64,000 nucleotides of DNA, from the IMG/VR virus record IMGVR_UViG_3300010158_000028, positions 64,001 to 128,000 of that record; one strand, given 5' to 3'. Source of the DNA: a virus. Made by a program: the position numbers and the translations under genes. Positions 1-64,000 of this stretch are shown here, piece after piece. The notes below the pieces were generated by a model. The model saw nothing but the letters and a program-made list of their open reading frames with translations. It was not told the DNA's origin and searched no databases. Every line of letters begins with the position of its first letter. Positions within the stretch are counted from its first letter, which is position 1.

Positions 1-34
1 AATTGGTACTGCATCCTATAATCAAATCTTTCAT
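1..34 (-). CDS. 5' end of a gene running off the window edge (MKDLIIGCSTN...)
   Basis: ATG at 34 preceded by a GAGGGAG Shine-Dalgarno; frame open to position 1. Confidence 0.55.
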   Translation of the reverse strand, partial: MKDLIIGCSTN

Positions 35-62
35 TATAAACTCCCTCAAAAATTATGTAATA

Positions 63-182
63 TTACTGTCCTGGTGTATCTTTCTGGTAATTCTTTTTCA
101 ACTCATCTGACCCATCTTCACCCGCACCTGCTTTTGATTTAAACTCTTGCTTCTCTTTTATATATTCTTTAAAGGATAACAC
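63..182 (-). CDS. 39-aa peptide MLSFKEYIKEKQEFKSKAGAGEDGSDELKKNYQKDTPGQ, putative internal head peptide
   Basis: Hand-translated and absent from the ORF track; GTG start overlaps the upstream stop; N-terminus resembles the T4 capsid-targeting sequence. Confidence 0.6.
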   Translation of the reverse strand: MLSFKEYIKEKQEFKSKAGAGEDGSDELKKNYQKDTPGQ

Positions 183-1414
183 TATTTGCTCCAATTCTTT
201 GCGGCAGTAAAGTTGTCATGTGAGAATTCTAATCTATCAATTAGTTTAACTGCACCACCTTTAAGTTTATCTACTGCAACAAAACCTTCAGGATTGGATA
301 TCTTGAATCCATCATCGGTACGAATAAATGTACCTGCAACTTGTTTAATCTCTCTTAACTTACGAACAATCATATTCTTTGCATCAACTAGTTTGTTCTG
401 TAAATCAAATATTAATTTTAATTGTGCAATATTGGAACGATAGAATCTAAGCACCTCATTCTTCTCTGCAATCTTTCTTGTTTTAGTCTTTTCTAACTTT
501 GCGGCAAGAATTTCTTTATTCTGTCTATCTTCTACCCATTTAATTAAATCTCTAGTATGTTGTGTTGTGTTTTTTATTTCTTGACCTTCACGAACTTTAG
601 TATTATTAAATGTTTTGATTTGCATTAAGAATGTTTCACTGGTAGATATTCTATTCAATGTCAATGAATTAATTTGACTGAGTATTCTTTGTGCTTCAGA
701 TATATGTCCTGCTAATTCTAATGATTCTTGTTTAGTAAATGTTGCAGTACCAGAAGCATCAATGAAAGATGCATCACGATACCAAACATCTTTAGATGCC
801 TTTAAGTTACCAATATCAATATTGAAAGATGATTTCATATCTGCTAGTGTATCACCACCAGAATATGCAGTATGAAATACAATTCCCATCTGTGATGCAA
901 GAACTGTCTTTGCTAATTTAGAATCTTCAGGTATTGCATAGACTAAAGTATTAGGTTGAAATGTAATATACTTTTCACCATTGATAGTTTCTTTTTTGAT
1001 ATCATCTTTGGTAAACATCATATCACCTTGAAGAATACCATCAATGTTTAATTTCTTGAGGTATTTCAATGCAATCTTTAATTTTATATTGAGACCTTCA
1101 CCCGGATGATTTTTATCTATATCTGCATTTGTATAGTTTAGTTTAGGATTGTTTGCGAATACACCTTTAGTACCAACAAAGAACTTATTGTTTTCTGGAT
1201 TGACACCACAGATGATTGCGGGTGCACCATCCCATTTAGTAGTTACATTCACTTTACTTTCTGAACTACTAGCAAGCATATCTTTAAGAGAACGAAGAAA
1301 GTTAATGGCTGCTTTAGAACCAGCAACACCATTATTTAATACTTCATCTTCTAAATGTTCTAGGTGAACATTTTTACCTTCTTTTGATTCGTTTATAAAT
1401 TCTATGAATTTCAT
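182..1414 (-). CDS. Conserved T4-like phage protein (DUF6267-like) with ligase/nucleotidyltransferase-like motifs
   Basis: Likely start MKFIEFINE at 1414; motifs HLEHLED, TKWDGAPA, LQGD, PEGFVAVD, VKLIDR. Confidence 0.65.
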   Translation of the reverse strand: MKFIEFINESKEGKNVHLEHLEDEVLNNGVAGSKAAINFLRSLKDMLASSSESKVNVTTKWDGAPAIICGVNPENNKFFVGTKGVFANNPKLNYTNADIDKNHPGEGLNIKLKIALKYLKKLNIDGILQGDMMFTKDDIKKETINGEKYITFQPNTLVYAIPEDSKLAKTVLASQMGIVFHTAYSGGDTLADMKSSFNIDIGNLKASKDVWYRDASFIDASGTATFTKQESLELAGHISEAQRILSQINSLTLNRISTSETFLMQIKTFNNTKVREGQEIKNTTQHTRDLIKWVEDRQNKEILAAKLEKTKTRKIAEKNEVLRFYRSNIAQLKLIFDLQNKLVDAKNMIVRKLREIKQVAGTFIRTDDGFKISNPEGFVAVDKLKGGAVKLIDRLEFSHDNFTAAKNWSK

Positions 1415-1416
1415 TT

Positions 1417-2697
1417 TTATTCTACTTTTACAAAAGGACCAGATAAATCGGATGATGATGATGCATACGAAATACATTCTGTAACAAAATCATCTTGAAC
1501 TTTTTTAGTTACAATTATATTAATTAATTGACAACCTAAAAATTTACTGAAACACCAAGAGACACCTTTTTCATTACATTGTTTTATAAAATCTTTAATT
1601 GAAAGATTATTATCTCTAGAATATTTTTTATAATTGTTGTAAAACTCTTCATATATTTTCATATCTATTTTTTCTAAACCAGAACGTAATACTTTAATAT
1701 CCATTAATTGTGGTAATTTCATTTTTCTCAATATACCTTGAATTGGTCCATATGATAATTTACCTTGATTTGCATTTTTACCTTTTATCTCACCTTGAAA
1801 TGTTTCTGGAAAAGTTCTAAATTGTATTTTTCCATCTACTGTAAAATATATGTATACATCTTTTCCACCAAAGAAACTTTGAGTGCCTGTGGTGTAACTT
1901 TCAAATTTTATAACTTTCTTTTTACTACCCACATTATAATATGAAAGATGAGCCGAACCTTTCATTAATTTTAAAGACACACCAATAATATCTTTTGATT
2001 TTATATTCTGTAACATTATATTATTTAATTCTACCATATTTGTTGCTTTAGTGATATCTATTCTCTCACCTTTTGGAGAAACCATATAGATATCAGCTGG
2101 ACTCCATTTGTTTATATTTGAAAATATTTTTTCTTGTTGATTTAATTTTTTCCAATGATCTTGTAATTTATTTACCCAATTAGAACCTCGATGAAAAGTA
2201 TATTGTTTTCCTTTAAATTCTTTATACAACTCTTCTGCACCTAATATGGAAGAACTTCTCCAATCTGCAGTTAATTTATTTTCAATGTTTGAAAGTGATT
2301 CATCAGTATCAGATTTAGAATAAGCTTTCTTAATGTCATCTCTGTTATAACTTTTTGACGCTGCCCATTTTGCTTGAGCATACACTGCTTGAGCAGATTC
2401 TCCTAATTTAGTAACATCAGCGCCAGCACCAGAACCACCTCCACCACCAAATTCTTTGTTTTTCTTTAAATCCGTTAATTTGTATGTTGCAACAAGTTTT
2501 TTACCTTTAGAAACAATAAGTATTGTTCCTTTTAAATCTTTCTTACCTTGAATTTTTTTAATTAACTGATTGTCAATATCAAACACAACTTTACTACCAT
2601 CATTCAATTCAAAAAGTTCCTCATTTGTCATTTTGAAAACAAAAAGTTCTCTTCTAGAATCATATTTGTATAATTCGGATTGAGATAAAGATGACAT
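1417..2697 (-). CDS. Hypothetical protein with a PD-(D/E)xK-like nuclease motif
   Basis: KWSPADIY...IIGVSLK pattern; GGAG SD and a late promoter upstream. Confidence 0.5.
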   Translation of the reverse strand: MSSLSQSELYKYDSRRELFVFKMTNEELFELNDGSKVVFDIDNQLIKKIQGKKDLKGTILIVSKGKKLVATYKLTDLKKNKEFGGGGGSGAGADVTKLGESAQAVYAQAKWAASKSYNRDDIKKAYSKSDTDESLSNIENKLTADWRSSSILGAEELYKEFKGKQYTFHRGSNWVNKLQDHWKKLNQQEKIFSNINKWSPADIYMVSPKGERIDITKATNMVELNNIMLQNIKSKDIIGVSLKLMKGSAHLSYYNVGSKKKVIKFESYTTGTQSFFGGKDVYIYFTVDGKIQFRTFPETFQGEIKGKNANQGKLSYGPIQGILRKMKLPQLMDIKVLRSGLEKIDMKIYEEFYNNYKKYSRDNNLSIKDFIKQCNEKGVSWCFSKFLGCQLINIIVTKKVQDDFVTECISYASSSSDLSGPFVKVE

Positions 2698-2720
2698 TTA
2701 AATACTCCAGTGTTTTAGAG

Positions 2721-2728
2721 TATTTATA
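2721..2728 (-). promoter_or_regulatory. T4-type late promoter TATAAATA
   Basis: Exact consensus in the intergenic gap upstream of 2697. Confidence 0.75.
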
Positions 2729-2737
2729 ATAACATTA

Positions 2738-3853
2738 TTACCTTATAATGTCAATATCTTTCTTGCTTGTCCACACTTCAATCTCAGTTCGTATTCTAGA
2801 CTCTTGTTTTAGAGTGTTGAAACGATTAGTTGCTTTCTTTTTCCACCATTCTACTATGTTCTTCATGTGATGTTTCTCATAATTCTCATCATATTCATAC
2901 TTATCAGTCTTACCTAAGACCATATCTTTGTAATTCTTAATACCATAATTACAGTAATAATATCGCTTCTTCTCAGTTAATAACTTTGCTTTATCAATGA
3001 TTGTCATAAACATGTTATAAGAATCTTTATGACTCTTCAATGATGATTTAGTGATTGAAACTATGGCAGAACTAATTCTCAATTTTCTATTGGATGCATC
3101 TTCTGGAACAAAAGGACCACCATTTATATTTTCTAGATAGTCTCTTAAATCTTCATATGGTTTACCATGCATCATTGGTAAAAAATCAGACTCAGTTATA
3201 CCACCAAATCTAAGATAAGGTTTCATTCCATCATATTGTGAAACTGATTTCGTTGTTCCATATAAACTCGTAGTTTCAAATAGACAAGTATTCATTCCAT
3301 ATTTCTTGTCCATTATATCACGAATCTCATGTGAACAGCAAATTGCTGCTAAAAGTTTACCACCTAGATAATTATATCCAAATGGTTGAGCAGGAACAAT
3401 GACAAATCCCATTGCACATGCTTTATTAAATGATTTAGTGGTTTCTGTTTCATTAGTGATTACACATTCCAATAAATTATTACGAGGTTTCATCATTATA
3501 GTAGGTGAGCCAAGTCTTATAAATCCTACCCATTTACCAGAATTTTTTTCTTTAACTGCTAATTTAACATTTCTACCAGGACTCTCATTATTAATATGGG
3601 ATGATATGATATTGAGATATTGTTGCCAAGTTGAACCAGGCAATTCAACTATCTGAAATTCCATATCTTCTGGTAACATACTAAAATCAGAAAACAAATC
3701 TTCTTCAAGTCCACATCCAGGTAAACTAGTAGGTAGTTCCATCAAAGAATTTAATTTTTGATCTCGCATGTATTCGTCAATGCGATTAAAATTGCCAAAG
3801 TAATCTTCATATACTTTAGCAACGTGTAATGCTTGTTCATGATTTAATATCAT
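2738..3853 (-). CDS. DUF4338 (DruA-like) family protein
   Basis: SPGRNVKLAVKEKNSGKWVGFIRLGS, VPAQPFGYNYLGGKLLA and FETTSLYG motifs. Confidence 0.6.
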   Translation of the reverse strand: MILNHEQALHVAKVYEDYFGNFNRIDEYMRDQKLNSLMELPTSLPGCGLEEDLFSDFSMLPEDMEFQIVELPGSTWQQYLNIISSHINNESPGRNVKLAVKEKNSGKWVGFIRLGSPTIMMKPRNNLLECVITNETETTKSFNKACAMGFVIVPAQPFGYNYLGGKLLAAICCSHEIRDIMDKKYGMNTCLFETTSLYGTTKSVSQYDGMKPYLRFGGITESDFLPMMHGKPYEDLRDYLENINGGPFVPEDASNRKLRISSAIVSITKSSLKSHKDSYNMFMTIIDKAKLLTEKKRYYYCNYGIKNYKDMVLGKTDKYEYDENYEKHHMKNIVEWWKKKATNRFNTLKQESRIRTEIEVWTSKKDIDIIR

Positions 3854-5247
3854 ACTTTAAGACCACCAAACCTCTGTTTGAAATTGTGTCTTGAATTAGA
3901 ATCAAACTTATTAATTGGTGGATCATCTTGACCAGAATCAGATAGTTGTTGTGCATTAGATTCAACATCATATAGTCTCATCTTTGCTTTATCTACACCA
4001 ACAACAAACTTCTTATTAGTACCAGGGTCACCATATCGATTCTTCAATTGTTTTACCATAATCTGATTCAACTGTTCTAATTCTTCAGTTGATATCAATG
4101 CAAACATAAAGTCTGCAGTTGCAGGTAAACCAAAACTCTCACTTGTATCAGTCAAATCTACATCACTATTACTAAAACCACTTCTTGTTGTTTGTGTTGC
4201 AGATACAATAGGCACATTAAACTCTACTGCAAGTCCTCTTAACTCTTCTGCAATAGCTTTAATATACGTATAAGAATTAACAGATGAACCCATCTTCATT
4301 CTTGATGAACAACAGATATTCAAATAATCAATAAAGATAATATCTGGAAAGAAACTCTTCTTCAATCTCAACTCATTCAATAAAGACCTAAAGTGTCCAG
4401 CATGTGCAGATGCAGTTGGATATTCTTTAATGATTAATTTGCCTTGAGTCTTGTTTCTCAATACAGAAAACTTTCTTTCATAATCATCTTTAGAGATTAC
4501 ATGCAATTCATCCATCGTTACATTCAATAGATTAGCATCAATTCGTTCTGCAATCTTTTCTTCTGCCATTTCCATAGTGATATACAAAACATTATTACCT
4601 TGAGATATACATGCAGAGGACATATGACACATAAACAAAGATTTACCTACACCAGTACCAGCAAGTGCAATGTTCAATGTCTTTTGTGGCAAACCACCTT
4701 TAGTAATCTTATTAAAGTATTCAAGATCAAACTTAATCTTTTGTTCTTTCCGATGATAGAAATCAAATCGTGAATCGGCATCATTGATATAATCATGACC
4801 GACATGTGAATCAAACGATACACCTAGTGCATTGGATAATAACTCAGGTATTTGTCCTTTACTTAATGTTTTAGATTTGTTATCTAGAATCTGGACTGAT
4901 TCCATGATTGCATTATAGATTGCTTTATCTTGGCAAAACTTTTCAGTTTGTTCAATCAACCAATCTGTAGGTGTTACTTCTTCTTTTGATTGTTGAATAT
5001 CATTAAGAAGTTCTAGTGCAGATTTAACTTGTTCTTCGGTAAGTGTTTTCTTTTCAGTAAAGTTAATTACTAGTGCTTCATAGGTAGGAAGATTCTTATA
5101 CTTGTTTACATAATCATGTATTTCTTTGAATACATTCTTTTCATTGTTATCTGAGAAATAGTCATGGAATATAAATGGTAATACTTTTCTTGTATAGTCC
5201 TCGTTATAAACTAAATTCTTCAGTATTGTTTGTTCTAGTCTGTTCAT
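3850..5247 (-). CDS. gp41: Replicative DNA helicase (T4 gp41-like)
   Basis: Walker A LAGTGVGKS, IFIDYLNIC, SATQTTR, SESFGLPATAD, QLKNRY. Confidence 0.96.
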   Translation of the reverse strand: MNRLEQTILKNLVYNEDYTRKVLPFIFHDYFSDNNEKNVFKEIHDYVNKYKNLPTYEALVINFTEKKTLTEEQVKSALELLNDIQQSKEEVTPTDWLIEQTEKFCQDKAIYNAIMESVQILDNKSKTLSKGQIPELLSNALGVSFDSHVGHDYINDADSRFDFYHRKEQKIKFDLEYFNKITKGGLPQKTLNIALAGTGVGKSLFMCHMSSACISQGNNVLYITMEMAEEKIAERIDANLLNVTMDELHVISKDDYERKFSVLRNKTQGKLIIKEYPTASAHAGHFRSLLNELRLKKSFFPDIIFIDYLNICCSSRMKMGSSVNSYTYIKAIAEELRGLAVEFNVPIVSATQTTRSGFSNSDVDLTDTSESFGLPATADFMFALISTEELEQLNQIMVKQLKNRYGDPGTNKKFVVGVDKAKMRLYDVESNAQQLSDSGQDDPPINKFDSNSRHNFKQRFGGLKV

Positions 5248-5551
5248 TTGTTTCCAATAGTTCTGTTAGTATGTCACCCATAATTATAACAAAATTCTGA
5301 TCATTACGCAAGGTTTCTTCGTCATGATTACCAGAATATTCTATACCATAGGTAAACTTTAATCTTGCGAAAGTACCTTCTTCTACAACTTGTGCCGTCT
5401 TATAATAATAAATCACTCCCTGATATACACCCTTTAACAGATGTATACCAGTGAGATCAGAATCGGGAAAGTTATAGAGTTGGTAATCAATACCTTCTTT
5501 AGGCTTCTTCGGTTTTTTCCAGAACAGGAGTCGGTCCCATAATGTTGCCAT
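5204..5551 (-). CDS. Hypothetical protein at the syntenic position of T4 gp40
   Basis: Lies between uvsX and gp41 and overlaps both; likely start MATLW. Confidence 0.5.
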   Translation of the reverse strand: MATLWDRLLFWKKPKKPKEGIDYQLYNFPDSDLTGIHLLKGVYQGVIYYYKTAQVVEEGTFARLKFTYGIEYSGNHDEETLRNDQNFVIIMGDILTELLETNEQTRTNNTEEFSL

Positions 5552-6554
5552 ATGCAATCCCATATTTTTGTTTTACAAATTCTCTGAATTTTTTATGAGA
5601 TAAAATATCATCCCAAAACTCTGCATTTTGTGTTGCTGCCAATCTATGTTTATCACCAACTTCACCAGTTTCATGATTGACTTTTGCATACCAACCATTA
5701 GAAGGTTTTGTTACGTGACCACTTTCAAGTGCAATATCAAGGAGACCAGACCAACGACTGATACCACCATCAAAAGATACATTAATTGGAATTTTAGATT
5801 TTTCTTTGACATATCTACTTTTCTCTACGTTAATAATAAAATTGTACCCAATTACTTCAGTTCCTTCTTTTTCTTGCTGACGACCAATGATGTATATATT
5901 GTCGGCAGAATAATATGAACCTGTACCACCACCAACAATATCTTTAGGAAACAAACCAATCTCTTTGTAAGTATGATTAACGACAACCATTGGAATATCT
6001 TTTAGATTTAAATGTGGTGTAATCATTCTAAACAAACTCTTAACTTGTTTTGCACGACTCATATCTGCAACTGATTTACCTTCAAGTGCATCTTCAACTT
6101 CTTTCTTTGATGCAAGATTACCAATCGAATCTAATATGATGATTAGTTTATCACCACGATTTATATCTTGTAACTGTTGCATAATATTAAACTTCAATTG
6201 TTCAATATCAGTTAAAGGTGTATGTAATACTCTTGATTGGTCAATCTCAAATGTTTCAAAGTATTTAATTGGAGTACCAAACTCTGAATCATAGAACAAC
6301 AATACTGCTTCTGGATACTTGTCCATGTATGCTTTTGCCATCAATAGACTAAATGCAGTCTTAAAATGTTTTGATGGACCTGCCCACATAGTAAGACCAG
6401 GAATTAAACCACCATCAAGTGAACCAGATAATGCTACATTAATCATTGGTACTCTTGTTGGTACAAAATCTTTTTCAGTAAAGAATTTTGATTTGTCTAG
6501 AATAGCACTATCTTTAATTGTGGTATTCTTTTTTAATTTATCAAGTAAACTCAT
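5499..6554 (-). CDS. uvsX: RecA-like recombinase UvsX
   Basis: AGPSKHFKT, YDSEFG, DSIGNLASKKE, VGGGTG motifs. Confidence 0.97.
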   Translation of the reverse strand: MSLLDKLKKNTTIKDSAILDKSKFFTEKDFVPTRVPMINVALSGSLDGGLIPGLTMWAGPSKHFKTAFSLLMAKAYMDKYPEAVLLFYDSEFGTPIKYFETFEIDQSRVLHTPLTDIEQLKFNIMQQLQDINRGDKLIIILDSIGNLASKKEVEDALEGKSVADMSRAKQVKSLFRMITPHLNLKDIPMVVVNHTYKEIGLFPKDIVGGGTGSYYSADNIYIIGRQQEKEGTEVIGYNFIINVEKSRYVKEKSKIPINVSFDGGISRWSGLLDIALESGHVTKPSNGWYAKVNHETGEVGDKHRLAATQNAEFWDDILSHKKFREFVKQKYGIAYGNIMGPTPVLEKTEEA

Positions 6555-6565
6555 ATCATCCTCAT

Positions 6566-9100
6566 TTATAAAAAGAAACTATCAAGTGAATTTGTTTTTT
6601 CTGCTTCCCAGTTAAGGCAATTCAAAATAATCTTAACGGGATCTAGGTATGCTTTTTCAAATTGTGTGTCATAATCTATGTAGTTGTCCAACTTGAATTC
6701 TGACGGCAATCTTGATGGATAAGATATAACAGTATCTTTAAATGGATTAGGTTGTTTAAGATAGGTAAACTTTATCTTCTCACCTTCTTGTATTAATGGA
6801 TACTTCTTTGTTAAACCAAACTTCTCTAGATTATGATTATAGATTATTGCACCTTTAACATGAATTGGTGTACCTTTCTTATACATCGTAGTTTTATCAG
6901 AATAATCTTTAAGACCATTCATACCTCTTGGAAAAGATATTTCTTCAGGTGGTAATAATTTGAAATCTTTTCTAAATTGAGCAATGAAATCTTGCACATC
7001 TGATTCAGTACCATTAATCATTAGTTTAATAGTATCAGACATTTTACCACGGATAGATTGAGGTGTTGAAGATTTAACCATTTCAAGTCCCATAACTTTC
7101 ATGTGAGGTTCATTATACTGAACACCCTCATTATTATAGACATTCATAATATATCTTTTCTTTGCAGTCCAGATACCTTTGTTTGCAAGTGCTTCACGTT
7201 TCATTTGCATTTTTTGTTCGAAGGCGTGGACATAATCAGCAAGCTCTTTATAACTTTCATCAATAAAAGGTTGTATCTTATCTTCACAGACACGGTCCAT
7301 GAAGGCAATGACATTCTTAATATCACTTGTTTCAGGATGCACTTTCTCAACAAGCTCACTAAGACGGAGATATATCGAATCTGTATCCGAAGCAATAACA
7401 TAATCTTTATCCGTTTTCAAAAGTTTATTCATGTATTGATTTAACTTGTTCTCAATCCATCTTATACTTAGTTGACCTGCAGATGTAACTCCTAATGCCA
7501 TCCGTAGGTCATAAAAACGAAAATACTGACTTCCCAAAGCACCATATGCTGAATTGAGACCAACTTTCTTAGCCAGTTGTAGATTGTTGTATCTTGCAAT
7601 TTGTTTTTCAATTTCGTATTTTTTAGATTCATCTTTTTCATTCTCATAATCTTGTTGGGCTTTCAACATCATATTCTTAAACTTCTTTCTATCCTCATAC
7701 ATATCTTGCAACATATTAGGTAAGAAACCACGAATCTTTGTATTAAAGAATTGACCATTAGGCGTTAGTGTTACGCCTTCAATATCAGTCAAATCAATTT
7801 CTTTATTCAACATCTTATTGACAGTTACACCTTTAGATATAACATCTTGCATTTTTAAAGTATAATCTTTAGGATCAATTACTGTTTCAGGTGAAATGTT
7901 AAATTGCATCATCAAATGTGGATAGAGTGAATTCAAGTCAAATGATGCAACCCATTCATGCATACCAACCTGTGGGTCTTTAACATATGCACCTTCAAAT
8001 CTTCCATCTTTACTTGTATGTAGATTGGGTGGAACAATAATATCTCTATTCAATAGATAACCATATGTCATTGCATCCCACATACGAGTCTGTGCAAAGA
8101 TATCACTATAATTTGTTTTAGTATCATATGCAATAGTAAGACCCAATTCAATTAACTTTAATTTGTCTTCCAGTTTAAGAATCAAATCAACGTCTTTGAT
8201 GTTATACTCAATAAACTTTTGATAGTTTAACCGATATAGTTGATGTAGATTTTCAAATTCATCATATGATATCTTACCTTCACCCAATTCAACCTGTGCA
8301 ATATTATCTAAACGATATGACTCTTGTGATTTACCACCAGGTGCATACCATCTATACAATTCAATATAATCAAGTATTGCAACACCACTAATCTCATATG
8401 CAACATTCTTTTTATTCATTGCATATACTTCACGTTCATTAATCATGTACCATGGTGATAGTTTTCTATCAGTATCATCACCAAGTATTTTTCTAAATCT
8501 ATTAACAAGATATGGGATATCAAAGAATTTAATATTCCAACCAGTTACAACATCGGGATAATTTACTTGCCAATCTTCAAGAAATGTTTTACATAAAGTG
8601 TATTCATCACGACACTTAATATATTTTACATTCTCATCATTATTGATGTAATTACCACAACCATATACTTTACTTTTACCACCAATGTATTTAATACAAA
8701 TTGCGGTGATAGGTTCAGATGCAATATATGGATCAGGAAATCCATTCTCTGATCCAACTTCAATATCAATAACAGCAATCTTTATCTTATCTTGATCCCA
8801 TTCAATATCACCTTTGAAATTCTCTGCAATGAAAGCATATTCAAATCGTGAGTTACCATATACTTTGAAATTTTCTACTTGTTCGTAATTCTTAATGAAA
8901 TCACGAGCATCTTTCATTGTCTCAAATTTTAAAGGTTCAAGTGTCTCACCGTTGAGTGATTTAAATTTAGTTTGTTTATTAGATTGTAAATACAAAGTAG
9001 GAGTATATGCTACTTTGAGACATACACTCCTACCATTCTTTACACCACGATACAGGATGTTGTTGCCAACAGCCAATACACTAGTATAAAAATCTGCCAT
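6566..9100 (-). CDS. gp43: Family B DNA polymerase
   Basis: DIEV exonuclease motif, SFDLNSLYP, KVGLNSAYG, ASDTDSIY. Confidence 0.98.
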   Translation of the reverse strand: MADFYTSVLAVGNNILYRGVKNGRSVCLKVAYTPTLYLQSNKQTKFKSLNGETLEPLKFETMKDARDFIKNYEQVENFKVYGNSRFEYAFIAENFKGDIEWDQDKIKIAVIDIEVGSENGFPDPYIASEPITAICIKYIGGKSKVYGCGNYINNDENVKYIKCRDEYTLCKTFLEDWQVNYPDVVTGWNIKFFDIPYLVNRFRKILGDDTDRKLSPWYMINEREVYAMNKKNVAYEISGVAILDYIELYRWYAPGGKSQESYRLDNIAQVELGEGKISYDEFENLHQLYRLNYQKFIEYNIKDVDLILKLEDKLKLIELGLTIAYDTKTNYSDIFAQTRMWDAMTYGYLLNRDIIVPPNLHTSKDGRFEGAYVKDPQVGMHEWVASFDLNSLYPHLMMQFNISPETVIDPKDYTLKMQDVISKGVTVNKMLNKEIDLTDIEGVTLTPNGQFFNTKIRGFLPNMLQDMYEDRKKFKNMMLKAQQDYENEKDESKKYEIEKQIARYNNLQLAKKVGLNSAYGALGSQYFRFYDLRMALGVTSAGQLSIRWIENKLNQYMNKLLKTDKDYVIASDTDSIYLRLSELVEKVHPETSDIKNVIAFMDRVCEDKIQPFIDESYKELADYVHAFEQKMQMKREALANKGIWTAKKRYIMNVYNNEGVQYNEPHMKVMGLEMVKSSTPQSIRGKMSDTIKLMINGTESDVQDFIAQFRKDFKLLPPEEISFPRGMNGLKDYSDKTTMYKKGTPIHVKGAIIYNHNLEKFGLTKKYPLIQEGEKIKFTYLKQPNPFKDTVISYPSRLPSEFKLDNYIDYDTQFEKAYLDPVKIILNCLNWEAEKTNSLDSFFL

Positions 9101-9399
9101 TATAATTTAAGAATACTTGGATCTGCGATTTGAATTCCTGAACCAAAATACTTATTATAAGCATTTAGAAGTTCGGTTGCAGGTGTTGCTAAAGTTAGAA
9201 AATTTTGATTGTCAATTATAATACCTGTATCAAACTCTTGTGCATAAAGTAAGAAAGGTGAGAACCCAATCATAGCTTCGCCACTAGGAGAATTTTGCAT
9301 AACAATTGCTGCAGGTTTAATAATCTTAATATAACTTGTACCTATTTCAGTTTCAGCAATCAAGTTCATACTGTTTTTCAATGCAATAATTTTAATCAT
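9100..9399 (-). CDS. Hypothetical protein
   Basis: 99-aa ORF coupled to gp43. Confidence 0.7.
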   Translation of the reverse strand: MIKIIALKNSMNLIAETEIGTSYIKIIKPAAIVMQNSPSGEAMIGFSPFLLYAQEFDTGIIIDNQNFLTLATPATELLNAYNKYFGSGIQIADPSILKL

Positions 9400-9622
9400 A
9401 TACTTGTACCTTATAGGAAGGATCCAATACTGCTAATGTGACCCATTTTTTTGGAAACAACATCTCACGACCACGAAAATCGTTCATGCTATAGTTAGGA
9501 TCGTCAACTAGACCAACCAATTCAACCTTATCATCAAAATCACGATAATGAAGATCATACTTAATTGCTTTAGTCAAATTCTCTTTGATTGCAATTGTTT
9601 TTGCCAATGTTCTAATATTCAT
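9392..9622 (-). CDS. Hypothetical protein
   Basis: 76-aa ORF directly downstream of a consensus sigma70 promoter. Confidence 0.65.
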   Translation of the reverse strand: MNIRTLAKTIAIKENLTKAIKYDLHYRDFDDKVELVGLVDDPNYSMNDFRGREMLFPKKWVTLAVLDPSYKVQVYD

Positions 9623-9651
9623 AAATTTTATTTCTAAATGTTTAAAATACT

Positions 9652-9680
9652 ATTATATAACGAATAGGTCTGTATGTCAA
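9652..9680 (-). promoter_or_regulatory. Sigma70-type early promoter driving the gp43 operon
   Basis: TTGACA-17 nt-TATAAT, exact. Confidence 0.85.
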
Positions 9681-10195
9681 GACTTATTCACATGTTTACC
9701 AAAATTAGGTTCTTGCCATCCTTCTGGTTTCAAAACTTTACCATCTTCTCTCTTTAATACTTTACCAGACTTCTGGTCAATCTTTGCCAAATTACTATTG
9801 GCAACTTCTGACCATGCACCATCTACATTAAAACCTTTCATCTTACAATAACCAAGTATTACCCAAATCATATCCATACAGGCATCTAATTGTTCTACAT
9901 CATCATTGTTCCAAAATGCTTCCATAAATTCTGCATATTCTTCAGATATGAGTTTAGAATATAATTCAGCATTTTCTTTTGAAGGTATTTGACCACATGC
10001 CTCTAAGAATGTAGTTACAGAGTTATGCAGCATTTCTCTACCAATTTTTTTGATGACAATTTCACCATCATCATTTTTACTGATATCTAGAACATCACCT
10101 GTAGACCAACCAACATCAGTTAAAAGTTGTTCATTTAATTCTATGATTGCATCACCATTATCACATACTTCTAATACTTTACTTTCGTAAATCAT
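9677..10195 (-). CDS. AbrB/MazE-like N-terminal domain fused to a MazG/PRA-PH-like NTP pyrophosphohydrolase
   Basis: N-terminus GDAIIEL..LL..VGW..GD.L; C-terminus LISEEYAE...EQLDACMD...EVANSNLAK...REDGKVLKP. Confidence 0.75.
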   Translation of the reverse strand: MIYESKVLEVCDNGDAIIELNEQLLTDVGWSTGDVLDISKNDDGEIVIKKIGREMLHNSVTTFLEACGQIPSKENAELYSKLISEEYAEFMEAFWNNDDVEQLDACMDMIWVILGYCKMKGFNVDGAWSEVANSNLAKIDQKSGKVLKREDGKVLKPEGWQEPNFGKHVNKS

Positions 10196-10359
10196 TCTTC
10201 ACTCACTTTTTCTTTTTTGGTTGAGAACCGTGCTCGTTCTTTAGCAATTTGACTTTCAATTGCAAACTTCTTATACATTGTGTATTCATCTTTATTAAGG
10301 ATAGTTGCCAATACACGTTTAGCAGGTTTATTCAACCTGAAATTTTTATCTGCTTTCAT
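10192..10359 (-). CDS. 55-aa basic hypothetical protein (MKADKNFRLNKPAKRVLATI...)
   Basis: Hand-translated; GGAG SD; stop overlaps the next start (ATGA). Confidence 0.65.
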   Translation of the reverse strand: MKADKNFRLNKPAKRVLATILNKDEYTMYKKFAIESQIAKERARFSTKKEKVSEE

Positions 10360-10427
10360 AATATCTCCATGTTGTAAAGAGAACTCGAGCGTATGATAAT
10401 CAACTCACAGAGGCCCGAGCCGTGTTG

Positions 10428-10883
10428 TTACTCAGTCAAAAGTTGTGGTTTACTAAATGTGATTTCTTTAGTACCAACATCAATTCTACGAGGTTTCTTT
10501 GATTCAGGAATAATATTCTCTAAACCAATTCTAAGAATACCATCTCTGTATTGTGAACCACATACTTCAATGGTATCTGCCAATTGAAAATTCTTAGTAA
10601 ATGATCTTGTACCAATACCACGATACAGATATTCACCAGAATCTACAGCAGGTTTCTTTTGACCTTTGATTGTTAAAACATTTTCGGTAACAACAACATC
10701 AATTTCATCTTGAGAAAAACCAGCAATAGCCATCTCAATTAGATATTGATTGTCATTGATTCTACTAATGTTGTGAGGTGGGAACTTATCAATAGAGGTT
10801 GCATCTGTCATTGTTTGCAATTGTTCAAACAATTTTTCAAATCCAACATACCGATGAAGCATAGGTGTAAAAGTATAAGTCAT
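10428..10883 (-). CDS. Small heat-shock protein (Hsp20/IbpA-like)
   Basis: FPPHNI, IEMAIAGF, YLYRGIGTRSF, GILRIGLE..IPE.KKPRRI. Confidence 0.95.
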   Translation of the reverse strand: MTYTFTPMLHRYVGFEKLFEQLQTMTDATSIDKFPPHNISRINDNQYLIEMAIAGFSQDEIDVVVTENVLTIKGQKKPAVDSGEYLYRGIGTRSFTKNFQLADTIEVCGSQYRDGILRIGLENIIPESKKPRRIDVGTKEITFSKPQLLTE

Positions 10884-10938
10884 AATAGACTCCTTGTTAA
10901 GCGAGTTAAAAAAATATGTAACCCCGAAGGCATTACAA
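10884..10938 (-). promoter_or_regulatory. ROSE-like RNA thermometer in the hsp20 leader
   Basis: ACUC(G)CUU-AAC-AAGGAGU pairs the SD with a bulged G; an upstream C(UUCG)G hairpin is also present. Confidence 0.8.
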
Positions 10939-10940
10939 TC

Positions 10941-11117
10941 TTATTTATTCAAAATTTTATAGGCAGCACGATTTACCAGAAAAAATCTTTCAATATTTTC
11001 CTGAGTAAATACTTTAATAAAATTTAAACCTTCAACGATTTTAATATCTTCTATGTTTTCACAAAAGACAATTTCACCATTGAAGATGTTCTCTAGTTTT
11101 ATTGGTTGTTTGTTCAT
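10941..11117 (-). CDS. 58-aa hypothetical protein (MNKQPIKLENIFNGEIVFC...)
   Basis: Hand-translated; GGTGA SD; fills the regA-hsp20 gap. Confidence 0.65.
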   Translation of the reverse strand: MNKQPIKLENIFNGEIVFCENIEDIKIVEGLNFIKVFTQENIERFFLVNRAAYKILNK

Positions 11118-11131
11118 AATAAATCACCATG

Positions 11132-11530
11132 TTAAATACGTTTTTTGCCAATATTATACTTACTTACTAATTCCCAATCATCTTTTTCTTTGTATGCAAT
11201 GATCTTGATTTGATGAATAGGCGCAATATTGTTTTCCATAATCTTAGGATTAACAATCTTTACCAATCCCCAATCTTGCAGTAACTTAGCGATTGCATTC
11301 CGTCTTTGAATATCATTATCTGATAGGTTAGAAGGTTTGCCATCTAAATCAAACAACTCTTTGAAATGAACAATGTAGTATTGTCCTTGTTTATGTAGAA
11401 TGTGACAAGACTGGTACAAAATCTTATCTTTCCGTGAAGATACGCCAATACGTGTTAAAGTTTCTTTTACTTTTAAGAAGTCATCACTCTTTTCAAGTTT
11501 AACCTCAACGAAATCTAAAATATTTACCAT
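11132..11530 (-). CDS. regA: Translational repressor RegA
   Basis: DDFLKVKETLTRIGV, LYQSCHILHKQGQYYIVHFKELF. Confidence 0.97.
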   Translation of the reverse strand: MVNILDFVEVKLEKSDDFLKVKETLTRIGVSSRKDKILYQSCHILHKQGQYYIVHFKELFDLDGKPSNLSDNDIQRRNAIAKLLQDWGLVKIVNPKIMENNIAPIHQIKIIAYKEKDDWELVSKYNIGKKRI

Positions 11531-11531
11531 G

Positions 11532-11915
11532 CTATTTCCTCAATCCACCGATATCGGTTTTTTCTTTTAATTGTTGGATTTGTTCATCACTAAGTAGGCG
11601 AAGCGCCTCAATAGCCTTGGCATCTGAAAAACCATAATATTTCTTTAAACATTCTATATCTTCAACTTTCTCAGGTTTAATCCACTTAGCAAATGGTCTT
11701 TTTCTGGACCTAATTGTATTTATAAGAAAATCATTTTGTAACTTCTTATCTAAGTGGTGCCTACGATTCATCTCATTAGCATAGGCAATACAGTCCATAT
11801 GATAGGAAAGACTACGGTTTACTAGAAAAGGAACATATTCACTTTCAGTAACTTCATCGACAATAAGTTGTTTTTTACCTTTCAATATTTCGTTAACATA
11901 ATCAAATGGATTCAT
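11532..11915 (-). CDS. gp62: Clamp loader small subunit
   Basis: YVPFLVNRSLS, ANEMN, YYGFS..KA; synteny 45-44-62-regA. Confidence 0.92.
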   Translation of the reverse strand: MNPFDYVNEILKGKKQLIVDEVTESEYVPFLVNRSLSYHMDCIAYANEMNRRHHLDKKLQNDFLINTIRSRKRPFAKWIKPEKVEDIECLKKYYGFSDAKAIEALRLLSDEQIQQLKEKTDIGGLRK

Positions 11916-12844
11916 TATTTGAATTCCAAATTAACCATCAATTCAGTTAAACATGCAACAATATTAATCTCTGCATCGGCAACAAATGCTTGTTTATATT
12001 GATAGTCAGCAAGAATAATTACTGCTTGCGGTATACTGCCCGGTTGTAATACTTCATATAAACTATCGTATAACTTACGATAAATTGTCTGTGGATCAAC
12101 ATCATTACTTGCAACCCATTTACGAATTGAACCAAAGTCTTTGTCTTTAATGAAACCAACAATCTGTGATAATGATACATCGGTAATATGTGCTAGAACA
12201 CCAGTATCAATCTTACCGAATTGTGAGAATCGTTGTAGTTCATTTATTACACGCCGAAAATCAGGAAAGTGTTTCTTGATTAATTCTGCAATAACTTTAG
12301 GTTCAAACTCAATCTTTTCTGTCTTAAGAATAGTTTGTATGCGTTTAAAGAATTGACCTGCCATCTCAGTCTTTTCATCATTCTTTAATGCAAAATCAAT
12401 GACTGCACACCGAGAATGGAGTGGTTCAATCATCTTACTTTTGTAATTGCAAGTAAAGATAAAGGAACAATTCTTTGAAAATTCTTCAATAGAATTTCTA
12501 AATGCTGCTTGAGCATTTGCAGATAGATAATCTGCTTCATCAATAATGATTACTCTACGATGTCCAGAAAATGACATTGCAGATGCATAGTTTTTAATCT
12601 TATGCCGAACAACATCAACACCATTCTCATCAGAACCATTGATGATCATGTAATCACAACCAATTTGTTCACACATGGCTTTTGCAACTGTAGTCTTACC
12701 TACGCCTGCACCGCCAGATAGAAGTAAATTAGGAATACTATTTTGATTAACATACTCCTGAAACGGTGTTTTTAACCGTTCAGGTAGTATGCAATCTTCA
12801 ATCGTCTTAGGCCGATATGCTTCTGTCCATAATAAATGTTTCAT
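11915..12844 (-). CDS. gp44: Clamp loader AAA+ subunit
   Basis: WTEAYRP, GGAGVGKTT, IIDEAD, PLHSRC, FPDFRR. Confidence 0.96.
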   Translation of the reverse strand: MKHLLWTEAYRPKTIEDCILPERLKTPFQEYVNQNSIPNLLLSGGAGVGKTTVAKAMCEQIGCDYMIINGSDENGVDVVRHKIKNYASAMSFSGHRRVIIIDEADYLSANAQAAFRNSIEEFSKNCSFIFTCNYKSKMIEPLHSRCAVIDFALKNDEKTEMAGQFFKRIQTILKTEKIEFEPKVIAELIKKHFPDFRRVINELQRFSQFGKIDTGVLAHITDVSLSQIVGFIKDKDFGSIRKWVASNDVDPQTIYRKLYDSLYEVLQPGSIPQAVIILADYQYKQAFVADAEINIVACLTELMVNLEFK

Positions 12845-12869
12845 TCACATACTCCATAATATAATTAAA

Positions 12870-13046
12870 CTACTTCAATTCACCATTCAATCTACCAATT
12901 ACTTCCATATAATTACCCGTAACTTTAGTAGTACCGCCATCTGCCATAACAATATTAGCACCTGCCATTGTTGCTTCTACTAACATAACAAAATTTGGAT
13001 TGATTGCAACACTACCAGCATCAGGTCGTTCAAAATAAATTAACAT
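12870..13046 (-). CDS. 58-aa hypothetical protein (MLIYFERPDAGSVAINP...)
   Basis: Hand-translated; fills the gp45-gp44 gap. Confidence 0.6.
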   Translation of the reverse strand: MLIYFERPDAGSVAINPNFVMLVEATMAGANIVMADGGTTKVTGNYMEVIGRLNGELK

Positions 13047-13047
13047 A

Positions 13048-13725
13048 TTAACCCTTTGTAAATGTTGAACCTGGTTCAGATGTAATCCAATAATTCAATT
13101 CTAATTCTGCATGTTTAAAATTTGATACACCTTTAGATGAAATGTTTACAATGTAATTACCAGGATACATTACAAAGTTTTGCATTTTAAATAGAATGTT
13201 ATAAACATCACCATTGCCATCACACATAACTAATTCATTAGTTGCAGATGCATCATTCTTAGTATCAAATGCAAGAATAGATACTTTTGATCCATCAGAT
13301 TTAACTGCAACATCACTGGTACCCAATACATTTGTAATACGCTTTAGATGATTGTAATCTTCTTTTGTGAATGTAAATTGAATCTCAGCTTCAGGCATTG
13401 CAATTGGCTTTGATGGTGCAAGAGTAATCATCTCTGGATCACAGTAATAATATTTCAATTTATTTCTGCCATCAGCACTTATAAGTTTACATGCATTTTC
13501 TTCAAGTTCAATTTCAGTGCCATTGAACATAGTCAAAACTGCCAAAAAGTTATTCAAATCATATACACTAAAATCTTTTGTAACTTCATCTTCAGATTTA
13601 AATTCAGCAAGGATGTTTTTTGTTTTACTAACTGTGCGAATAACTTTACCAGTTTGAAACATAATGCTTTCATTAATTGTTCCAAAGTTCTTTAAGATTT
13701 CAATTGTTTGTTCAGATAATTTCAT
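13048..13725 (-). CDS. gp45: Sliding clamp
   Basis: MKLSEQTIEILKNFGTIN, F.VYDLNNFL; GGAG SD favours a start at 13725. Confidence 0.93.
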   Translation of the reverse strand: MKLSEQTIEILKNFGTINESIMFQTGKVIRTVSKTKNILAEFKSEDEVTKDFSVYDLNNFLAVLTMFNGTEIELEENACKLISADGRNKLKYYYCDPEMITLAPSKPIAMPEAEIQFTFTKEDYNHLKRITNVLGTSDVAVKSDGSKVSILAFDTKNDASATNELVMCDGNGDVYNILFKMQNFVMYPGNYIVNISSKGVSNFKHAELELNYWITSEPGSTFTKG

Positions 13726-13739
13726 AATATACTCCATAA

Positions 13740-14033
13740 TTAAATTTTTGTTTTAGAACCATATAACTCATCGTGATTGTGTAAAGCCATTATACTATAA
13801 TGAATCACTTTTAGCAAGTCTTTTCTGTTACGACCTTCTTTCTTACCGTATCTTTGTGCATATTTCATAATGTTACCGATACAGAAACCCTCACCGTGAC
13901 CACTATCCATTATAAACTCAGTTGCCTGAAATTTATTTTGTGAATAGTGTTCACCGTAAGTGTTATCAATATAGACTTTTAATTCATCGAGTATTCTACC
14001 TTCACTATACTTGTAATCTATATCACATCTCAT
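13740..14033 (-). CDS. DUF3310 / T7 gp1.7-like nucleotide kinase family protein
   Basis: HY...GFCIGNIMKYAQRYGKK...DLLKVIHY. Confidence 0.75.
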   Translation of the reverse strand: MRCDIDYKYSEGRILDELKVYIDNTYGEHYSQNKFQATEFIMDSGHGEGFCIGNIMKYAQRYGKKEGRNRKDLLKVIHYSIMALHNHDELYGSKTKI

Positions 14034-14035
14034 GA

Positions 14036-14851
14036 TTATAGTTTACCAGTCAATTCAGCAACTTTAGGCATGTTACCAGTGAATGGATATGTACCAATAT
14101 GTTGTGTTTTCATCCATGGACACAAGTAGATTTCTCCACCAATCTTGCGCCACATCTGGCAAAACATATAATCTTCAGATAGATACCGATCAGAACCACC
14201 ACCAACAATAGAATCTTTAGTATCAATTACTGTATCAAAGTATGCATGAATATATCTTGAACCGTCAAAGTTTGCTTGACCAACATGATCAGGCTTATAC
14301 CGAATAGTAGGATATGCATCTCGCATCTTATCAAATACTTCACGTTTAACCATCATGAAACCTGTACCAATTTCTAATACTTGAAGTGGTTCAGTTACAG
14401 AAAAGTTTTTGGTACCATGAACAACATTAAACACATAATCACCAACAACATATTCTAAATCTTGTGGTGGTAAATCAGGATGTTTTCTTGCTGCTTCTGC
14501 TACATTGTTCCAATTGATAGATTTCTTAGGATAAGGTCCACCAACTACTTCTTTATCTAATGCCATCAATGCAATTACATCTTGCGGATTAAAATGAACA
14601 TCAGAATCAATGAAGAGTAGATGAGTGCATTCCGAACGGAGAAATTCATCTACAAGATAATTACGTGCCCGAGTGATAAGAGATTCATTAAACAAAAATG
14701 AAAACTTAACATCAACACCATATTTCATCATCATTACTTGCAAATCAAGGCATGATTTCATATACATGCCATATGACATACCACCATACATCGGTGTTGC
14801 CACAAACAACTTAAACTGTTTTAAATCTTCTAATTTAACTTTTATTTCCAT
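14036..14851 (-). CDS. GT-A fold glycosyltransferase-like protein
   Basis: VATPMYGG, ITRARN, LLFIDSD (DxD), GTGFMMVKR, LSEDYMFC. Confidence 0.75.
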   Translation of the reverse strand: MEIKVKLEDLKQFKLFVATPMYGGMSYGMYMKSCLDLQVMMMKYGVDVKFSFLFNESLITRARNYLVDEFLRSECTHLLFIDSDVHFNPQDVIALMALDKEVVGGPYPKKSINWNNVAEAARKHPDLPPQDLEYVVGDYVFNVVHGTKNFSVTEPLQVLEIGTGFMMVKREVFDKMRDAYPTIRYKPDHVGQANFDGSRYIHAYFDTVIDTKDSIVGGGSDRYLSEDYMFCQMWRKIGGEIYLCPWMKTQHIGTYPFTGNMPKVAELTGKL

Positions 14852-14865
14852 AGTATATCCATTCT

Positions 14866-14902
14866 AAAAAAAGAGGTGACACAAATATATATGCATCACC
14901 TC
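14866..14902 (-). terminator. Intrinsic terminator after the small HTH gene
   Basis: GAGGTGA...TCACCTC stem followed by a T run on the minus strand. Confidence 0.75.
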
Positions 14903-14921
14903 ATATAATTACACTACAGAT

Positions 14922-15188
14922 TTAGGCAAATGCAGCAGCACCCAACTCCTTATAAGCTGCAGCAACCATCTGACGATTAGGCGTACCTAAACGATAAACA
15001 GTGATAGTTTCACCGTTGGTTGTCTTTTTGCTATTGCGGTAGATACTATAACCCTCAGCACGTAATTCAGCAATGCGAGCAGAGAATCGCTCAATACCAT
15101 AACGGCTTTTAGCAACATTCTCAGTAATATCTTTACCAGTTTTGAAAAAGTCAAGTAGTTTTTCGTTTTGTGAACTATTTGATTTCAT
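14922..15188 (-). CDS. Small winged-HTH DNA-binding protein
   Basis: A.SRYGIERFSARIAELRAEGYSI...VYRLG. Confidence 0.75.
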   Translation of the reverse strand: MKSNSSQNEKLLDFFKTGKDITENVAKSRYGIERFSARIAELRAEGYSIYRNSKKTTNGETITVYRLGTPNRQMVAAAYKELGAAAFA

Positions 15189-15210
15189 AATAATACTCCA
15201 ATTTAGTTTT

Positions 15211-15253
15211 GTGTCGCAATTAAATTAAATTTACAGAGGCGACACTTCTCTGT
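15211..15253 (-). ncRNA. H-type pseudoknot in the 5' UTR of the HTH gene
   Basis: ACAGAG/CUCUGU stem whose loop GUGUCGC pairs perfectly with downstream GCGACAC. Confidence 0.65.
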
Positions 15254-15264
15254 TAATTTCAACT

Positions 15265-15293
15265 ATTATACTATAATTATATAACAGTGTCAA
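15265..15293 (-). promoter_or_regulatory. Sigma70-type promoter
   Basis: TTGACA-17 nt-TATAAT, exact. Confidence 0.85.
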
Positions 15294-15311
15294 CACTTTA
15301 ACAGGTAAATG

Positions 15312-16643
15312 TTATTGATTGCCATTAGTCCAAAGGTAATTGCTCTTGTTTATTACCAATCCAGAACTTAAAGTTTCAGCAACACTATCTGGTATAGTTG
15401 TCATAGTATTTGGTATAGTTGTCATAGTATTAGGTATTCCGGCAGGAGTTTGTTGAGCCGAATTCACTGCATTTGACATCTCTTCAGCCAAACTACTTTC
15501 AGGCACAACTGTTTCAATAGTAGGTTTTGCATCTTCATCAATCTTAGTATATAAATCTAAGAATGATCTTTTTGTATCTTCATCAAAACGATTCAAGCAT
15601 AATTCAATTGCCTTCATCTTATCATTAAAGACACCAAACGATTTAACAATATGTACCAAACGGCGAGTAGAGATAACTTCATCAGCACCACCTTCGGCAA
15701 ATGTTTTACGAATAATATCTGCCCATGTTACCAATTTATCTACAAATTCATTATCATCTTTACCAACAGATGACATTTCCTTAACTAAAATTTTCTTCTC
15801 TACTGAAACAGATGGCCACTCTTGTTCGATTGTAATCAAGAATCGTTCTAAAAATGCCTCATTCAATACATTAGTAAACATATAACGACCATCTTCAGAA
15901 CCTTTACCTTTAGTATTTGCAGTAGCAATTACAGTAAAACCTTCTGCAGGTGTTACTACTTCATTTTTCTTTTTCAATAAGAATGGTTTGCCTTCAAATA
16001 CACGCTGTAAACATGATAGATTAGCTGCACCATAATCAATCTCATCAATACACAAGACTGCACCTTGTCGTGCCGCAACTGTTACTGGACCATCACGCCA
16101 TTCCATCTGTCCATTAATCAATACATAGTTACCTAACAAATCACTTTCATCGGTTTCTGGTGTCATTGAAATACAAACAAACTTGCGACCAATCTTGGCA
16201 CATGCCTGTTCTGCCGACATTGTTTTACCATTACCCGATTGACCAGTAATCAATAACGGAAAGAATTGATTGGAACTTACAATATTTAATAAATCATTGA
16301 AGTGACCAAATGGTACAAAATTCTTATAAATTGAAGGTACTAAATTATTACTTTCCAAATCGGTAATAACATTAGTAATCCGATTGCCTTGTTTAACTTC
16401 TGTTACTGGTTCTTTTTTCATATTAACGACCTGTGCGACCATTTGCACTGTAGAATTATCGGTTGGTATTTTATATAGTCCACGCCCGATACGATAATCA
16501 TTACCTTTAATTAACCATTGTGGGAATTTGATATCGTTTTTTTGGCAAATCTCATGTATTTCAGGATGCGTTAATGCGGTCTTACCTGTTGCTAATGCCA
16601 ACTTAACAAACTTCTCACGTGCCTCAATTTTAATCTTACTCAT
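15312..16643 (-). CDS. CobS/MoxR-like AAA+ ATPase
   Basis: GQSGNGKT, LCIDEID, ATANTKG, LNEAFLERF, ISTRRLV. Confidence 0.9.
   Translation of the reverse strand: MSKIKIEAREKFVKLALATGKTALTHPEIHEICQKNDIKFPQWLIKGNDYRIGRGLYKIPTDNSTVQMVAQVVNMKKEPVTEVKQGNRITNVITDLESNNLVPSIYKNFVPFGHFNDLLNIVSSNQFFPLLITGQSGNGKTMSAEQACAKIGRKFVCISMTPETDESDLLGNYVLINGQMEWRDGPVTVAARQGAVLCIDEIDYGAANLSCLQRVFEGKPFLLKKKNEVVTPAEGFTVIATANTKGKGSEDGRYMFTNVLNEAFLERFLITIEQEWPSVSVEKKILVKEMSSVGKDDNEFVDKLVTWADIIRKTFAEGGADEVISTRRLVHIVKSFGVFNDKMKAIELCLNRFDEDTKRSFLDLYTKIDEDAKPTIETVVPESSLAEEMSNAVNSAQQTPAGIPNTMTTIPNTMTTIPDSVAETLSSGLVINKSNYLWTNGNQ
15391..15437. repeat. 21-bp tandem repeat (IPNTMTT, about 2.2 copies) in the AAA protein tail
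   Basis: ggtatagttgtcatagtatt occurs at 15391 and 15412. Confidence 0.85.
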
Positions 16644-16675
16644 AATGTAAACTCCTTATCATTTAATATACAACT

Positions 16676-16704
16676 ATTATACTACGAATGATACCCAATG
16701 TCAA
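16676..16704 (-). promoter_or_regulatory. Sigma70-type promoter
   Basis: TTGACA-17 nt-TATAAT, exact. Confidence 0.85.
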
Positions 16705-16723
16705 CCACTATTTTTACCATAAA

Positions 16724-16736
16724 AATCAACAACTTA
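16724..16736 (+). promoter_or_regulatory. IHF-consensus site
   Basis: AATCAACAACTTA matches WATCAANNNNTTR, just upstream of the -35 box. Confidence 0.5.
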
Positions 16737-18962
16737 TGCAGCGATTCTCTCAATAAACCGTGTTGCCAAGACTCTATTAGACTGTTTTGCCTTATTTAAC
16801 TTAGAAAATGCAGTCTTTAACTTACCGGCAGTAAAATCACCCTCAACTTTTAATTCTTCATTACCAATCAAAGCATCATTACCACCACGAATAATATAGA
16901 AAGCATCATAACCAGTATTGTAAGATATAACAAAATTATCTTTTTTCATATCTTTTACTAGTTTATCTAACATTTCTTCACGTTGACGGTATTGTGATTC
17001 TGGATTTAATTTTTTTGCCATATCATCAACATCAAGACCACCTTCATATCTGTAATCACTTAAGAAAAAACTACGACTAGGTTTCTTTGTGATATAGAAT
17101 CCAAAGATTTTAGTATTAGTGGTTTTTGAAAACCAATCAAATATAACAGCACGTAATGAATGATTATTATCCATCTTCTTTTGATATTTTGTTTTCTTAT
17201 CTTGAATAATTACATTTTGTGTAATTGCACAGAATCTTTTAGAACTATCTTCTTGAACATATCTATTAGTCCAATCGGCATCACCATCATGCACAATACA
17301 TAAATTTACTAAATCTAAATTGTGTCTTTTACGAAATTCATTAACTGGATCACGTAATGCAACCATTGATTCTGTTAAAGGTGTATTAGATAATCCTTCA
17401 GATTTTGGAAGAAAATATTCTTTATCATTTTGATATACTTTCTTTAACATCAAAATATTCTTAACACATTTTAAATATTCAGAACTACTCATACTAGAAT
17501 TCAAATATTCACGTAAAAATACTTCTTCAAATGCTATATCATTATCATTTTTAATAAATGATTTTTCTTTACATGATGCATCGTTTAATCTGAAACTATT
17601 ACCAGTATCATACATACGACCAGTAATGTCATTACCAAATCCATATACAACAAATGGAATGTTTACTTTCTTACAGAACATACTTAAAATTAAAATCTGT
17701 TCTAATGATGCTGCCATATTATAACTCATACTACCAGAACGGTCTAATAATAATACTAAACCATGTGATTTACCTTTAGGCAATTGCATCATCTTACGGA
17801 AAATATTATCATCTAATTTGTATTTGTAGATACTGTTAATATCAATATCACCAGTATTAGATATTTTCTTTTTAGCAAATGATTTGGCAGCTTTACGCAT
17901 TTCAAATTCTTTTGCTAACAATGAGATATATCGGTCATTCTTATTCTTGAATTCTCTCAATTCAGTCTCAGGATTATAATTAAGAGGTTCAAAAACTTTT
18001 GGTGTTAAGAATTCATGAACACGTTTTGCTGATGTAAAGATACCTTTAGGATTTGCAGTAGGAATATTCACATAGATATATTCTTTACATTTTTCATCTA
18101 ATAATGATGCTTCATTATTGCGAAAGTTTTGGTCAGTTTCACATATAGGTTCAAAATCGGGATCATATTGGTCTGCCATTGAACCTTTAGATTCTTTGAA
18201 ACGATTAGGTGTATTGCCATCTTCTTCGCTTTCACCATCTTCTTCAGATTGTTCATTAGAAGGTATTGTAGTAGTTCTTTCTTTACCATCTTCAACATCA
18301 TCAAATTCTAGATCATCTGAAAAATCAGAATCAAATCCTTCATGACTACCAAATTCATTGGTAAAATTACTAAAAGTATTTTCTTGTTTATCTTGTTGTT
18401 CTTTTTTAGAATAACCAAATAATTCTTCAGCAACACGGACAACATCTTCCCATGTTTCACACTTTTCTACTTTATTTAATAATTCAGTTTCAGTTTCAGT
18501 AAAAGTAATACCCAAAAATGTACCACCTTTTGTATAAAGATTAATCTTATCAATAAAAGGTAATGTATTAACATCTTGATTTTTAATACCAAAAAAATCT
18601 TTATCAATTAATTGTTTATAAGCATTGATAAATGATTTTTTAAGACCAGGATAACGCCGTTTGATTTTCTTTTCAATACGAGCATCTTCAACAACATTCA
18701 AAAATGTTTTAAAGTTTTTAGATTGACTCTCAATAATTGCATCATGCCAACCTTCTTCAGGTGTTTCCAATGCATGACCAACTTCATGACCCATCAATAA
18801 ATCATAAAGATCACCACTCATATCAGTCCAAATAGGACAATTCAATACACGGGTTTTCAGATTAAACGATGCAGTTTGAATTTTAGCATGTTGAACCGTG
18901 ATGTTTTCAGTGGCAAGTAACTTTGCTAATTGTGATTTTGATTCGGTAGAATAGTTTTCCAT
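16734..18962 (-). CDS. CobT-like protein: HExxH metallopeptidase-like domain, acidic linker and vWA domain
   Basis: HEVGHAL, NVVEDARIE, LLDRSGSM (MIDAS), TPL, VHDGD; partner of the adjacent AAA ATPase. Confidence 0.85.
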   Translation of the reverse strand: MENYSTESKSQLAKLLATENITVQHAKIQTASFNLKTRVLNCPIWTDMSGDLYDLLMGHEVGHALETPEEGWHDAIIESQSKNFKTFLNVVEDARIEKKIKRRYPGLKKSFINAYKQLIDKDFFGIKNQDVNTLPFIDKINLYTKGGTFLGITFTETETELLNKVEKCETWEDVVRVAEELFGYSKKEQQDKQENTFSNFTNEFGSHEGFDSDFSDDLEFDDVEDGKERTTTIPSNEQSEEDGESEEDGNTPNRFKESKGSMADQYDPDFEPICETDQNFRNNEASLLDEKCKEYIYVNIPTANPKGIFTSAKRVHEFLTPKVFEPLNYNPETELREFKNKNDRYISLLAKEFEMRKAAKSFAKKKISNTGDIDINSIYKYKLDDNIFRKMMQLPKGKSHGLVLLLDRSGSMSYNMAASLEQILILSMFCKKVNIPFVVYGFGNDITGRMYDTGNSFRLNDASCKEKSFIKNDNDIAFEEVFLREYLNSSMSSSEYLKCVKNILMLKKVYQNDKEYFLPKSEGLSNTPLTESMVALRDPVNEFRKRHNLDLVNLCIVHDGDADWTNRYVQEDSSKRFCAITQNVIIQDKKTKYQKKMDNNHSLRAVIFDWFSKTTNTKIFGFYITKKPSRSFFLSDYRYEGGLDVDDMAKKLNPESQYRQREEMLDKLVKDMKKDNFVISYNTGYDAFYIIRGGNDALIGNEELKVEGDFTAGKLKTAFSKLNKAKQSNRVLATRFIERIAA

Positions 18963-18988
18963 ATGACTCTCTCTATTAATATACAATC

Positions 18989-19016
18989 ATTATACACTAA
19001 CCGAATCAAATGTCAA
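18989..19016 (-). promoter_or_regulatory. Sigma70-type promoter
   Basis: TTGACA-16 nt-TATAAT. Confidence 0.75.
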
Positions 19017-19024
19017 GCGTTTTA

Positions 19025-19037
19025 TAAGTTATTGATT
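19025..19037 (-). promoter_or_regulatory. IHF-consensus site
   Basis: AATCAATAACTTA on the minus strand, upstream of the -35 box. Confidence 0.5.
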
Positions 19038-19864
19038 TAAAAGAACTTTTCCAATCCAGAACTTTTCTTCCAATAGTTTGGCCTATTGTTCCAGCATGAT
19101 GTATGCACTTTTTCATACCCATAAACTCGCAAAGTTTCATTAAATAACCGACTCATATCTTTACCAGTATATGTTATGTTCTTATAGTAATACTCATTAA
19201 AGTGACCGATAGCTCTGGCAGTAAATGCGTTTGCTATCAAAAAGTATTTAGGATCACAATGTTTAATAATATCTAACAGATGTTCAATTGGTCTTTGGAA
19301 ATGTTCAAAGTATTCGGATGCAAATATTAGATCGGCTTTTGTATTGGTGTAATCTTGTATTATTGAAAAGTCATATTGATTACCTAATTCTGTTGCCATC
19401 TTATATTGACTACTTCCTTCGATGTTTGTTCCATATACTTTACATTCAGGAAAAGTCTCTTTAAATCCAACAGTTGTATATCCAAAACCACAACCTAAAT
19501 CCATTATAGTAGATATTCCTCTAATATCATCTACTATACTTTTATCAAATAAAGAATCTTTCTTACTGATATCTTTTATATATCTTCTGGAATATTTTAC
19601 CCAACACAACCAAACTTCACAAAAATAATAAGGACTTGAATAAACAGAATATGCAGGATCATTTGTTTCAAGAGAATCATACCAAATTTTTTGTAAATCT
19701 AACATCTCTTGAATATCTGGATCATTAACTTCTGCACCATCGTGTTTTTTTATAAAGTTTAAAGTAATATTATATGCACGATTAATATCAATCTCTGCAT
19801 ACTTTGCACAGTTTTGTAGATATGTATTTAATGAACTCTTTGATATCTCATTAAGAATACTCAT
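19037..19864 (-). CDS. Class I SAM-dependent methyltransferase
   Basis: MDLGCGFG motif I; DLIFASEYFEHF..P. Confidence 0.85.
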   Translation of the reverse strand: MSILNEISKSSLNTYLQNCAKYAEIDINRAYNITLNFIKKHDGAEVNDPDIQEMLDLQKIWYDSLETNDPAYSVYSSPYYFCEVWLCWVKYSRRYIKDISKKDSLFDKSIVDDIRGISTIMDLGCGFGYTTVGFKETFPECKVYGTNIEGSSQYKMATELGNQYDFSIIQDYTNTKADLIFASEYFEHFQRPIEHLLDIIKHCDPKYFLIANAFTARAIGHFNEYYYKNITYTGKDMSRLFNETLRVYGYEKVHTSCWNNRPNYWKKSSGLEKFF

Positions 19865-20697
19865 GGTTTATAATTCTTTATTAATTTCATACCGTAGTTG
19901 TTTACTTTATCTTGTAATTCAATACCATGTTTAAATCTTAATTTGTTTTTCTTGAATGGATTGTAATCAACAAAATGATGCCAACGATCAAATCTCCAAA
20001 CTAATTTTGTAACATCTGGATGCATATCAACAAGCATCTGTGATTTCTTTAGTGTACCTTCTTTGGCATAAAACTCTTCAGTATTACCACCACCTAATGT
20101 TTGTGTTGCGGCTTTACCTTGTAGAAAAGCATTGAACTGAACTGTGCAATCACCATCTTTCAATACACGTAAACAAATATCAGTATCTTCATTATATCTA
20201 CCACGCCATCTATGTTTACATTCATTATCAATTAACAATACAGAATAAATTCTGGTATTTGTAACGAATGGTGGATATTTAGAATTTGGTGCTATAAAAA
20301 ATCTATATTGAAAGCCTGAGATAGGAACATTCTCATATCTATCAACAAAATCTTCTGCAGCTTTAAATATGGCACCAGTCTCTACACGAACTCGTTCATT
20401 TTTCTGCAAACGATAAAAATCTGATATATTATCATCTAATACCCAATGTCTCTTTGCACCCAATTTAATTGCATGATCCCAACACCAATTTCTAGCACGA
20501 CCAGGACCATCACCATGATTACTGAATGGCAATACTAATACTTTTGCCGGATCAATCACTGCACAATATGCATCATAGTCTTGTGGTTCAACTGCAATGT
20601 AATATGGAACTTTCATCCGTTCTAATGACCTGCTTGTCAGTCTACTATCGGCTCTTCCTTTAGAAACAATATAGACTGGATAACTCGGATTATGCAT
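19861..20697 (-). CDS. TET-associated glycosyltransferase (TAGT)/GREB1-like protein
   Basis: PVYIVSKGR, VEPQDYDAY, ARNWCWDH, WVLDDNI, WRGRYNEDTD. Confidence 0.75.
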   Translation of the reverse strand: MHNPSYPVYIVSKGRADSRLTSRSLERMKVPYYIAVEPQDYDAYCAVIDPAKVLVLPFSNHGDGPGRARNWCWDHAIKLGAKRHWVLDDNISDFYRLQKNERVRVETGAIFKAAEDFVDRYENVPISGFQYRFFIAPNSKYPPFVTNTRIYSVLLIDNECKHRWRGRYNEDTDICLRVLKDGDCTVQFNAFLQGKAATQTLGGGNTEEFYAKEGTLKKSQMLVDMHPDVTKLVWRFDRWHHFVDYNPFKKNKLRFKHGIELQDKVNNYGMKLIKNYKP

Positions 20698-20702
20698 ATC
20701 AA

Positions 20703-21059
20703 TTACTCCTCAATCCATCTCTTTAATGAATTAGCATCTCTATCTAATTTAGGATACCATATACTTTTAGTTTTCTCTGATAGATTTTGTTCAACCAATT
20801 TAGCAAATTCTTTATAATCTTCTTCATCTCTAAAGTGTAGATAGATTGTTTTGTATGGTGGATTATTATCTTGGTCAAATTCCGGCATACCTTTCCAGTG
20901 TTTTTTCCATGAATTGGGATTCTCATATACTTGTTCAACTGTAGTCTCTTCTTCTAGACCTAAAATACCAGTAACACCTTTTGATACATTACTCTTACCA
21001 ATAAAATTATCATACTCACCAGATTCTTCAACTTCTACTTTTAATTCATTCTCACTCAT
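20703..21059 (-). CDS. Small protein adjacent to the glycosyltransferase
   Basis: WKGMPEF...HFRDEEDY.EFAKLVEQ.LSEKTKSIWYP. Confidence 0.7.
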   Translation of the reverse strand: MSENELKVEVEESGEYDNFIGKSNVSKGVTGILGLEEETTVEQVYENPNSWKKHWKGMPEFDQDNNPPYKTIYLHFRDEEDYKEFAKLVEQNLSEKTKSIWYPKLDRDANSLKRWIEE

Positions 21060-21637
21060 AACATTTTCTCCATCTTCTTAAACTTTCGGATCAATTTCTT
21101 TTGTTTATCTTGTGCCATCTTTAATGCCAATGAACCAACATGTTTAGTAAACAACATACCTTCCATGTGATCCATTTCATGTTGGAAACATTGAGCAGTA
21201 ACACCATCAAAATCTACTGACTTTTGCTCACCCAATTCTGTATAGTATACTACTTTTATTGATTCGTGTCTAGCAACATTTAAAGTTAAACCAGGAAAAC
21301 TTAAACATCCTTCTCTCATTCTATTAACTTTACCAGTTTCAACAATTTTTGGGTTAATGCAAACTATCTGGAAATTTTCATTACCAATAATAAAAACTCT
21401 TTCTTTAATACCACATTGATTGGCAGAAATACCGATACCACCATATAGTTTCATTGTCATCTTCAATCGTTTAATTAAAGTGGACATATAATGATTTGGT
21501 AATGATGTTTCATCATATTCCGGTATCGGTGCATTTAATACTTTATGTGCGGTATCAACTAATGGTAATGGAAGAATCTCTTCTTCTTTTTGTGTTTGTA
21601 TTCCTGAACCAGTATCAATCGTTAAAAATTCACTCAT
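21056..21637 (-). CDS. def: Peptide deformylase
   Basis: GIGISANQCG, EGCLS, QHEMDH. Confidence 0.95.
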   Translation of the reverse strand: MSEFLTIDTGSGIQTQKEEEILPLPLVDTAHKVLNAPIPEYDETSLPNHYMSTLIKRLKMTMKLYGGIGISANQCGIKERVFIIGNENFQIVCINPKIVETGKVNRMREGCLSFPGLTLNVARHESIKVVYYTELGEQKSVDFDGVTAQCFQHEMDHMEGMLFTKHVGSLALKMAQDKQKKLIRKFKKMEKML

Positions 21638-23346
21638 TTTGCTATCCTTGAAAAATTATTTACCTTCTCAAATTTAATTACTGACCTAAACTTATCTTGT
21701 AATATATCGCCTTTATGACTGATTACAAATAAATTTACATCTTCTAACATATGTAGGATGTTCATTAAATACTCTGTGCCATTTGCATCTAAACTAGAAT
21801 CAAATATTTCATCTAATATTAACAGATTAGTATTTGCAGAATTCTTTAACTTTGCAATTGTTCTCCATGTTAACATCAATGCCATATCAATTCTTTGTTT
21901 CTCACCTTCACTAAATGATTCATAACTAAATGCATCACGGTGTCTTGATTTAATTGTTTCTTTGAATGATTCATCTAAATTAAAATTAACAAAGAAGTCA
22001 AATGTGGCAAGATGTTTGTTTACAACTTTATTAATAACGGGTAGATATTGTTTGATAATTTTAGTTTTAATACCAGTATCTTTTAGTAGACCTGAAGCGG
22101 CTTCATAATATGTTTTTTCATCAATCAATTCTTTCTTCTTTTGTAGAATTATTTCTAATTCATTATTCAATTCATTTAACTTAGTATTCTCTGCATCCAA
22201 ATTATCATGATTAATTTTCAATGATTCAATCTGTGATTTTAGTTTTGCAATATACTTGTTTGTTTCTGTAATAGAAGTTGTGTTGGTGGCATTATTAATT
22301 TGTAATTTCTGTATTTCTTTTTGTTTTACTGTAATCTCATTTAGTCGTTCTTGTTCTGCCAATAGTTTTTCTTCTAATACTTTCAATCCAGATTCTATTT
22401 CGGTAACTCTATCATTATTCTCTTTGATTTGTTGTTCTTTAAACCCCAAGGCAATTTCTTGCTTACAGGTTGGACAATTATCATTCTGTTCAAAGAAACT
22501 GATATCAGTCTTATATTTGGATAAGTTGTTCTCAATCTGCGATTCAATTTTAGTAAATTTCTTGAGTCTAGTCTCGACTTCAATTTTGTTTTCCACGTCG
22601 GTTTGTAATATGTTGATTGAGTTGGATGTTTGTTGTATTTTTTCTTGTAACTCAAGTATGTCAGTATTATACAATTTGATTTGATTATCATATTCTTCTA
22701 CCTTCTCATCATTAGTTTTTTGTATACTCTTAATATGAGTATTCTGGATTTCAATCTTTGCTTCTACAATTTGTAACTTAGAATTGTTTTCAACAACATG
22801 ATCTTTGTTACCAGACATCTTCTCTTTCAATACAGTATTCATTGTAGAAAAGATTTGTATGTCTAGTAAATCTTCAATGATAGACCTACGATCAGATGCA
22901 GATAACTGCATGAATGGCACGAATGATGCAGAACCTAATATAACAATCTGTGTAAATGATTTATAATTTAATTTTAGAATAAACTTCTCTAAGTATTCTT
23001 GATAATCTCTACTTGCGGCATCCTGATTCAGTAAATCGCCATCTTGATATATTTCAAAGATGTTAGGTTTTATGCCACGAATAATTTTATATTTTTTATT
23101 ACCAATATCAAATTCACATTCAGTAACACAATCTTTTTGATTGATGGCATTAATCAGTTGTGGTTTGTTAATACTTCTAAATGCTTTACCAAATAGAGTA
23201 AAACACAATGCATCAAGCATCGTGGATTTACCCGCACCATTAGAACCAATAATTAATGTATTAGACGATCTTTGAAAATCAATCTCGGTATAATAATTAC
23301 CAGTGCTAATAAAGTTCTTATATCTAACTTTTTTAAATACAATCAT
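21634..23346 (-). CDS. gp46: Recombination endonuclease ATPase subunit (Rad50/SbcC-like)
   Basis: GSNGAGKS, CPTC hook, FSEGEK, LILDEIFD. Confidence 0.96.
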   Translation of the reverse strand: MIVFKKVRYKNFISTGNYYTEIDFQRSSNTLIIGSNGAGKSTMLDALCFTLFGKAFRSINKPQLINAINQKDCVTECEFDIGNKKYKIIRGIKPNIFEIYQDGDLLNQDAASRDYQEYLEKFILKLNYKSFTQIVILGSASFVPFMQLSASDRRSIIEDLLDIQIFSTMNTVLKEKMSGNKDHVVENNSKLQIVEAKIEIQNTHIKSIQKTNDEKVEEYDNQIKLYNTDILELQEKIQQTSNSINILQTDVENKIEVETRLKKFTKIESQIENNLSKYKTDISFFEQNDNCPTCKQEIALGFKEQQIKENNDRVTEIESGLKVLEEKLLAEQERLNEITVKQKEIQKLQINNATNTTSITETNKYIAKLKSQIESLKINHDNLDAENTKLNELNNELEIILQKKKELIDEKTYYEAASGLLKDTGIKTKIIKQYLPVINKVVNKHLATFDFFVNFNLDESFKETIKSRHRDAFSYESFSEGEKQRIDMALMLTWRTIAKLKNSANTNLLILDEIFDSSLDANGTEYLMNILHMLEDVNLFVISHKGDILQDKFRSVIKFEKVNNFSRIAK

Positions 23347-24416
23347 TAATCAACTCTCTCTACATTTACCGCTTCAACGTATAGTTCTTTCATTAGACCT
23401 TTAAGTATATCAGGTTTTACATTCAATGTCAACCCATCAATATACTTATTTAAGATAGTCATAGTATCTTCCGCTTGATTTACCAATTCTTCATCATCGG
23501 TAACTGAATTATCGGTAAAATCTTCAACTATACCTATATCAGCAACACCAGTTTTATATAAGTTATCCATCACACTATCAAACAGATATGGATTTTGTTT
23601 GTTGACTACCACAATCTTAACGTAAGTATCTTTCAAATTATCATAATCAAATGCTTTCCAGTATGTAAAGTCTTGGACAGTATCATCATAACTTAATCTA
23701 TGAAACATTTTATATGGATTAGGTATAAATTCTAGTTCTCTTGTGTCTGTATCAAATACATGAAATCCTCTTTGGTCATCATAGTCTGCCCATGTAATTT
23801 CGTATTGATTGCCTAGATATGTTATATTACCATTAGTTGATTTATGATGAAAGTGACCAGATAATACAGTATCAAATCGTTTGAATAGAGAAGAATCTAA
23901 ACCACCTTGACAAACATTACCACGATCCATTTCAAATCCAGATATTTCAAAATGACCAAATACAATTTGACTCTGTGTATTATTTAAAAATTCTAAACTA
24001 CTTTGATAGTTACTTGAATTTATCCATGGTACCAATGCAACATTAATACCATCATATACTCTTTCAACGGGATCAATATACACATTTACATTATTGTAAT
24101 GCTCAAATAATTCATTCATGGCATTGATTTCATTTGTATTCTTGTAAGTAACATCATGATTACCTACAATAACATCCATTTGAATATTGTTCTTTAATAA
24201 TCTATCAAAGAATCTTTTACGCCAAGAATTCAATGTAACATAATTAATAAATTTTCTACGATCAACAACATCACCTAAATGACAAATCTGTGTGATGTTA
24301 TTTTCTTCTAAGTATGGAAAGAATACATTTTCCCAAAACTTAAAAAAGAATTCATTGAATATTGCACTGTCACCTCTTGCACCGGCATGGGTGTCATTTA
24401 TTAGGGCTAACTTCAT
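23346..24416 (-). CDS. gp47: Recombination endonuclease nuclease subunit (Mre11/SbcD-like)
   Basis: DTH, LGDVVDRR, VGNHD, SGHFH. Confidence 0.96.
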   Translation of the reverse strand: MKLALINDTHAGARGDSAIFNEFFFKFWENVFFPYLEENNITQICHLGDVVDRRKFINYVTLNSWRKRFFDRLLKNNIQMDVIVGNHDVTYKNTNEINAMNELFEHYNNVNVYIDPVERVYDGINVALVPWINSSNYQSSLEFLNNTQSQIVFGHFEISGFEMDRGNVCQGGLDSSLFKRFDTVLSGHFHHKSTNGNITYLGNQYEITWADYDDQRGFHVFDTDTRELEFIPNPYKMFHRLSYDDTVQDFTYWKAFDYDNLKDTYVKIVVVNKQNPYLFDSVMDNLYKTGVADIGIVEDFTDNSVTDDEELVNQAEDTMTILNKYIDGLTLNVKPDILKGLMKELYVEAVNVERVD

Positions 24417-24846
24417 CAAACTCACCTTTTTTCTGATATTCTATTCTATAAGTTCTGTTACGTAATTCACTACTGCTAAAGTGATGATCTCTCCGATTAA
24501 AATAGATTTCAATACCTCTACCAGCACAGATATCTTTTGCAGTGAATTGTTTTTCTTTATATTCATCACCAATAATTCTAACTGAAATTGGGAATGAACG
24601 GAATATTTCCTCTAAGTCACTTTCATATGTGTATGGTATAATCTGATCAACATATGTAACTGCCTTGAGTTGAATATATCTTTCAACTACACTTTGGATA
24701 GGTTTATTTTTTTCTTTCCGATCAATTGTTGGATCAGTTTGTAATCCAACAATTAAAAAGTCACATTGAGTCTTTGCTTCTTCTAACATCAATATGTGAC
24801 CAGCATGAAGTAAATCAAATGCACTACATGTAAATCCAACTCTCAT
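24394..24846 (-). CDS. Glycerol-3-phosphate cytidylyltransferase (TagD-like)
   Basis: FDLLHAGH, KPIQSVVER, FSSSELR. Confidence 0.88.
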   Translation of the reverse strand: MRVGFTCSAFDLLHAGHILMLEEAKTQCDFLIVGLQTDPTIDRKEKNKPIQSVVERYIQLKAVTYVDQIIPYTYESDLEEIFRSFPISVRIIGDEYKEKQFTAKDICAGRGIEIYFNRRDHHFSSSELRNRTYRIEYQKKGEFDEVSPNK

Positions 24847-24856
24847 AATAATCTCC

Positions 24857-25414
24857 TTAAATTTCTGGTAGTTCTTTCACATCCAATTCAATAAAGTTTT
24901 CAATACCTTTAATCTTTACTTTCTTTTTATTCTTTTTAGTTTCTTCAAATGTATGAATGAATTCTGATATGTTATCATACATTTTAAATTGTTGCATATG
25001 CCCATTCTCATCTTCAAACATTTCACCTTCATCTAATAAACCAAACTGTTCTGTTGCTTTGTATTTTACATATAGTTGTTTCTTCTCTTTGGCAATTCTT
25101 CGTAGAAATGCAAAGTAAATAATCTGTGTAAAATAGGCAAATGGATTAGATGATTTGGCAGGATCAAAGTTTCTGAAATACATTATACAATTTTCAATAC
25201 CATCTGCAATCATTTCATCTCTAAATGAATATGATACGAAGTTTGGTTTTCTAGATAGATGTTCTGCAATTTTAATAAAACATTCACCGATATAGTTTGG
25301 TACTATAGGTTCTGGTTTATCATTTTTTTTGGCTTCAACACACTTTTCGGTATAATCGGTTAGTGCTTTTAAGAAGTCGGCATTGTTAATGTAATGTGCT
25401 TTTTTCTTACTCAT
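24857..25414 (-). CDS. gp55: Late-transcription sigma factor
   Basis: HYINNADF, EMIADGIENC, NPFAYFTQI...AFLRRI.KEKKQ. Confidence 0.96.
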   Translation of the reverse strand: MSKKKAHYINNADFLKALTDYTEKCVEAKKNDKPEPIVPNYIGECFIKIAEHLSRKPNFVSYSFRDEMIADGIENCIMYFRNFDPAKSSNPFAYFTQIIYFAFLRRIAKEKKQLYVKYKATEQFGLLDEGEMFEDENGHMQQFKMYDNISEFIHTFEETKKNKKKVKIKGIENFIELDVKELPEI

Positions 25415-25435
25415 AATATTTACCTTATATTTCGC

Positions 25436-25464
25436 TTGACAGGTTAGTGATACATTGTTATAAT
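25436..25464 (+). promoter_or_regulatory. Sigma70-type promoter on the opposite strand, pointing away from gp55
   Basis: TTGACA-17 nt-TATAAT with an extended -10 (TGtTATAAT). Confidence 0.7.
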
Positions 25465-25478
25465 GGTTTTGTCGTTCT

Positions 25479-25910
25479 TTAATGTAATATTCTTTTCTTA
25501 TTACTTAATACTTCTTTAATGGTTTCAATACTATCTACATACTCTGAGAACTCTTCTTCTGAAACATCTTCTTCATCACCATCTTCGTTTAATGATTGTT
25601 CAATGTGGTCTGACTCTTCAATGATACATTCATTCAAATCAATCACTGCCTTATTATAATAATTAACAAGAGATTCTTTAGGTTGAAATACAGTTAATAC
25701 GTCTTGTGAATAAACTGTAGCCATATTATATTGAATAATCTCTACAGGTAACCAAGGTACCATCATCATAACTGATTTACCAGTAATCTGTCTTTTAAAT
25801 AATACTGTCATAGGATTGTTAAGTGTAACGATACCTTCTTCTTTATCTTCTATCATAGAAGCAATGATATCTTCACCCGATTGCATCCTTATTATTTTTA
25901 TGTTATCCAT
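25479..25910 (-). CDS. Conserved hypothetical protein upstream of gp55
   Basis: IKIIRMQSGEDIIA...MVPWLP; acidic tail. Confidence 0.75.
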   Translation of the reverse strand: MDNIKIIRMQSGEDIIASMIEDKEEGIVTLNNPMTVLFKRQITGKSVMMMVPWLPVEIIQYNMATVYSQDVLTVFQPKESLVNYYNKAVIDLNECIIEESDHIEQSLNEDGDEEDVSEEEFSEYVDSIETIKEVLSNKKRILH

Positions 25911-25940
25911 GTCAAAAATACCCTTTTAGGTAAAAAAAAT

Positions 25941-25948
25941 TATAAATA
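25941..25948 (+). promoter_or_regulatory. T4-type late promoter for the GIY-YIG gene
   Basis: TATAAATA, exact. Confidence 0.75.
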
Positions 25949-26006
25949 AGTGTAGATCGCCGAGTTGCAGCTCGCACCTACTCTAATACGAAAGGACCGT
26001 ATCAGT

Positions 26007-26507
26007 ATGACTATTTATTCTTCTAAAAACAGACCTAATCATTTTTATGTATATGCTTATCTAAGAGATAATAATTTACCTTATTATATAGGTAAAGGTT
26101 GCAGAGATAGAGCATGGAACAAAAATCATTCAATAAACATACCTAATGATAACACAAAAATAATAATAATGCAAGCTAATTTAACGGAAATTGGAGCATT
26201 TGCCATAGAAAGAAGAATGATTCAATGGTATGGAAGAATTGATAATGGTACAGGTATACTTAGAAATTTAACTGATGGTGGTGATGGAACATCCGGTTAT
26301 AAACAATCAGAAATACACATACAAAAACGAAAAAAAGCTAGACTTTTAAGTGGATATAATCATACACCAGAATCTAAAAATAAATTATCAATTAATAAAA
26401 CAGGTAAACTTAGACCAGATCATAGTCAAAAAATGAAACAGTATTGGGATAAAAAAACAAAAGAAGAAAAATTACAACATTCCAAAAAAACTTTTAATAA
26501 AAATTAA
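26007..26507 (+). mobile_element. Free-standing GIY-YIG-type homing endonuclease gene
   Basis: FYVYAYLR..PYYIGKG..R, IER.MI..YGR, LRNLTDGGDG and a NUMOD3-like HTPESKNKLS; the only plus-strand gene. Confidence 0.85.
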
Positions 26508-27199
26508 ATTTTTAATTCTATATTATAAAACTTATAATTAAATTTTTCATCGTCATACATCTTTACTCTGCCAACGAAGTGTGTCAAGGTATAATTAACA
26601 TGTTTGCCTATTCTAAAATCATCAGAGATATCATAAAGAACCGCTTCTTCTTTATTATCACCTAATCTAAGTCCACGACCAATTGATTGTAGATTACGAA
26701 TTTTTGATTTAGATGGTGATGCAAATATTACATTATGTAAATTACGTATATTAATACCAGTTGAGAATGTACCGTATGAAGCAACAATAATGGCATCTGT
26801 TTCACGTTCAGTTATATCTCTAATAGATTCTCTAACTTCGGTATCAGTACCACCATATACAAAAAATACTTTACGTTTACCTGCTTCTTCTTTTATAATA
26901 TTATGTAGAACTTTACCATGTTTATCTACAAATTGAAATAGTATTAATGAATTACCTTTCAACGACAAGGCAAGATTCTTTATAAATGCATTTCTTGCTG
27001 TGTTCAATACTATATATTCAATCTCTTCTTTGTAGTCCCACTTCTTAGATAACTTACAAACTTCTTCTGGATATTTAAGTATTAAACATTTAATCTTAAA
27101 TTTAGATAACTGTTTGTTATCCATTAATTCTTTTGTTGTTGTTGCTTTATATACTGGTCCAAATAAACCTTCTAATACTAATCTATGAACATTACTCAT
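26504..27199 (-). CDS. uvsW: UvsW helicase, C-terminal fragment (second RecA domain)
   Basis: HRLVLEGLFGPV, VASYGTFSTGINI, LQSIGRGLR. Confidence 0.92.
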   Translation of the reverse strand: MSNVHRLVLEGLFGPVYKATTTKELMDNKQLSKFKIKCLILKYPEEVCKLSKKWDYKEEIEYIVLNTARNAFIKNLALSLKGNSLILFQFVDKHGKVLHNIIKEEAGKRKVFFVYGGTDTEVRESIRDITERETDAIIVASYGTFSTGINIRNLHNVIFASPSKSKIRNLQSIGRGLRLGDNKEEAVLYDISDDFRIGKHVNYTLTHFVGRVKMYDDEKFNYKFYNIELKI

Positions 27200-27854
27200 T
27201 TTTTTCCATAATATTTTTTAACATTTGTTGTCGTCTTTTTTCTATCAATAATAAAGATTTTTCTTTACCTAAAAGTTCTTCGTATGTTTTGCCTCTTGAC
27301 CAATCACCAATTTTTTTCTTAGATTCTTCTGTGTGTGGATATCTGCCACTATATGTTAATTGTTCAAAGGATATTTTTCCATCAATAAAAGAATACAACC
27401 TTCTTTTTGTTGTTTGTAATTTTTCCCAAGCTTCTTTTCTACTTTTATACTTTATTCCATTTATTTCTATTTCTTTAGCATTTGGATTATTTTCTGACAT
27501 TCTTTTCATTTCTTTATCAGAAAGAGTTTTACCTTTATGATGTAAACTTGCTGATAAAGAGTGTGCTTTTCTAGCTATTTCATAACCAATTGAAGTGTAG
27601 TACCTATTAGTAGAATCATGGTATCTCATCATGCCAAAAGCATGACCCATTTTAATTTTATCTTTTCCTTTTGAAAATTTCCATAATAACCAATGACACA
27701 CAAAGTGTTCTCTTGCTGTCAATTTTACTTTATTTTTTTTACCATTGTCACCACCTAAAGATTTAGGTATTATATGGTGCTCCTCAAAATACTCGGTCAA
27801 TGTCCGAGTATTAGCTTTTTCTATTATAGAGTAATATATTTTTTGATAGTCCAT
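27192..27854 (-). mobile_element. MobE-like HNH homing endonuclease gene inserted within uvsW
   Basis: MDYQKIY, EEHHIIPKSLGG, LTAREHFVCHWLL, NUMOD-like HTEESKKKI. Confidence 0.9.
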
Positions 27855-27859
27855 ATTTC

Positions 27860-27867
27860 TATTTATG
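27860..27867 (-). promoter_or_regulatory. Late-promoter variant CATAAATA, 5 nt before the HNH start
   Basis: Same 5-nt spacing to ATG as the TATAAATA box before gp3. Confidence 0.55.
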
Positions 27868-27889
27868 CGTTTTAGTTCCTTCTAATAGG

Positions 27890-28660
27890 TTAATTAGATA
27901 ATGTTCCGGTGCAACCTATTCTATATTTTGCATTAACCAATTGTGTCATGATTGTGGCGAGTGATTTGGCTTTAAATTGGTGTGCCTCATCACCTATAAC
28001 AAAATCAAATTGATTGAAGTATTCAGGTGGATTTTTGTAGATAGATTGCCATGTTGTGATGGTCAAAAACTTATCTGTGACCTTATCTTTACCTGCATAC
28101 TGTTTATGACAAAACTCTTCTGAGTTATATCCATAAGATTGAAAGTCGGTATACATCTGTTCAACGAGTGAAGTTGTTGGTACAACCAATAAACCTTTTC
28201 TTTGTGTTTGCTGAATATATCTCAACATCAAATAAATGATTAAAGATTTACCTGATGCAGTAGGTGAAAGAAGTAGAATTCTTTTATTACGGATTGCATG
28301 AACAAAAGAGTTAACTTGATAGTCACGAGGTTCAAATGGCAAACCAAGTGTCTGTATAAAGTCATTGGCTTCTTTTAGGGAGTAATTGTCTGTGACTGTT
28401 ATCTCAGAATCAATCTCAATTTTGTAATCTCTTTCTTTACAAAACTTTTCAATATAAGGTACCAAGCCATGGTATATTTCCATGGTTCTTAAATTTAGGA
28501 GCCTCACCTTCCCATCCCAAACTCTCGCTTTAAATTTGGGTGTGTATTGATAACCTGGAACATAAAATTCAAAATATTGAGAAAGTTCTTGTGCTACATT
28601 TCTTTCTGATACTACTCTGATAAAGGCTTCGTTGACCTTTTCTAATCTTAAATCATACAC
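27890..28660 (-). CDS. uvsW: UvsW helicase, N-terminal fragment (first RecA domain)
   Basis: PRDYQ, SPTASGKS, GDEAH; ends RIGCTGTLSN* just after motif III. Confidence 0.92.
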   Translation of the reverse strand: MYDLRLEKVNEAFIRVVSERNVAQELSQYFEFYVPGYQYTPKFKARVWDGKVRLLNLRTMEIYHGLVPYIEKFCKERDYKIEIDSEITVTDNYSLKEANDFIQTLGLPFEPRDYQVNSFVHAIRNKRILLLSPTASGKSLIIYLMLRYIQQTQRKGLLVVPTTSLVEQMYTDFQSYGYNSEEFCHKQYAGKDKVTDKFLTITTWQSIYKNPPEYFNQFDFVIGDEAHQFKAKSLATIMTQLVNAKYRIGCTGTLSN

Positions 28661-29087
28661 CCTGTATAAACCTTTCCCATGTTATAAAGTCCCTCAGTTG
28701 AAATGTCCTACTATTTAGTTCTTTCATAATACTCTGACACACTTCAACAATTTCATCATGCATAACTTTAATTGCAACATACTTGTTTAGGTCATCATCA
28801 CTTTCAAGATATGATGCCACTTCAGATTTAAGAACAAAAGGAAATGGTTCCCAACCATACTTCTTAAGTTGGTCATCATCTAGTTTACCAGTATAGTATT
28901 CCCACTTTACTCTACGCATTTTGTTATACTTAAACTCTGCTTCTTTAGACAACAACCTATGTCTTGAAAGCATATTCAAGTATTTGCTATGTAATTGTGG
29001 TATATTAATTAATTCTCTGCCAGGTTCTGTTCTATCAATCACAGAATCTTTGCGCCACATTTCTAATAATTCATCAAGTTTATTCAT
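28653..29087 (-). CDS. uvsY: Recombination mediator UvsY
   Basis: W.KDSVID, IPQLHSKYL, KWEYYTGK. Confidence 0.92.
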   Translation of the reverse strand: MNKLDELLEMWRKDSVIDRTEPGRELINIPQLHSKYLNMLSRHRLLSKEAEFKYNKMRRVKWEYYTGKLDDDQLKKYGWEPFPFVLKSEVASYLESDDDLNKYVAIKVMHDEIVEVCQSIMKELNSRTFQLRDFITWERFIQGV

Positions 29088-29106
29088 AAAAAATCTCCTT
29101 AAAAGG

Positions 29107-29135
29107 AGTATACACTAGTTAAAACAGTTTGTCAA
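29107..29135 (-). promoter_or_regulatory. Sigma70-type promoter for uvsY-uvsW
   Basis: TTGACA-17 nt-TATACT. Confidence 0.75.
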
Positions 29136-29652
29136 CATTATAATAGGAAAATCTGAAGGTACAATCGGCAGTAATAGGATTCTCGGGACTATCTGTAGAA
29201 GTTACAAAGAAGGTAGATAAAGAAGTTGGAAAACAATCATAGAATTTAAATCTAAAATATGGTATATTTGCAGATGAATATAATGTTAATACTGCATCTG
29301 AGTATTGTGGTGTTGCCGTATTGGAAATATTAGGACTTAAATTTCTGAGATTAACATACTCTGCAAAATCTGTAGGAAATGTCATACCTCTAATCCAGTC
29401 ATGTATTTCTAACCATGTTTTTAATTCTTCATCAATATAGAATGTAACATTTAACATATCATATATTGCTTTTTCACCTGGTGAATATAAATCAACAAAT
29501 GGATTTTGTCTAGGTACTTCAGACATTGATATACCAGGTAAACTTACGCCTTGGCAAAAGTATTCCATATTAGGAACACGTCCAAAAGACATAGTAAACT
29601 TATTTGGATGTAATAAATTTGTATTTGATGGTGATCTAGTGAGTGCTGTCAT
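29119..29652 (-). CDS. gp3: Tail completion / tube terminator protein
   Basis: NLLHPNKF, YFCQGVSLPG, DEELKTWLEIHDW, FPTSLS; position after gp23. Confidence 0.88.
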   Translation of the reverse strand: MTALTRSPSNTNLLHPNKFTMSFGRVPNMEYFCQGVSLPGISMSEVPRQNPFVDLYSPGEKAIYDMLNVTFYIDEELKTWLEIHDWIRGMTFPTDFAEYVNLRNLSPNISNTATPQYSDAVLTLYSSANIPYFRFKFYDCFPTSLSTFFVTSTDSPENPITADCTFRFSYYNVDKLF

Positions 29653-29657
29653 ATGTG

Positions 29658-29665
29658 TATTTATA
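29658..29665 (-). promoter_or_regulatory. Late promoter TATAAATA (leaderless gp3 transcript likely)
   Basis: TATAAATA-cacat-ATG with no SD. Confidence 0.75.
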
Positions 29666-29667
29666 AA

Positions 29668-29702
29668 GAAAAAAAAGAGGACTTCTTTTGAAAGTCCTCT
29701 TT
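29668..29702 (-). terminator. Intrinsic terminator after gp23
   Basis: AGAGGACTT/AAGTCCTCT stem plus poly-T. Confidence 0.9.
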
Positions 29703-29748
29703 GGAGATGGTACCCGTATTATTTTTGTTATTATTGGGTACCGTTTTA

Positions 29749-31083
29749 TTACATAATGTTTACGACTTTGAAACCACGATAGTAAACATTGCTTGTTACA
29801 TTGATAGCGCCGAGGTCTTGTGTTGTACCATTTGCGAATGGGTTTGCAACAATACCGTAACGAGTCTTGAAACCAATCTTTGGTTGGAAAGTATTGGTGT
29901 CAACAGCACGAACCATTTGGAGAGGAACGTATGGGCAGTAGAACAAACCTGCGTCATAAGCGTTACTACCTTTATAACCAACAACAGCAAACTCTGCAGT
30001 TGAAGAAGCGATAAAGTATGGATCAATGTAAACTTTCAAACGACCAAACATTGTACCAGCAAATGTGTTACCAGTGTCATCAACTGTTAGGTTAACTTGA
30101 CCTTGTAAAGCAGAATTGTAATCTAACAATCCAGCCATTGCAAATGCAGAAGCAACGTCTGAAGAACAAATTACAACATTACCTTTACCACGACGGGTTT
30201 GTTTAGCAATTGTATTTGCTTCACGTTCGATTTGGAATGCCAAACCTTTGATCTTTTCAACCATCCAACGACCATTAGAATCTGTGTCAAGGTCAAATGT
30301 ACCAGCACTTGTTGTACCAAGTTGAGCACCAACTTTAGCAGAGTAGTAAATTGTGCGGAGAACTTCACGATTGATCTCAGCAAGAATTTCTGCAGAAAGA
30401 ATGTTTGCTAATTCTGTTTCAGCGTCAAGACCGTGAACTGCTTTCAAGTCTTGTGCTAATTCCATTGAGTATTCAGCTTTCAATGCACGTGTCTTAGCAG
30501 ATACAGTTACTTTCTCGATTGTGAAACCCATTTCAGCAGGTGTCAAATCTTCAGCAACAGCAGTAGCCATTGCATAACCTGGAGTAGCGTTAGCAGTAAA
30601 CGTGTTACTGTTGTAAGCTGCATTGTATGTAACATTCAATGCTTGTTGTGCGCCTGTTGAAGCACCACCAAACATGGTATTGGCTTCATTGTAGAATGCT
30701 TCGATGCCTGAAGAAGCAACATTGCGGTTTGTACCGTATGTTGAACGCATTGCGAAGATCAAGCCAGTAGGACCAGTCATTGGTTGAACGCCACAGATAT
30801 CGTAAGCGATCAAGTTAGGCAATGAACGGCGTACCAAACTGATAAGGATTGGATCAAAACCAGCAACAGGACCTGCAGGTGATGCACCGCCACCAAAACC
30901 ACCTGTACCAGAAGCATTGGTGATTGTTTCATTCATGATGCCAGCTTCTTTGAGCATGGCTTGTTGTTGATTCTCAAGAACTAACGCTGTAACTGCTCTG
31001 CGATATGAATCCTTGATTGGGGCTAATTCTTGATGCTCAAGAACTGGTGCCCATTTTTTTTGTAGGTCTTCCGATAGATACAT
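29749..31083 (-). CDS. gp23: Major capsid protein
   Basis: KKWAPVL, GVQPMTGPTGLIFAMR, RALKAEYSMELAQDLKAVHGLDAE, FQPKIGFKTRYG. Confidence 0.99.
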   Translation of the reverse strand: MYLSEDLQKKWAPVLEHQELAPIKDSYRRAVTALVLENQQQAMLKEAGIMNETITNASGTGGFGGGASPAGPVAGFDPILISLVRRSLPNLIAYDICGVQPMTGPTGLIFAMRSTYGTNRNVASSGIEAFYNEANTMFGGASTGAQQALNVTYNAAYNSNTFTANATPGYAMATAVAEDLTPAEMGFTIEKVTVSAKTRALKAEYSMELAQDLKAVHGLDAETELANILSAEILAEINREVLRTIYYSAKVGAQLGTTSAGTFDLDTDSNGRWMVEKIKGLAFQIEREANTIAKQTRRGKGNVVICSSDVASAFAMAGLLDYNSALQGQVNLTVDDTGNTFAGTMFGRLKVYIDPYFIASSTAEFAVVGYKGSNAYDAGLFYCPYVPLQMVRAVDTNTFQPKIGFKTRYGIVANPFANGTTQDLGAINVTSNVYYRGFKVVNIM

Positions 31084-31107
31084 TTAAATCTCCTTTGTTG
31101 TTATAAA

Positions 31108-32088
31108 TTATTTCTTACTTTTTGAAATTGCTTGCATGACGGAATTAACATAAGGATCTAATGATGCCTGGTGTTTTTCTGAACCGTCCTCTACTTGTTC
31201 ATGTAGTTGGTCAGCATCAGCTTTTTTAACATTGCCTGATGGGAAGTAGTTTTCACGGATAGTTTCAAGTTTGTTTTTGTATTCGTCCTCTGTGGAGAAT
31301 TCAACACCCTCTGCGAGTGATTTGATTTTTTCAACTTGAGTAGCGATCAACCCTTCGGTAACTGCATGGGTAATTTCTTGTTTACGTGATTCAACCAATG
31401 ACTTCTTGATTTCAATACCACGTTCGATTTCTTCGTTAAGTTGGCCTTCAAGTTCTTCAACTTTAGATGCTAACTCTTCTACCAAATCAACTTTGTCTGT
31501 AGGAACATCAATGTAATGTTCTACGAATAGATTTTTAAGACCAGCAATAAAATCTTCTGTTAATTCAGCACGTAGACCTTTTTCGATTGCGATTTCATTG
31601 TCGGCAATCCATTGTTCTACAACATATGACAGGTAATCATTTACTTTTTCTGTCAAATCTTCTTTAACTGATTCTACTGCTTCTTCTAACATAGAAGCAT
31701 AACGTGCTTCTGTTTCTTCTTCTAATTGTGAAATACGGTCTTGAACTCGTGCTTCAAAAATGGTTGAAACTTTTGATCTGAATTCTTCTGAAATTGCTGA
31801 GTCAGCAAACATTGCATCAATATCACTTGATACATCTAACAATTCGATTTCTACTTCCGTTTCTTCCATTTTAGAGGAAGCATCTGATGGTTTTGTTGTT
31901 GGTGCAGTTGCAGACTTTGATGATGGTGTAATCTTGTGTGAATCATCATCTGGTTTTGCATTTTGTGGTGTTGGACCACCTGCATCATGGATTTCTACGC
32001 CTTGTGGTTTTTCCATAGGTGCAGCGTTCTTTCCTTTGGTGCCAGAAAGAATTTCGGCTGCTGCCTCAAAAAGTTTGTTTGTTGCCAT
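31108..32088 (-). CDS. gp22: Prohead core scaffolding protein
   Basis: Acidic coiled coil; IFEA, YLSYVVEQW..DNE.AIE.G; synteny. Confidence 0.93.
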   Translation of the reverse strand: MATNKLFEAAAEILSGTKGKNAAPMEKPQGVEIHDAGGPTPQNAKPDDDSHKITPSSKSATAPTTKPSDASSKMEETEVEIELLDVSSDIDAMFADSAISEEFRSKVSTIFEARVQDRISQLEEETEARYASMLEEAVESVKEDLTEKVNDYLSYVVEQWIADNEIAIEKGLRAELTEDFIAGLKNLFVEHYIDVPTDKVDLVEELASKVEELEGQLNEEIERGIEIKKSLVESRKQEITHAVTEGLIATQVEKIKSLAEGVEFSTEDEYKNKLETIRENYFPSGNVKKADADQLHEQVEDGSEKHQASLDPYVNSVMQAISKSKK

Positions 32089-32110
32089 TGAAAATCTCCT
32101 TTTGTTTATT

Positions 32111-32118
32111 TATTTATA
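32111..32118 (-). promoter_or_regulatory. Late promoter TATAAATA
   Basis: Exact consensus upstream of gp22. Confidence 0.8.
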
Positions 32119-32122
32119 ATAA

Positions 32123-32773
32123 TTAAAGTTTTGATAAAAAGTTTTCGAAGAGTCTCAATGAAACTTCTTCTATTTGCTTACTTGAGGCTTTTCTAATTTG
32201 CTTTCTTGAGTTATCAATGTCGATCTCTACGAAACGACCCTCAACAAATAGCCATTCTTTGCCTTCCATAATACCATTTACAAATGCACCAGGTGCTGAT
32301 GGATCTGCAACAATATCTGCTGCTGTAGCAAGACGAAAATCATCCTGCACAACATTGACACCCTCATTATTAGCAACTAATGAACCCATACCTCTTGATG
32401 ATACACCTAGACTAACACCAGAATCAATAAAGTTTTTAACAATATTACCATAAGGTGTTTCTAAGATCATTGCTTTACCAACAAAAGTATTGCCTTCTTT
32501 AGTCAAACTAACAATTTTGTGTGATACTCTTTCTAAATTAATACTTGGAGTATCTGGATGTCCTAACTCTCCTAAAGCACGATTGGTATTGATAAACTCT
32601 TCAGTATATCTCTGCACTTCACGCTCTAGAATAGGCATCTTATAAATTCTTCTATTCTTATTTGGTTCTTCAGCAACTAAAAATCGTCCTTCAATAAACA
32701 ATGATTTTTTACCTGCTTCGTTTGATTCAGTAATATAATTTACTGATTCAATATTTTCTCTAATTAGTTTCAT
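32123..32773 (-). CDS. gp21: Prohead protease
   Basis: ALGELGHP, GVSSRGMGS, DIVADPSAPGA. Confidence 0.97.
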   Translation of the reverse strand: MKLIRENIESVNYITESNEAGKKSLFIEGRFLVAEEPNKNRRIYKMPILEREVQRYTEEFINTNRALGELGHPDTPSINLERVSHKIVSLTKEGNTFVGKAMILETPYGNIVKNFIDSGVSLGVSSRGMGSLVANNEGVNVVQDDFRLATAADIVADPSAPGAFVNGIMEGKEWLFVEGRFVEIDIDNSRKQIRKASSKQIEEVSLRLFENFLSKL

Positions 32774-32787
32774 AGTAGTTATTCCGA

Positions 32788-33150
32788 TTAAGCAAATGCT
32801 TGGCTATAAACATCGTTAGCATAATTAGCATGTTTAGATACTTCCATAATGATTGATCCACCTGTTGCAATAGTGCATACAATGTTTGCCGTTGATGTGT
32901 TGGATAACGCATATCCAAATTCATCAAATTTCATATCACCAGTTTGATATAATGATAACACTGTTGGTCCGCCTGTTCTTGAAATGGTAATAGAACCATT
33001 AGTAGACCAAGTAATTCTACGAAGAGAAGCTGATGTTATTGTTTCTTGAACAGAAGCTGAAAGATCGGTTAACAAAATGGTATAAGTTGCTGGACCTTCA
33101 GCACGAACAATACTAGTACCTTTTCTTGAATTTGTTATTTCATATGCCAT
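32788..33150 (-). CDS. Hypothetical virion protein
   Basis: 120-aa ORF in the head module. Confidence 0.7.
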   Translation of the reverse strand: MAYEITNSRKGTSIVRAEGPATYTILLTDLSASVQETITSASLRRITWSTNGSITISRTGGPTVLSLYQTGDMKFDEFGYALSNTSTANIVCTIATGGSIIMEVSKHANYANDVYSQAFA

Positions 33151-33576
33151 TTACTTTATCCCCATTGAGTTGCGGCGGCGAATTGATTGTTTTCTTTTCA
33201 ACAAAACTCTATTAATCTTCGCACGACCTTTTGTTTTCCAATATCTTTTTAACATTCTAGCTTTATGAATTCTTGTTGATGCAGGAATTCGTTTAACTGT
33301 ATTACCTGAAAGTCTATAACCTTTAATACCAGATTTACGAACATTTCGTTGAACAATTATTCTATTCTTTTTGTTCCTACGAATCCTTCGTCTAATCTTT
33401 GTAATTCTACCCATCTTGATAATGTTTGCTTCATCTAATTCAACTTCTTCAAATGAACCTTCAGCAACATATCTCTTTGCTTCTTCTAATCTCTTTTCAG
33501 TAATTTCATTTAGTTTGGCAAATATTAGTTCTTTTGCTTCACTGAGTCTATTACTTAAAATTAAATCTATAATCAT
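33151..33576 (-). CDS. Basic prohead core protein (gp68-like position)
   Basis: Acidic N-terminus and very Arg/Lys-rich C-terminus; synteny. Confidence 0.6.
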   Translation of the reverse strand: MIIDLILSNRLSEAKELIFAKLNEITEKRLEEAKRYVAEGSFEEVELDEANIIKMGRITKIRRRIRRNKKNRIIVQRNVRKSGIKGYRLSGNTVKRIPASTRIHKARMLKRYWKTKGRAKINRVLLKRKQSIRRRNSMGIK

Positions 33577-34403
33577 TTGGCACGTTTAAAAGCAAAGTCT
33601 GCTGCTTTTTGAAAGTTACCAGGACTCTTATGTACCATATCTGCAAACTTCTTTTTATTTTGATCATTTAATGCATTATGAACTTGTGTTAATGCTGATG
33701 CTGTAAAATGATCTACTTTACGTGTATGACCAGAAGCAAATTTAACCGATTTAGCGGATTTATCAGATACAATTTTATGTAGTGTATCCATAACTGCTTC
33801 TTCCAATTCTACTTCTTCAGCTTGAATAGAAGCACCTTCAATATGTTTTTCATTTGAATACGCTACACTAAAATACTTTTTCAATCTTTCATTATAGTAT
33901 AGTGCAATCTTTGTTTCATCTGGATACAAACGAATTGCTTTTCTTTTCAGTAACAATGTAACGGGTGGATCACCTTTCATTACATTATCTGCTTCTACAA
34001 TTTCAATTTCTTCTTTAATCTTATCTGGATCATCACCAATTTCTGGTGCATCTTGCCCAACTTTAATACGATGTGCTTTATATTTGTGACCAGCAGAATC
34101 AATCTTATAATCTGATGTTGCAAGAACACCTTCATCTAAATCTTCTCTTACTGCTCTACGTGCTTGAGAGAAGATTTGTTTATTATTAGTAATAACATCT
34201 ACCATTCTATTAAAGATATTTTGAATGATTGCTCTATCGGCAGGAGAGAAATTTGGTTTCTCTTCTTCCATTTTACCAAGAATTTTATGTAGTCTTTGTA
34301 TCTGTGCTTTGTTACCTAAACCAGCACGAACTAAAACGTCAAACTTTGAATAGTCTGATTTTTCTTCTTCTACGATTGATTTAAATTCTTGTAATGATTT
34401 CAT
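33573..34403 (-). CDS. Putative internal head protein
   Basis: N-terminus MKSLQEFKSIVEE resembles a capsid-targeting sequence; several (I/L)xE sites. Confidence 0.55.
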   Translation of the reverse strand: MKSLQEFKSIVEEEKSDYSKFDVLVRAGLGNKAQIQRLHKILGKMEEEKPNFSPADRAIIQNIFNRMVDVITNNKQIFSQARRAVREDLDEGVLATSDYKIDSAGHKYKAHRIKVGQDAPEIGDDPDKIKEEIEIVEADNVMKGDPPVTLLLKRKAIRLYPDETKIALYYNERLKKYFSVAYSNEKHIEGASIQAEEVELEEAVMDTLHKIVSDKSAKSVKFASGHTRKVDHFTASALTQVHNALNDQNKKKFADMVHKSPGNFQKAADFAFKRAK

Positions 34404-34404
34404 T

Positions 34405-34584
34405 TTACTCGGTTTCTGCGGTTTCTACTTCGGGTTGATTACCAAACAATGAACTTGCAATTTCTTGTTTACGTCCTTCTAAATTCTCAAAAGCACGAGC
34501 GGCCAATAACTCTTCAAGTGCATCTTTAGCACCTACGTTATCTCCTTGACCTACTAAATCTATAAAATTTCTAATCTGTTCCAT
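34405..34584 (-). CDS. 59-aa prohead core protein (gp67-like)
   Basis: Hand-translated MEQIRNFIDLV...RKQEIASSLF; AGGAG SD; follows the portal gene. Confidence 0.75.
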   Translation of the reverse strand: MEQIRNFIDLVGQGDNVGAKDALEELLAARAFENLEGRKQEIASSLFGNQPEVETAETE

Positions 34585-34594
34585 AATATTCTCC

Positions 34595-36265
34595 TTATTT
34601 CATATTTATAACTTTGGAAAACTTTTCTACCTGTTTATCTAATTCAGGTGTTTCCGATTCGTTTGAACCTTTATCTGATACATTATCCACTGGTGCATAT
34701 TGTTCTGGTGTTGTTTGTTGTTGATTTTGTTCTTGACCTTGATCTAATGATTGTCCATCAGGTCCAGTTTGTTCAGGTTGTGGTTCTGCATCAATTTGTT
34801 TTTGCATCTCTTCAATTTCTTCATCAGTCAACTGCAATACATTTTTCTTTACCCATTCCTGTGAGTAATACTTACCAACATATGGTTCAACTAAATTTAA
34901 AATTGATATTCTTTGTTGAAGTAAATCTGCTTCTTTTAATTCTACAAAATTATTATCTTTCTTATAATCATAATAGATATTTTCTCTAAACTTATCCCAC
35001 TCTTCTTCGGTACATACACCTTTCAAAGATAGTTGAACACGTAATGCATGATCAAATAATTGAGAAAACTTATTGCGAAGTCTATTAATAAACTTATTAA
35101 ATCTTAATTCATCTCTAGTTACTTCAGTTGTTCTACCAATACCTGCCATACCACCACCATTTTGCTGATCCAATCTTGAATACGGAACACTAAGTGATTG
35201 TAATAACTTCTTTTGAAAGTATTGAACATCTTCAATTTGCCCAAGATTTTGTCCTGCAGGCAATGTTGTAATTTCTGTTCCTTTACCACCTTCTCTACGT
35301 GGTAACCAAAAATCTTCCAACATTGACATATGTTTACGATCATCTCTTAACTCACCAGTATTGGCATCATATACCATTTTGTTACGATACTTAGTCATAA
35401 CATCACGCATATACTGTTCTGCTTTACCTTTTGGTAAATTACCAACATCAATATAAAATATTCTACGTTCTGGTGCTCTAGATAATCTATAGATAACTAC
35501 AGCATCTTCAATCATTCTTAATTGATTGAGTGGTTTAATTGCTTTATGCAAATATGAAATAACAAAAGTATTCTTTGCATCCATCAATCCAGAGTTTACA
35601 TTAACAATAGACTCTGGTGCAATTCTTAATCCTTGAGATACACCTGCAGTGTAACTTTGTGTAATAGTACCACGATCATTATACATGTAGTATTCAGCAA
35701 TAGACTGAATAATTTCTGCCCCTGTTTTTGGATCTCTTCCTTTTTTAATCTCACGAATTTTTCTAATCTTTCGTGGATCAATATATCTTAATTCTTGAAT
35801 ACCGTCTTTAGGTTTCTTTTCATCTAAAACAATTTGAAAGTAAATTCTACCATCAATATACCAGCGTTTGTAAATATCATCAGCAAGATTACTAAAGTTT
35901 AACATCTTTAGAACAGTATCAAACTCTTCGTGGATTTTCTTTTTAATTGAATCTGGTTGTTTAAGATTATCCATTACAATATCAACAACTGTACCATCTT
36001 CATCATGTGTGATAGACTCATTAACAATTTCATTAATTGCCATGTCACATTCAGGATGATTTGCCATTTCTCTATAACGAGTAATTAACTCTAACTCATT
36101 CCGAACAGAACCTTCTAAATCTACATAGGTACCGTAATGAGCATTTTGAGTGATGACAACCGCACCATCATCTTGATTTGGAGGTGTGAAAGAAGGTTGC
36201 TCAGGCTTTTCAACCTGAACAACATCTTTATTCCCTAGTGTAAAACCGAATAACTTAATAGCCAC
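34595..36265 (-). CDS. gp20: Portal protein
   Basis: YRLSRAPERRIFYIDVGNLPKGKAEQY, EDFWLPRREGGKGTEITTLP. Confidence 0.98.
   Translation of the reverse strand: MAIKLFGFTLGNKDVVQVEKPEQPSFTPPNQDDGAVVITQNAHYGTYVDLEGSVRNELELITRYREMANHPECDMAINEIVNESITHDEDGTVVDIVMDNLKQPDSIKKKIHEEFDTVLKMLNFSNLADDIYKRWYIDGRIYFQIVLDEKKPKDGIQELRYIDPRKIRKIREIKKGRDPKTGAEIIQSIAEYYMYNDRGTITQSYTAGVSQGLRIAPESIVNVNSGLMDAKNTFVISYLHKAIKPLNQLRMIEDAVVIYRLSRAPERRIFYIDVGNLPKGKAEQYMRDVMTKYRNKMVYDANTGELRDDRKHMSMLEDFWLPRREGGKGTEITTLPAGQNLGQIEDVQYFQKKLLQSLSVPYSRLDQQNGGGMAGIGRTTEVTRDELRFNKFINRLRNKFSQLFDHALRVQLSLKGVCTEEEWDKFRENIYYDYKKDNNFVELKEADLLQQRISILNLVEPYVGKYYSQEWVKKNVLQLTDEEIEEMQKQIDAEPQPEQTGPDGQSLDQGQEQNQQQTTPEQYAPVDNVSDKGSNESETPELDKQVEKFSKVINMK
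34603..34610 (-). promoter_or_regulatory. Late promoter TATAAATA within the gp20 3' end
   Basis: Exact consensus upstream of the gp67-like gene. Confidence 0.65.
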
Positions 36266-36288
36266 TATTATTTCCTTTTAAACATTAT

Positions 36289-36317
36289 AAAAAGTATAAG
36301 GATCTCTCCCTATACTT
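36289..36317 (-). terminator. Intrinsic terminator after gp19
   Basis: AAGUAUAGGGA-GAGA-UCCUUAUACUU hairpin with a GNRA loop, followed by a U run. Confidence 0.75.
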
Positions 36318-36861
36318 ATACTACTAAATCCTCGGCAGATTCCCACCATTGATAACTCAAGTTTACAGTAAACTCTTCAATAGTATCATTAGAACCCCAA
36401 TCAACATCAATTGCTGATAAATCTGTTGGAAATACGCCAATAAATTTATACTTTTTCAAGATGTTACCACCTTTACCATATTGGCGAACTTCAGCATCAA
36501 CACTATAACCCAATGGTGTAGCTGCAGCCGGTGTTCTTACATTTAAATTGTGACTATTAAGACCACTCATCCAGCGTTCAAAAGCATTACGGATAACAAA
36601 ATCTTCATCATTAATGATTGTAACTGACCAATCTTGGAAAGTTCTGTTACCTGCAAATTTTAATTCACGTCCAAAATACTGAACGGGAACCGAATTAACT
36701 GTTGATCCAGGTAGTTGTGCTGTCTTACACATAAAACTCATTTTACTTTGTGCGTTTCCAGGCAATGCGAAGGCAGGAAAGGGAAGCGTAACCTCGAACA
36801 GATTTGGTCTCGCTCCATCTCCTGTCATCTGAGAGCGGAACTCGTTTACATTAAAAGCCAT
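36316..36861 (-). CDS. gp19: Tail tube protein
   Basis: GARPNLFEV, GRELKFAGNRTF.DW, IEEFTV. Confidence 0.96.
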   Translation of the reverse strand: MAFNVNEFRSQMTGDGARPNLFEVTLPFPAFALPGNAQSKMSFMCKTAQLPGSTVNSVPVQYFGRELKFAGNRTFQDWSVTIINDEDFVIRNAFERWMSGLNSHNLNVRTPAAATPLGYSVDAEVRQYGKGGNILKKYKFIGVFPTDLSAIDVDWGSNDTIEEFTVNLSYQWWESAEDLVV

Positions 36862-36888
36862 TTAATATTCTCCTATCTCTCTTATTTA

Positions 36889-38583
36889 TTAAAATGTACC
36901 AACAATTTCATCAAATGCAACACCAGTGCCAACTGCAACAAAGTTAAGTTGAATGAAGTTGATTGAACGGGCGGGTTTGATGTAGATATCACCAACAAAT
37001 TGATTTGAATCAATAACATTTGCGGTATTATTCGTTGTATCACAGATAACTCTGTAATCGTAAATACCACGGCGGCCTTTAATTTCACGCAAGAATGGTT
37101 CTACAAGATTTACAAATGCTGCTCTTGTAAATTCATCATTGAATTCAAACAGTGTTGATCTTGCAGCTTTAGCAATTGATTTCTCAAGAACAATAAACAA
37201 TCTACGAACATTGATCCGATCAAATGCAGATGATTTACCTGTTTGAAGAGTCTTATCACCGTAAAGAATTGTACCTTCACCAGCAAATGTTACTACTGGA
37301 TTAATAGAATTCTTATACAAAGTATCTCTTTGTGCCGATGTAGGATTCCAAGCAAGTTTAACAACATTCTTGATAATACCACGTGAAAGACCTGCAGGTG
37401 AAAACCATGCATCACGATCAGCATCAGTGCGAGCGCATAGACCAGCAATGTCACCATTTAATGGTACCCAACGATATACATTGTTATATTTGTCAAATTG
37501 ATATTTCCAACCACTATCAACAAATGCATATGAAGATTTTGTAAATGTTGCAGCAGTAGCAGTAACACTTGTTAATTCACCATTGTAATTATCAACACAG
37601 TCATCTAGTTGTGGTGAAATAAATGCGATACAATCTTTACGTGACTCTGCAAGTGAAATTATTTTATTAGGTATCGTTGTACCCGTTGTTACACCTGCCA
37701 TTAAGAATGATACATCTTCTGAATCGGCATTAGCATACAAATCTAATGTTGCACTAATGTTTGCAGCGGTTGGTGTATCATCAATACCACCAGCCAATGA
37801 TGCAGTTAAATTGCCGGAAAGATTTTTAAATGTTACTGCGCCAGCAATTGAAGAACCCCAATTGTTATTAGCGCCATCAACCATGTTAGAAGCTGGATGA
37901 CCATTCCACCAAATGTATTTTGATTTAGAATTGATTACATCTTTATAATAGTTACTTGTTCCATCAGGATTTTTAATATCAGATGCTTTTGATGCATAAG
38001 AAAATCTTTCAAGAACTGTATTTGCTGTTGATGAGAATTGACCATCTTCATCAATAACAACAATATGAATTTCATCATTTGCTGAATTTTTATTCGATGC
38101 TGCAGTAGATGTTCCTGGTGCAGAATCAAAATAAGAATTGTATGCCCATGTGCTAAAGTTATTTGAATCTACCATTGATACTTTTAGTGAATTACCTAAA
38201 GCACCCGGATACTTAGCTTGGAACAATGTTGTTGTGTTTGCACTGTAATTTGCTTCGTAATCGTCTTTGTTTAAAATCAAACGAGCAGTACCTGCACCGC
38301 CACCTGCAGCATTTTTAGCTGCAGTACCAACTGACCGAGCAAATTTAAAATTACTACCATATGCTAAGAAATTGGCAGCAGTAAAAAATGACCCGTATGT
38401 ATTTGCATCTGGTTTACCGAATGTATCTGCAAATTGTGATTCGCTGCTAATAAGAACTACGTTATTTGCAGGACCCCAAACAGACGCACCAGCTAAACCA
38501 CCAATAGTAGTGGACACAGAAGGAACAACTGTAGTCGCATCTACTTCGGAGACCAGAACTCCTGGTGATAATTGAAAAGCCAT
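36889..38583 (-). CDS. gp18: Tail sheath protein
   Basis: SPGVLVSEVD, WFSPAG, FDRINVRRLF, IKPARSINFI.LNF. Confidence 0.97.
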   Translation of the reverse strand: MAFQLSPGVLVSEVDATTVVPSVSTTIGGLAGASVWGPANNVVLISSESQFADTFGKPDANTYGSFFTAANFLAYGSNFKFARSVGTAAKNAAGGGAGTARLILNKDDYEANYSANTTTLFQAKYPGALGNSLKVSMVDSNNFSTWAYNSYFDSAPGTSTAASNKNSANDEIHIVVIDEDGQFSSTANTVLERFSYASKASDIKNPDGTSNYYKDVINSKSKYIWWNGHPASNMVDGANNNWGSSIAGAVTFKNLSGNLTASLAGGIDDTPTAANISATLDLYANADSEDVSFLMAGVTTGTTIPNKIISLAESRKDCIAFISPQLDDCVDNYNGELTSVTATAATFTKSSYAFVDSGWKYQFDKYNNVYRWVPLNGDIAGLCARTDADRDAWFSPAGLSRGIIKNVVKLAWNPTSAQRDTLYKNSINPVVTFAGEGTILYGDKTLQTGKSSAFDRINVRRLFIVLEKSIAKAARSTLFEFNDEFTRAAFVNLVEPFLREIKGRRGIYDYRVICDTTNNTANVIDSNQFVGDIYIKPARSINFIQLNFVAVGTGVAFDEIVGTF

Positions 38584-38633
38584 GTTATTTTCTCCTTTTT
38601 ATATTCATGGAATTTATAACTCAATTTATAGTA

Positions 38634-38641
38634 TATTTATA
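38634..38641 (-). promoter_or_regulatory. Late promoter TATAAATA
   Basis: Exact consensus upstream of gp18. Confidence 0.8.
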
Positions 38642-38644
38642 ATT

Positions 38645-40273
38645 TTAGAATGTTGACGGCATATAACCACGATTCTTCGCTACGGTCCATATGTCCTCAC
38701 CATCATACATCTTTTCTTCTTCTTTTCCATCATCAAAAATACCTATTGGCATATATTCATCTTCTAAATGCATCTTGCTTTCTTCCATTAATCTACGTCT
38801 GATATCAGAATTTGTAGTTTCTCTAAAGAAAGTTTGAGATGTTAACCAGGAAAATAGAACTAATGCCATCACCAAATCGTCATGATTACCTTCTTCTGCC
38901 TCATATGAATCTCTTACCTTGACAAATGTGTTTAACTCAGATATAATATCAAAATCTTCAATGATTAGTTTCTTTGTTTCTACCAAAGTCTTTAAGTTTG
39001 CACACCCAATCTTCTTAACGGGTGTTGTGGTCTTTATACCAAATGATACCGCTTTCTTATAACCAGCAGATAAATGCTGACCTTTTGTAACATGTTTTTG
39101 TATTTTGAATATATTCTCGTATTCTAATTCATAATGTAAAATGTCAACAACTTGTTGACCTACATTATTAGTCTCTGCCAACAGAAATGCACCATTATAT
39201 CTTTGTCCAATATTATATATGATAGTAGGAAAGAGTAAAGGTGCAATGTTATTATCTCTATATTTTGCCACTAGTTTATATGGTATATCTGTTACATCAA
39301 CAACTGCAACTGTAGAATAGTCTTGACCTACACCTTCTGCACAGTCTACAGTCATTACATACGTTCTATCTGGTCTTGGCATTTCATGTATATCTAATCC
39401 TTCAATAGAACTTAATGGATCTCTAAATGCTAATTGTCTTAATATAATACCAGGTATTAATGTTGCAGAAGAACCAATGAATTCAGTTTCAAACTCTTGT
39501 TGAAATTGTTCTTCACTAGTATTTCTAATTGTTTCTTCTTTCCACTTTTGATCTCTACCTGGTACCATTGACCAGTGAACTTCAAGTGGTTTATATAATG
39601 ACCGTTTCTCTGTTGCATCTACCCACATCTTATAGAAATGATTTAGGCCATAAGGTGTAGATACAATGATTACTTTTGTTGTTTTACCTGAAGAGATAAC
39701 GGGATATGTAGATGTAAAGAAATCATTTGCCATATTCTGTGGAACGAAAGCAAACTCATCAAGAAAGATTAAGTTGTATGTTCCTCCACGAACACCAGAA
39801 TTTGATGTTGCAAATGCGGCAATCTTAGAACCGTTCTCTAATTCTAAACTTCTTTTATTCCAAACTACAATACCTTGTTGTAACCAAATTGGTAAATATT
39901 CATATGCATATTGTATTCTACTTAAAATATCTTGTGCGAGATTACCTTTGTTAGCAAGAATTGCAACTGAAAAGTTTTCTTTGAATAATACACACCATAA
40001 CATGTAACCCGCAGATGTTGTTGTTTTACCAACTTGTCGAGGCATCTTACAAATACTAAAACGATTCTCATGGAAATTTCTGACCATATCTTCTTGAAAT
40101 GGCCACATCTCAAATGGAATAAGACCACGGTCCACGTTGACGATTTTTACATACGTCTTAATGAAGTAAACAGGATCATCTATACACTTTGCAATTTCTA
40201 TTGCTTGTTCTTCAGTGTATGATAATTCAATTCCTGTGGGTTTTAGTTTTGGATTACCTAAATAACCTTGCAT
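38645..40273 (-). CDS. gp17: Terminase large subunit
   Basis: YLGNP.LK, PRQVGKTT, FLDEFAF, VSTPYG, HDDLVMAL. Confidence 0.98.
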   Translation of the reverse strand: MQGYLGNPKLKPTGIELSYTEEQAIEIAKCIDDPVYFIKTYVKIVNVDRGLIPFEMWPFQEDMVRNFHENRFSICKMPRQVGKTTTSAGYMLWCVLFKENFSVAILANKGNLAQDILSRIQYAYEYLPIWLQQGIVVWNKRSLELENGSKIAAFATSNSGVRGGTYNLIFLDEFAFVPQNMANDFFTSTYPVISSGKTTKVIIVSTPYGLNHFYKMWVDATEKRSLYKPLEVHWSMVPGRDQKWKEETIRNTSEEQFQQEFETEFIGSSATLIPGIILRQLAFRDPLSSIEGLDIHEMPRPDRTYVMTVDCAEGVGQDYSTVAVVDVTDIPYKLVAKYRDNNIAPLLFPTIIYNIGQRYNGAFLLAETNNVGQQVVDILHYELEYENIFKIQKHVTKGQHLSAGYKKAVSFGIKTTTPVKKIGCANLKTLVETKKLIIEDFDIISELNTFVKVRDSYEAEEGNHDDLVMALVLFSWLTSQTFFRETTNSDIRRRLMEESKMHLEDEYMPIGIFDDGKEEEKMYDGEDIWTVAKNRGYMPSTF

Positions 40274-40707
40274 TACTTAATAATACTTCTCAACATCCAT
40301 GCATGTTTCTGATGTTTACCCAATAAGTCTTGCAAGAAATTAGATACTGCTGGTTCATTCGCTTGATCGGCTGCAACAATACCTGCACGAAGATGATAAA
40401 TGTATCTGTCATTATCGGCTTTGATTTCTGCCATCATTGATAGTGCCATTGGTATTGTTGTTGCATCTTGAATATCTGATAACTCTTTAAATCTTGTTAA
40501 TGAACCTGGCGCATATGAATCTAATCTTCTTAGATGTTCAGCGATATCATCTGTCTGTGCCCAAATATCATTGTAGAGACCATCAAGAAAAGAATGATAT
40601 TGTGGAAAATCTTTACCTTCAATGTTCCAATGATAGTTATGTGTCTTTAGGTAAAGGCAAAAGTTGGTTGCTAAGATTACTTTTAATTGTTGGATTAGTT
40701 GATCCAT
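40273..40707 (-). CDS. dps: Dps-family ferritin-like protein
   Basis: LKTHNYHWNIEG.DF..YH, DDIAEHLR.L, HQKHAWMLRS. Confidence 0.93.
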   Translation of the reverse strand: MDQLIQQLKVILATNFCLYLKTHNYHWNIEGKDFPQYHSFLDGLYNDIWAQTDDIAEHLRRLDSYAPGSLTRFKELSDIQDATTIPMALSMMAEIKADNDRYIYHLRAGIVAADQANEPAVSNFLQDLLGKHQKHAWMLRSIIK

Positions 40708-41102
40708 TATTTACTACTCCTAATTAGTTTTACCATCTCTGCAGTTGAACCGATGAATACTGCTTTATCTATAACGGTTTTTTCTGATGTTGGTTGATTG
40801 TTATTTAATTCTTTTCTTTTCTTTTGTATATCTAATAAATCTTTATTTAAGTCTGCCATCGTCTTAATTAGATTGGCAACAACTTCATATGCTCTTGGAT
40901 GTTCTGTTTCTTTTGCTACATTTAATAAATTATCAACTGCAACATTACCTTTTTGTAATAATGAATTGATATTTGTTCTAGCAATATTAAAATCTGTTTC
41001 AACATCATTATTTGTGGATACAACTACAGGCATTTCTTCTACCAATTTTTCAGTAGGTTCAATATCAAAAATTTCTGATAGATTTTTTTCTAGAGTTTTC
41101 AT
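40707..41102 (-). CDS. gp16: Terminase small subunit
   Basis: DF..AR.N, A.ETEHPRAYEV, FIGSTAEM.K. Confidence 0.92.
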   Translation of the reverse strand: MKTLEKNLSEIFDIEPTEKLVEEMPVVVSTNNDVETDFNIARTNINSLLQKGNVAVDNLLNVAKETEHPRAYEVVANLIKTMADLNKDLLDIQKKRKELNNNQPTSEKTVIDKAVFIGSTAEMVKLIRSSK

Positions 41103-41893
41103 GATGGTAAAGTTTCAGGCCATTCTGTAAAGTTTTCTGAGAATCCATAATGTGATGAAGCATTTGCACTAACTGGATATGGTTTAGTAGATGTAGCAAA
41201 TGCATTAACACTATTACTATTTGCGATATCAGTAGAATCTGTAACAATCATAGTATTTGTATTTGCAGTAGTTATTAATGTTGCAGGTTTTACTGGTGGG
41301 AATATGTATGCTTTAACAGTAAAAGATAAATTCCACATAACCATTCTTGTAGTCATCATATCACCCTCATAGTCTATCGAAGGTGATACAGAATTTAATA
41401 TTACTGGCATGTCATATGTTCTATTCATACTTGGAATAAAATTCACAGTAACAGTATAATCTGGTGTAAAAAATGGTAATATCTGTTCTAATATCTGTGT
41501 ACCATCTTCAATATTTCTAACATATATTGATAATGAAAAATCAAAACTATATGGTACAGGTGCATATTGACTATTATAAGAACCAGAAACAGTATTTGCT
41601 GAAAAGTTATTCTGTAGTGTAATATGTTTTCGTGATGAATCGTAACTTAAACCATCCAAATCAAAACTCATTCTTGGTAATGATGTGGCAATAGATTTTG
41701 TTAATGACGGATCTGTAGTTAATCTCGTAAAATATTTTTCTTTTGGACCATAAGATAAAGGTACTTTGATTTTTTCATAATCGATTGTACCTGCTTTATT
41801 ATATCTTACTAATTGGATGTCATTGAATAGTGTTCCAAATGCAACAACTATTTTTCTAATTGTTCTATTATAAAAATGACTATTACCCAGCAT
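41099..41893 (-). CDS. gp15: Tail sheath stabiliser / terminator
   Basis: FYNRTIRKIVVAFGTLFNDI, VPLSYGPK.K, QILEQILPFFTP. Confidence 0.95.
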   Translation of the reverse strand: MLGNSHFYNRTIRKIVVAFGTLFNDIQLVRYNKAGTIDYEKIKVPLSYGPKEKYFTRLTTDPSLTKSIATSLPRMSFDLDGLSYDSSRKHITLQNNFSANTVSGSYNSQYAPVPYSFDFSLSIYVRNIEDGTQILEQILPFFTPDYTVTVNFIPSMNRTYDMPVILNSVSPSIDYEGDMMTTRMVMWNLSFTVKAYIFPPVKPATLITTANTNTMIVTDSTDIANSNSVNAFATSTKPYPVSANASSHYGFSENFTEWPETLPS

Positions 41894-42786
41894 TATGCTT
41901 CTCCAAACGGATTATGCTCAGTGAAATCAATGATACTATCCGATTCACCTTCTATTAACGTATTGTCTGCTATATCTTCAAAGATATTATTATTAGCTTG
42001 TGTGGTATCATCTTCTGCTAATAATATGTAACGAGCATTACTTGTAACACCTATAACATTAGCAGATGCAACAAAATCACCACGAACTTGAATTACGTTT
42101 AATGTGGAGTATGGTACAAACGAATACACAATAGCTTGAGCATTTGCATATGCTAAGTTTGCACCTTGATAAACAATTTCACTTGATAAGTATGTTCCAC
42201 TTCCAGTATTTGATAATGCCAATCGTGTTCTCTTATAAGAATCAAATATTTGATTATCAACTTCTTGAACACCGGTACTAATAATTTCTTCAGAGAATAC
42301 AAACTGTTTCATCTTTAATGCATAGACATAGACGTTACCACCACGACCACGACCTAACGTATAAAACATTGCTTGGTCATTTTCATGTTCTACAAAAGTT
42401 ATTTCAAAAAAGTTTTGAACTAAAGGTATATAAACTAAATCACCTTCTCTTGGTCTATGTAATGGTACTGTTGATGCAAATCTTCTTCGTGACATTAATA
42501 AAGTAACTTCATCTTTAATCTCTAGACCAAACTTAGAAATGAAGTCACCTTCACCGTCCATACCAGTAACATTCTCAAGATACATTTCCATTTGATATGC
42601 ATTACGGAATTGTTTTATAGTATCTTCACCATAAATTTGGTCAATACTATCTCTTGAAGAAAAAGGCATATAATAAACATCCATGCCATTAACTTGCATA
42701 GATTCAATAACTAAATCTTCAACAAGTAATTGCTCACTTGTTATTTGATTGATTGGAAAATTATTAAAATAAAAGTTGGTTGCCAT
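41893..42786 (-). CDS. gp14: Neck protein
   Basis: EQ.LVEDLVIES, SKFGLEI.DE, RPREGDLVY.P, FEITFVEHE. Confidence 0.94.
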   Translation of the reverse strand: MATNFYFNNFPINQITSEQLLVEDLVIESMQVNGMDVYYMPFSSRDSIDQIYGEDTIKQFRNAYQMEMYLENVTGMDGEGDFISKFGLEIKDEVTLLMSRRRFASTVPLHRPREGDLVYIPLVQNFFEITFVEHENDQAMFYTLGRGRGGNVYVYALKMKQFVFSEEIISTGVQEVDNQIFDSYKRTRLALSNTGSGTYLSSEIVYQGANLAYANAQAIVYSFVPYSTLNVIQVRGDFVASANVIGVTSNARYILLAEDDTTQANNNIFEDIADNTLIEGESDSIIDFTEHNPFGEA

Positions 42787-43739
42787 TATCCTACAAACAT
42801 TTCATTGGGCAACACATTGTATGATTGCATCTCTTCTTCTATTTTATCAATTTCTGCTTGTGCTTCTTGCATGATTCTTGGTCCATCTAAAGTAACACCG
42901 CCAGGTAATTGCACATTAGCAAACTTACTTAGATTGGTACCCCATTGATATTTAATTTTCTCTGTAGCATACTTCTTGAGAAATCTATCATTCCAAATAT
43001 CTGTGATGCCATCTTTAGTCAGTGTTATTGCGGTATTGGTAGTAGTAAATGCACTGCTAACATTTAAAGCAATATCAGAATTAATTTCAACAACTGTTCT
43101 TACTTGAGTGCCAAAATTAATTTCATCACCAATTAAAATATCTCTTGTAAATGTTGTACCTGTTCCTACAACCATAACATTAGATGCAGCAACATTTGCA
43201 GTGCCTTCTACTGTCATTGTATCTGGATCTAATTTTCTATAACATTCCATTACCAGATATTCATTTAACATTACATCTCTTGACCAATCAATATCAAGGA
43301 ATATCTTATTCATATGCCGATTGAATCTAAACTGTGGCATACCAGAAAACAACATATTCAATGTGGTAATATGTTGCATTGTAATCTCATATGACACATA
43401 AGATACAGATGTGAAGTCATAGAGATCGTGTAATCTTAATTGATAACGCATATCAAACATATTTACAGATGATGTTGAGTTATCAAATGGCAACACACCA
43501 GTAACAAACAGAACCGAATCAGGACAATAAATCCATTTACGGTCTATATCTATTTGAGTAACTTTGTGTTTCATAAACATTTTTTGACAACCATCAAAAT
43601 GATAGTCATGGAAAAATGCTAAAGCATCATCAATCCGATCTTCTACCTGATCGTCATCAACATTGATTTGAATGACTGGATGACCCAATCTACGTAGACA
43701 ATAATCTTTAAATTGGGCTCTTGTTGTTGGTTTTGCCAT
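42786..43739 (-). CDS. gp13: Neck protein with an inserted beta-rich segment
   Basis: YCLRRLG.PVI.INVDDDQ.EDRID, QWGTNLSKF..VQLPGGVTLDG. Confidence 0.95.
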   Translation of the reverse strand: MAKPTTRAQFKDYCLRRLGHPVIQINVDDDQVEDRIDDALAFFHDYHFDGCQKMFMKHKVTQIDIDRKWIYCPDSVLFVTGVLPFDNSTSSVNMFDMRYQLRLHDLYDFTSVSYVSYEITMQHITTLNMLFSGMPQFRFNRHMNKIFLDIDWSRDVMLNEYLVMECYRKLDPDTMTVEGTANVAASNVMVVGTGTTFTRDILIGDEINFGTQVRTVVEINSDIALNVSSAFTTTNTAITLTKDGITDIWNDRFLKKYATEKIKYQWGTNLSKFANVQLPGGVTLDGPRIMQEAQAEIDKIEEEMQSYNVLPNEMFVG

Positions 43740-43763
43740 GTTTCCACCTATAGTAGTATTATC

Positions 43764-43771
43764 TATTTATA
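43764..43771 (-). promoter_or_regulatory. Late promoter TATAAATA
   Basis: Exact consensus upstream of gp13. Confidence 0.8.
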
Positions 43772-43797
43772 ACATAATACTCTTACTACTAATAGAG

Positions 43798-43953
43798 TTA
43801 CACTGAAGATTGTTGGCCTTGTTGTTCGTTCAACTGTGGACCAAGTTGTTCTTCAAGATTTTTTACCAAACGAAACACAGATTCAAATGGTAATTTTCCT
43901 AATCCGGCTAAGATAATATTTACTTCATCTAAATTCAATTCAAGTTTTAACAT
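43798..43953 (-). CDS. 51-aa hypothetical protein (MLKLELNLDEVNIILAGLGKLPF...)
   Basis: Hand-translated; AAGGA SD; small ORF downstream of a fibre gene. Confidence 0.65.
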   Translation of the reverse strand: MLKLELNLDEVNIILAGLGKLPFESVFRLVKNLEEQLGPQLNEQQGQQSSV

Positions 43954-43976
43954 ACTTCATCCTTTAAAAGTTATAT

Positions 43977-44291
43977 TTACCAAGGTTTACCAGTTAATGT
44001 AACTGGATTTTTTTGCGATTCAATTTGATCAATTAATGAGTTTTCATAATCAGTGACTTGTTCTGTTCCTAAAGTGTTCTTTACCCAATCAACTACAATT
44101 TCTTCAGTTAAACTGTCAAAAGCAATAAATGTATCACCACGAGTGAGTGAAAGTGAACCATATACATTACTATAATATGTATGTTCTCCTACAGTCTCAG
44201 TTGCATTTGCTCTCCAATGAACGACAGTAACTAATCCATCGGATGCATTACGATCCATTTGTTCAATATTCCATGTTTTTGTAACTGCCAT
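43977..44291 (-). CDS. Fibre-associated hypothetical protein
   Basis: V..VHW, FIAFDSLTEE.V.DWVK..LG, C-terminal PW; coupled to the fibre gene. Confidence 0.7.
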   Translation of the reverse strand: MAVTKTWNIEQMDRNASDGLVTVVHWRANATETVGEHTYYSNVYGSLSLTRGDTFIAFDSLTEEIVVDWVKNTLGTEQVTDYENSLIDQIESQKNPVTLTGKPW

Positions 44292-47185
44292 TATTTATTC
44301 TCCAGTGCTGTTAGTCTTGTTGTTAATGATTCAATAAGTGCTTGTTGTTCTTGAATACCTTTAATTAGATGTGGAACTAATTCTGTATAACGAACTGAAA
44401 GATAATCTATACCGTCAATTTCATTTGTTACATTATCTAAAGCTTCATCTATTTTTCCAACAATATCTTGTGCAATAATACCAATCCTTCTTTTTGATTC
44501 TGGTATATCAATATCTTTGCGATGATATGTGACACATCTGATAGAATTTAATATAGAGATAGCATTTTCAATTGGTTTTAAATTTGTTTTTAATTTTTCA
44601 TCTGAATAAGTTGACCAAGCACTTGCACCATTAACAATAGTAACACCGACACCAGAAGCATTTAATAATCTTATATCTGGTGTTGCAGAAGATCCATATA
44701 CATCAATAAACCATGCATTTGCGTTATCAGTGCTTCTTCCAAAACTTAATTGTCCACCTTCAGCAGATGAATTTACTCTACCTGTTTTTATTTCGCCAAC
44801 TACTTCAAGAGGCATTCCAGGCGCATTTGTACCAATACCTACATAACCTGATGTATCAATAGTCACTCTGACATTATTGTTTGTGGCAAATTGAGTAACT
44901 GCAGCGCCGGCAGAACCAAATACTGCCGCATTTGCACTTGAACCAACAAACAATCCACCACCAGATGCTCTTTCTACACCAATGGTTGTTCTTTGAGCCG
45001 CGCCATTATTTGTAAAATTTTGACTAGATGCTGTTGTTCCTGTGCCTGTTACCGTAACTACTGGAGTTGCGGAACTTACTTCAAGAATTGTTGATGGTGA
45101 ACTTGTACCAATACCAAGACCTGTGCTATTAAGTCTCATTTTTTCTGTACCAATTGCACCAGTAGAACCGGTATAAAAGTGTATCTCACCAGCGGTACTT
45201 GCTCTATAAAATTTAATAGCTGCAAAATCATTTAAGTAATCTAAACCAATAGAACTTTGCACCGCAGAAGTTCCAGTATTTCCTGTTTTAAGTTTAGAAA
45301 TAAATGCAGAGTCATCACTTCCTCTTGACCAAATTATCTGTGGAATCTCTACACCAGTTCCACCAAGGTCAAGTTTAGCACTAGTAGTTGTTACACCAAT
45401 ACCTACATTAGAGTTAGCAAAAATTGTATTTGAGTAAATTAAATTCAATGCACTGATTGTACCGCCAGTACCTGTAATACTAAGACCATCAGCATTTAAT
45501 GTGCCTGCAACGGTCAATGTACCACCAAATGTTCCTGTGGTATTTGCTAATGCATTATTGGCTTTTAAGAAAGCACTATTAGCATAACTACCTGCACTGT
45601 TAGCTGTTAAGTATGCACTATTAGCGTAACTACCTGCACTGTTTGCAGCTTGAAATGCTCCATTAGCATAACTTGATGCACTATTAGCTGTGCTTCTAGC
45701 CAAAGAATCTGGACTACCTGTATTTGCCGCAGCATAGGCACTATTAGCGTAACTACCTGCACTGTTTGCAGCTTGAAATGCACCATTGGCATATGATGCT
45801 GCAGATGTAATATTTGTATTTTGTGTAATGTTTACTACGTTAGCATTGTTAGCAGTTGCAAAAGCACCATTGGCATATGATGCTGCTGATATAGATACAT
45901 TAGCTTGTGCAAAAGCACCGTTAGCATATGATGCTGCAGATGTAATATTTGTATTCTGCGTAATGTTTACTACGTTAGAATTGTTAGCAGTTGCAAAAGC
46001 AGCATTAGCGGTTGAATTTGCAGTTGATATGTTTGTATTTTGTTGTGCATTAACACCATAAAAATAACTGTTACTAGCTGCAGTATTCTGAGTAGATCCA
46101 TCAGAAAATATTATACCACCATTAGCTAAAAATGTATTTGAGTAAATGACATTTACACCACTAATAGTTCCAAGAGTTCCTGTTGATGTAATAGTATTAG
46201 CAACCAAATTACCACTGACAGTTAAATCGCCAGCAAATGTTCCTGTCGTGTTTGCTAATGCATTATTGGCTTTTGTATATGCACTATTAGCATAACTACT
46301 AGCACTATTTGCAGCACTTCTTGCCCACGAGTCGGCTCCAGAACCAGAATTAGCAGCAGCAAAAGCAGCATTAGCATAAACACCTGCACTATTAGCTGCT
46401 TGGTATGCACTGTTGGCATATGAACCTGAAGCACCGCCAGAACCAGAATTTGCTTGAGCAAAAGCAGCATTAGCATAAACACCAGCACTGTTAGCAGCTT
46501 GAAATGCAGCATTAGCATAACTAGCTGCACTATTAGCAGTACCTAATGTAATGTAATTAGCTGATGCATTGGCAGTTAAAAATGCACCATTGGCATATGA
46601 TGATGCGGATGTTATATTTGTATTTTGTAAATCATTAACACCATAACTATAAGTATTAATTGTATTAGCAAATGCATATGCGGAGTTAGCATAACTACCT
46701 GCACTTATGGCATTTGTATTGGATGTGTTTGCTTGAACAAAACCACTATTAGCATATGAAGAAGCAGCGTTGGTTGCATTTCTTGCCCATGAATCTACAG
46801 AACCCGCAGCAACACTATTAGCAAGAGCAAAAGCAGAATTGGCATATGAACCAGCACTTATAGCATTTGTGTTGGCAGTATTAGCAGCAGTGAAAGCACT
46901 ATTGGCAATACCATATGCACTGTTAGCATAATTACCTGTAGAGTTTTGACTCAGATAAGCAGAGTTGGCTTGAAGATATGCACTATTTGCATATGAACCT
47001 GAAGCACCGCCAGAACCAGAATTTGCTTGAGCAAAGGCAGCATTAGCATAAACACCAGCACTGTTAGCAGTTTGAAATGCAGAATTTGAATAATTAGAGT
47101 ATAGATTGCCAGTTACTATTAAATTATTAAAAGTAAAATCTGCTGAACTATTTGCTGAGTATGGTTCTATTTTAACTAATGGCAT
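44291..47185 (-). CDS. Tail fibre-like protein with YAN repeats and a C-terminal S74-type intramolecular chaperone
   Basis: ANSAxxYAN repeats, GIGT..P repeats, YSDEKLK...GIIAQD...VRY.ELVPHLIKGIQE. Confidence 0.85.
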   Translation of the reverse strand: MPLVKIEPYSANSSADFTFNNLIVTGNLYSNYSNSAFQTANSAGVYANAAFAQANSGSGGASGSYANSAYLQANSAYLSQNSTGNYANSAYGIANSAFTAANTANTNAISAGSYANSAFALANSVAAGSVDSWARNATNAASSYANSGFVQANTSNTNAISAGSYANSAYAFANTINTYSYGVNDLQNTNITSASSYANGAFLTANASANYITLGTANSAASYANAAFQAANSAGVYANAAFAQANSGSGGASGSYANSAYQAANSAGVYANAAFAAANSGSGADSWARSAANSASSYANSAYTKANNALANTTGTFAGDLTVSGNLVANTITSTGTLGTISGVNVIYSNTFLANGGIIFSDGSTQNTAASNSYFYGVNAQQNTNISTANSTANAAFATANNSNVVNITQNTNITSAASYANGAFAQANVSISAASYANGAFATANNANVVNITQNTNITSAASYANGAFQAANSAGSYANSAYAAANTGSPDSLARSTANSASSYANGAFQAANSAGSYANSAYLTANSAGSYANSAFLKANNALANTTGTFGGTLTVAGTLNADGLSITGTGGTISALNLIYSNTIFANSNVGIGVTTTSAKLDLGGTGVEIPQIIWSRGSDDSAFISKLKTGNTGTSAVQSSIGLDYLNDFAAIKFYRASTAGEIHFYTGSTGAIGTEKMRLNSTGLGIGTSSPSTILEVSSATPVVTVTGTGTTASSQNFTNNGAAQRTTIGVERASGGGLFVGSSANAAVFGSAGAAVTQFATNNNVRVTIDTSGYVGIGTNAPGMPLEVVGEIKTGRVNSSAEGGQLSFGRSTDNANAWFIDVYGSSATPDIRLLNASGVGVTIVNGASAWSTYSDEKLKTNLKPIENAISILNSIRCVTYHRKDIDIPESKRRIGIIAQDIVGKIDEALDNVTNEIDGIDYLSVRYTELVPHLIKGIQEQQALIESLTTRLTALENK
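46416..47070. repeat. Near-identical ~80-bp direct repeat (46416-46497 and 46989-47070) inside the fibre gene
   Basis: In-frame copies 573 nt apart with one visible mismatch. Confidence 0.8.
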
Positions 47186-47221
47186 TTAAATATTCCTGTT
47201 GTTTCTCGTATTTATTAAACT

Positions 47222-48148
47222 TTAAAATGTTATAGAACCAGATGATTTGAATATATAAATTCTATTATTACTATCTAATATGTAAATTGGTGATCCTGTG
47301 TTTGCACTTGCTAAAGGATAAGTATCTGGATATTTTATTATAACTGCACCAGAACCACCAGCACCACCAGCAATAGCTGGAGAATCTCCACCACCGCCGC
47401 CACCTCCACCAGTATTTGCTGTTGCTGAAGAACCTGCTCCTTGACCTGTTCCTCCCGCTGCACCACCGCCAGAACCTCCAGCACCACCAGCATTACCTGT
47501 AAGACCAGCACCACCGCCACCACCACCAGAAAAATAAACACTTGATGATACTACTTGTCCAACTGATTGTGCAGTAGCTATAGATGTTGTTATTATTGTA
47601 GTTGTATTTCCTATACCTCCAGCACCACCTACTCTAGTTCCACTTCGGTCACTACCCACTGCACCTGCGCCACCGCCGCCAGCACCACCAAGAAAACCTC
47701 CTGCTCCGCTTGAACTACCGCCATTATTTCCTTGTCCTGCTGTTCCTAAACCACCTGGCGCTGTTCCCGCATTAGCTTCACCAACACCGCCACCACCTCC
47801 AGAACCACCAGGAAGACCAGCAGCTAGTGAAGAACTAATATATCCACCGCCTTTACCACCACCAATAGATATAATTGAAGTAGAAGAACCAACTATACTA
47901 CTATTGTTACCACTCACTGCATTATTAGCACCTGAAGTTGCACCTGTTCCACCAGAACCTACAGTAATTGTATATGTTGCATTAACAGCACTAAATGATC
48001 CCGTAAGAAAACCACCTGCACCGCCACCGCCACCACGTTTTGAACCACCGCCACCACCACCCGCAACAACAAGATATGTAACTGCAGGAATTACAACGGG
48101 TGAATAAGCAAGTCCGCCAGTAATTATTCCTCCACCATTAATTAACAT
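47222..48148 (-). CDS. Glycine-rich putative virion/receptor-binding protein
   Basis: YLVVAGGGGGG...GGGGAGG, GGSGAVIIKY, IYIFKSSGSITF. Confidence 0.75.
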   Translation of the reverse strand: MLINGGGIITGGLAYSPVVIPAVTYLVVAGGGGGGSKRGGGGGAGGFLTGSFSAVNATYTITVGSGGTGATSGANNAVSGNNSSIVGSSTSIISIGGGKGGGYISSSLAAGLPGGSGGGGGVGEANAGTAPGGLGTAGQGNNGGSSSGAGGFLGGAGGGGAGAVGSDRSGTRVGGAGGIGNTTTIITTSIATAQSVGQVVSSSVYFSGGGGGGAGLTGNAGGAGGSGGGAAGGTGQGAGSSATANTGGGGGGGGDSPAIAGGAGGSGAVIIKYPDTYPLASANTGSPIYILDSNNRIYIFKSSGSITF

Positions 48149-48161
48149 TTATCATTCTCTC

Positions 48162-49055
48162 TTAAAATGTTATTGAACCAGAAGATGTAAATTTGTATAT
48201 TCTAAAACCACCAGTAACTGTGACTGTTGGTGATCCTGTATTTGCTGATGCTGCGTTATAATAATCTGGATATTTTAATACTACTACACCTGAACCGCCA
48301 CCGCCAGCACCTTCACCGTTTGCAGCACCACTTCCTCCGCTACCAGTATTTGCTGTTCCACTCGAACCGGCTGCTCCAAACCAACCGTTGTATCTAACAC
48401 CAGGTCCTCCACTAGAATAAGTAATACTAGATCCGGTGATACTATTTGAAATTCCAGCACCGCCAGAAACTGGGCCCGCACCACCAGTATAATTAGCTCC
48501 CACACCGCCAGCACCACCACCACCGCCACTACCACCAAAGTTGCCACTAACATATGTACCATTACCGCCATCATAACCTTGTCTTGTTGCTTCATCAATA
48601 TATGTTGATCCTGAATACACTCCTTTTCCGCCCACAGCTCCAGTTGTGCCACTAGTTAATCCACTAGCGCCGCCACCACCAGAGCCGCCAGAAGTGCCTG
48701 GAGTTCGTGATGGTGCACCTCCTCCACCTCCACCATACGATAATACAGAAATTCCAGAACCACTGATAGAAGTATTTGATCCGTTATTTCCTTGTTTATT
48801 AGTGCCACTAGCTATTGCAGCACCACCAGCACCTACTGTTATTGTAAAAGTATTACCATATGAAACTGAAGAAATTGTTGATGTTAAGTAACCACCAGCA
48901 CCACCGCCACCACCACTCTCAGAAGATGAAGAACCAGTAGCTCCTGATGCACCGCCCCCTACTGCAAGATATTCCATATTAAGTATAGCGGTAACTGGTG
49001 GAGGTTCATAAAAATTAAAATTACCTCTAATAGTTGTTCCACCTCTAATTATCAT
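48162..49055 (-). CDS. Glycine-rich protein, paralogue of 47222-48148
   Basis: Same architecture, ending IYKFTSSGSITF. Confidence 0.75.
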   Translation of the reverse strand: MIIRGGTTIRGNFNFYEPPPVTAILNMEYLAVGGGASGATGSSSSESGGGGGAGGYLTSTISSVSYGNTFTITVGAGGAAIASGTNKQGNNGSNTSISGSGISVLSYGGGGGGAPSRTPGTSGGSGGGGASGLTSGTTGAVGGKGVYSGSTYIDEATRQGYDGGNGTYVSGNFGGSGGGGGAGGVGANYTGGAGPVSGGAGISNSITGSSITYSSGGPGVRYNGWFGAAGSSGTANTGSGGSGAANGEGAGGGGSGVVVLKYPDYYNAASANTGSPTVTVTGGFRIYKFTSSGSITF

Positions 49056-49071
49056 TTATAGTCTCTCATTA

Positions 49072-49449
49072 TTATGTTGTAATTTCTAGAAGTTTCCAGT
49101 TAATAGTTTCTTCATCCCAATCATATAATTTACCATCTGTTGGATAAGGTATTGGTGATTCCCATAAGAATGTAGTTGAATTTAATGTCCAACTAGCAAA
49201 TGGTTTTGGTGGATAAAATACATCCAATTCACTATCATAAATGTAACCAATGCCTGCATAGTTACCACGCATAGCAGGTTTATCATCAGGTTCATTTGTG
49301 ATTGGATCATAGTGTATTCCACCTCTTGTGTTATAGGATGTTTGAATCCATAATGAAGGATTACCAAATAAACCGGTATCAATTACATCTTGTTCTACTA
49401 CTATTACTTGAGTAACAATACCACCTTCCACTTTTGCAAAATGACTCAT
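49072..49449 (-). CDS. Hypothetical protein (MSHFAK... type) next to the glycine-rich genes
   Basis: WIQTSYN, RGNYAGIGY.YD...D.F.PPKPF.SW. Confidence 0.75.
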   Translation of the reverse strand: MSHFAKVEGGIVTQVIVVEQDVIDTGLFGNPSLWIQTSYNTRGGIHYDPITNEPDDKPAMRGNYAGIGYIYDSELDVFYPPKPFASWTLNSTTFLWESPIPYPTDGKLYDWDEETINWKLLEITT

Positions 49450-49469
49450 ATTTTTTTCTCCTATTACTT

Positions 49470-49652
49470 TTATCCTGTAGAATAATTATTATATGTATCA
49501 CTAGGTGTTAAAATTGTTGGATCAGTGCTTGGATCAGATTCAATATATAATATTTTTACTGCACCAATATCATTTAAACTTGATATTAAATTGGCATATG
49601 AACCCTCAAATGTTATAACTTCAGAACATATATTGTAAGTTAAAGTAGCCAT
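49470..49652 (-). CDS. 60-aa hypothetical protein
   Basis: Tightly packed ORF within the operon. Confidence 0.55.
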   Translation of the reverse strand: MATLTYNICSEVITFEGSYANLISSLNDIGAVKILYIESDPSTDPTILTPSDTYNNYSTG

Positions 49653-49653
49653 A

Positions 49654-50715
49654 TTATGTAGCGTTCGTTTGTATAATTACACCATACTTGGTGCAGACAT
49701 TAAAGAATGTGTATGTATTATCATTAAGACTAACCGTGTCTCCAGTTGTTCCCATACCACCAGTTGTCCAATAAATTGGAACAACACCTGTAACATATTG
49801 TGTTGGATATCCTATTTGCTGCATACTATAAAATACTGGTGATACAACATATTTTGGATTACCTGATGCATCAATTGTATTTGTTCTACGACCAGTTCCC
49901 GTTTGAGCAATAGTTAATGTTGCTGCTGTGTTTGTACCTATATCATATATTGGATAATTAGTTCCACCATTTGGATTAGTTACATTACTAGTAAAAGCAG
50001 CTATACCCCAAGTGACTGCTGTGGAAGCAGTTGAGTATAATGTTGCTCCAGAAGTTGTATATGTAGTTAAAGCACTTGCTGATGTTCCTGCATAATGATT
50101 ATACATTACAAATGGTGCAGTACCATAAAATGTGTGAGCATTAGTCATTGACGATTCCCACAATCCAACCATTCCCACATTTTCACAAATTAATGTGCAA
50201 TGTCTTTGATTGGCAATAAGATAATAAGTTTGACTAGTAGAACCAAAACTTGAAGTTAAACCGTAAGTATCTCTAGTAGCTATGTTTGCAGCAGTAGAAT
50301 TAATATATAATCTAGGCGTTTCACCCGTAACAACTCCTACTGATGATGCATTTGAACCGGCAGTAACGGTAAAACCTGCATTAAACGATGTATTACTAGA
50401 ATAATTATATGGATTTAATGTAATATATTTTAATGCTGAACCAGAAAGACATGGTGCTGAAAAACAAAAGTTCCATGATGTTCCATCGGGTGCAGTAGTT
50501 TCACTAGATGTTGCAATTGTTGGTCGGTCTACAGAATGATTACTACCAACATAAGTCCATCCTGCAGCGGTTGAATCAAATATGACAGAAGATGATTGAG
50601 AAAATCCACTCAACAAACTTGTGCTTGGTGAAGAGTTGGTTATTAATCTTCCAATGTCTCTTAAATAAAACAATGGATTAACATAGGTTGATGGAGTTAC
50701 TAATTTTGCATACAT
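49654..50715 (-). CDS. Ser/Thr-rich putative virion protein
   Basis: Paralogue of 50728-51780. Confidence 0.7.
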   Translation of the reverse strand: MYAKLVTPSTYVNPLFYLRDIGRLITNSSPSTSLLSGFSQSSSVIFDSTAAGWTYVGSNHSVDRPTIATSSETTAPDGTSWNFCFSAPCLSGSALKYITLNPYNYSSNTSFNAGFTVTAGSNASSVGVVTGETPRLYINSTAANIATRDTYGLTSSFGSTSQTYYLIANQRHCTLICENVGMVGLWESSMTNAHTFYGTAPFVMYNHYAGTSASALTTYTTSGATLYSTASTAVTWGIAAFTSNVTNPNGGTNYPIYDIGTNTAATLTIAQTGTGRRTNTIDASGNPKYVVSPVFYSMQQIGYPTQYVTGVVPIYWTTGGMGTTGDTVSLNDNTYTFFNVCTKYGVIIQTNAT

Positions 50716-50727
50716 ATTATTTTCCTG

Positions 50728-51780
50728 TTAACCTGCTACATTAACTATTAAACCAAATTTTGTAGATACGTCAATAAACGCATAATCTACTCCATTGACA
50801 CTAATAGTATCACCGGTACTTCCTATAGAAGGTTTAGTAAGATATACTGGCGTTACACCCGTAACATACTGTGTTGGATAACCTATTTTATCCATTGAAT
50901 AGAATATAGGTTGCACAACATATTTTGGATTTCCTCCCGAATCAATAGTGCCGCTTCTTAGTGTAGTAGAAGTTGTTGCTTGGACTAAATGAAACCCGGT
51001 TAAATTATTTGTTGCCAAATCATATACACCATAATTAGTTCCTGTATTTGGATCAGTTACATTAAATGTGTTAGCAAATAAAGCCCAATTACCACTAGCA
51101 GTATATACTGTAGGTGTGATTGCTGTTCCTATTGCAGAAATTGCAGAAATATTTCTATGTGTAAGTGATACGAAAGGTGCTGTGCCATAATAATTATGAG
51201 CATTAGTCATTGACGATTCCCATATAGCACCTAAACTATTTCCATCTAATAGAATTGTTAAATGCCTTGCACTTGCTATTATATAATAAACTGTACCAGC
51301 TGCACATGAAAAAGATAATGATGTGTTATTTGCATTTAGTCCTGAAGTGGAAATAGTTCCATTAGTATACAAACGAGCACTTTCATTTGTAACAACACCT
51401 AGAGATGATGCACTGCTTGCTCCAGTAAGACACCATCCATTTGGATAAGTACCAACACCTTGATTAAGACCGTAGTTATATACACTAAATATAGCATACT
51501 TCAATGCAGAACCAGAGAGGCATGGTGCTGAAAAACAAAGATTCCATTGAGCGCCATCACCAATTGTGCTACCATCTCCAATTGTTGGTCGATCTGCTGC
51601 ATGATTGCTACCAACATAAGTCCATCCTGCTGGTGTTGCATCATATACAACAGACGAAGCAACATTGAATGCCTGTAATAGACTTGTGCTTGGAGTAGCT
51701 GAAGTTATTAATCTTCCTATATCTCTCATTATTCCTGTAGAGAAAACATTAGAAGAACCAATTACTAATTTAGCAAACAT
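50728..51780 (-). CDS. Ser/Thr-rich putative virion protein
   Basis: Shares RDIGRLIT, AGWTYVGSNH, CFSAPCLSGSALKY and IGYPTQYVTGV with its neighbour. Confidence 0.7.
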   Translation of the reverse strand: MFAKLVIGSSNVFSTGIMRDIGRLITSATPSTSLLQAFNVASSVVYDATPAGWTYVGSNHAADRPTIGDGSTIGDGAQWNLCFSAPCLSGSALKYAIFSVYNYGLNQGVGTYPNGWCLTGASSASSLGVVTNESARLYTNGTISTSGLNANNTSLSFSCAAGTVYYIIASARHLTILLDGNSLGAIWESSMTNAHNYYGTAPFVSLTHRNISAISAIGTAITPTVYTASGNWALFANTFNVTDPNTGTNYGVYDLATNNLTGFHLVQATTSTTLRSGTIDSGGNPKYVVQPIFYSMDKIGYPTQYVTGVTPVYLTKPSIGSTGDTISVNGVDYAFIDVSTKFGLIVNVAG

Positions 51781-51782
51781 TT

Positions 51783-51998
51783 CTATAATCCTTCAGGTGT
51801 ATAAAACACATTAATTTTTTCATCAGTAAAACTTAAAATTTCATTAGATGGTGTAATAAAATATAAAATAAATTTAACAACCAAATAGTTAAAACTTATT
51901 GATTTTTCTTGCATTAAAGATTGCAATTCACTAATTTCTCCACTATATGTATAGATTATACAACCATTAAAATATTCTTTAATTTCGTCATTTGTCAT
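51783..51998 (-). CDS. 71-aa hypothetical protein
   Basis: Tightly packed ORF within the operon. Confidence 0.55.
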   Translation of the reverse strand: MTNDEIKEYFNGCIIYTYSGEISELQSLMQEKSISFNYLVVKFILYFITPSNEILSFTDEKINVFYTPEGL

Positions 51999-51999
51999 T

Positions 52000-52479
52000 T
52001 TAATATCCCGAATAATATGTATAAGTAATTGCTATTTTTTGACCAGGTTGACCAATACCAACTTGCGTAATATCCCAAAATAAATAATTACCTGCAGAAA
52101 TTGATATAGATTGACTGACTGTATTAGATTGACCTAAATTATAGTAATAATTTTTTAATCCTGGTACTAAATTAACTGTAGCAACAGTAGAAGAAACATC
52201 ATAATCCGTTCCAGTTTTAAAAGTTAATATAATATTCTGATTTGTTGGTGTTGATGTTGTTGTAGCTTGAATAGTTGTTAATAATGCGGGACCTGCAAAT
52301 CTTAATCCATTTCCAACATTCAATGCTACTTTAGCTGTTCCTGATTGAGATGTGCTAACAGTTAAAGGTTTTGAACCAGCAATTAATTTTGAAGCATCAG
52401 CCGAACTAACACTAACAACATTATTAAAAATTTTTCCAATTGTTGTATCGATTAACACACTTCTCGTTCTTGTTGTCAT
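52000..52479 (-). CDS. Hypothetical beta-rich virion protein
   Basis: Likely start MTTRTR overlaps the upstream stop (TAATG). Confidence 0.65.
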   Translation of the reverse strand: MTTRTRSVLIDTTIGKIFNNVVSVSSADASKLIAGSKPLTVSTSQSGTAKVALNVGNGLRFAGPALLTTIQATTTSTPTNQNIILTFKTGTDYDVSSTVATVNLVPGLKNYYYNLGQSNTVSQSISISAGNYLFWDITQVGIGQPGQKIAITYTYYSGY

Positions 52480-54338
52480 TATTGTAATACCTCTACAGTT
52501 TTTACATGAGCTACCCAACGAACATTTGAACTTGCTGCACCAGTGACGTAAATGTTTACTGTATCCGTTGTATTATTCGCTCTTGCATCTATTGACCAAG
52601 TTCCAATATCTCTATGAATAACTATTTCATATAATGATCCAGCATCAGATGCTATTCCAGAATTATTTATTGCAACACCCTTTAAATGAAATGCTGCATT
52701 TTGATTTGTAACATCTGTTCTTCTTCCAACTATATCTACAGTATAAAACATTGTAGAATTTGATGAAATTGATATTCTATTATTACCATCAATCAACAAC
52801 TCTGTTTCTGTAGCATTAGTTGTTGTTCCTCTTAATATATAATCTTTAACAATGCTGTCACCAGATGAAGAAAAGTTACCAGTAGTTAGTGTTAATCCAT
52901 TTGCAGTAGCAGTAAGTGTAGTATTTGAAAGTGTGATAGAATTGCCAGATGCTGTAGAACCAGAGTTTGTTCCAGAACCGGCAAATATAGTAGAAATTTC
53001 TATAGGTGCATTATTTCCAGGTGCAGATGTAAATGTTAATACTGATCCTGATATACTATATGTAGTTTTTGGTTGAAATAAACCACCAACAGAGACTAGT
53101 GTATAATTTATATTGGATGGTGTTGTGCTTAATGAATATACAGTTTGAGAACCACTTCCTGTAAAATTATCTACAGTTATTGATATTGGTGCTATTGTAT
53201 TTGCAACAGCAAAAGCAGCATTAGCATAAACACCTGCACTATTAGCTGCTTGATATGCACTATTGGCGTATGAACCAGAAGTTACTGATCTTTGGTCTGC
53301 AGTATTAGCTGCAGTAAATGCACCGTTAGCATATGATGATGCAGATGTTATGTTTGTATTCTGTTGTGCATTAACACCATAGAAATAACTATTAGATGTG
53401 TTTGCAAATGAATATGCACTATATGCATAAGTATTTACTGTATTGGCAAATGTAAATGCACCATTTGCATAACTTGATGCACTATTTGCAGCACTTCTTG
53501 CCCAAGAGTCTGGACTACCTGTATTTGCCTGTGCGTATGCACTATTAGCATAACTACCTGCACTGTTAGCTGCATCTCTTGCCCATGAATCAGTTGCAGA
53601 CCCGCCAGTATTTGCAGCTGCAAAAGCAGCGTTAGCATAAACACCTGCACTATTGGCAACTTGATACGCAGCATTAGTTTTATCAAATATGGATGAACCA
53701 TCAAATGTTATACTTTGTGGAGATGCATTTCCATTTGCAGTAATTGTAATACCATTAGTTGGTAAGAAATTAACTGTATCAAGACCTTGCGCTGTTAGGT
53801 ATGTTGTACCGTTTACTTTCCAGTATTTGAAAGTAGAATTTATTCCAACTTTAACAATACCTTGAGATAATGCATTTACATTAAAACCAGAATCAACATC
53901 AAATCTAAGAGCAGATACATTAGATACAACATTACTTACATTACCCGAAGTATCAATTAAACTTACAGTAAGGTTGTTTGTATTTGCAGCACTGTATTGA
54001 CGTGAACCATCACCAAACAATATATAATTATTAACTGTTGCAATATTTGAAGTTAAATTACCAGCAGTTAATAACCCATCAGATTTATTAAATGTTAATC
54101 TAGAATTGCCAGCAAAAATACCTGAATCATTAAATTGGATTTCTTTATTCAGTCCAGAAGGTTGTGTATTTGTAATTGAACCTAAAGTATTGGATGCAGT
54201 TTTATAATAGAGAATACCATCAGCATAATTGATTGTTAATTCGCCATTAGCAAGAGATGCTACAGTTGGGACGTTTCCTGTATTTCCAGAGGAACGTAAT
54301 GTAATTACTGTATTTGCTATTGCTGGTGGTCCTGACAT
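52479..54338 (-). CDS. Fibre-like structural protein with YAN repeats
   Basis: N-terminal 'LANGELTINYADG.LYYK' fibre-type module and YAN repeats. Confidence 0.7.
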   Translation of the reverse strand: MSGPPAIANTVITLRSSGNTGNVPTVASLANGELTINYADGILYYKTASNTLGSITNTQPSGLNKEIQFNDSGIFAGNSRLTFNKSDGLLTAGNLTSNIATVNNYILFGDGSRQYSAANTNNLTVSLIDTSGNVSNVVSNVSALRFDVDSGFNVNALSQGIVKVGINSTFKYWKVNGTTYLTAQGLDTVNFLPTNGITITANGNASPQSITFDGSSIFDKTNAAYQVANSAGVYANAAFAAANTGGSATDSWARDAANSAGSYANSAYAQANTGSPDSWARSAANSASSYANGAFTFANTVNTYAYSAYSFANTSNSYFYGVNAQQNTNITSASSYANGAFTAANTADQRSVTSGSYANSAYQAANSAGVYANAAFAVANTIAPISITVDNFTGSGSQTVYSLSTTPSNINYTLVSVGGLFQPKTTYSISGSVLTFTSAPGNNAPIEISTIFAGSGTNSGSTASGNSITLSNTTLTATANGLTLTTGNFSSSGDSIVKDYILRGTTTNATETELLIDGNNRISISSNSTMFYTVDIVGRRTDVTNQNAAFHLKGVAINNSGIASDAGSLYEIVIHRDIGTWSIDARANNTTDTVNIYVTGAASSNVRWVAHVKTVEVLQ

Positions 54339-55015
54339 TAAAACGAACCGCCCGGAGATTCAATTTTTAATTCTACATCATCGGTTAGTATATTATCAGT
54401 AGATTGCATCATACTTGTTGTCTTTTTTTTCTTTATATTAGGAATTGATTTTTCTAACTGTATAATATAATCGTTTTTAGTATTTAGTTGTTCTTCCAAA
54501 TCCTTTATTCTAGACTCAAGTTTGATTTTTTCAGTGTTTAATACAGATTCAAGATTGTTTTTTTGATTAGTTAAATTAGAAATTTCATCATTCTTTACTC
54601 TGATATCATTTTCTAATCTGGCTTTTTCCTGATATTGACCATTAACTTCATTTTGCAATCTATTCTTTTCATTATTTAAATTTGAAATCTGTTCATCTTT
54701 AGATTTAACAGTATTTTCTAAATTGGTTTTTTCTTCTAATAATTTATTTTTTTCATTGTTTAAATCCAATTCAATAGAAGATAACTTCTGATTTAATTTA
54801 TTTTCTAAATCAGTTTTCTCTTCTATTAATTTGGATATTTCAAGTTTTATGGTTTCATAGTCACCGACTTTCTTTTCATATGAGTCGGTGATTATCTTTA
54901 CATCTTCTTCTTGCAATGCCATTTTAGTCTGAAACAATAAATTCTGTTTCAATACGGCATTAAAATTATCAAATGTTACATCATTGTGTTTCTTTAAAAA
55001 ACGAGTTTCTGACAT
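54338..55015 (-). CDS. Coiled-coil hypothetical protein
   Basis: Heptad-rich with internal repeats (KDEQISNLNNEKN / KNDEISNLTNQKN). Confidence 0.7.
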   Translation of the reverse strand: MSETRFLKKHNDVTFDNFNAVLKQNLLFQTKMALQEEDVKIITDSYEKKVGDYETIKLEISKLIEEKTDLENKLNQKLSSIELDLNNEKNKLLEEKTNLENTVKSKDEQISNLNNEKNRLQNEVNGQYQEKARLENDIRVKNDEISNLTNQKNNLESVLNTEKIKLESRIKDLEEQLNTKNDYIIQLEKSIPNIKKKKTTSMMQSTDNILTDDVELKIESPGGSF

Positions 55016-55038
55016 TATAAAATCCTTTCATGATATTT

Positions 55039-57300
55039 TTAGAATGATCCACCACTGACAGTTCTCAATCTACCAAAATATGGTACGCCAGTTGCATCAA
55101 CTTGTAATAAGTCACCATCAGTTGATGATGTTACTGCACTTAACGCACCAGTTGAAGATGATGTATCAGAAACAATAACACCTTTGATTGCAAATGATGA
55201 ATTACCAGTACCACCTCTAACAACACCTAGTGTACCAGAAATAAGTCTTGATGTATCTATTGCAATTTGTGTGTTACTTACACTCGAAACACGACCAAAA
55301 GCATCAGTGGTTACTACAGGTATATATGATGCAGAGCCATATGTTCCTGCACTACCAGTATTTGCTAGTGATATTAATTTACCCGTACCATTACCAACAA
55401 GTATTTGTCCTGCACTAAACGTATTAGCGCCAGTACCGCCTTCGGTTACTGCAATCGCAGCAGCAAGACCTGAAATTATACCACCAGTTAAGTTTGCACT
55501 GATTGTTGCAATTCTACTATTAGCAACATCAATTACGTTTGTATATGGATCTGGTACATAACTATCAAACAAGTAGTATTTGCTATCTGCAGCATGTCTG
55601 ACAAAACCAGTATGAAGATTTGCACTACCTGATTTATAGTGACCAACAAAACCAATATCAACCGAATCACTTACATCATTGTTTGCAGCAAGGAAAATCA
55701 TTGAATCGGTAATATTTAAGTTGGTTACATTAGATGTAAATGTATTACCACTTAATATCAAGTTACCAGTAACTGTTACATCACCAGAAATGGTACCACC
55801 AGAAGAATTGAACTTTGTATTTGCAACAGCAAAAGCAGCATTAGCATAAACACCAGCACTGTTGGCAGATTGAAATGCACCATTTGCATAACTAGATGAA
55901 CTATTTGCAATTCCGTATGATGATAATGCATTTACGGCGGCAGTATTTGCTTTTGTGTATGCACTGTTTGCATAATCACCGGCACTTACTGCTTTTTGAT
56001 CGGCAGTATTGGCAGCAACAAATGCACCGTTAGCATATGAAGATGCACTATTAGCACTAACAAAAGATGAATTGGCATATGAACCAGCACTTACTGCTTT
56101 TTGATCTGCTGTGTTAGCGGCAACAAAAGCACCGTTAGCATAACTTGATGCACTGTTAGCAGTAATAAACGCACCATTAGCATAACTTGATGCACTGTTG
56201 GCAGTTGTTCTTGCCGTATTGTCAATACCATAACCTTGGAAAGCAGTTAATTGAATTGTTGAATCTGGGAATACAATGTTTCCACTGTTAGCAGAATCAA
56301 ATCTCCATGTTCTAAATGTTGAGTTATCGGTACTTACAGATAAATTAACATAACCTTCGTAATTAGCTGCAAGAGTTGGACCAAAACCAGTAGGTAATGT
56401 TAATCTATTTCCACTATAACTACCGCCAGCAATTGCGTGGCCATTAACATCTAAATCACCACCTAACTTTGGAACTGAATCTCCTTCAACCGATGAGAGT
56501 TTTCCTGATGCTGTTGACTGTGCAGTATTTGCGGCAGAAAAAGCAGCATTAGCATAAACACTAGCACTGTTGGCAGATTGAAATGCACTATTAGCATATG
56601 AACTTGCGCTGTTAGCAAAACTTCTTGCAGAACTATCTACAGAACCCGCAGAAGCACTGTTAGCTAAAGCATACGCTGCATTAGCATGGAGATATGCACT
56701 GTTGGCATATGCACCAGAAGTTATTGCTTTTTGATCTGCAGTATTGGCAGCAACAAATGCACCATTAGCATAACTACTGGCACTATTGGCAGTATCTCTA
56801 GCATATGCATCGTTTGGTGTAAATGCAGTATTTCCAGCGGCAGTAATACGACCTTTGGCATCAACAACAAATGTTGCTACATTAGTTGAACCACCGTATG
56901 AACCTGCGGTAACACCAGTAGATGCTAATGTTATCGGAATTGCTTTGTCTGCAGAACCATTAACTGAAACATTACCAGTTGCATCACCGGTTAAACCAAT
57001 GTTTCTTGCATTTTGCCAAGTTGTTGCGGTTGTGGCATTACCATTCAATGTTGCAGTAATTATACCTGCACTAAAATCGCCATTAGTATCTCTTTTTACT
57101 AATTTTGATGCGGTATTTGCATCAGTTGCAGCATCAATAATATCTGTATAATACTTACCACCAACAGCAATTACTTGATTTCCAGCTAAACCAAGAAATA
57201 ATTTATTAGATGTATTTGAATAAGCAGGCTCAGCAACATTTAACGAAGCCGGTAAAGCTGTGCTTTCTGAAAATTTTAGTTGAATTACGGTATCTGACAT
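55039..57300 (-). CDS. Fibre-like structural protein with YAN repeats
   Basis: VTAGSYG...VDAKGRITAA and VTTDAFGRVS modules; YAN repeats. Confidence 0.75.
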   Translation of the reverse strand: MSDTVIQLKFSESTALPASLNVAEPAYSNTSNKLFLGLAGNQVIAVGGKYYTDIIDAATDANTASKLVKRDTNGDFSAGIITATLNGNATTATTWQNARNIGLTGDATGNVSVNGSADKAIPITLASTGVTAGSYGGSTNVATFVVDAKGRITAAGNTAFTPNDAYARDTANSASSYANGAFVAANTADQKAITSGAYANSAYLHANAAYALANSASAGSVDSSARSFANSASSYANSAFQSANSASVYANAAFSAANTAQSTASGKLSSVEGDSVPKLGGDLDVNGHAIAGGSYSGNRLTLPTGFGPTLAANYEGYVNLSVSTDNSTFRTWRFDSANSGNIVFPDSTIQLTAFQGYGIDNTARTTANSASSYANGAFITANSASSYANGAFVAANTADQKAVSAGSYANSSFVSANSASSYANGAFVAANTADQKAVSAGDYANSAYTKANTAAVNALSSYGIANSSSSYANGAFQSANSAGVYANAAFAVANTKFNSSGGTISGDVTVTGNLILSGNTFTSNVTNLNITDSMIFLAANNDVSDSVDIGFVGHYKSGSANLHTGFVRHAADSKYYLFDSYVPDPYTNVIDVANSRIATISANLTGGIISGLAAAIAVTEGGTGANTFSAGQILVGNGTGKLISLANTGSAGTYGSASYIPVVTTDAFGRVSSVSNTQIAIDTSRLISGTLGVVRGGTGNSSFAIKGVIVSDTSSSTGALSAVTSSTDGDLLQVDATGVPYFGRLRTVSGGSF

Positions 57301-57342
57301 ATTGTCCTCGTTTTTATTATTGTTGTTGCCGGAATCTCTATC

Positions 57343-57350
57343 TATTTATA
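57343..57350 (-). promoter_or_regulatory. Late promoter TATAAATA
   Basis: Exact consensus upstream of 57300. Confidence 0.8.
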
Positions 57351-57361
57351 AAAATCAAATA

Positions 57362-57814
57362 TTAAAAATTACCGCCTGTAATATTTTTGATATTTTGAAA
57401 TACTGTATTTGCTAATGCATAAGAACTATTGGCATAAGAACCTGCAGTAATTGATATCTGATATGAATTATTTGCCAAAATATATGCATTATCCGCTAAA
57501 GTGTATGCGGTATTTGCTCGAGCAAATGCGGAATTTGCGTTTAAAAATGCGGAATTTGCATATGATTCTGTTGCAACACCAGCAGCACCAGTAATAGATC
57601 CAATAGCAGTTGCTTTAAAACTTTGATTTACTGAGTCATATGTAATAGTGTCACCATCATGTATACCAGTAAGATTAAAACCTGTAATATCATTTATGGT
57701 AACAGTCTGTCTTGATCTAAAATTAGGATCAGCAATGAATGTTCTATTTGGAGATGTAATTGTTACTTTATTAACACCGCCAGTATTTTGAAACAATTTA
57801 GCATTTATGGCCAT
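57362..57814 (-). CDS. Small structural protein with YAN repeats
   Basis: C-terminal YANSA-type repeats; ends GGNF. Confidence 0.65.
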   Translation of the reverse strand: MAINAKLFQNTGGVNKVTITSPNRTFIADPNFRSRQTVTINDITGFNLTGIHDGDTITYDSVNQSFKATAIGSITGAAGVATESYANSAFLNANSAFARANTAYTLADNAYILANNSYQISITAGSYANSSYALANTVFQNIKNITGGNF

Positions 57815-57816
57815 AA

Positions 57817-58149
57817 TTACCTCGTTACTGATGGCAAGACGGTTGCAATTCCTTCAATAACTCTAGATACAATATTATTAGCTGAAGTTATTTTTAAATC
57901 ATAAACATATCTACCTGCACTTAAGTTTGCAGTGTTTGCCGCAGTAATAGAAAGTGTTATCTCACCGTTTGCGGTACCTGTGATTGTAGAATTAATAGTA
58001 TATGCAGTAGATGAGTAATAAGATTTACGCATCTGTGAATTGGCTGTATATGCATAAAGATTGATGGCATTTCCACCATCATCTCCAACATTAACAGTGG
58101 TGTTAAATGTTGCACCTTGTTCTATTGTAAGTTCTGAAAAAGCAGCCAA
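57817..58149 (-). CDS. Ig-like/BppU-like small virion protein
   Basis: TTG start with AAGGA SD; IEQGATF, QMRKSYYS, GRYVYDL, RVIEG. Confidence 0.7.
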   Translation of the reverse strand: MAAFSELTIEQGATFNTTVNVGDDGGNAINLYAYTANSQMRKSYYSSTAYTINSTITGTANGEITLSITAANTANLSAGRYVYDLKITSANNIVSRVIEGIATVLPSVTR

Positions 58150-58161
58150 AATTATTTCCTT

Positions 58162-61100
58162 TTACTTATTTATCTGTGCTTCTAATTCTTTAACTTTATC
58201 TGATAATTCTTTTATTGCTTCAATTAATAATGGAACAATCTTTTCATACTGAACAGTTTTATAGTTCTCACCAGATATACTGTTGCCTTCTTTATCAGTA
58301 TCAAATGGTGCAGGAACAACAACTTGTGGCAATACTTTTTCTAAATCTTGTGCAATAACACCAACTTTTATTTTATCATCATAACCGTAAGATGCCGCAA
58401 TATCATTTCCCTGATATGTTACACCTTTTATTTGATGAACTTTTGATAGTGCATCTGAGATTGGTGTAATATTTTTCTTCAATCTTTCATCAGAATAGTA
58501 TGCGGTAATATCAGCAGTAGAAGTGATTGCACCATATGCCGCAAATGCACCAACTCGCATAGCAGTATATGCGCCACTGCCCGCTGACCAACCAGCTGTG
58601 CTAAACACATTATCGGTATCTAAACCAAAATGAGCACCATATGCTCCCACTCTATGAAAATTAATGAAAGCTGCTCCACTAGCATTATTATTAACTTCAA
58701 TTTGTCCTGATTCAGCAGTGGTAAAAGCAGCACCGGTTTTTGAAACTGTTATTTGTCCACTAAATGTGCATCCTGCTAACGGTGCATATGAACTTATACT
58801 TGCATTATTAAATGGTGTATATCCTAATGCAGTTGTAACATTACCACTTGTTATACCTGTAATGTAACCAGCGCCATTTGTTAATTGATTTGTATTAGTT
58901 ACATTAGTTGCACCTGCAGCGATACCATCTAATTTACTTGCATAGGTACTTGTCATATAACCATTAACTGCAGAAGTTGCAGCTGCCATCGCTAAAGTAA
59001 ATGATGAAGCAGTACCACCACCAGTTAAAGGTGCAGTTGTTGTGATTGCAACAGATGATATAAATCCGTTACCATTACTAATTTGATTATTATTAGTTAC
59101 ATTAGTTGCACCTGCCGCAATACCATCTAATTTGCTGGCATAGGTACTTGTCATGTAACCATTAACTGAAGCAGTTGCAGCAGGCATCGCTAATGTAAAT
59201 GATCTACCAGTAGTACCACCAGTTATTGGTGCGGTTGTTGCAATTGTTACACTATTAATAGCACTTGAATCAATACCATCTAATTTGCTGGCATAGGTAC
59301 TTGTCATGTAACCATTAACTGCAGAAGTTGCAGCTGCCATTGAAATTGCTGGTGTTAGACCACCAGATGATACAACAGGTGCAGTTCCTGTTACTGAAGT
59401 AAGATATAATGATGCCGCAGTATTTGCTTTTGCATATGCACTGTTAGCATATGAACCAGAAGTTACTGCTCTTTGATCGGCAGTTGCGGCATTTGTTGTT
59501 GCAGTATTGGCTTGAAGATAAGCACTGTTAGCATATGAACCAGAAGTTACTGCTCTTTGATCGGCAGTTGCGGCATTTGTTGTTGCAGTATTGGCTTGAT
59601 TATAAGAACTATTTGCTTGAAGATAAGCACTGTTAGAATATGATTCAGCGGCTGCAGAACCCATATTACTATAGATAGTACCATCATTAGTAAATGTCCA
59701 TTTATCTGTTGTTTCATTCCAAATAACTGCAGCATTATCTAATGTACCACGTTCAACTTCAATACCAGCATTTTCAGTTGGTGCAGATGCTTGTGGTAAA
59801 TCTGCATTTAATGTGATGATGGCATCACCAACTCTTAACTCTGTAGTATTTACATATGTTGTTAAACCAGAAACAGTTAAATTACCAGTAACCACAACAT
59901 CACCAGAAACAGTACCACCTGATGATGAGTATCTAGTATTTGCAAATGCATAAGCAGAATTTGCATAATTGCCTGTAGAGTTTTGACTTAGATATGCTGC
60001 ATTGGCATGTAAGTATGCACTATTGGCATATTGACCTGTAGAGTTTTGACTTACATATGCACTGTTAGCATGTAAGTGAGCAGTATTAGCATATACGCCA
60101 GTTGTATTTTGACTTGTATATGCAGCATTGGCATGAATATAAACACTGTTTGCTTGTATGTGTGCCGCATTGGCATGCATGTAAGAATTATTAGCGTGTA
60201 TATATGCATTGTTAGCATAATTGCCTGTAGAGTTTTGACTTAAATATGCACTATTAGCATGTAAGTAAGAACTATTGGCATGTCTATATGCAGCATTGGC
60301 ATAACCACCAGCAAATGTAGCCGTGTCGTATGCAGTTTTAACTGCTAAAGAAGATGCAATATTACTACTAATAGTTGATGTAATACTATCACTGATTAAA
60401 TTAGCAGTTAATATTTTTGAGAACATTGTTGTCGGCACTGGATTAAAGATATCTCTAATCTGCCAAGTATTGGATGTTCCTTCAAATCTGATATAAGCAT
60501 TAGCATCAGGTGCAGTAGCACTACCATTACTTCCTAATGTAATGTTTGATGTATTACCTCTCCATACACCAAAATAACCAGCACCAACAGTTGTAATTGG
60601 AGTATTTGCACTGATAACAAAAGTATCAGTATCAAAAACTACAGCACCAGCTAATTGGAATTGTCCATCCACTGTTAATGTATTACCTACATACATGTTA
60701 CTGGCAACATCAGCATTCTGTGCAGTTAAAGAACCAACAATATCTGCACGACCAGTTGCTCTCAGTGAATTAGTGTGAACTAGTCCAGTTGTATTAAAAT
60801 TACCAGAGGTTGTATTTGTTGTAACTGCAACATTAGCTAAGAAATTAGCTTGTTGAGCAACAGTCAATGTGCTATCTAAATTAGCAAAAGATGTAACTCT
60901 TAAGGTACTATCTAAATTAGCAGCCCCAGTAACTTTTAATGTGCTATCTAAATTAGATGCATCGGTTACTCTCAAGGTACTATCTAAATTGGCACCACCA
61001 ATTACTTTTAAGGTACTATCTAAATTAGCAGCACCAGTAACTCTCAAGGTACTATCTAAATTAGCAGCGCCTGTTGTCCTTAACGTGCTTCCTAAATTAG

Positions 61101-62496
61101 CAATACCAGTTGTTCTTATTGTACCCACATGAACTAAACCTGTCGTTACTACATTACCTGTAGTAGTATTTGCAGTTACATTAACATTAGAACCAAAATC
61201 TGCTTGACCAGTTGTTCTTAAAGTACCACTCTGAGTTAAACCTGTCGTTACTAAATTACCAGAAGTTGTATTTCCAACAACATCTACTGTAGTTGCAAAA
61301 TCAGCACGACCAGTTGACCGTAAAGTGCCTGTATGCGTAAGACCTGTTGTTACTAAATTACCTGCAGTTGTGTTTGCAGTAATGTTAATATTGGAACCAA
61401 AATCTGCTTGACCCGTGGAACGTAAAGTGCCTGTATGTGTAAGACCTGTTGTTACTAAATTACCAGAAGTTGTATTGCCAACTGTGTCTACTGTAGTTGC
61501 AAAATCAGCACGACCGGTACTTCTTAGTGTTCCAGTATGTGTTAATCCAGTAGTATTTAAATTACCTGATGTTGTATTTGCAACAACATTCAATGTGCTG
61601 TCAAGATTTGCTGTTCCAGTTACTCTCAAGGTACTATCTAAGTTAGCACCACCAGTTACTTTTAATGTGCTTTCAAGATTTGATGCACCAGTTACTCTTA
61701 GTGTGCTTGTTAGATTAGAACCACCAGTTACTCTAAGTGTACCATCAACATTAGCAGCAGTAGTTACTCTTAGATTGCCTGTTTGTGTTGTATTTGCAGT
61801 TACAGTATTACCTGTATTTAAGTTACCAAATACTGTACCATCTGTTCTAACATTTAATGTAAGTGTATTAGCAACAGCACTTAAATTTAAACTTGTACCA
61901 TAGATATTTGACGAGTGTGTTGTAACACCAACAACATCTAAAGTATCATAGATTGTTGATCTTGTTGATTTTGAATTTGTTGTTACCATATCGGTCAAGT
62001 ATGCAGTATTAATACTTGCAGAACCTACATTGACAAATACTACATTACCTGTACCGGTCATACTTAGTTTGTTTACAATAGATGCATTTTTACCTATTGC
62101 AATATCATTATTCGTTGAAATATTACTTGTTGTAATATTATTAGTTACTTGTAGATTTGAATTAATTATTGCATTATTGGCAACGTAGAGTGCAGTTCCT
62201 TTACCATATATGTAAGTATTTGCACCAACAGTTAAATTACCAGTCTGTGATGATTGAGAACCAAGTGTTATACTTTTACCAACTTCAAGATCGGTTGAAA
62301 ACAAGACTCCATTAGCAACTTGTAATGCAACGCCAGTTGCAGTAATTACTTGTTTAGAATTCCCTGTAAAAGCAAAGGTACCATTTGACTTTGTATAGTT
62401 TCCAGTCTCTAATGTGTTTAAAGCATTGGCAGACTGATTGGTTTGAATTCGCCATTCATCTATCGTATTATTTTTGGTGATATTAGTTATTGCCAT
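58162..62496 (-). CDS. Long tail fibre-like protein with several repeat modules and an S74-type chaperone
   Basis: 12-aa GAANLDSTLRVT repeats, YAN repeats, ASKLDGI repeats, YYSDERLK...GVIAQD...VQYEKIVPLLIEAIKEL. Confidence 0.88.
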   Translation of the reverse strand: MAITNITKNNTIDEWRIQTNQSANALNTLETGNYTKSNGTFAFTGNSKQVITATGVALQVANGVLFSTDLEVGKSITLGSQSSQTGNLTVGANTYIYGKGTALYVANNAIINSNLQVTNNITTSNISTNNDIAIGKNASIVNKLSMTGTGNVVFVNVGSASINTAYLTDMVTTNSKSTRSTIYDTLDVVGVTTHSSNIYGTSLNLSAVANTLTLNVRTDGTVFGNLNTGNTVTANTTQTGNLRVTTAANVDGTLRVTGGSNLTSTLRVTGASNLESTLKVTGGANLDSTLRVTGTANLDSTLNVVANTTSGNLNTTGLTHTGTLRSTGRADFATTVDTVGNTTSGNLVTTGLTHTGTLRSTGQADFGSNINITANTTAGNLVTTGLTHTGTLRSTGRADFATTVDVVGNTTSGNLVTTGLTQSGTLRTTGQADFGSNVNVTANTTTGNVVTTGLVHVGTIRTTGIANLGSTLRTTGAANLDSTLRVTGAANLDSTLKVIGGANLDSTLRVTDASNLDSTLKVTGAANLDSTLRVTSFANLDSTLTVAQQANFLANVAVTTNTTSGNFNTTGLVHTNSLRATGRADIVGSLTAQNADVASNMYVGNTLTVDGQFQLAGAVVFDTDTFVISANTPITTVGAGYFGVWRGNTSNITLGSNGSATAPDANAYIRFEGTSNTWQIRDIFNPVPTTMFSKILTANLISDSITSTISSNIASSLAVKTAYDTATFAGGYANAAYRHANSSYLHANSAYLSQNSTGNYANNAYIHANNSYMHANAAHIQANSVYIHANAAYTSQNTTGVYANTAHLHANSAYVSQNSTGQYANSAYLHANAAYLSQNSTGNYANSAYAFANTRYSSSGGTVSGDVVVTGNLTVSGLTTYVNTTELRVGDAIITLNADLPQASAPTENAGIEVERGTLDNAAVIWNETTDKWTFTNDGTIYSNMGSAAAESYSNSAYLQANSSYNQANTATTNAATADQRAVTSGSYANSAYLQANTATTNAATADQRAVTSGSYANSAYAKANTAASLYLTSVTGTAPVVSSGGLTPAISMAAATSAVNGYMTSTYASKLDGIDSSAINSVTIATTAPITGGTTGRSFTLAMPAATASVNGYMTSTYASKLDGIAAGATNVTNNNQISNGNGFISSVAITTTAPLTGGGTASSFTLAMAAATSAVNGYMTSTYASKLDGIAAGATNVTNTNQLTNGAGYITGITSGNVTTALGYTPFNNASISSYAPLAGCTFSGQITVSKTGAAFTTAESGQIEVNNNASGAAFINFHRVGAYGAHFGLDTDNVFSTAGWSAGSGAYTAMRVGAFAAYGAITSTADITAYYSDERLKKNITPISDALSKVHQIKGVTYQGNDIAASYGYDDKIKVGVIAQDLEKVLPQVVVPAPFDTDKEGNSISGENYKTVQYEKIVPLLIEAIKELSDKVKELEAQINK
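58920..59340. repeat. Three copies of an AAT(S/A)(A/S)VNGYMTSTYASKLDGI module
   Basis: Near-identical DNA copies (gcataggtacttgtcat...ccattaactg). Confidence 0.8.
59438..59599. repeat. Tandem duplication with an 84-bp period
   Basis: 78 identical nt starting at 59438 and 59522. Confidence 0.85.
60865..61760. repeat. Repeats with a 36-bp (12-aa) period and longer beta-type repeats in the long fibre
   Basis: Repeated GAANLDSTL(R/K)VT and TTSGNLVTTGLTHTGTLRSTG units. Confidence 0.8.
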
Positions 62497-62499
62497 TTA

Positions 62500-62730
62500 T
62501 TATCTACTTTTTTCTAATAGTTGATTTAACAACGACTTGACTTCTTTCATATCGGATGACATTTCTTCAACTTGATTCTTTAATCTATTTATTTCATTAT
62601 TTTTGTCAGTTATACTTTTACTCATTCTTTTTCGTTCTTCATTTTCTTTTAATAAAGACTTATTAGTTGCCAATAATGCACGACTATTAGTATCTTTAGA
62701 ATAAGGTGTTCCTTCAACTTTTAATAACAT
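62500..62730 (-). CDS. Small coiled-coil protein
   Basis: KVEG...KDTNSRALL...EINRLK..V..M..DM.EVK.LL.QL. Confidence 0.75.
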   Translation of the reverse strand: MLLKVEGTPYSKDTNSRALLATNKSLLKENEERKRMSKSITDKNNEINRLKNQVEEMSSDMKEVKSLLNQLLEKSR

Positions 62731-62732
62731 AA

Positions 62733-64000
62733 TTATTCCGCAGGTAATGCAATCACACGTAAATCTTTAACCTTCGGTACAATCGTAGGATCACTTGAAC
62801 GTAATACAATTTTAATTGATAAAGTTACAAATGTATCATATGTTACACCATTGGTTGAAGTATATGTAATGAAATTACTTGTTGCCGATGGACGATATTC
62901 ATAATCAATAAAACTATATGGTGTTAATGATGGGGCTACTGTAGGATTAATATTTACTAATTTTTGATATCTTCTATCCTTAAATGCAGTGCCGTCAGAA
63001 CCAGATAGTATCTTACAGAATACATCAACTGAAGTACCAACTGGTTTATTTGCGGTTAAGAATACTCTTAAATCTCCAGCATCAAAGCCATCTGCCAATT
63101 GAATCTGTCTTGTAATATATCGTGCGAGACATGGACCACCACTTGAATCATATTCAGTATTTAATACAACACTTCCACCAGAACCAGATGCAACAACTGA
63201 TGGATAATTTGTATTTGCACCAATAGTTATAGTATAGTCATCAATGTAACCAGCACCAGGAACAGAAACATACACACTAAGAATATTGCCACTTGCATCA
63301 CATGAAAGATTACCACTGAAACCTGTACCAGTAGAACTGCTAACAACAATAACATTAGAATTTCCATAACCAGTTCCCGAAGCAACAATTGTAAAATCTT
63401 CTGAATTTATTTCTGCATCATCAACATAATTTTCCCATATATTTAGAAATGCTTTTTCTATAGATACTACAGGAGAAACAGCATCATTTGTTGTTGACAT
63501 ATCTACTTTAACAGTAAAGTCACCTTTATATCCTAATGTTTTTCTTCTATAACCAACTGCATACAAGTCATCATTTTCAAATGATATTGTTGTTCCCGGT
63601 ACAATTGCACGATAATTTGATTCCATTGAACCACTAATTGTATTTGCTTTCAATGAATAATTAACTGAAGTACCTGTTGGAACAATAGATGTTTCTAATA
63701 ATCTAAATTTATCTACGCTGTAAATCACATCTTGTTCATCACTTTGTAATGCTATTGATGCTGGTGTTGTTGAGAACGAACACCGATGTAATCTAAACAT
63801 CAAATCTTCATTGATATAAGGTATATATTCCATAGAATTCTGTGAACGATACAATGTTCCAACATATGGATTAACACCAATATACTGATTACTTGTTGAT
63901 ACTTGACCTTTTTCTGCTTCCCATAAAATGTAATCTGGTGAATCAGTTAATACAACAACTGCATATAAACCAGGTTTCAAGAATATAGGAGTATAAAACT
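62733..64000 (-). CDS. C-terminal part of a large virion structural protein (VrlC/DUF4815-like), truncated by the window
   Basis: PYVGTLYRSQN...EDLMFRL.RC.F, ARYITRQ..L, IKIVL.S.....VP.VKDLRVIAL; frame open to the window end. Confidence 0.75.
   Translation of the reverse strand, partial: FYTPIFLKPGLYAVVVLTDSPDYILWEAEKGQVSTSNQYIGVNPYVGTLYRSQNSMEYIPYINEDLMFRLHRCSFSTTPASIALQSDEQDVIYSVDKFRLLETSIVPTGTSVNYSLKANTISGSMESNYRAIVPGTTISFENDDLYAVGYRRKTLGYKGDFTVKVDMSTTNDAVSPVVSIEKAFLNIWENYVDDAEINSEDFTIVASGTGYGNSNVIVVSSSTGTGFSGNLSCDASGNILSVYVSVPGAGYIDDYTITIGANTNYPSVVASGSGGSVVLNTEYDSSGGPCLARYITRQIQLADGFDAGDLRVFLTANKPVGTSVDVFCKILSGSDGTAFKDRRYQKLVNINPTVAPSLTPYSFIDYEYRPSATSNFITYTSTNGVTYDTFVTLSIKIVLRSSDPTIVPKVKDLRVIALPAE

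What the first reader, a model, noticed from the sequence alone, without database searches (positions are those of the whole stretch)
26504..28660. uvsW helicase split into two apparently intact genes by a MobE-like HNH endonuclease, with no visible intron or intein
Seen in sequence: the N-fragment (27890-28660) has the Q motif, Walker A, DEAH and motif III, then stops (…IGCTGTLSN*). A 220-aa HNH ORF follows. The C-fragment (MSNVHRLVLEGLFG…) starts at an ATG overlapping the HNH stop (ATGAGTAA) and keeps motifs V/VI. Neither half shows decay, and only 35 nt are non-coding. Established: Aeh1 nrdA is split by mobE and T4 gene 39/60 by mobA, and the pieces reassemble as proteins. Inference: this is a two-chain SF2 helicase, broken close to the RecA1/RecA2 boundary so that the ATPase site must form in trans. 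I do not recall a described case for UvsW.
Basis: partly seen in the sequence, partly recalled or inferred. Interest (0 to 1): 0.82.

Follow-up and report, generated by a model that had tools for sequence, protein, structure and literature searches.

The report
Phage UvsW helicase split by endonuclease
A selfish, still-mobile endonuclease gene has cut this uncultured T4-like phage's only UvsW repair-helicase gene into two intact genes, and the helicase most likely works as two chains: a new example of a known kind of gene breakage.

Summary
uvsW, the only copy in a 161 kb, ~96% complete genome, is two open reading frames: N 28660..27890 and C 27199..26504. A 35-nt spacer and a 220-aa MobE-like HNH gene lie between them. 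No intron, intein or added tails were found.

All 74 IMG/VR relatives that read across the junction are uninterrupted there. Eleven independently assembled loci, and at least 16 C-half protein lineages, show the same break. Split alleles are scattered among intact ones on the tree.

The window shares an 833-nt tract (28012..27180) at 98.8% identity with locus L125, inside flanks that are 60-72% identical. This is the expected mark of homing with short co-conversion.

The spacer is a frame-shifted relic of the original codons. Those codons also supply a late-promoter-like box.

Two relatives have lost the endonuclease yet stay split with both halves open, and ω is well below 1. A co-fold docks C residues 2-20 onto the N half, so the break lies about 20 residues before the lobe boundary. 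Function as two chains is inferred, not shown.

I found no published case for UvsW. This scan has already noted other split-uvsW variants in at least 28 genomes. Verdict: a new member of the genes-in-pieces kind.

The parts
27890..28660 (-). uvsW N fragment, 256 aa. Holds the UvsW_N domain, Q motif, Walker A, DEAH and motif III, and ends TGTLSN-TAA.
   Evidence: ORF. Pfam UvsW_N 1.3e-15 and ResIII 1.5e-22. T4 UvsW 1RIF/2OCA residues 10-262 at 1e-40. Motifs invariant in 24 N-half-only proteins.
27886..27901 (-). 16-nt insert relative to intact alleles. It encodes L-S-N-stop and pushes the original downstream codons out of frame. It may also protect the allele from its own endonuclease.
   Evidence: Comparison of ten split loci with six intact alleles. 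An insert of the same length sits between the Thr codon of TGT and the relic in every lineage read through it. The immunity role is inference, by analogy with the MobA element.
27859..27885 (-). Relic of the original uvsW codons. Read in the +1 frame it spells L-E-G-T-K-T-H-K-stop, against L-D-G-T-Q-T-H-K/R in intact alleles. Positions 27867..27860 read CATAAATA, one mismatch from the T4-type late promoter TATAAATA, 5 nt before the endonuclease ATG.
   Evidence: Frame translations of ten split loci all show L(E/D)GT(K/E)(T/S)(H/Y)K. Promoter function is inference. No conserved hairpin: z from -0.9 to +1.6 and different folds in each locus.
27192..27854 (-). Free-standing MobE-like HNH homing endonuclease gene, 220 aa. 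Its last 8 nt overlap the start of the C fragment.
   Evidence: phrog_655 at 9.6e-39. T4 mobE 33% identity, E 1e-16. The HH..N..H motif is kept in all copies. ω 0.09-0.22 between copies. 99% aa identity to the L125 copy, dS 0.017.
26504..27199 (-). uvsW C fragment, 231 aa. Has its own ATG behind an A-rich leader. The head MSNV replaces the original GTQT. Residues 2-20 belong to the N lobe, followed by RecA2 with motifs IV-VI and the C-terminal region.
   Evidence: ORF. Helicase_C 3.7e-8. T4 UvsW 2OCA residues 273-501 at 6e-42. Motifs invariant in 17 C-half-only proteins. Co-fold interface made by residues 2-20.
27180..28012 (-). Recently transferred tract. It covers the last ~120 nt of the N fragment, the spacer, the endonuclease gene and the first ~20 nt of the C fragment.
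   Evidence: Only 10 mismatches to L125 in 833 nt, against 60-72% identity on both sides. dS is 0.017 in the endonuclease, 0.47 in the N half and 2.6 in the C half.
28653..29087 (-). uvsY, the upstream syntenic neighbour. Its stop overlaps the GTG start of the N fragment.
   Evidence: Pfam UvsY 8.8e-29. Same order uvsY-uvsW in all related loci.
25965..26507 (+). Second free-standing endonuclease-like gene (GIY-YIG/NUMOD3-like, 180 aa), convergent on uvsW. Its end overlaps the C fragment's stop by 4 nt. It is absent from every relative examined.
   Evidence: NUMOD3 at 0.0019. phrog_314 homing endonuclease at 1.4e-7. Alignment gap in relatives. In other split loci the next gene follows the C fragment directly.

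Best explanation
**What it is.** A mobile cassette built around a free-standing MobE-like HNH homing endonuclease gene sits in uvsW directly after helicase motif III.

**How the cassette is built.** A 16-nt insert brings the stop codon that ends the N fragment. The original codons LDGTQTHK survive out of frame as the spacer, and their His-Lys codons form a late-promoter-like CATAAATA just before the endonuclease start. The 3' end of the endonuclease gene carries a new ATG-AGT-AAT-GTT head from which the C fragment is translated, probably by coupling or from an A-rich leader without a Shine-Dalgarno sequence.

**How it spreads.** The cassette moves between co-infecting T4-like phages by cutting endonuclease-free uvsW alleles and being copied in during repair, together with about 120 nt of upstream flank and about 20 nt of downstream flank.

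**How the helicase works.** There is no RNA or protein splicing. UvsW is made as two polypeptides. They are held together mainly because the first ~20 residues of the C chain (HRLVLEGLFGPVYKAT) are structurally part of the N lobe and dock into it. RecA2, with motifs IV-VI, can then close on the ATP site of RecA1.

**What is shown and what is inferred.** Shown: the anatomy, the fixed insertion site, the lateral spread, the absence of intron and intein signals, and the persistence of both halves. Inferred: endonuclease activity and its target, promoter use, translation of the C chain, assembly and helicase activity.
For: - **Insertion.** 74 of 74 junction-spanning IMG/VR relatives are uninterrupted there. 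N residue 256 is followed directly by C residue 2, and none carries the HNH gene.
- **Junction signature.** Intact alleles read TGTL-DG-TQTH(R/K)L-VLEG. Split alleles end the N ORF at TGTL-(S/P/A/H)N-stop (L120: TGTLESNVS-stop) and start the C ORF (M/L)SN(V/I/T/P)HRL-VLEG (L121: MSNFKTHK-LVLEG).
- **Recurrence.** The same three-ORF layout occurs in L088-L091, L120, L121, L123 and L125, and in the gene table of P0100. There are 21 N-half-only clusters of 256-260 aa and at least 16 C-half-only lineages that start MSN..HRLVLEG.
- **Mobility.** Split alleles are polyphyletic among intact ones. The window and L125 share 833 nt at 98.8% identity inside flanks of 60-72%. dS is 0.017 in the endonuclease, 0.47 in the N half and 2.6 in the C half.
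- **Endonuclease identity and upkeep.** phrog_655 at 1e-38 and T4 mobE at 1e-16. ω is 0.09-0.22 between copies.
- **No intron or intein.** Rfam is negative in eight loci. There is no Hint domain and there are no extra residues.
- **Function retained.** uvsW is the only copy in a ~96% complete genome. All motifs are invariant or nearly so. ω is 0.07 for L125 against L126 in the C half, and 0.11 (N) and 0.30 (C) for the split sisters L123 and L124. L122 has lost the cassette and L124 keeps only ~85 nt of the endonuclease gene, yet both stay split with both halves open. The C-fragment ATG is kept although the endonuclease stop falls in different registers (overlap of 8 nt or 4 nt).
- **Assembly.** Co-fold score 0.84 against 0.00 for the best of 3 controls. 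That mark was reached by 58 of 80 solved complexes and 2 of 110 mismatched pairs. The runs agree in at least 81% of contacts and the partner's pLDDT is at least 76. The confident interface is C residues 2-20 against N residues 12-69, 114-133 and 223-254. I supplied my own alignments, so those counts hold only roughly. A like structure is solved (T4 UvsW, 2OCA), so the pass may reflect memory of that fold rather than binding.
Against: - No transcript, protein or activity data exist. The phage is uncultured.
- dS is saturated between most split alleles. Because the cassette moves laterally, much of the low ω predates each insertion. The only split-split sister pair has few substitutions: 6 non-synonymous against 6 synonymous codons in the C half, ω 0.30, higher than its neighbouring genes uvsY, DUF6561 and the 174-aa ORF (0.06-0.11) though close to Metallophos (0.23).
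- T4 uvsW mutants are viable (my own knowledge), so a broken gene could persist for some time.
- No Shine-Dalgarno sequence is conserved ahead of the C fragment. If its translation depends on a weakly expressed endonuclease, the two chains could be made in unequal amounts.
- In the characterised cases (Aeh1 NrdA, T4 gp39/gp60) insertion-derived tails are needed for activity. Here the tails are only 2 and 4 residues long.
- Rfam is not a sensitive detector of group I introns that carry large ORFs.
Confidence: 0.78

Rival explanations
1. The insertion inactivated uvsW. On this view the two ORFs are young pseudogene halves that have not yet decayed, and the phage manages without UvsW or with a host helicase.
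For: The cassette arrived recently in this lineage (dS 0.017 against L125), so little time may have passed. The C half of the split sister pair has ω 0.30 from only 12 changed codons. T4 uvsW mutants are viable (my own knowledge).
Against: Both halves are open with all motifs invariant or nearly so in 11 loci and at least 16 lineages, whose endonuclease copies have themselves diverged to 72-81% aa identity. In L122 and L124 the endonuclease has decayed or gone while both helicase pieces stay intact. The C-fragment start codon is kept even where the endonuclease ends in a different register. ω is 0.07 for L125 against L126.
Confidence: 0.12
2. The 696 nt from TAA to ATG are a group I intron that carries the HNH ORF, and splicing restores a single uvsW mRNA.
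For: Removing 27892..27197 is in frame and gives a linker of the same length as in intact alleles. The 5' exon would end in U and the 'intron' in G, which are the minimal group I rules (read).
Against: No intron family hit at E<=10 in the window or E<=1 in seven other loci. Only 35 nt lie outside the ORF, and these are a relic of exon codons, not ribozyme sequence. No conserved structure was found. L122 and L124 have deleted most or all of the element and still keep separate stop and start codons. The ATG/TTG start and the MSN head are conserved in at least 16 lineages.
Confidence: 0.03
4. The halves have taken on separate functions. For example, the N piece might act as a DNA-binding or ATP-binding factor on its own, rather than the two re-forming one helicase.
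For: The T4 N-terminal fragment 1-282 is a stable, crystallisable unit (1RIF). An earlier scan note reports a phage with the two halves 26 kb apart (unchecked).
Against: ATP hydrolysis in SF2 helicases needs motif VI from RecA2 (established knowledge), and motifs V and VI stay invariant in C halves. The N piece here lacks the ~20 residues that complete the 1RIF unit, and these are carried by the C piece and are invariant (H5, L7-G14). That argues for obligate pairing.
Confidence: 0.05

Closest known systems
Genes-in-pieces NrdA of Aeromonas phage Aeh1: mobE inserted in nrdA (Friedrich 2007, cited in PMC2988022; Crona 2010, PMC3045599)
   Same: A free-standing MobE-type HNH endonuclease sits inside a conserved DNA-metabolism gene of a T4-like phage. 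It splits the gene at a functionally critical region and overlaps the downstream piece. There is no RNA or protein splicing, and the pieces reassemble as proteins.
   Different: The host gene is uvsW, an SF2 helicase. In Aeh1, insertion-derived charged tails are essential for activity. Here the tails are only SN and MSNV, and the predicted glue is a native 20-residue segment of the helicase left on the C chain. Here the element is seen in many lineages, with a mapped co-conversion tract. Activity is untested.
T4 MobA element splitting topoisomerase into genes 39 and 60 (PMC2988022; Manning and Atkins, bioRxiv 10.1101/2022.08.31.505936)
   Same: An HNH Mob endonuclease repeatedly inserted at one site. 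Most insertions are recent and laterally acquired. The endonuclease is progressively lost while the host gene stays split. A short extra insert near the target is proposed to protect against self-cleavage.
   Different: There is no 50-nt translational bypass and there are no conserved CTE/NTE tails. The 16-nt insert here ends the N ORF rather than being hopped over.
Fractured genes with split inteins and an intervening endonuclease (Dassa et al. 2009, PMC2677866)
   Same: A phage DNA-metabolism gene is broken with a free-standing endonuclease between the pieces, with a late-promoter element upstream of the endonuclease. The endonuclease can be lost while the gene stays broken. Relative L124 has exactly this arrangement in uvsW at motif II (DE|CH).
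   Different: The window's break has no Int-N or Int-C, so the chains cannot be ligated. UvsW is not among the hosts listed in that paper.
T4 SegE beside uvsW (PMC2988022, table of T4 endonucleases)
   Same: A free-standing GIY-YIG endonuclease gene lies next to uvsW and targets uvsW of related phages. The window has a GIY-YIG/NUMOD3-like gene abutting the 3' end of uvsW.
   Different: SegE does not split the gene. The window's GIY-YIG-like gene is only weakly assigned to a family, and its target is unknown.
Two-CDS uvsW annotation of Prochlorococcus phage P-HM1 (NC_015280, PHM1_126 and PHM1_127)
   Same: uvsW is annotated as two overlapping CDSs that break about 10 residues downstream of this site.
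   Different: There is no endonuclease and no cassette signature. The break is one extra T in a T-run, and removing it restores ...EGVFGTVNKVTKT.... It is therefore a frameshift or a homopolymer sequencing error, unrelated to this element.

Membership tests
Endonuclease-generated genes-in-pieces (Aeh1 nrdA/mobE type) | The host gene is contiguous in related genomes and is interrupted here at a single point | tested here: met
   74 of 74 junction-spanning relatives are uninterrupted, and N residue 256 abuts C residue 2.
Endonuclease-generated genes-in-pieces (Aeh1 nrdA/mobE type) | The intervening ORF is a free-standing homing endonuclease | tested here: met
   phrog_655 at 9.6e-39. T4 mobE 33% identity, E 1e-16. 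It has its own start and stop in a different frame from uvsW.
Endonuclease-generated genes-in-pieces (Aeh1 nrdA/mobE type) | No self-splicing intron surrounds the endonuclease | tested here: inconclusive
   Rfam is negative in eight loci. Only 35 nt are non-coding, and these are an exon relic. Deletion derivatives keep the split. This is strong but indirect. RT-PCR was not possible.
Endonuclease-generated genes-in-pieces (Aeh1 nrdA/mobE type) | The pieces assemble into an active enzyme without being ligated | not testable with these tools
   Support is indirect only: conservation and ω and a co-fold score of 0.84 against 0.00 for the best control, with the caveat that the related structure 2OCA is solved.
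Fractured genes with split inteins (Dassa 2009) | Int-N at the end of the N piece and Int-C at the start of the C piece | tested here: not met
   No Hint or Intein_splicing hit in either piece, and no residues beyond the intact protein. As a contrast, L124 piece 1 has Intein_splicing at 4.3e-9 and Hint at 3.1e-8, at another site.
Group I intron with a nested homing endonuclease | A ribozyme core (P3-P9) flanking or overlapping the ORF | tested here: not met
   No Intron_gpI or other intron hit at E<=10 or E<=1. No fold in the spacer departs from its shuffles.
UvsW helicase (T4 UvsW, PDB 2OCA) | UvsW_N domain plus an SF2 core with motifs Q, I, II, III, V and VI, next to uvsY | tested here: met
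   Pfam UvsW_N, ResIII and Helicase_C. 2OCA residues 10-262 at 6e-40 and 273-501 at 6e-42. uvsY lies directly upstream.
MobE-type HNH endonucleases | Sequence similarity to T4 MobE and an HNH catalytic motif | tested here: met
   tblastn to T4 mobE at 1e-16. The HH..N..H motif is kept in all copies. Pfam HNH models score only below threshold.
MobE-type HNH endonucleases | Site-specific nicking or cleavage of the endonuclease-free allele, and homing | not testable with these tools
   Activity was not assayed. Lateral transfer with a bounded co-conversion tract is the expected footprint.
T4 gene 60-type translational bypass | Matched take-off and landing codons around a short gap, conserved across copies | tested here: not met
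   The flanking Leu codons match in four lineages only (window, L088, L089, L125) and differ in L090, L091, L121 and L123. The relic frame ends after 9 codons.

The most novel reading that the evidence does not exclude
UvsW in this phage group is an obligate two-chain SF2 helicase that needs neither splicing nor insertion-derived tails. The endonuclease cut about 20 residues short of the lobe boundary, so the C chain keeps a native segment that completes the N lobe and ties the chains together. The arrangement outlives the endonuclease. It also coexists in relatives with a second break at motif II that is mended by a split intein, giving a three-piece helicase gene with two different repair solutions.
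Probability: 0.6. Interest if true: 0.62.

Novelty: new member of a known kind. Interest (0 to 1): 0.52.

Why it matters
- **A further host gene.** This adds a helicase to the short list of essential-type phage genes that survive being cut by a free-standing homing endonuclease. The published cases are NrdA, topoisomerase and DNA polymerase.
- **A full natural series.** Sequence data here cover the whole life cycle of such an element: intact targets, active insertions with a mapped co-conversion tract, a decayed endonuclease, and complete loss that leaves the gene still split.
- **A testable design rule.** In the Aeh1 and T4 cases new tails are needed to reassemble the enzyme. Here none exist, and the break point itself appears to leave a native docking segment. 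That suggests where an SF2 helicase can be split and still work.
- **An economical cassette.** The element reuses host codons as its promoter and carries the stop and start codons that the broken gene needs.

Tried and rejected
- **Spacer pattern scans.** The scans with GGNACTAAAACNCATAAATA in IMG/VR and in the metagenome collection returned only chance matches, with no uvsW or HNH. The single metagenome scan was wasted.
- **Misreading of the spacer.** I first took the spacer's TTAGAAGG as a copy of the VLEG codons inside the C fragment.
- **P-HM1.** It looked like a cultured-phage precedent for split uvsW. It is a T-run frameshift.
- **Direction of the mosaic.** I first thought the C half was the divergent part. 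Sliding identity showed that the genomic background is ~70-77% and that parts of the N half are the unusually similar blocks.
- **Pairwise dN/dS among distant split alleles.** This is uninformative because dS is saturated.
- **Regulatory hairpin.** No conserved hairpin upstream of the endonuclease was found, unlike in Aeh1 mobE and the fractured genes.
- **Deposited phage genomes.** megablast and blastn found no copy of the cassette, only short HNH-motif matches.
- **Friedrich 2007 (PMC1851037).** The paper could not be read. Its content is cited through PMC2988022 and PMC3045599.
Full report
**1. The observation**

On the minus strand the window carries uvsY (29087..28653) and then three ORFs.
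- A 256-aa ORF (28660..27890) ends ...IGCTGTLSN-TAA.
- After 35 nt comes a 220-aa ORF (27854..27192).
- A 231-aa ORF (27199..26504) begins MSNVHRLVLEG. Its ATG lies 8 nt before the end of the middle ORF.

Pfam places UvsW_N, ResIII and DEAD in the first ORF and Helicase_C in the third. The middle ORF matches the phage homing-endonuclease family phrog_655 at 9.6e-39. It also matches T4 mobE at 33% identity over 85% of its length, E 1e-16.

The window is part of a 161 kb virus record estimated at 96% complete, and that record holds no other uvsW. The closest cultured relatives by major capsid protein are cyanomyoviruses at about 62% identity. This is an uncultured T4-like lineage.

**2. It is an insertion, and where exactly**

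Eighty related IMG/VR loci were fetched with the N fragment. In all 74 whose contig reads across the junction, N residue 256 is followed directly by C residue 2, and none carries the HNH gene.

Intact alleles read TGTL-DG-TQTH(R/K)L-VLEG. Split alleles end the N ORF at TGTL-(S/P/A/H)N-stop, or TGTLESNVS-stop in L120. They start the C ORF (M/L)SN(V/I/T/P)HRL-VLEG, or MSNFKTHK-LVLEG in L121.

Against the solved T4 UvsW, N residue 254 aligns with T4 262 and C residue 10 with T4 273. The crystallised T4 N-terminal fragment 1RIF extends to residue 282. The break therefore lies directly after motif III, about 20 residues before the end of the N-terminal lobe.

**3. No intron, intein, tails or recoding**

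- **Intron.** A permissive Rfam scan finds no intron family in the window (E<=10) or in seven other split loci (E<=1).
- **Intein and tails.** Neither helicase piece has a Hint domain. Neither has residues beyond those of intact alleles. That excludes split inteins and the long tails seen in Aeh1 NrdA and T4 gp39/gp60.
- **The spacer.** The +1 frame always spells L(E/D)GT(K/E)(T/S)(H/Y)K. This is the original LDGTQTH(K/R), displaced by a 16-nt insert that brings the stop codon. Its His-Lys codons plus the next bases read CATAAATA, one mismatch from the T4 late promoter, 5 nt before the endonuclease ATG.
- **Hairpin.** No hairpin is conserved there, and no fold departs from its shuffles.
- **Recoding.** The idea of a ribosomal hop over the insert fails. 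The flanking Leu codons match in four lineages only, and the relic frame stops after nine codons.

**4. The same break is widespread and laterally spread**

A length-restricted protein search found 21 clusters of N-half-only UvsW of 256-260 aa. A second search found many C-half-only proteins of 231-237 aa. At least 16 lineages below 90% identity begin MSN..HRLVLEG.

Genomic contexts were read for eleven loci, listed here.

| Loci | Layout |
|---|---|
| Window, L088, L089, L090, L091, L120, L121, L123, L125 | N + spacer + HNH + C |
| P0100 contig (gene table only, no DNA) | Same three-ORF layout |
| L122 | No cassette; the two ORFs overlap in ATGAGTGA, as a deletion between two AAAT repeats would leave |
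| L124 | Spacer kept, but only the last ~85 nt of the HNH gene remain |

L121 shows the layout although its N half is only about 54% identical to the window's. In L091 the 5' end of the HNH gene is frameshifted in an A-run.

On trees of either half, split alleles are scattered among intact ones.

The window and L125 differ at 10 of 833 positions between 28012 and 27180, while both flanks are 60-72% identical. dS is 0.017 in the endonuclease, 0.47 in the N half and about 2.6 in the C half. This is the expected footprint of homing with about 120 nt of upstream and about 20 nt of downstream co-conversion. The endonuclease copies are themselves under purifying selection, with ω 0.09-0.22.

**5. 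Is the helicase still used?**

Evidence in favour:
- All helicase motifs are invariant or nearly so in 24 N halves and 17 C halves.
- ω is 0.07 for the C half of split L125 against intact L126. For the split sisters L123 and L124 it is 0.11 (N) and 0.30 (C), though from few changes.
- L122 and L124 have lost the endonuclease but keep both pieces open.
- The C-fragment start codon is kept even though the endonuclease stop falls in different registers.

A co-fold of the two chains scored 0.84, against 0.00 for the best of three controls. That mark was reached by 58 of 80 solved complexes and 2 of 110 mismatched pairs. The runs agree in at least 81% of contacts, and the partner's pLDDT is at least 76. 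I supplied my own alignments, so the counts hold only roughly. T4 UvsW is a solved structure, so the pass may reflect memory of that fold rather than binding.

What the model adds is the geometry. The confident interface is made only by C residues 2-20, against N residues 12-69, 114-133 and 223-254. That agrees with the 1RIF boundary. These residues (H5, L7 to G14) are invariant in C halves.

Evidence against:
- dS is saturated between most split alleles, and much of the low ω may predate each insertion.
- T4 uvsW mutants are viable (my own knowledge).
- No Shine-Dalgarno sequence is conserved before the C fragment.

I put the functional two-chain reading at roughly 0.8, and the pseudogene reading at roughly 0.1.

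**6. Comparison with what is known**

The arrangement works like the Aeh1 nrdA/mobE genes-in-pieces case and the T4 MobA element. Shared features are the same endonuclease type, a fixed site, recent lateral insertions, progressive loss of the endonuclease while the gene stays split, and a short insert near the target that may give immunity.

It differs in three ways. The host gene is different. There are no functional tails or bypass. The predicted glue is a native segment of the helicase.

It is not a split-intein fractured gene (Dassa 2009). Relative L124, however, carries exactly that at motif II of the same gene, as well as this break.

I found no published description of an endonuclease-split UvsW. 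No deposited phage genome carries the cassette. This scan has already noted other split-uvsW variants in at least 28 genomes.

**7. Verdict**

This is a new member of a known kind: well documented by comparison, of moderate interest, and directly testable.

Noticed in passing
window 25965-26507 (+): A second free-standing endonuclease-like gene (GIY-YIG/NUMOD3-like; phrog_314 at 1.4e-7) converges on uvsW and overlaps its stop by 4 nt. Every relative examined lacks it. The position recalls T4 segE, which sits beside uvsW and targets it.
   Followed up: partly
L124:884-3696: uvsW lies in three pieces in a sister of L123. Piece 1 holds residues 1-225 plus an Int-N that passes the Pfam Intein_splicing and Hint thresholds. 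Next comes a 271-aa endonuclease-family ORF (phrog_15427). Then a 70-aa piece holds Int-C (...VISN) followed by CHQFKAK...TGTLHN. After that come the spacer with a deleted HNH gene and an intact C fragment. One gene therefore carries a break mended by a split intein and a second break left unmended.
   Followed up: partly
L122:1700-1800: Split uvsW with no endonuclease. The N and C ORFs overlap in ATGAGTGA, as a deletion between the AAAT at the end of the N ORF and the AAAT(G) at the end of the endonuclease ORF would produce. It is a single contig, so a sequencing frameshift cannot be excluded.
   Followed up: partly
window 28260-28500 and 28640-28690: Blocks of the uvsW N half are 95-100% identical to the endonuclease-free clade L005-L012 and to L125, in a genome otherwise ~70-77% identical to them. 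This suggests repeated recombination around this gene beyond the cassette tract itself.
   Followed up: partly
L001:3280-3330 (Prochlorococcus phage P-HM1, NC_015280): The deposited two-CDS uvsW annotation (PHM1_126 and PHM1_127) comes from one extra T in a T-run. It is probably a homopolymer sequencing error or a true frameshift, not an endonuclease split.
   Followed up: yes
PHROG families phrog_16259 and phrog_9690: These 'DNA helicase' families have the lengths and match ranges of N-part-plus-Int-N and Int-C-plus-C-part of UvsW. Uvsw genes fractured by a split intein therefore seem to be present already among deposited phage genomes.
   Followed up: no
L124:5867-6511: A NUMOD3-containing ORF lies between the Metallophos (gp47-like) and SMC_N (gp46-like) genes. 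L123 lacks it, so it is another free-standing endonuclease insertion in the same neighbourhood.
   Followed up: no
L013 (contig end at N residue 215) and L126 (contig start at ...KYRIGCT), both from sample 3300008459: Two contigs from one sample end inside uvsW close to the insertion site. Assembly may break there because alleles with and without the cassette coexist in the population.
   Followed up: no
L091:4810-4880: The 5' end of the HNH gene is frameshifted in an A-run, giving a stop after 20 codons. A 196-aa ORF resumes at a GTG just before the HH motif. This is either early decay or a sequencing error.
   Followed up: no
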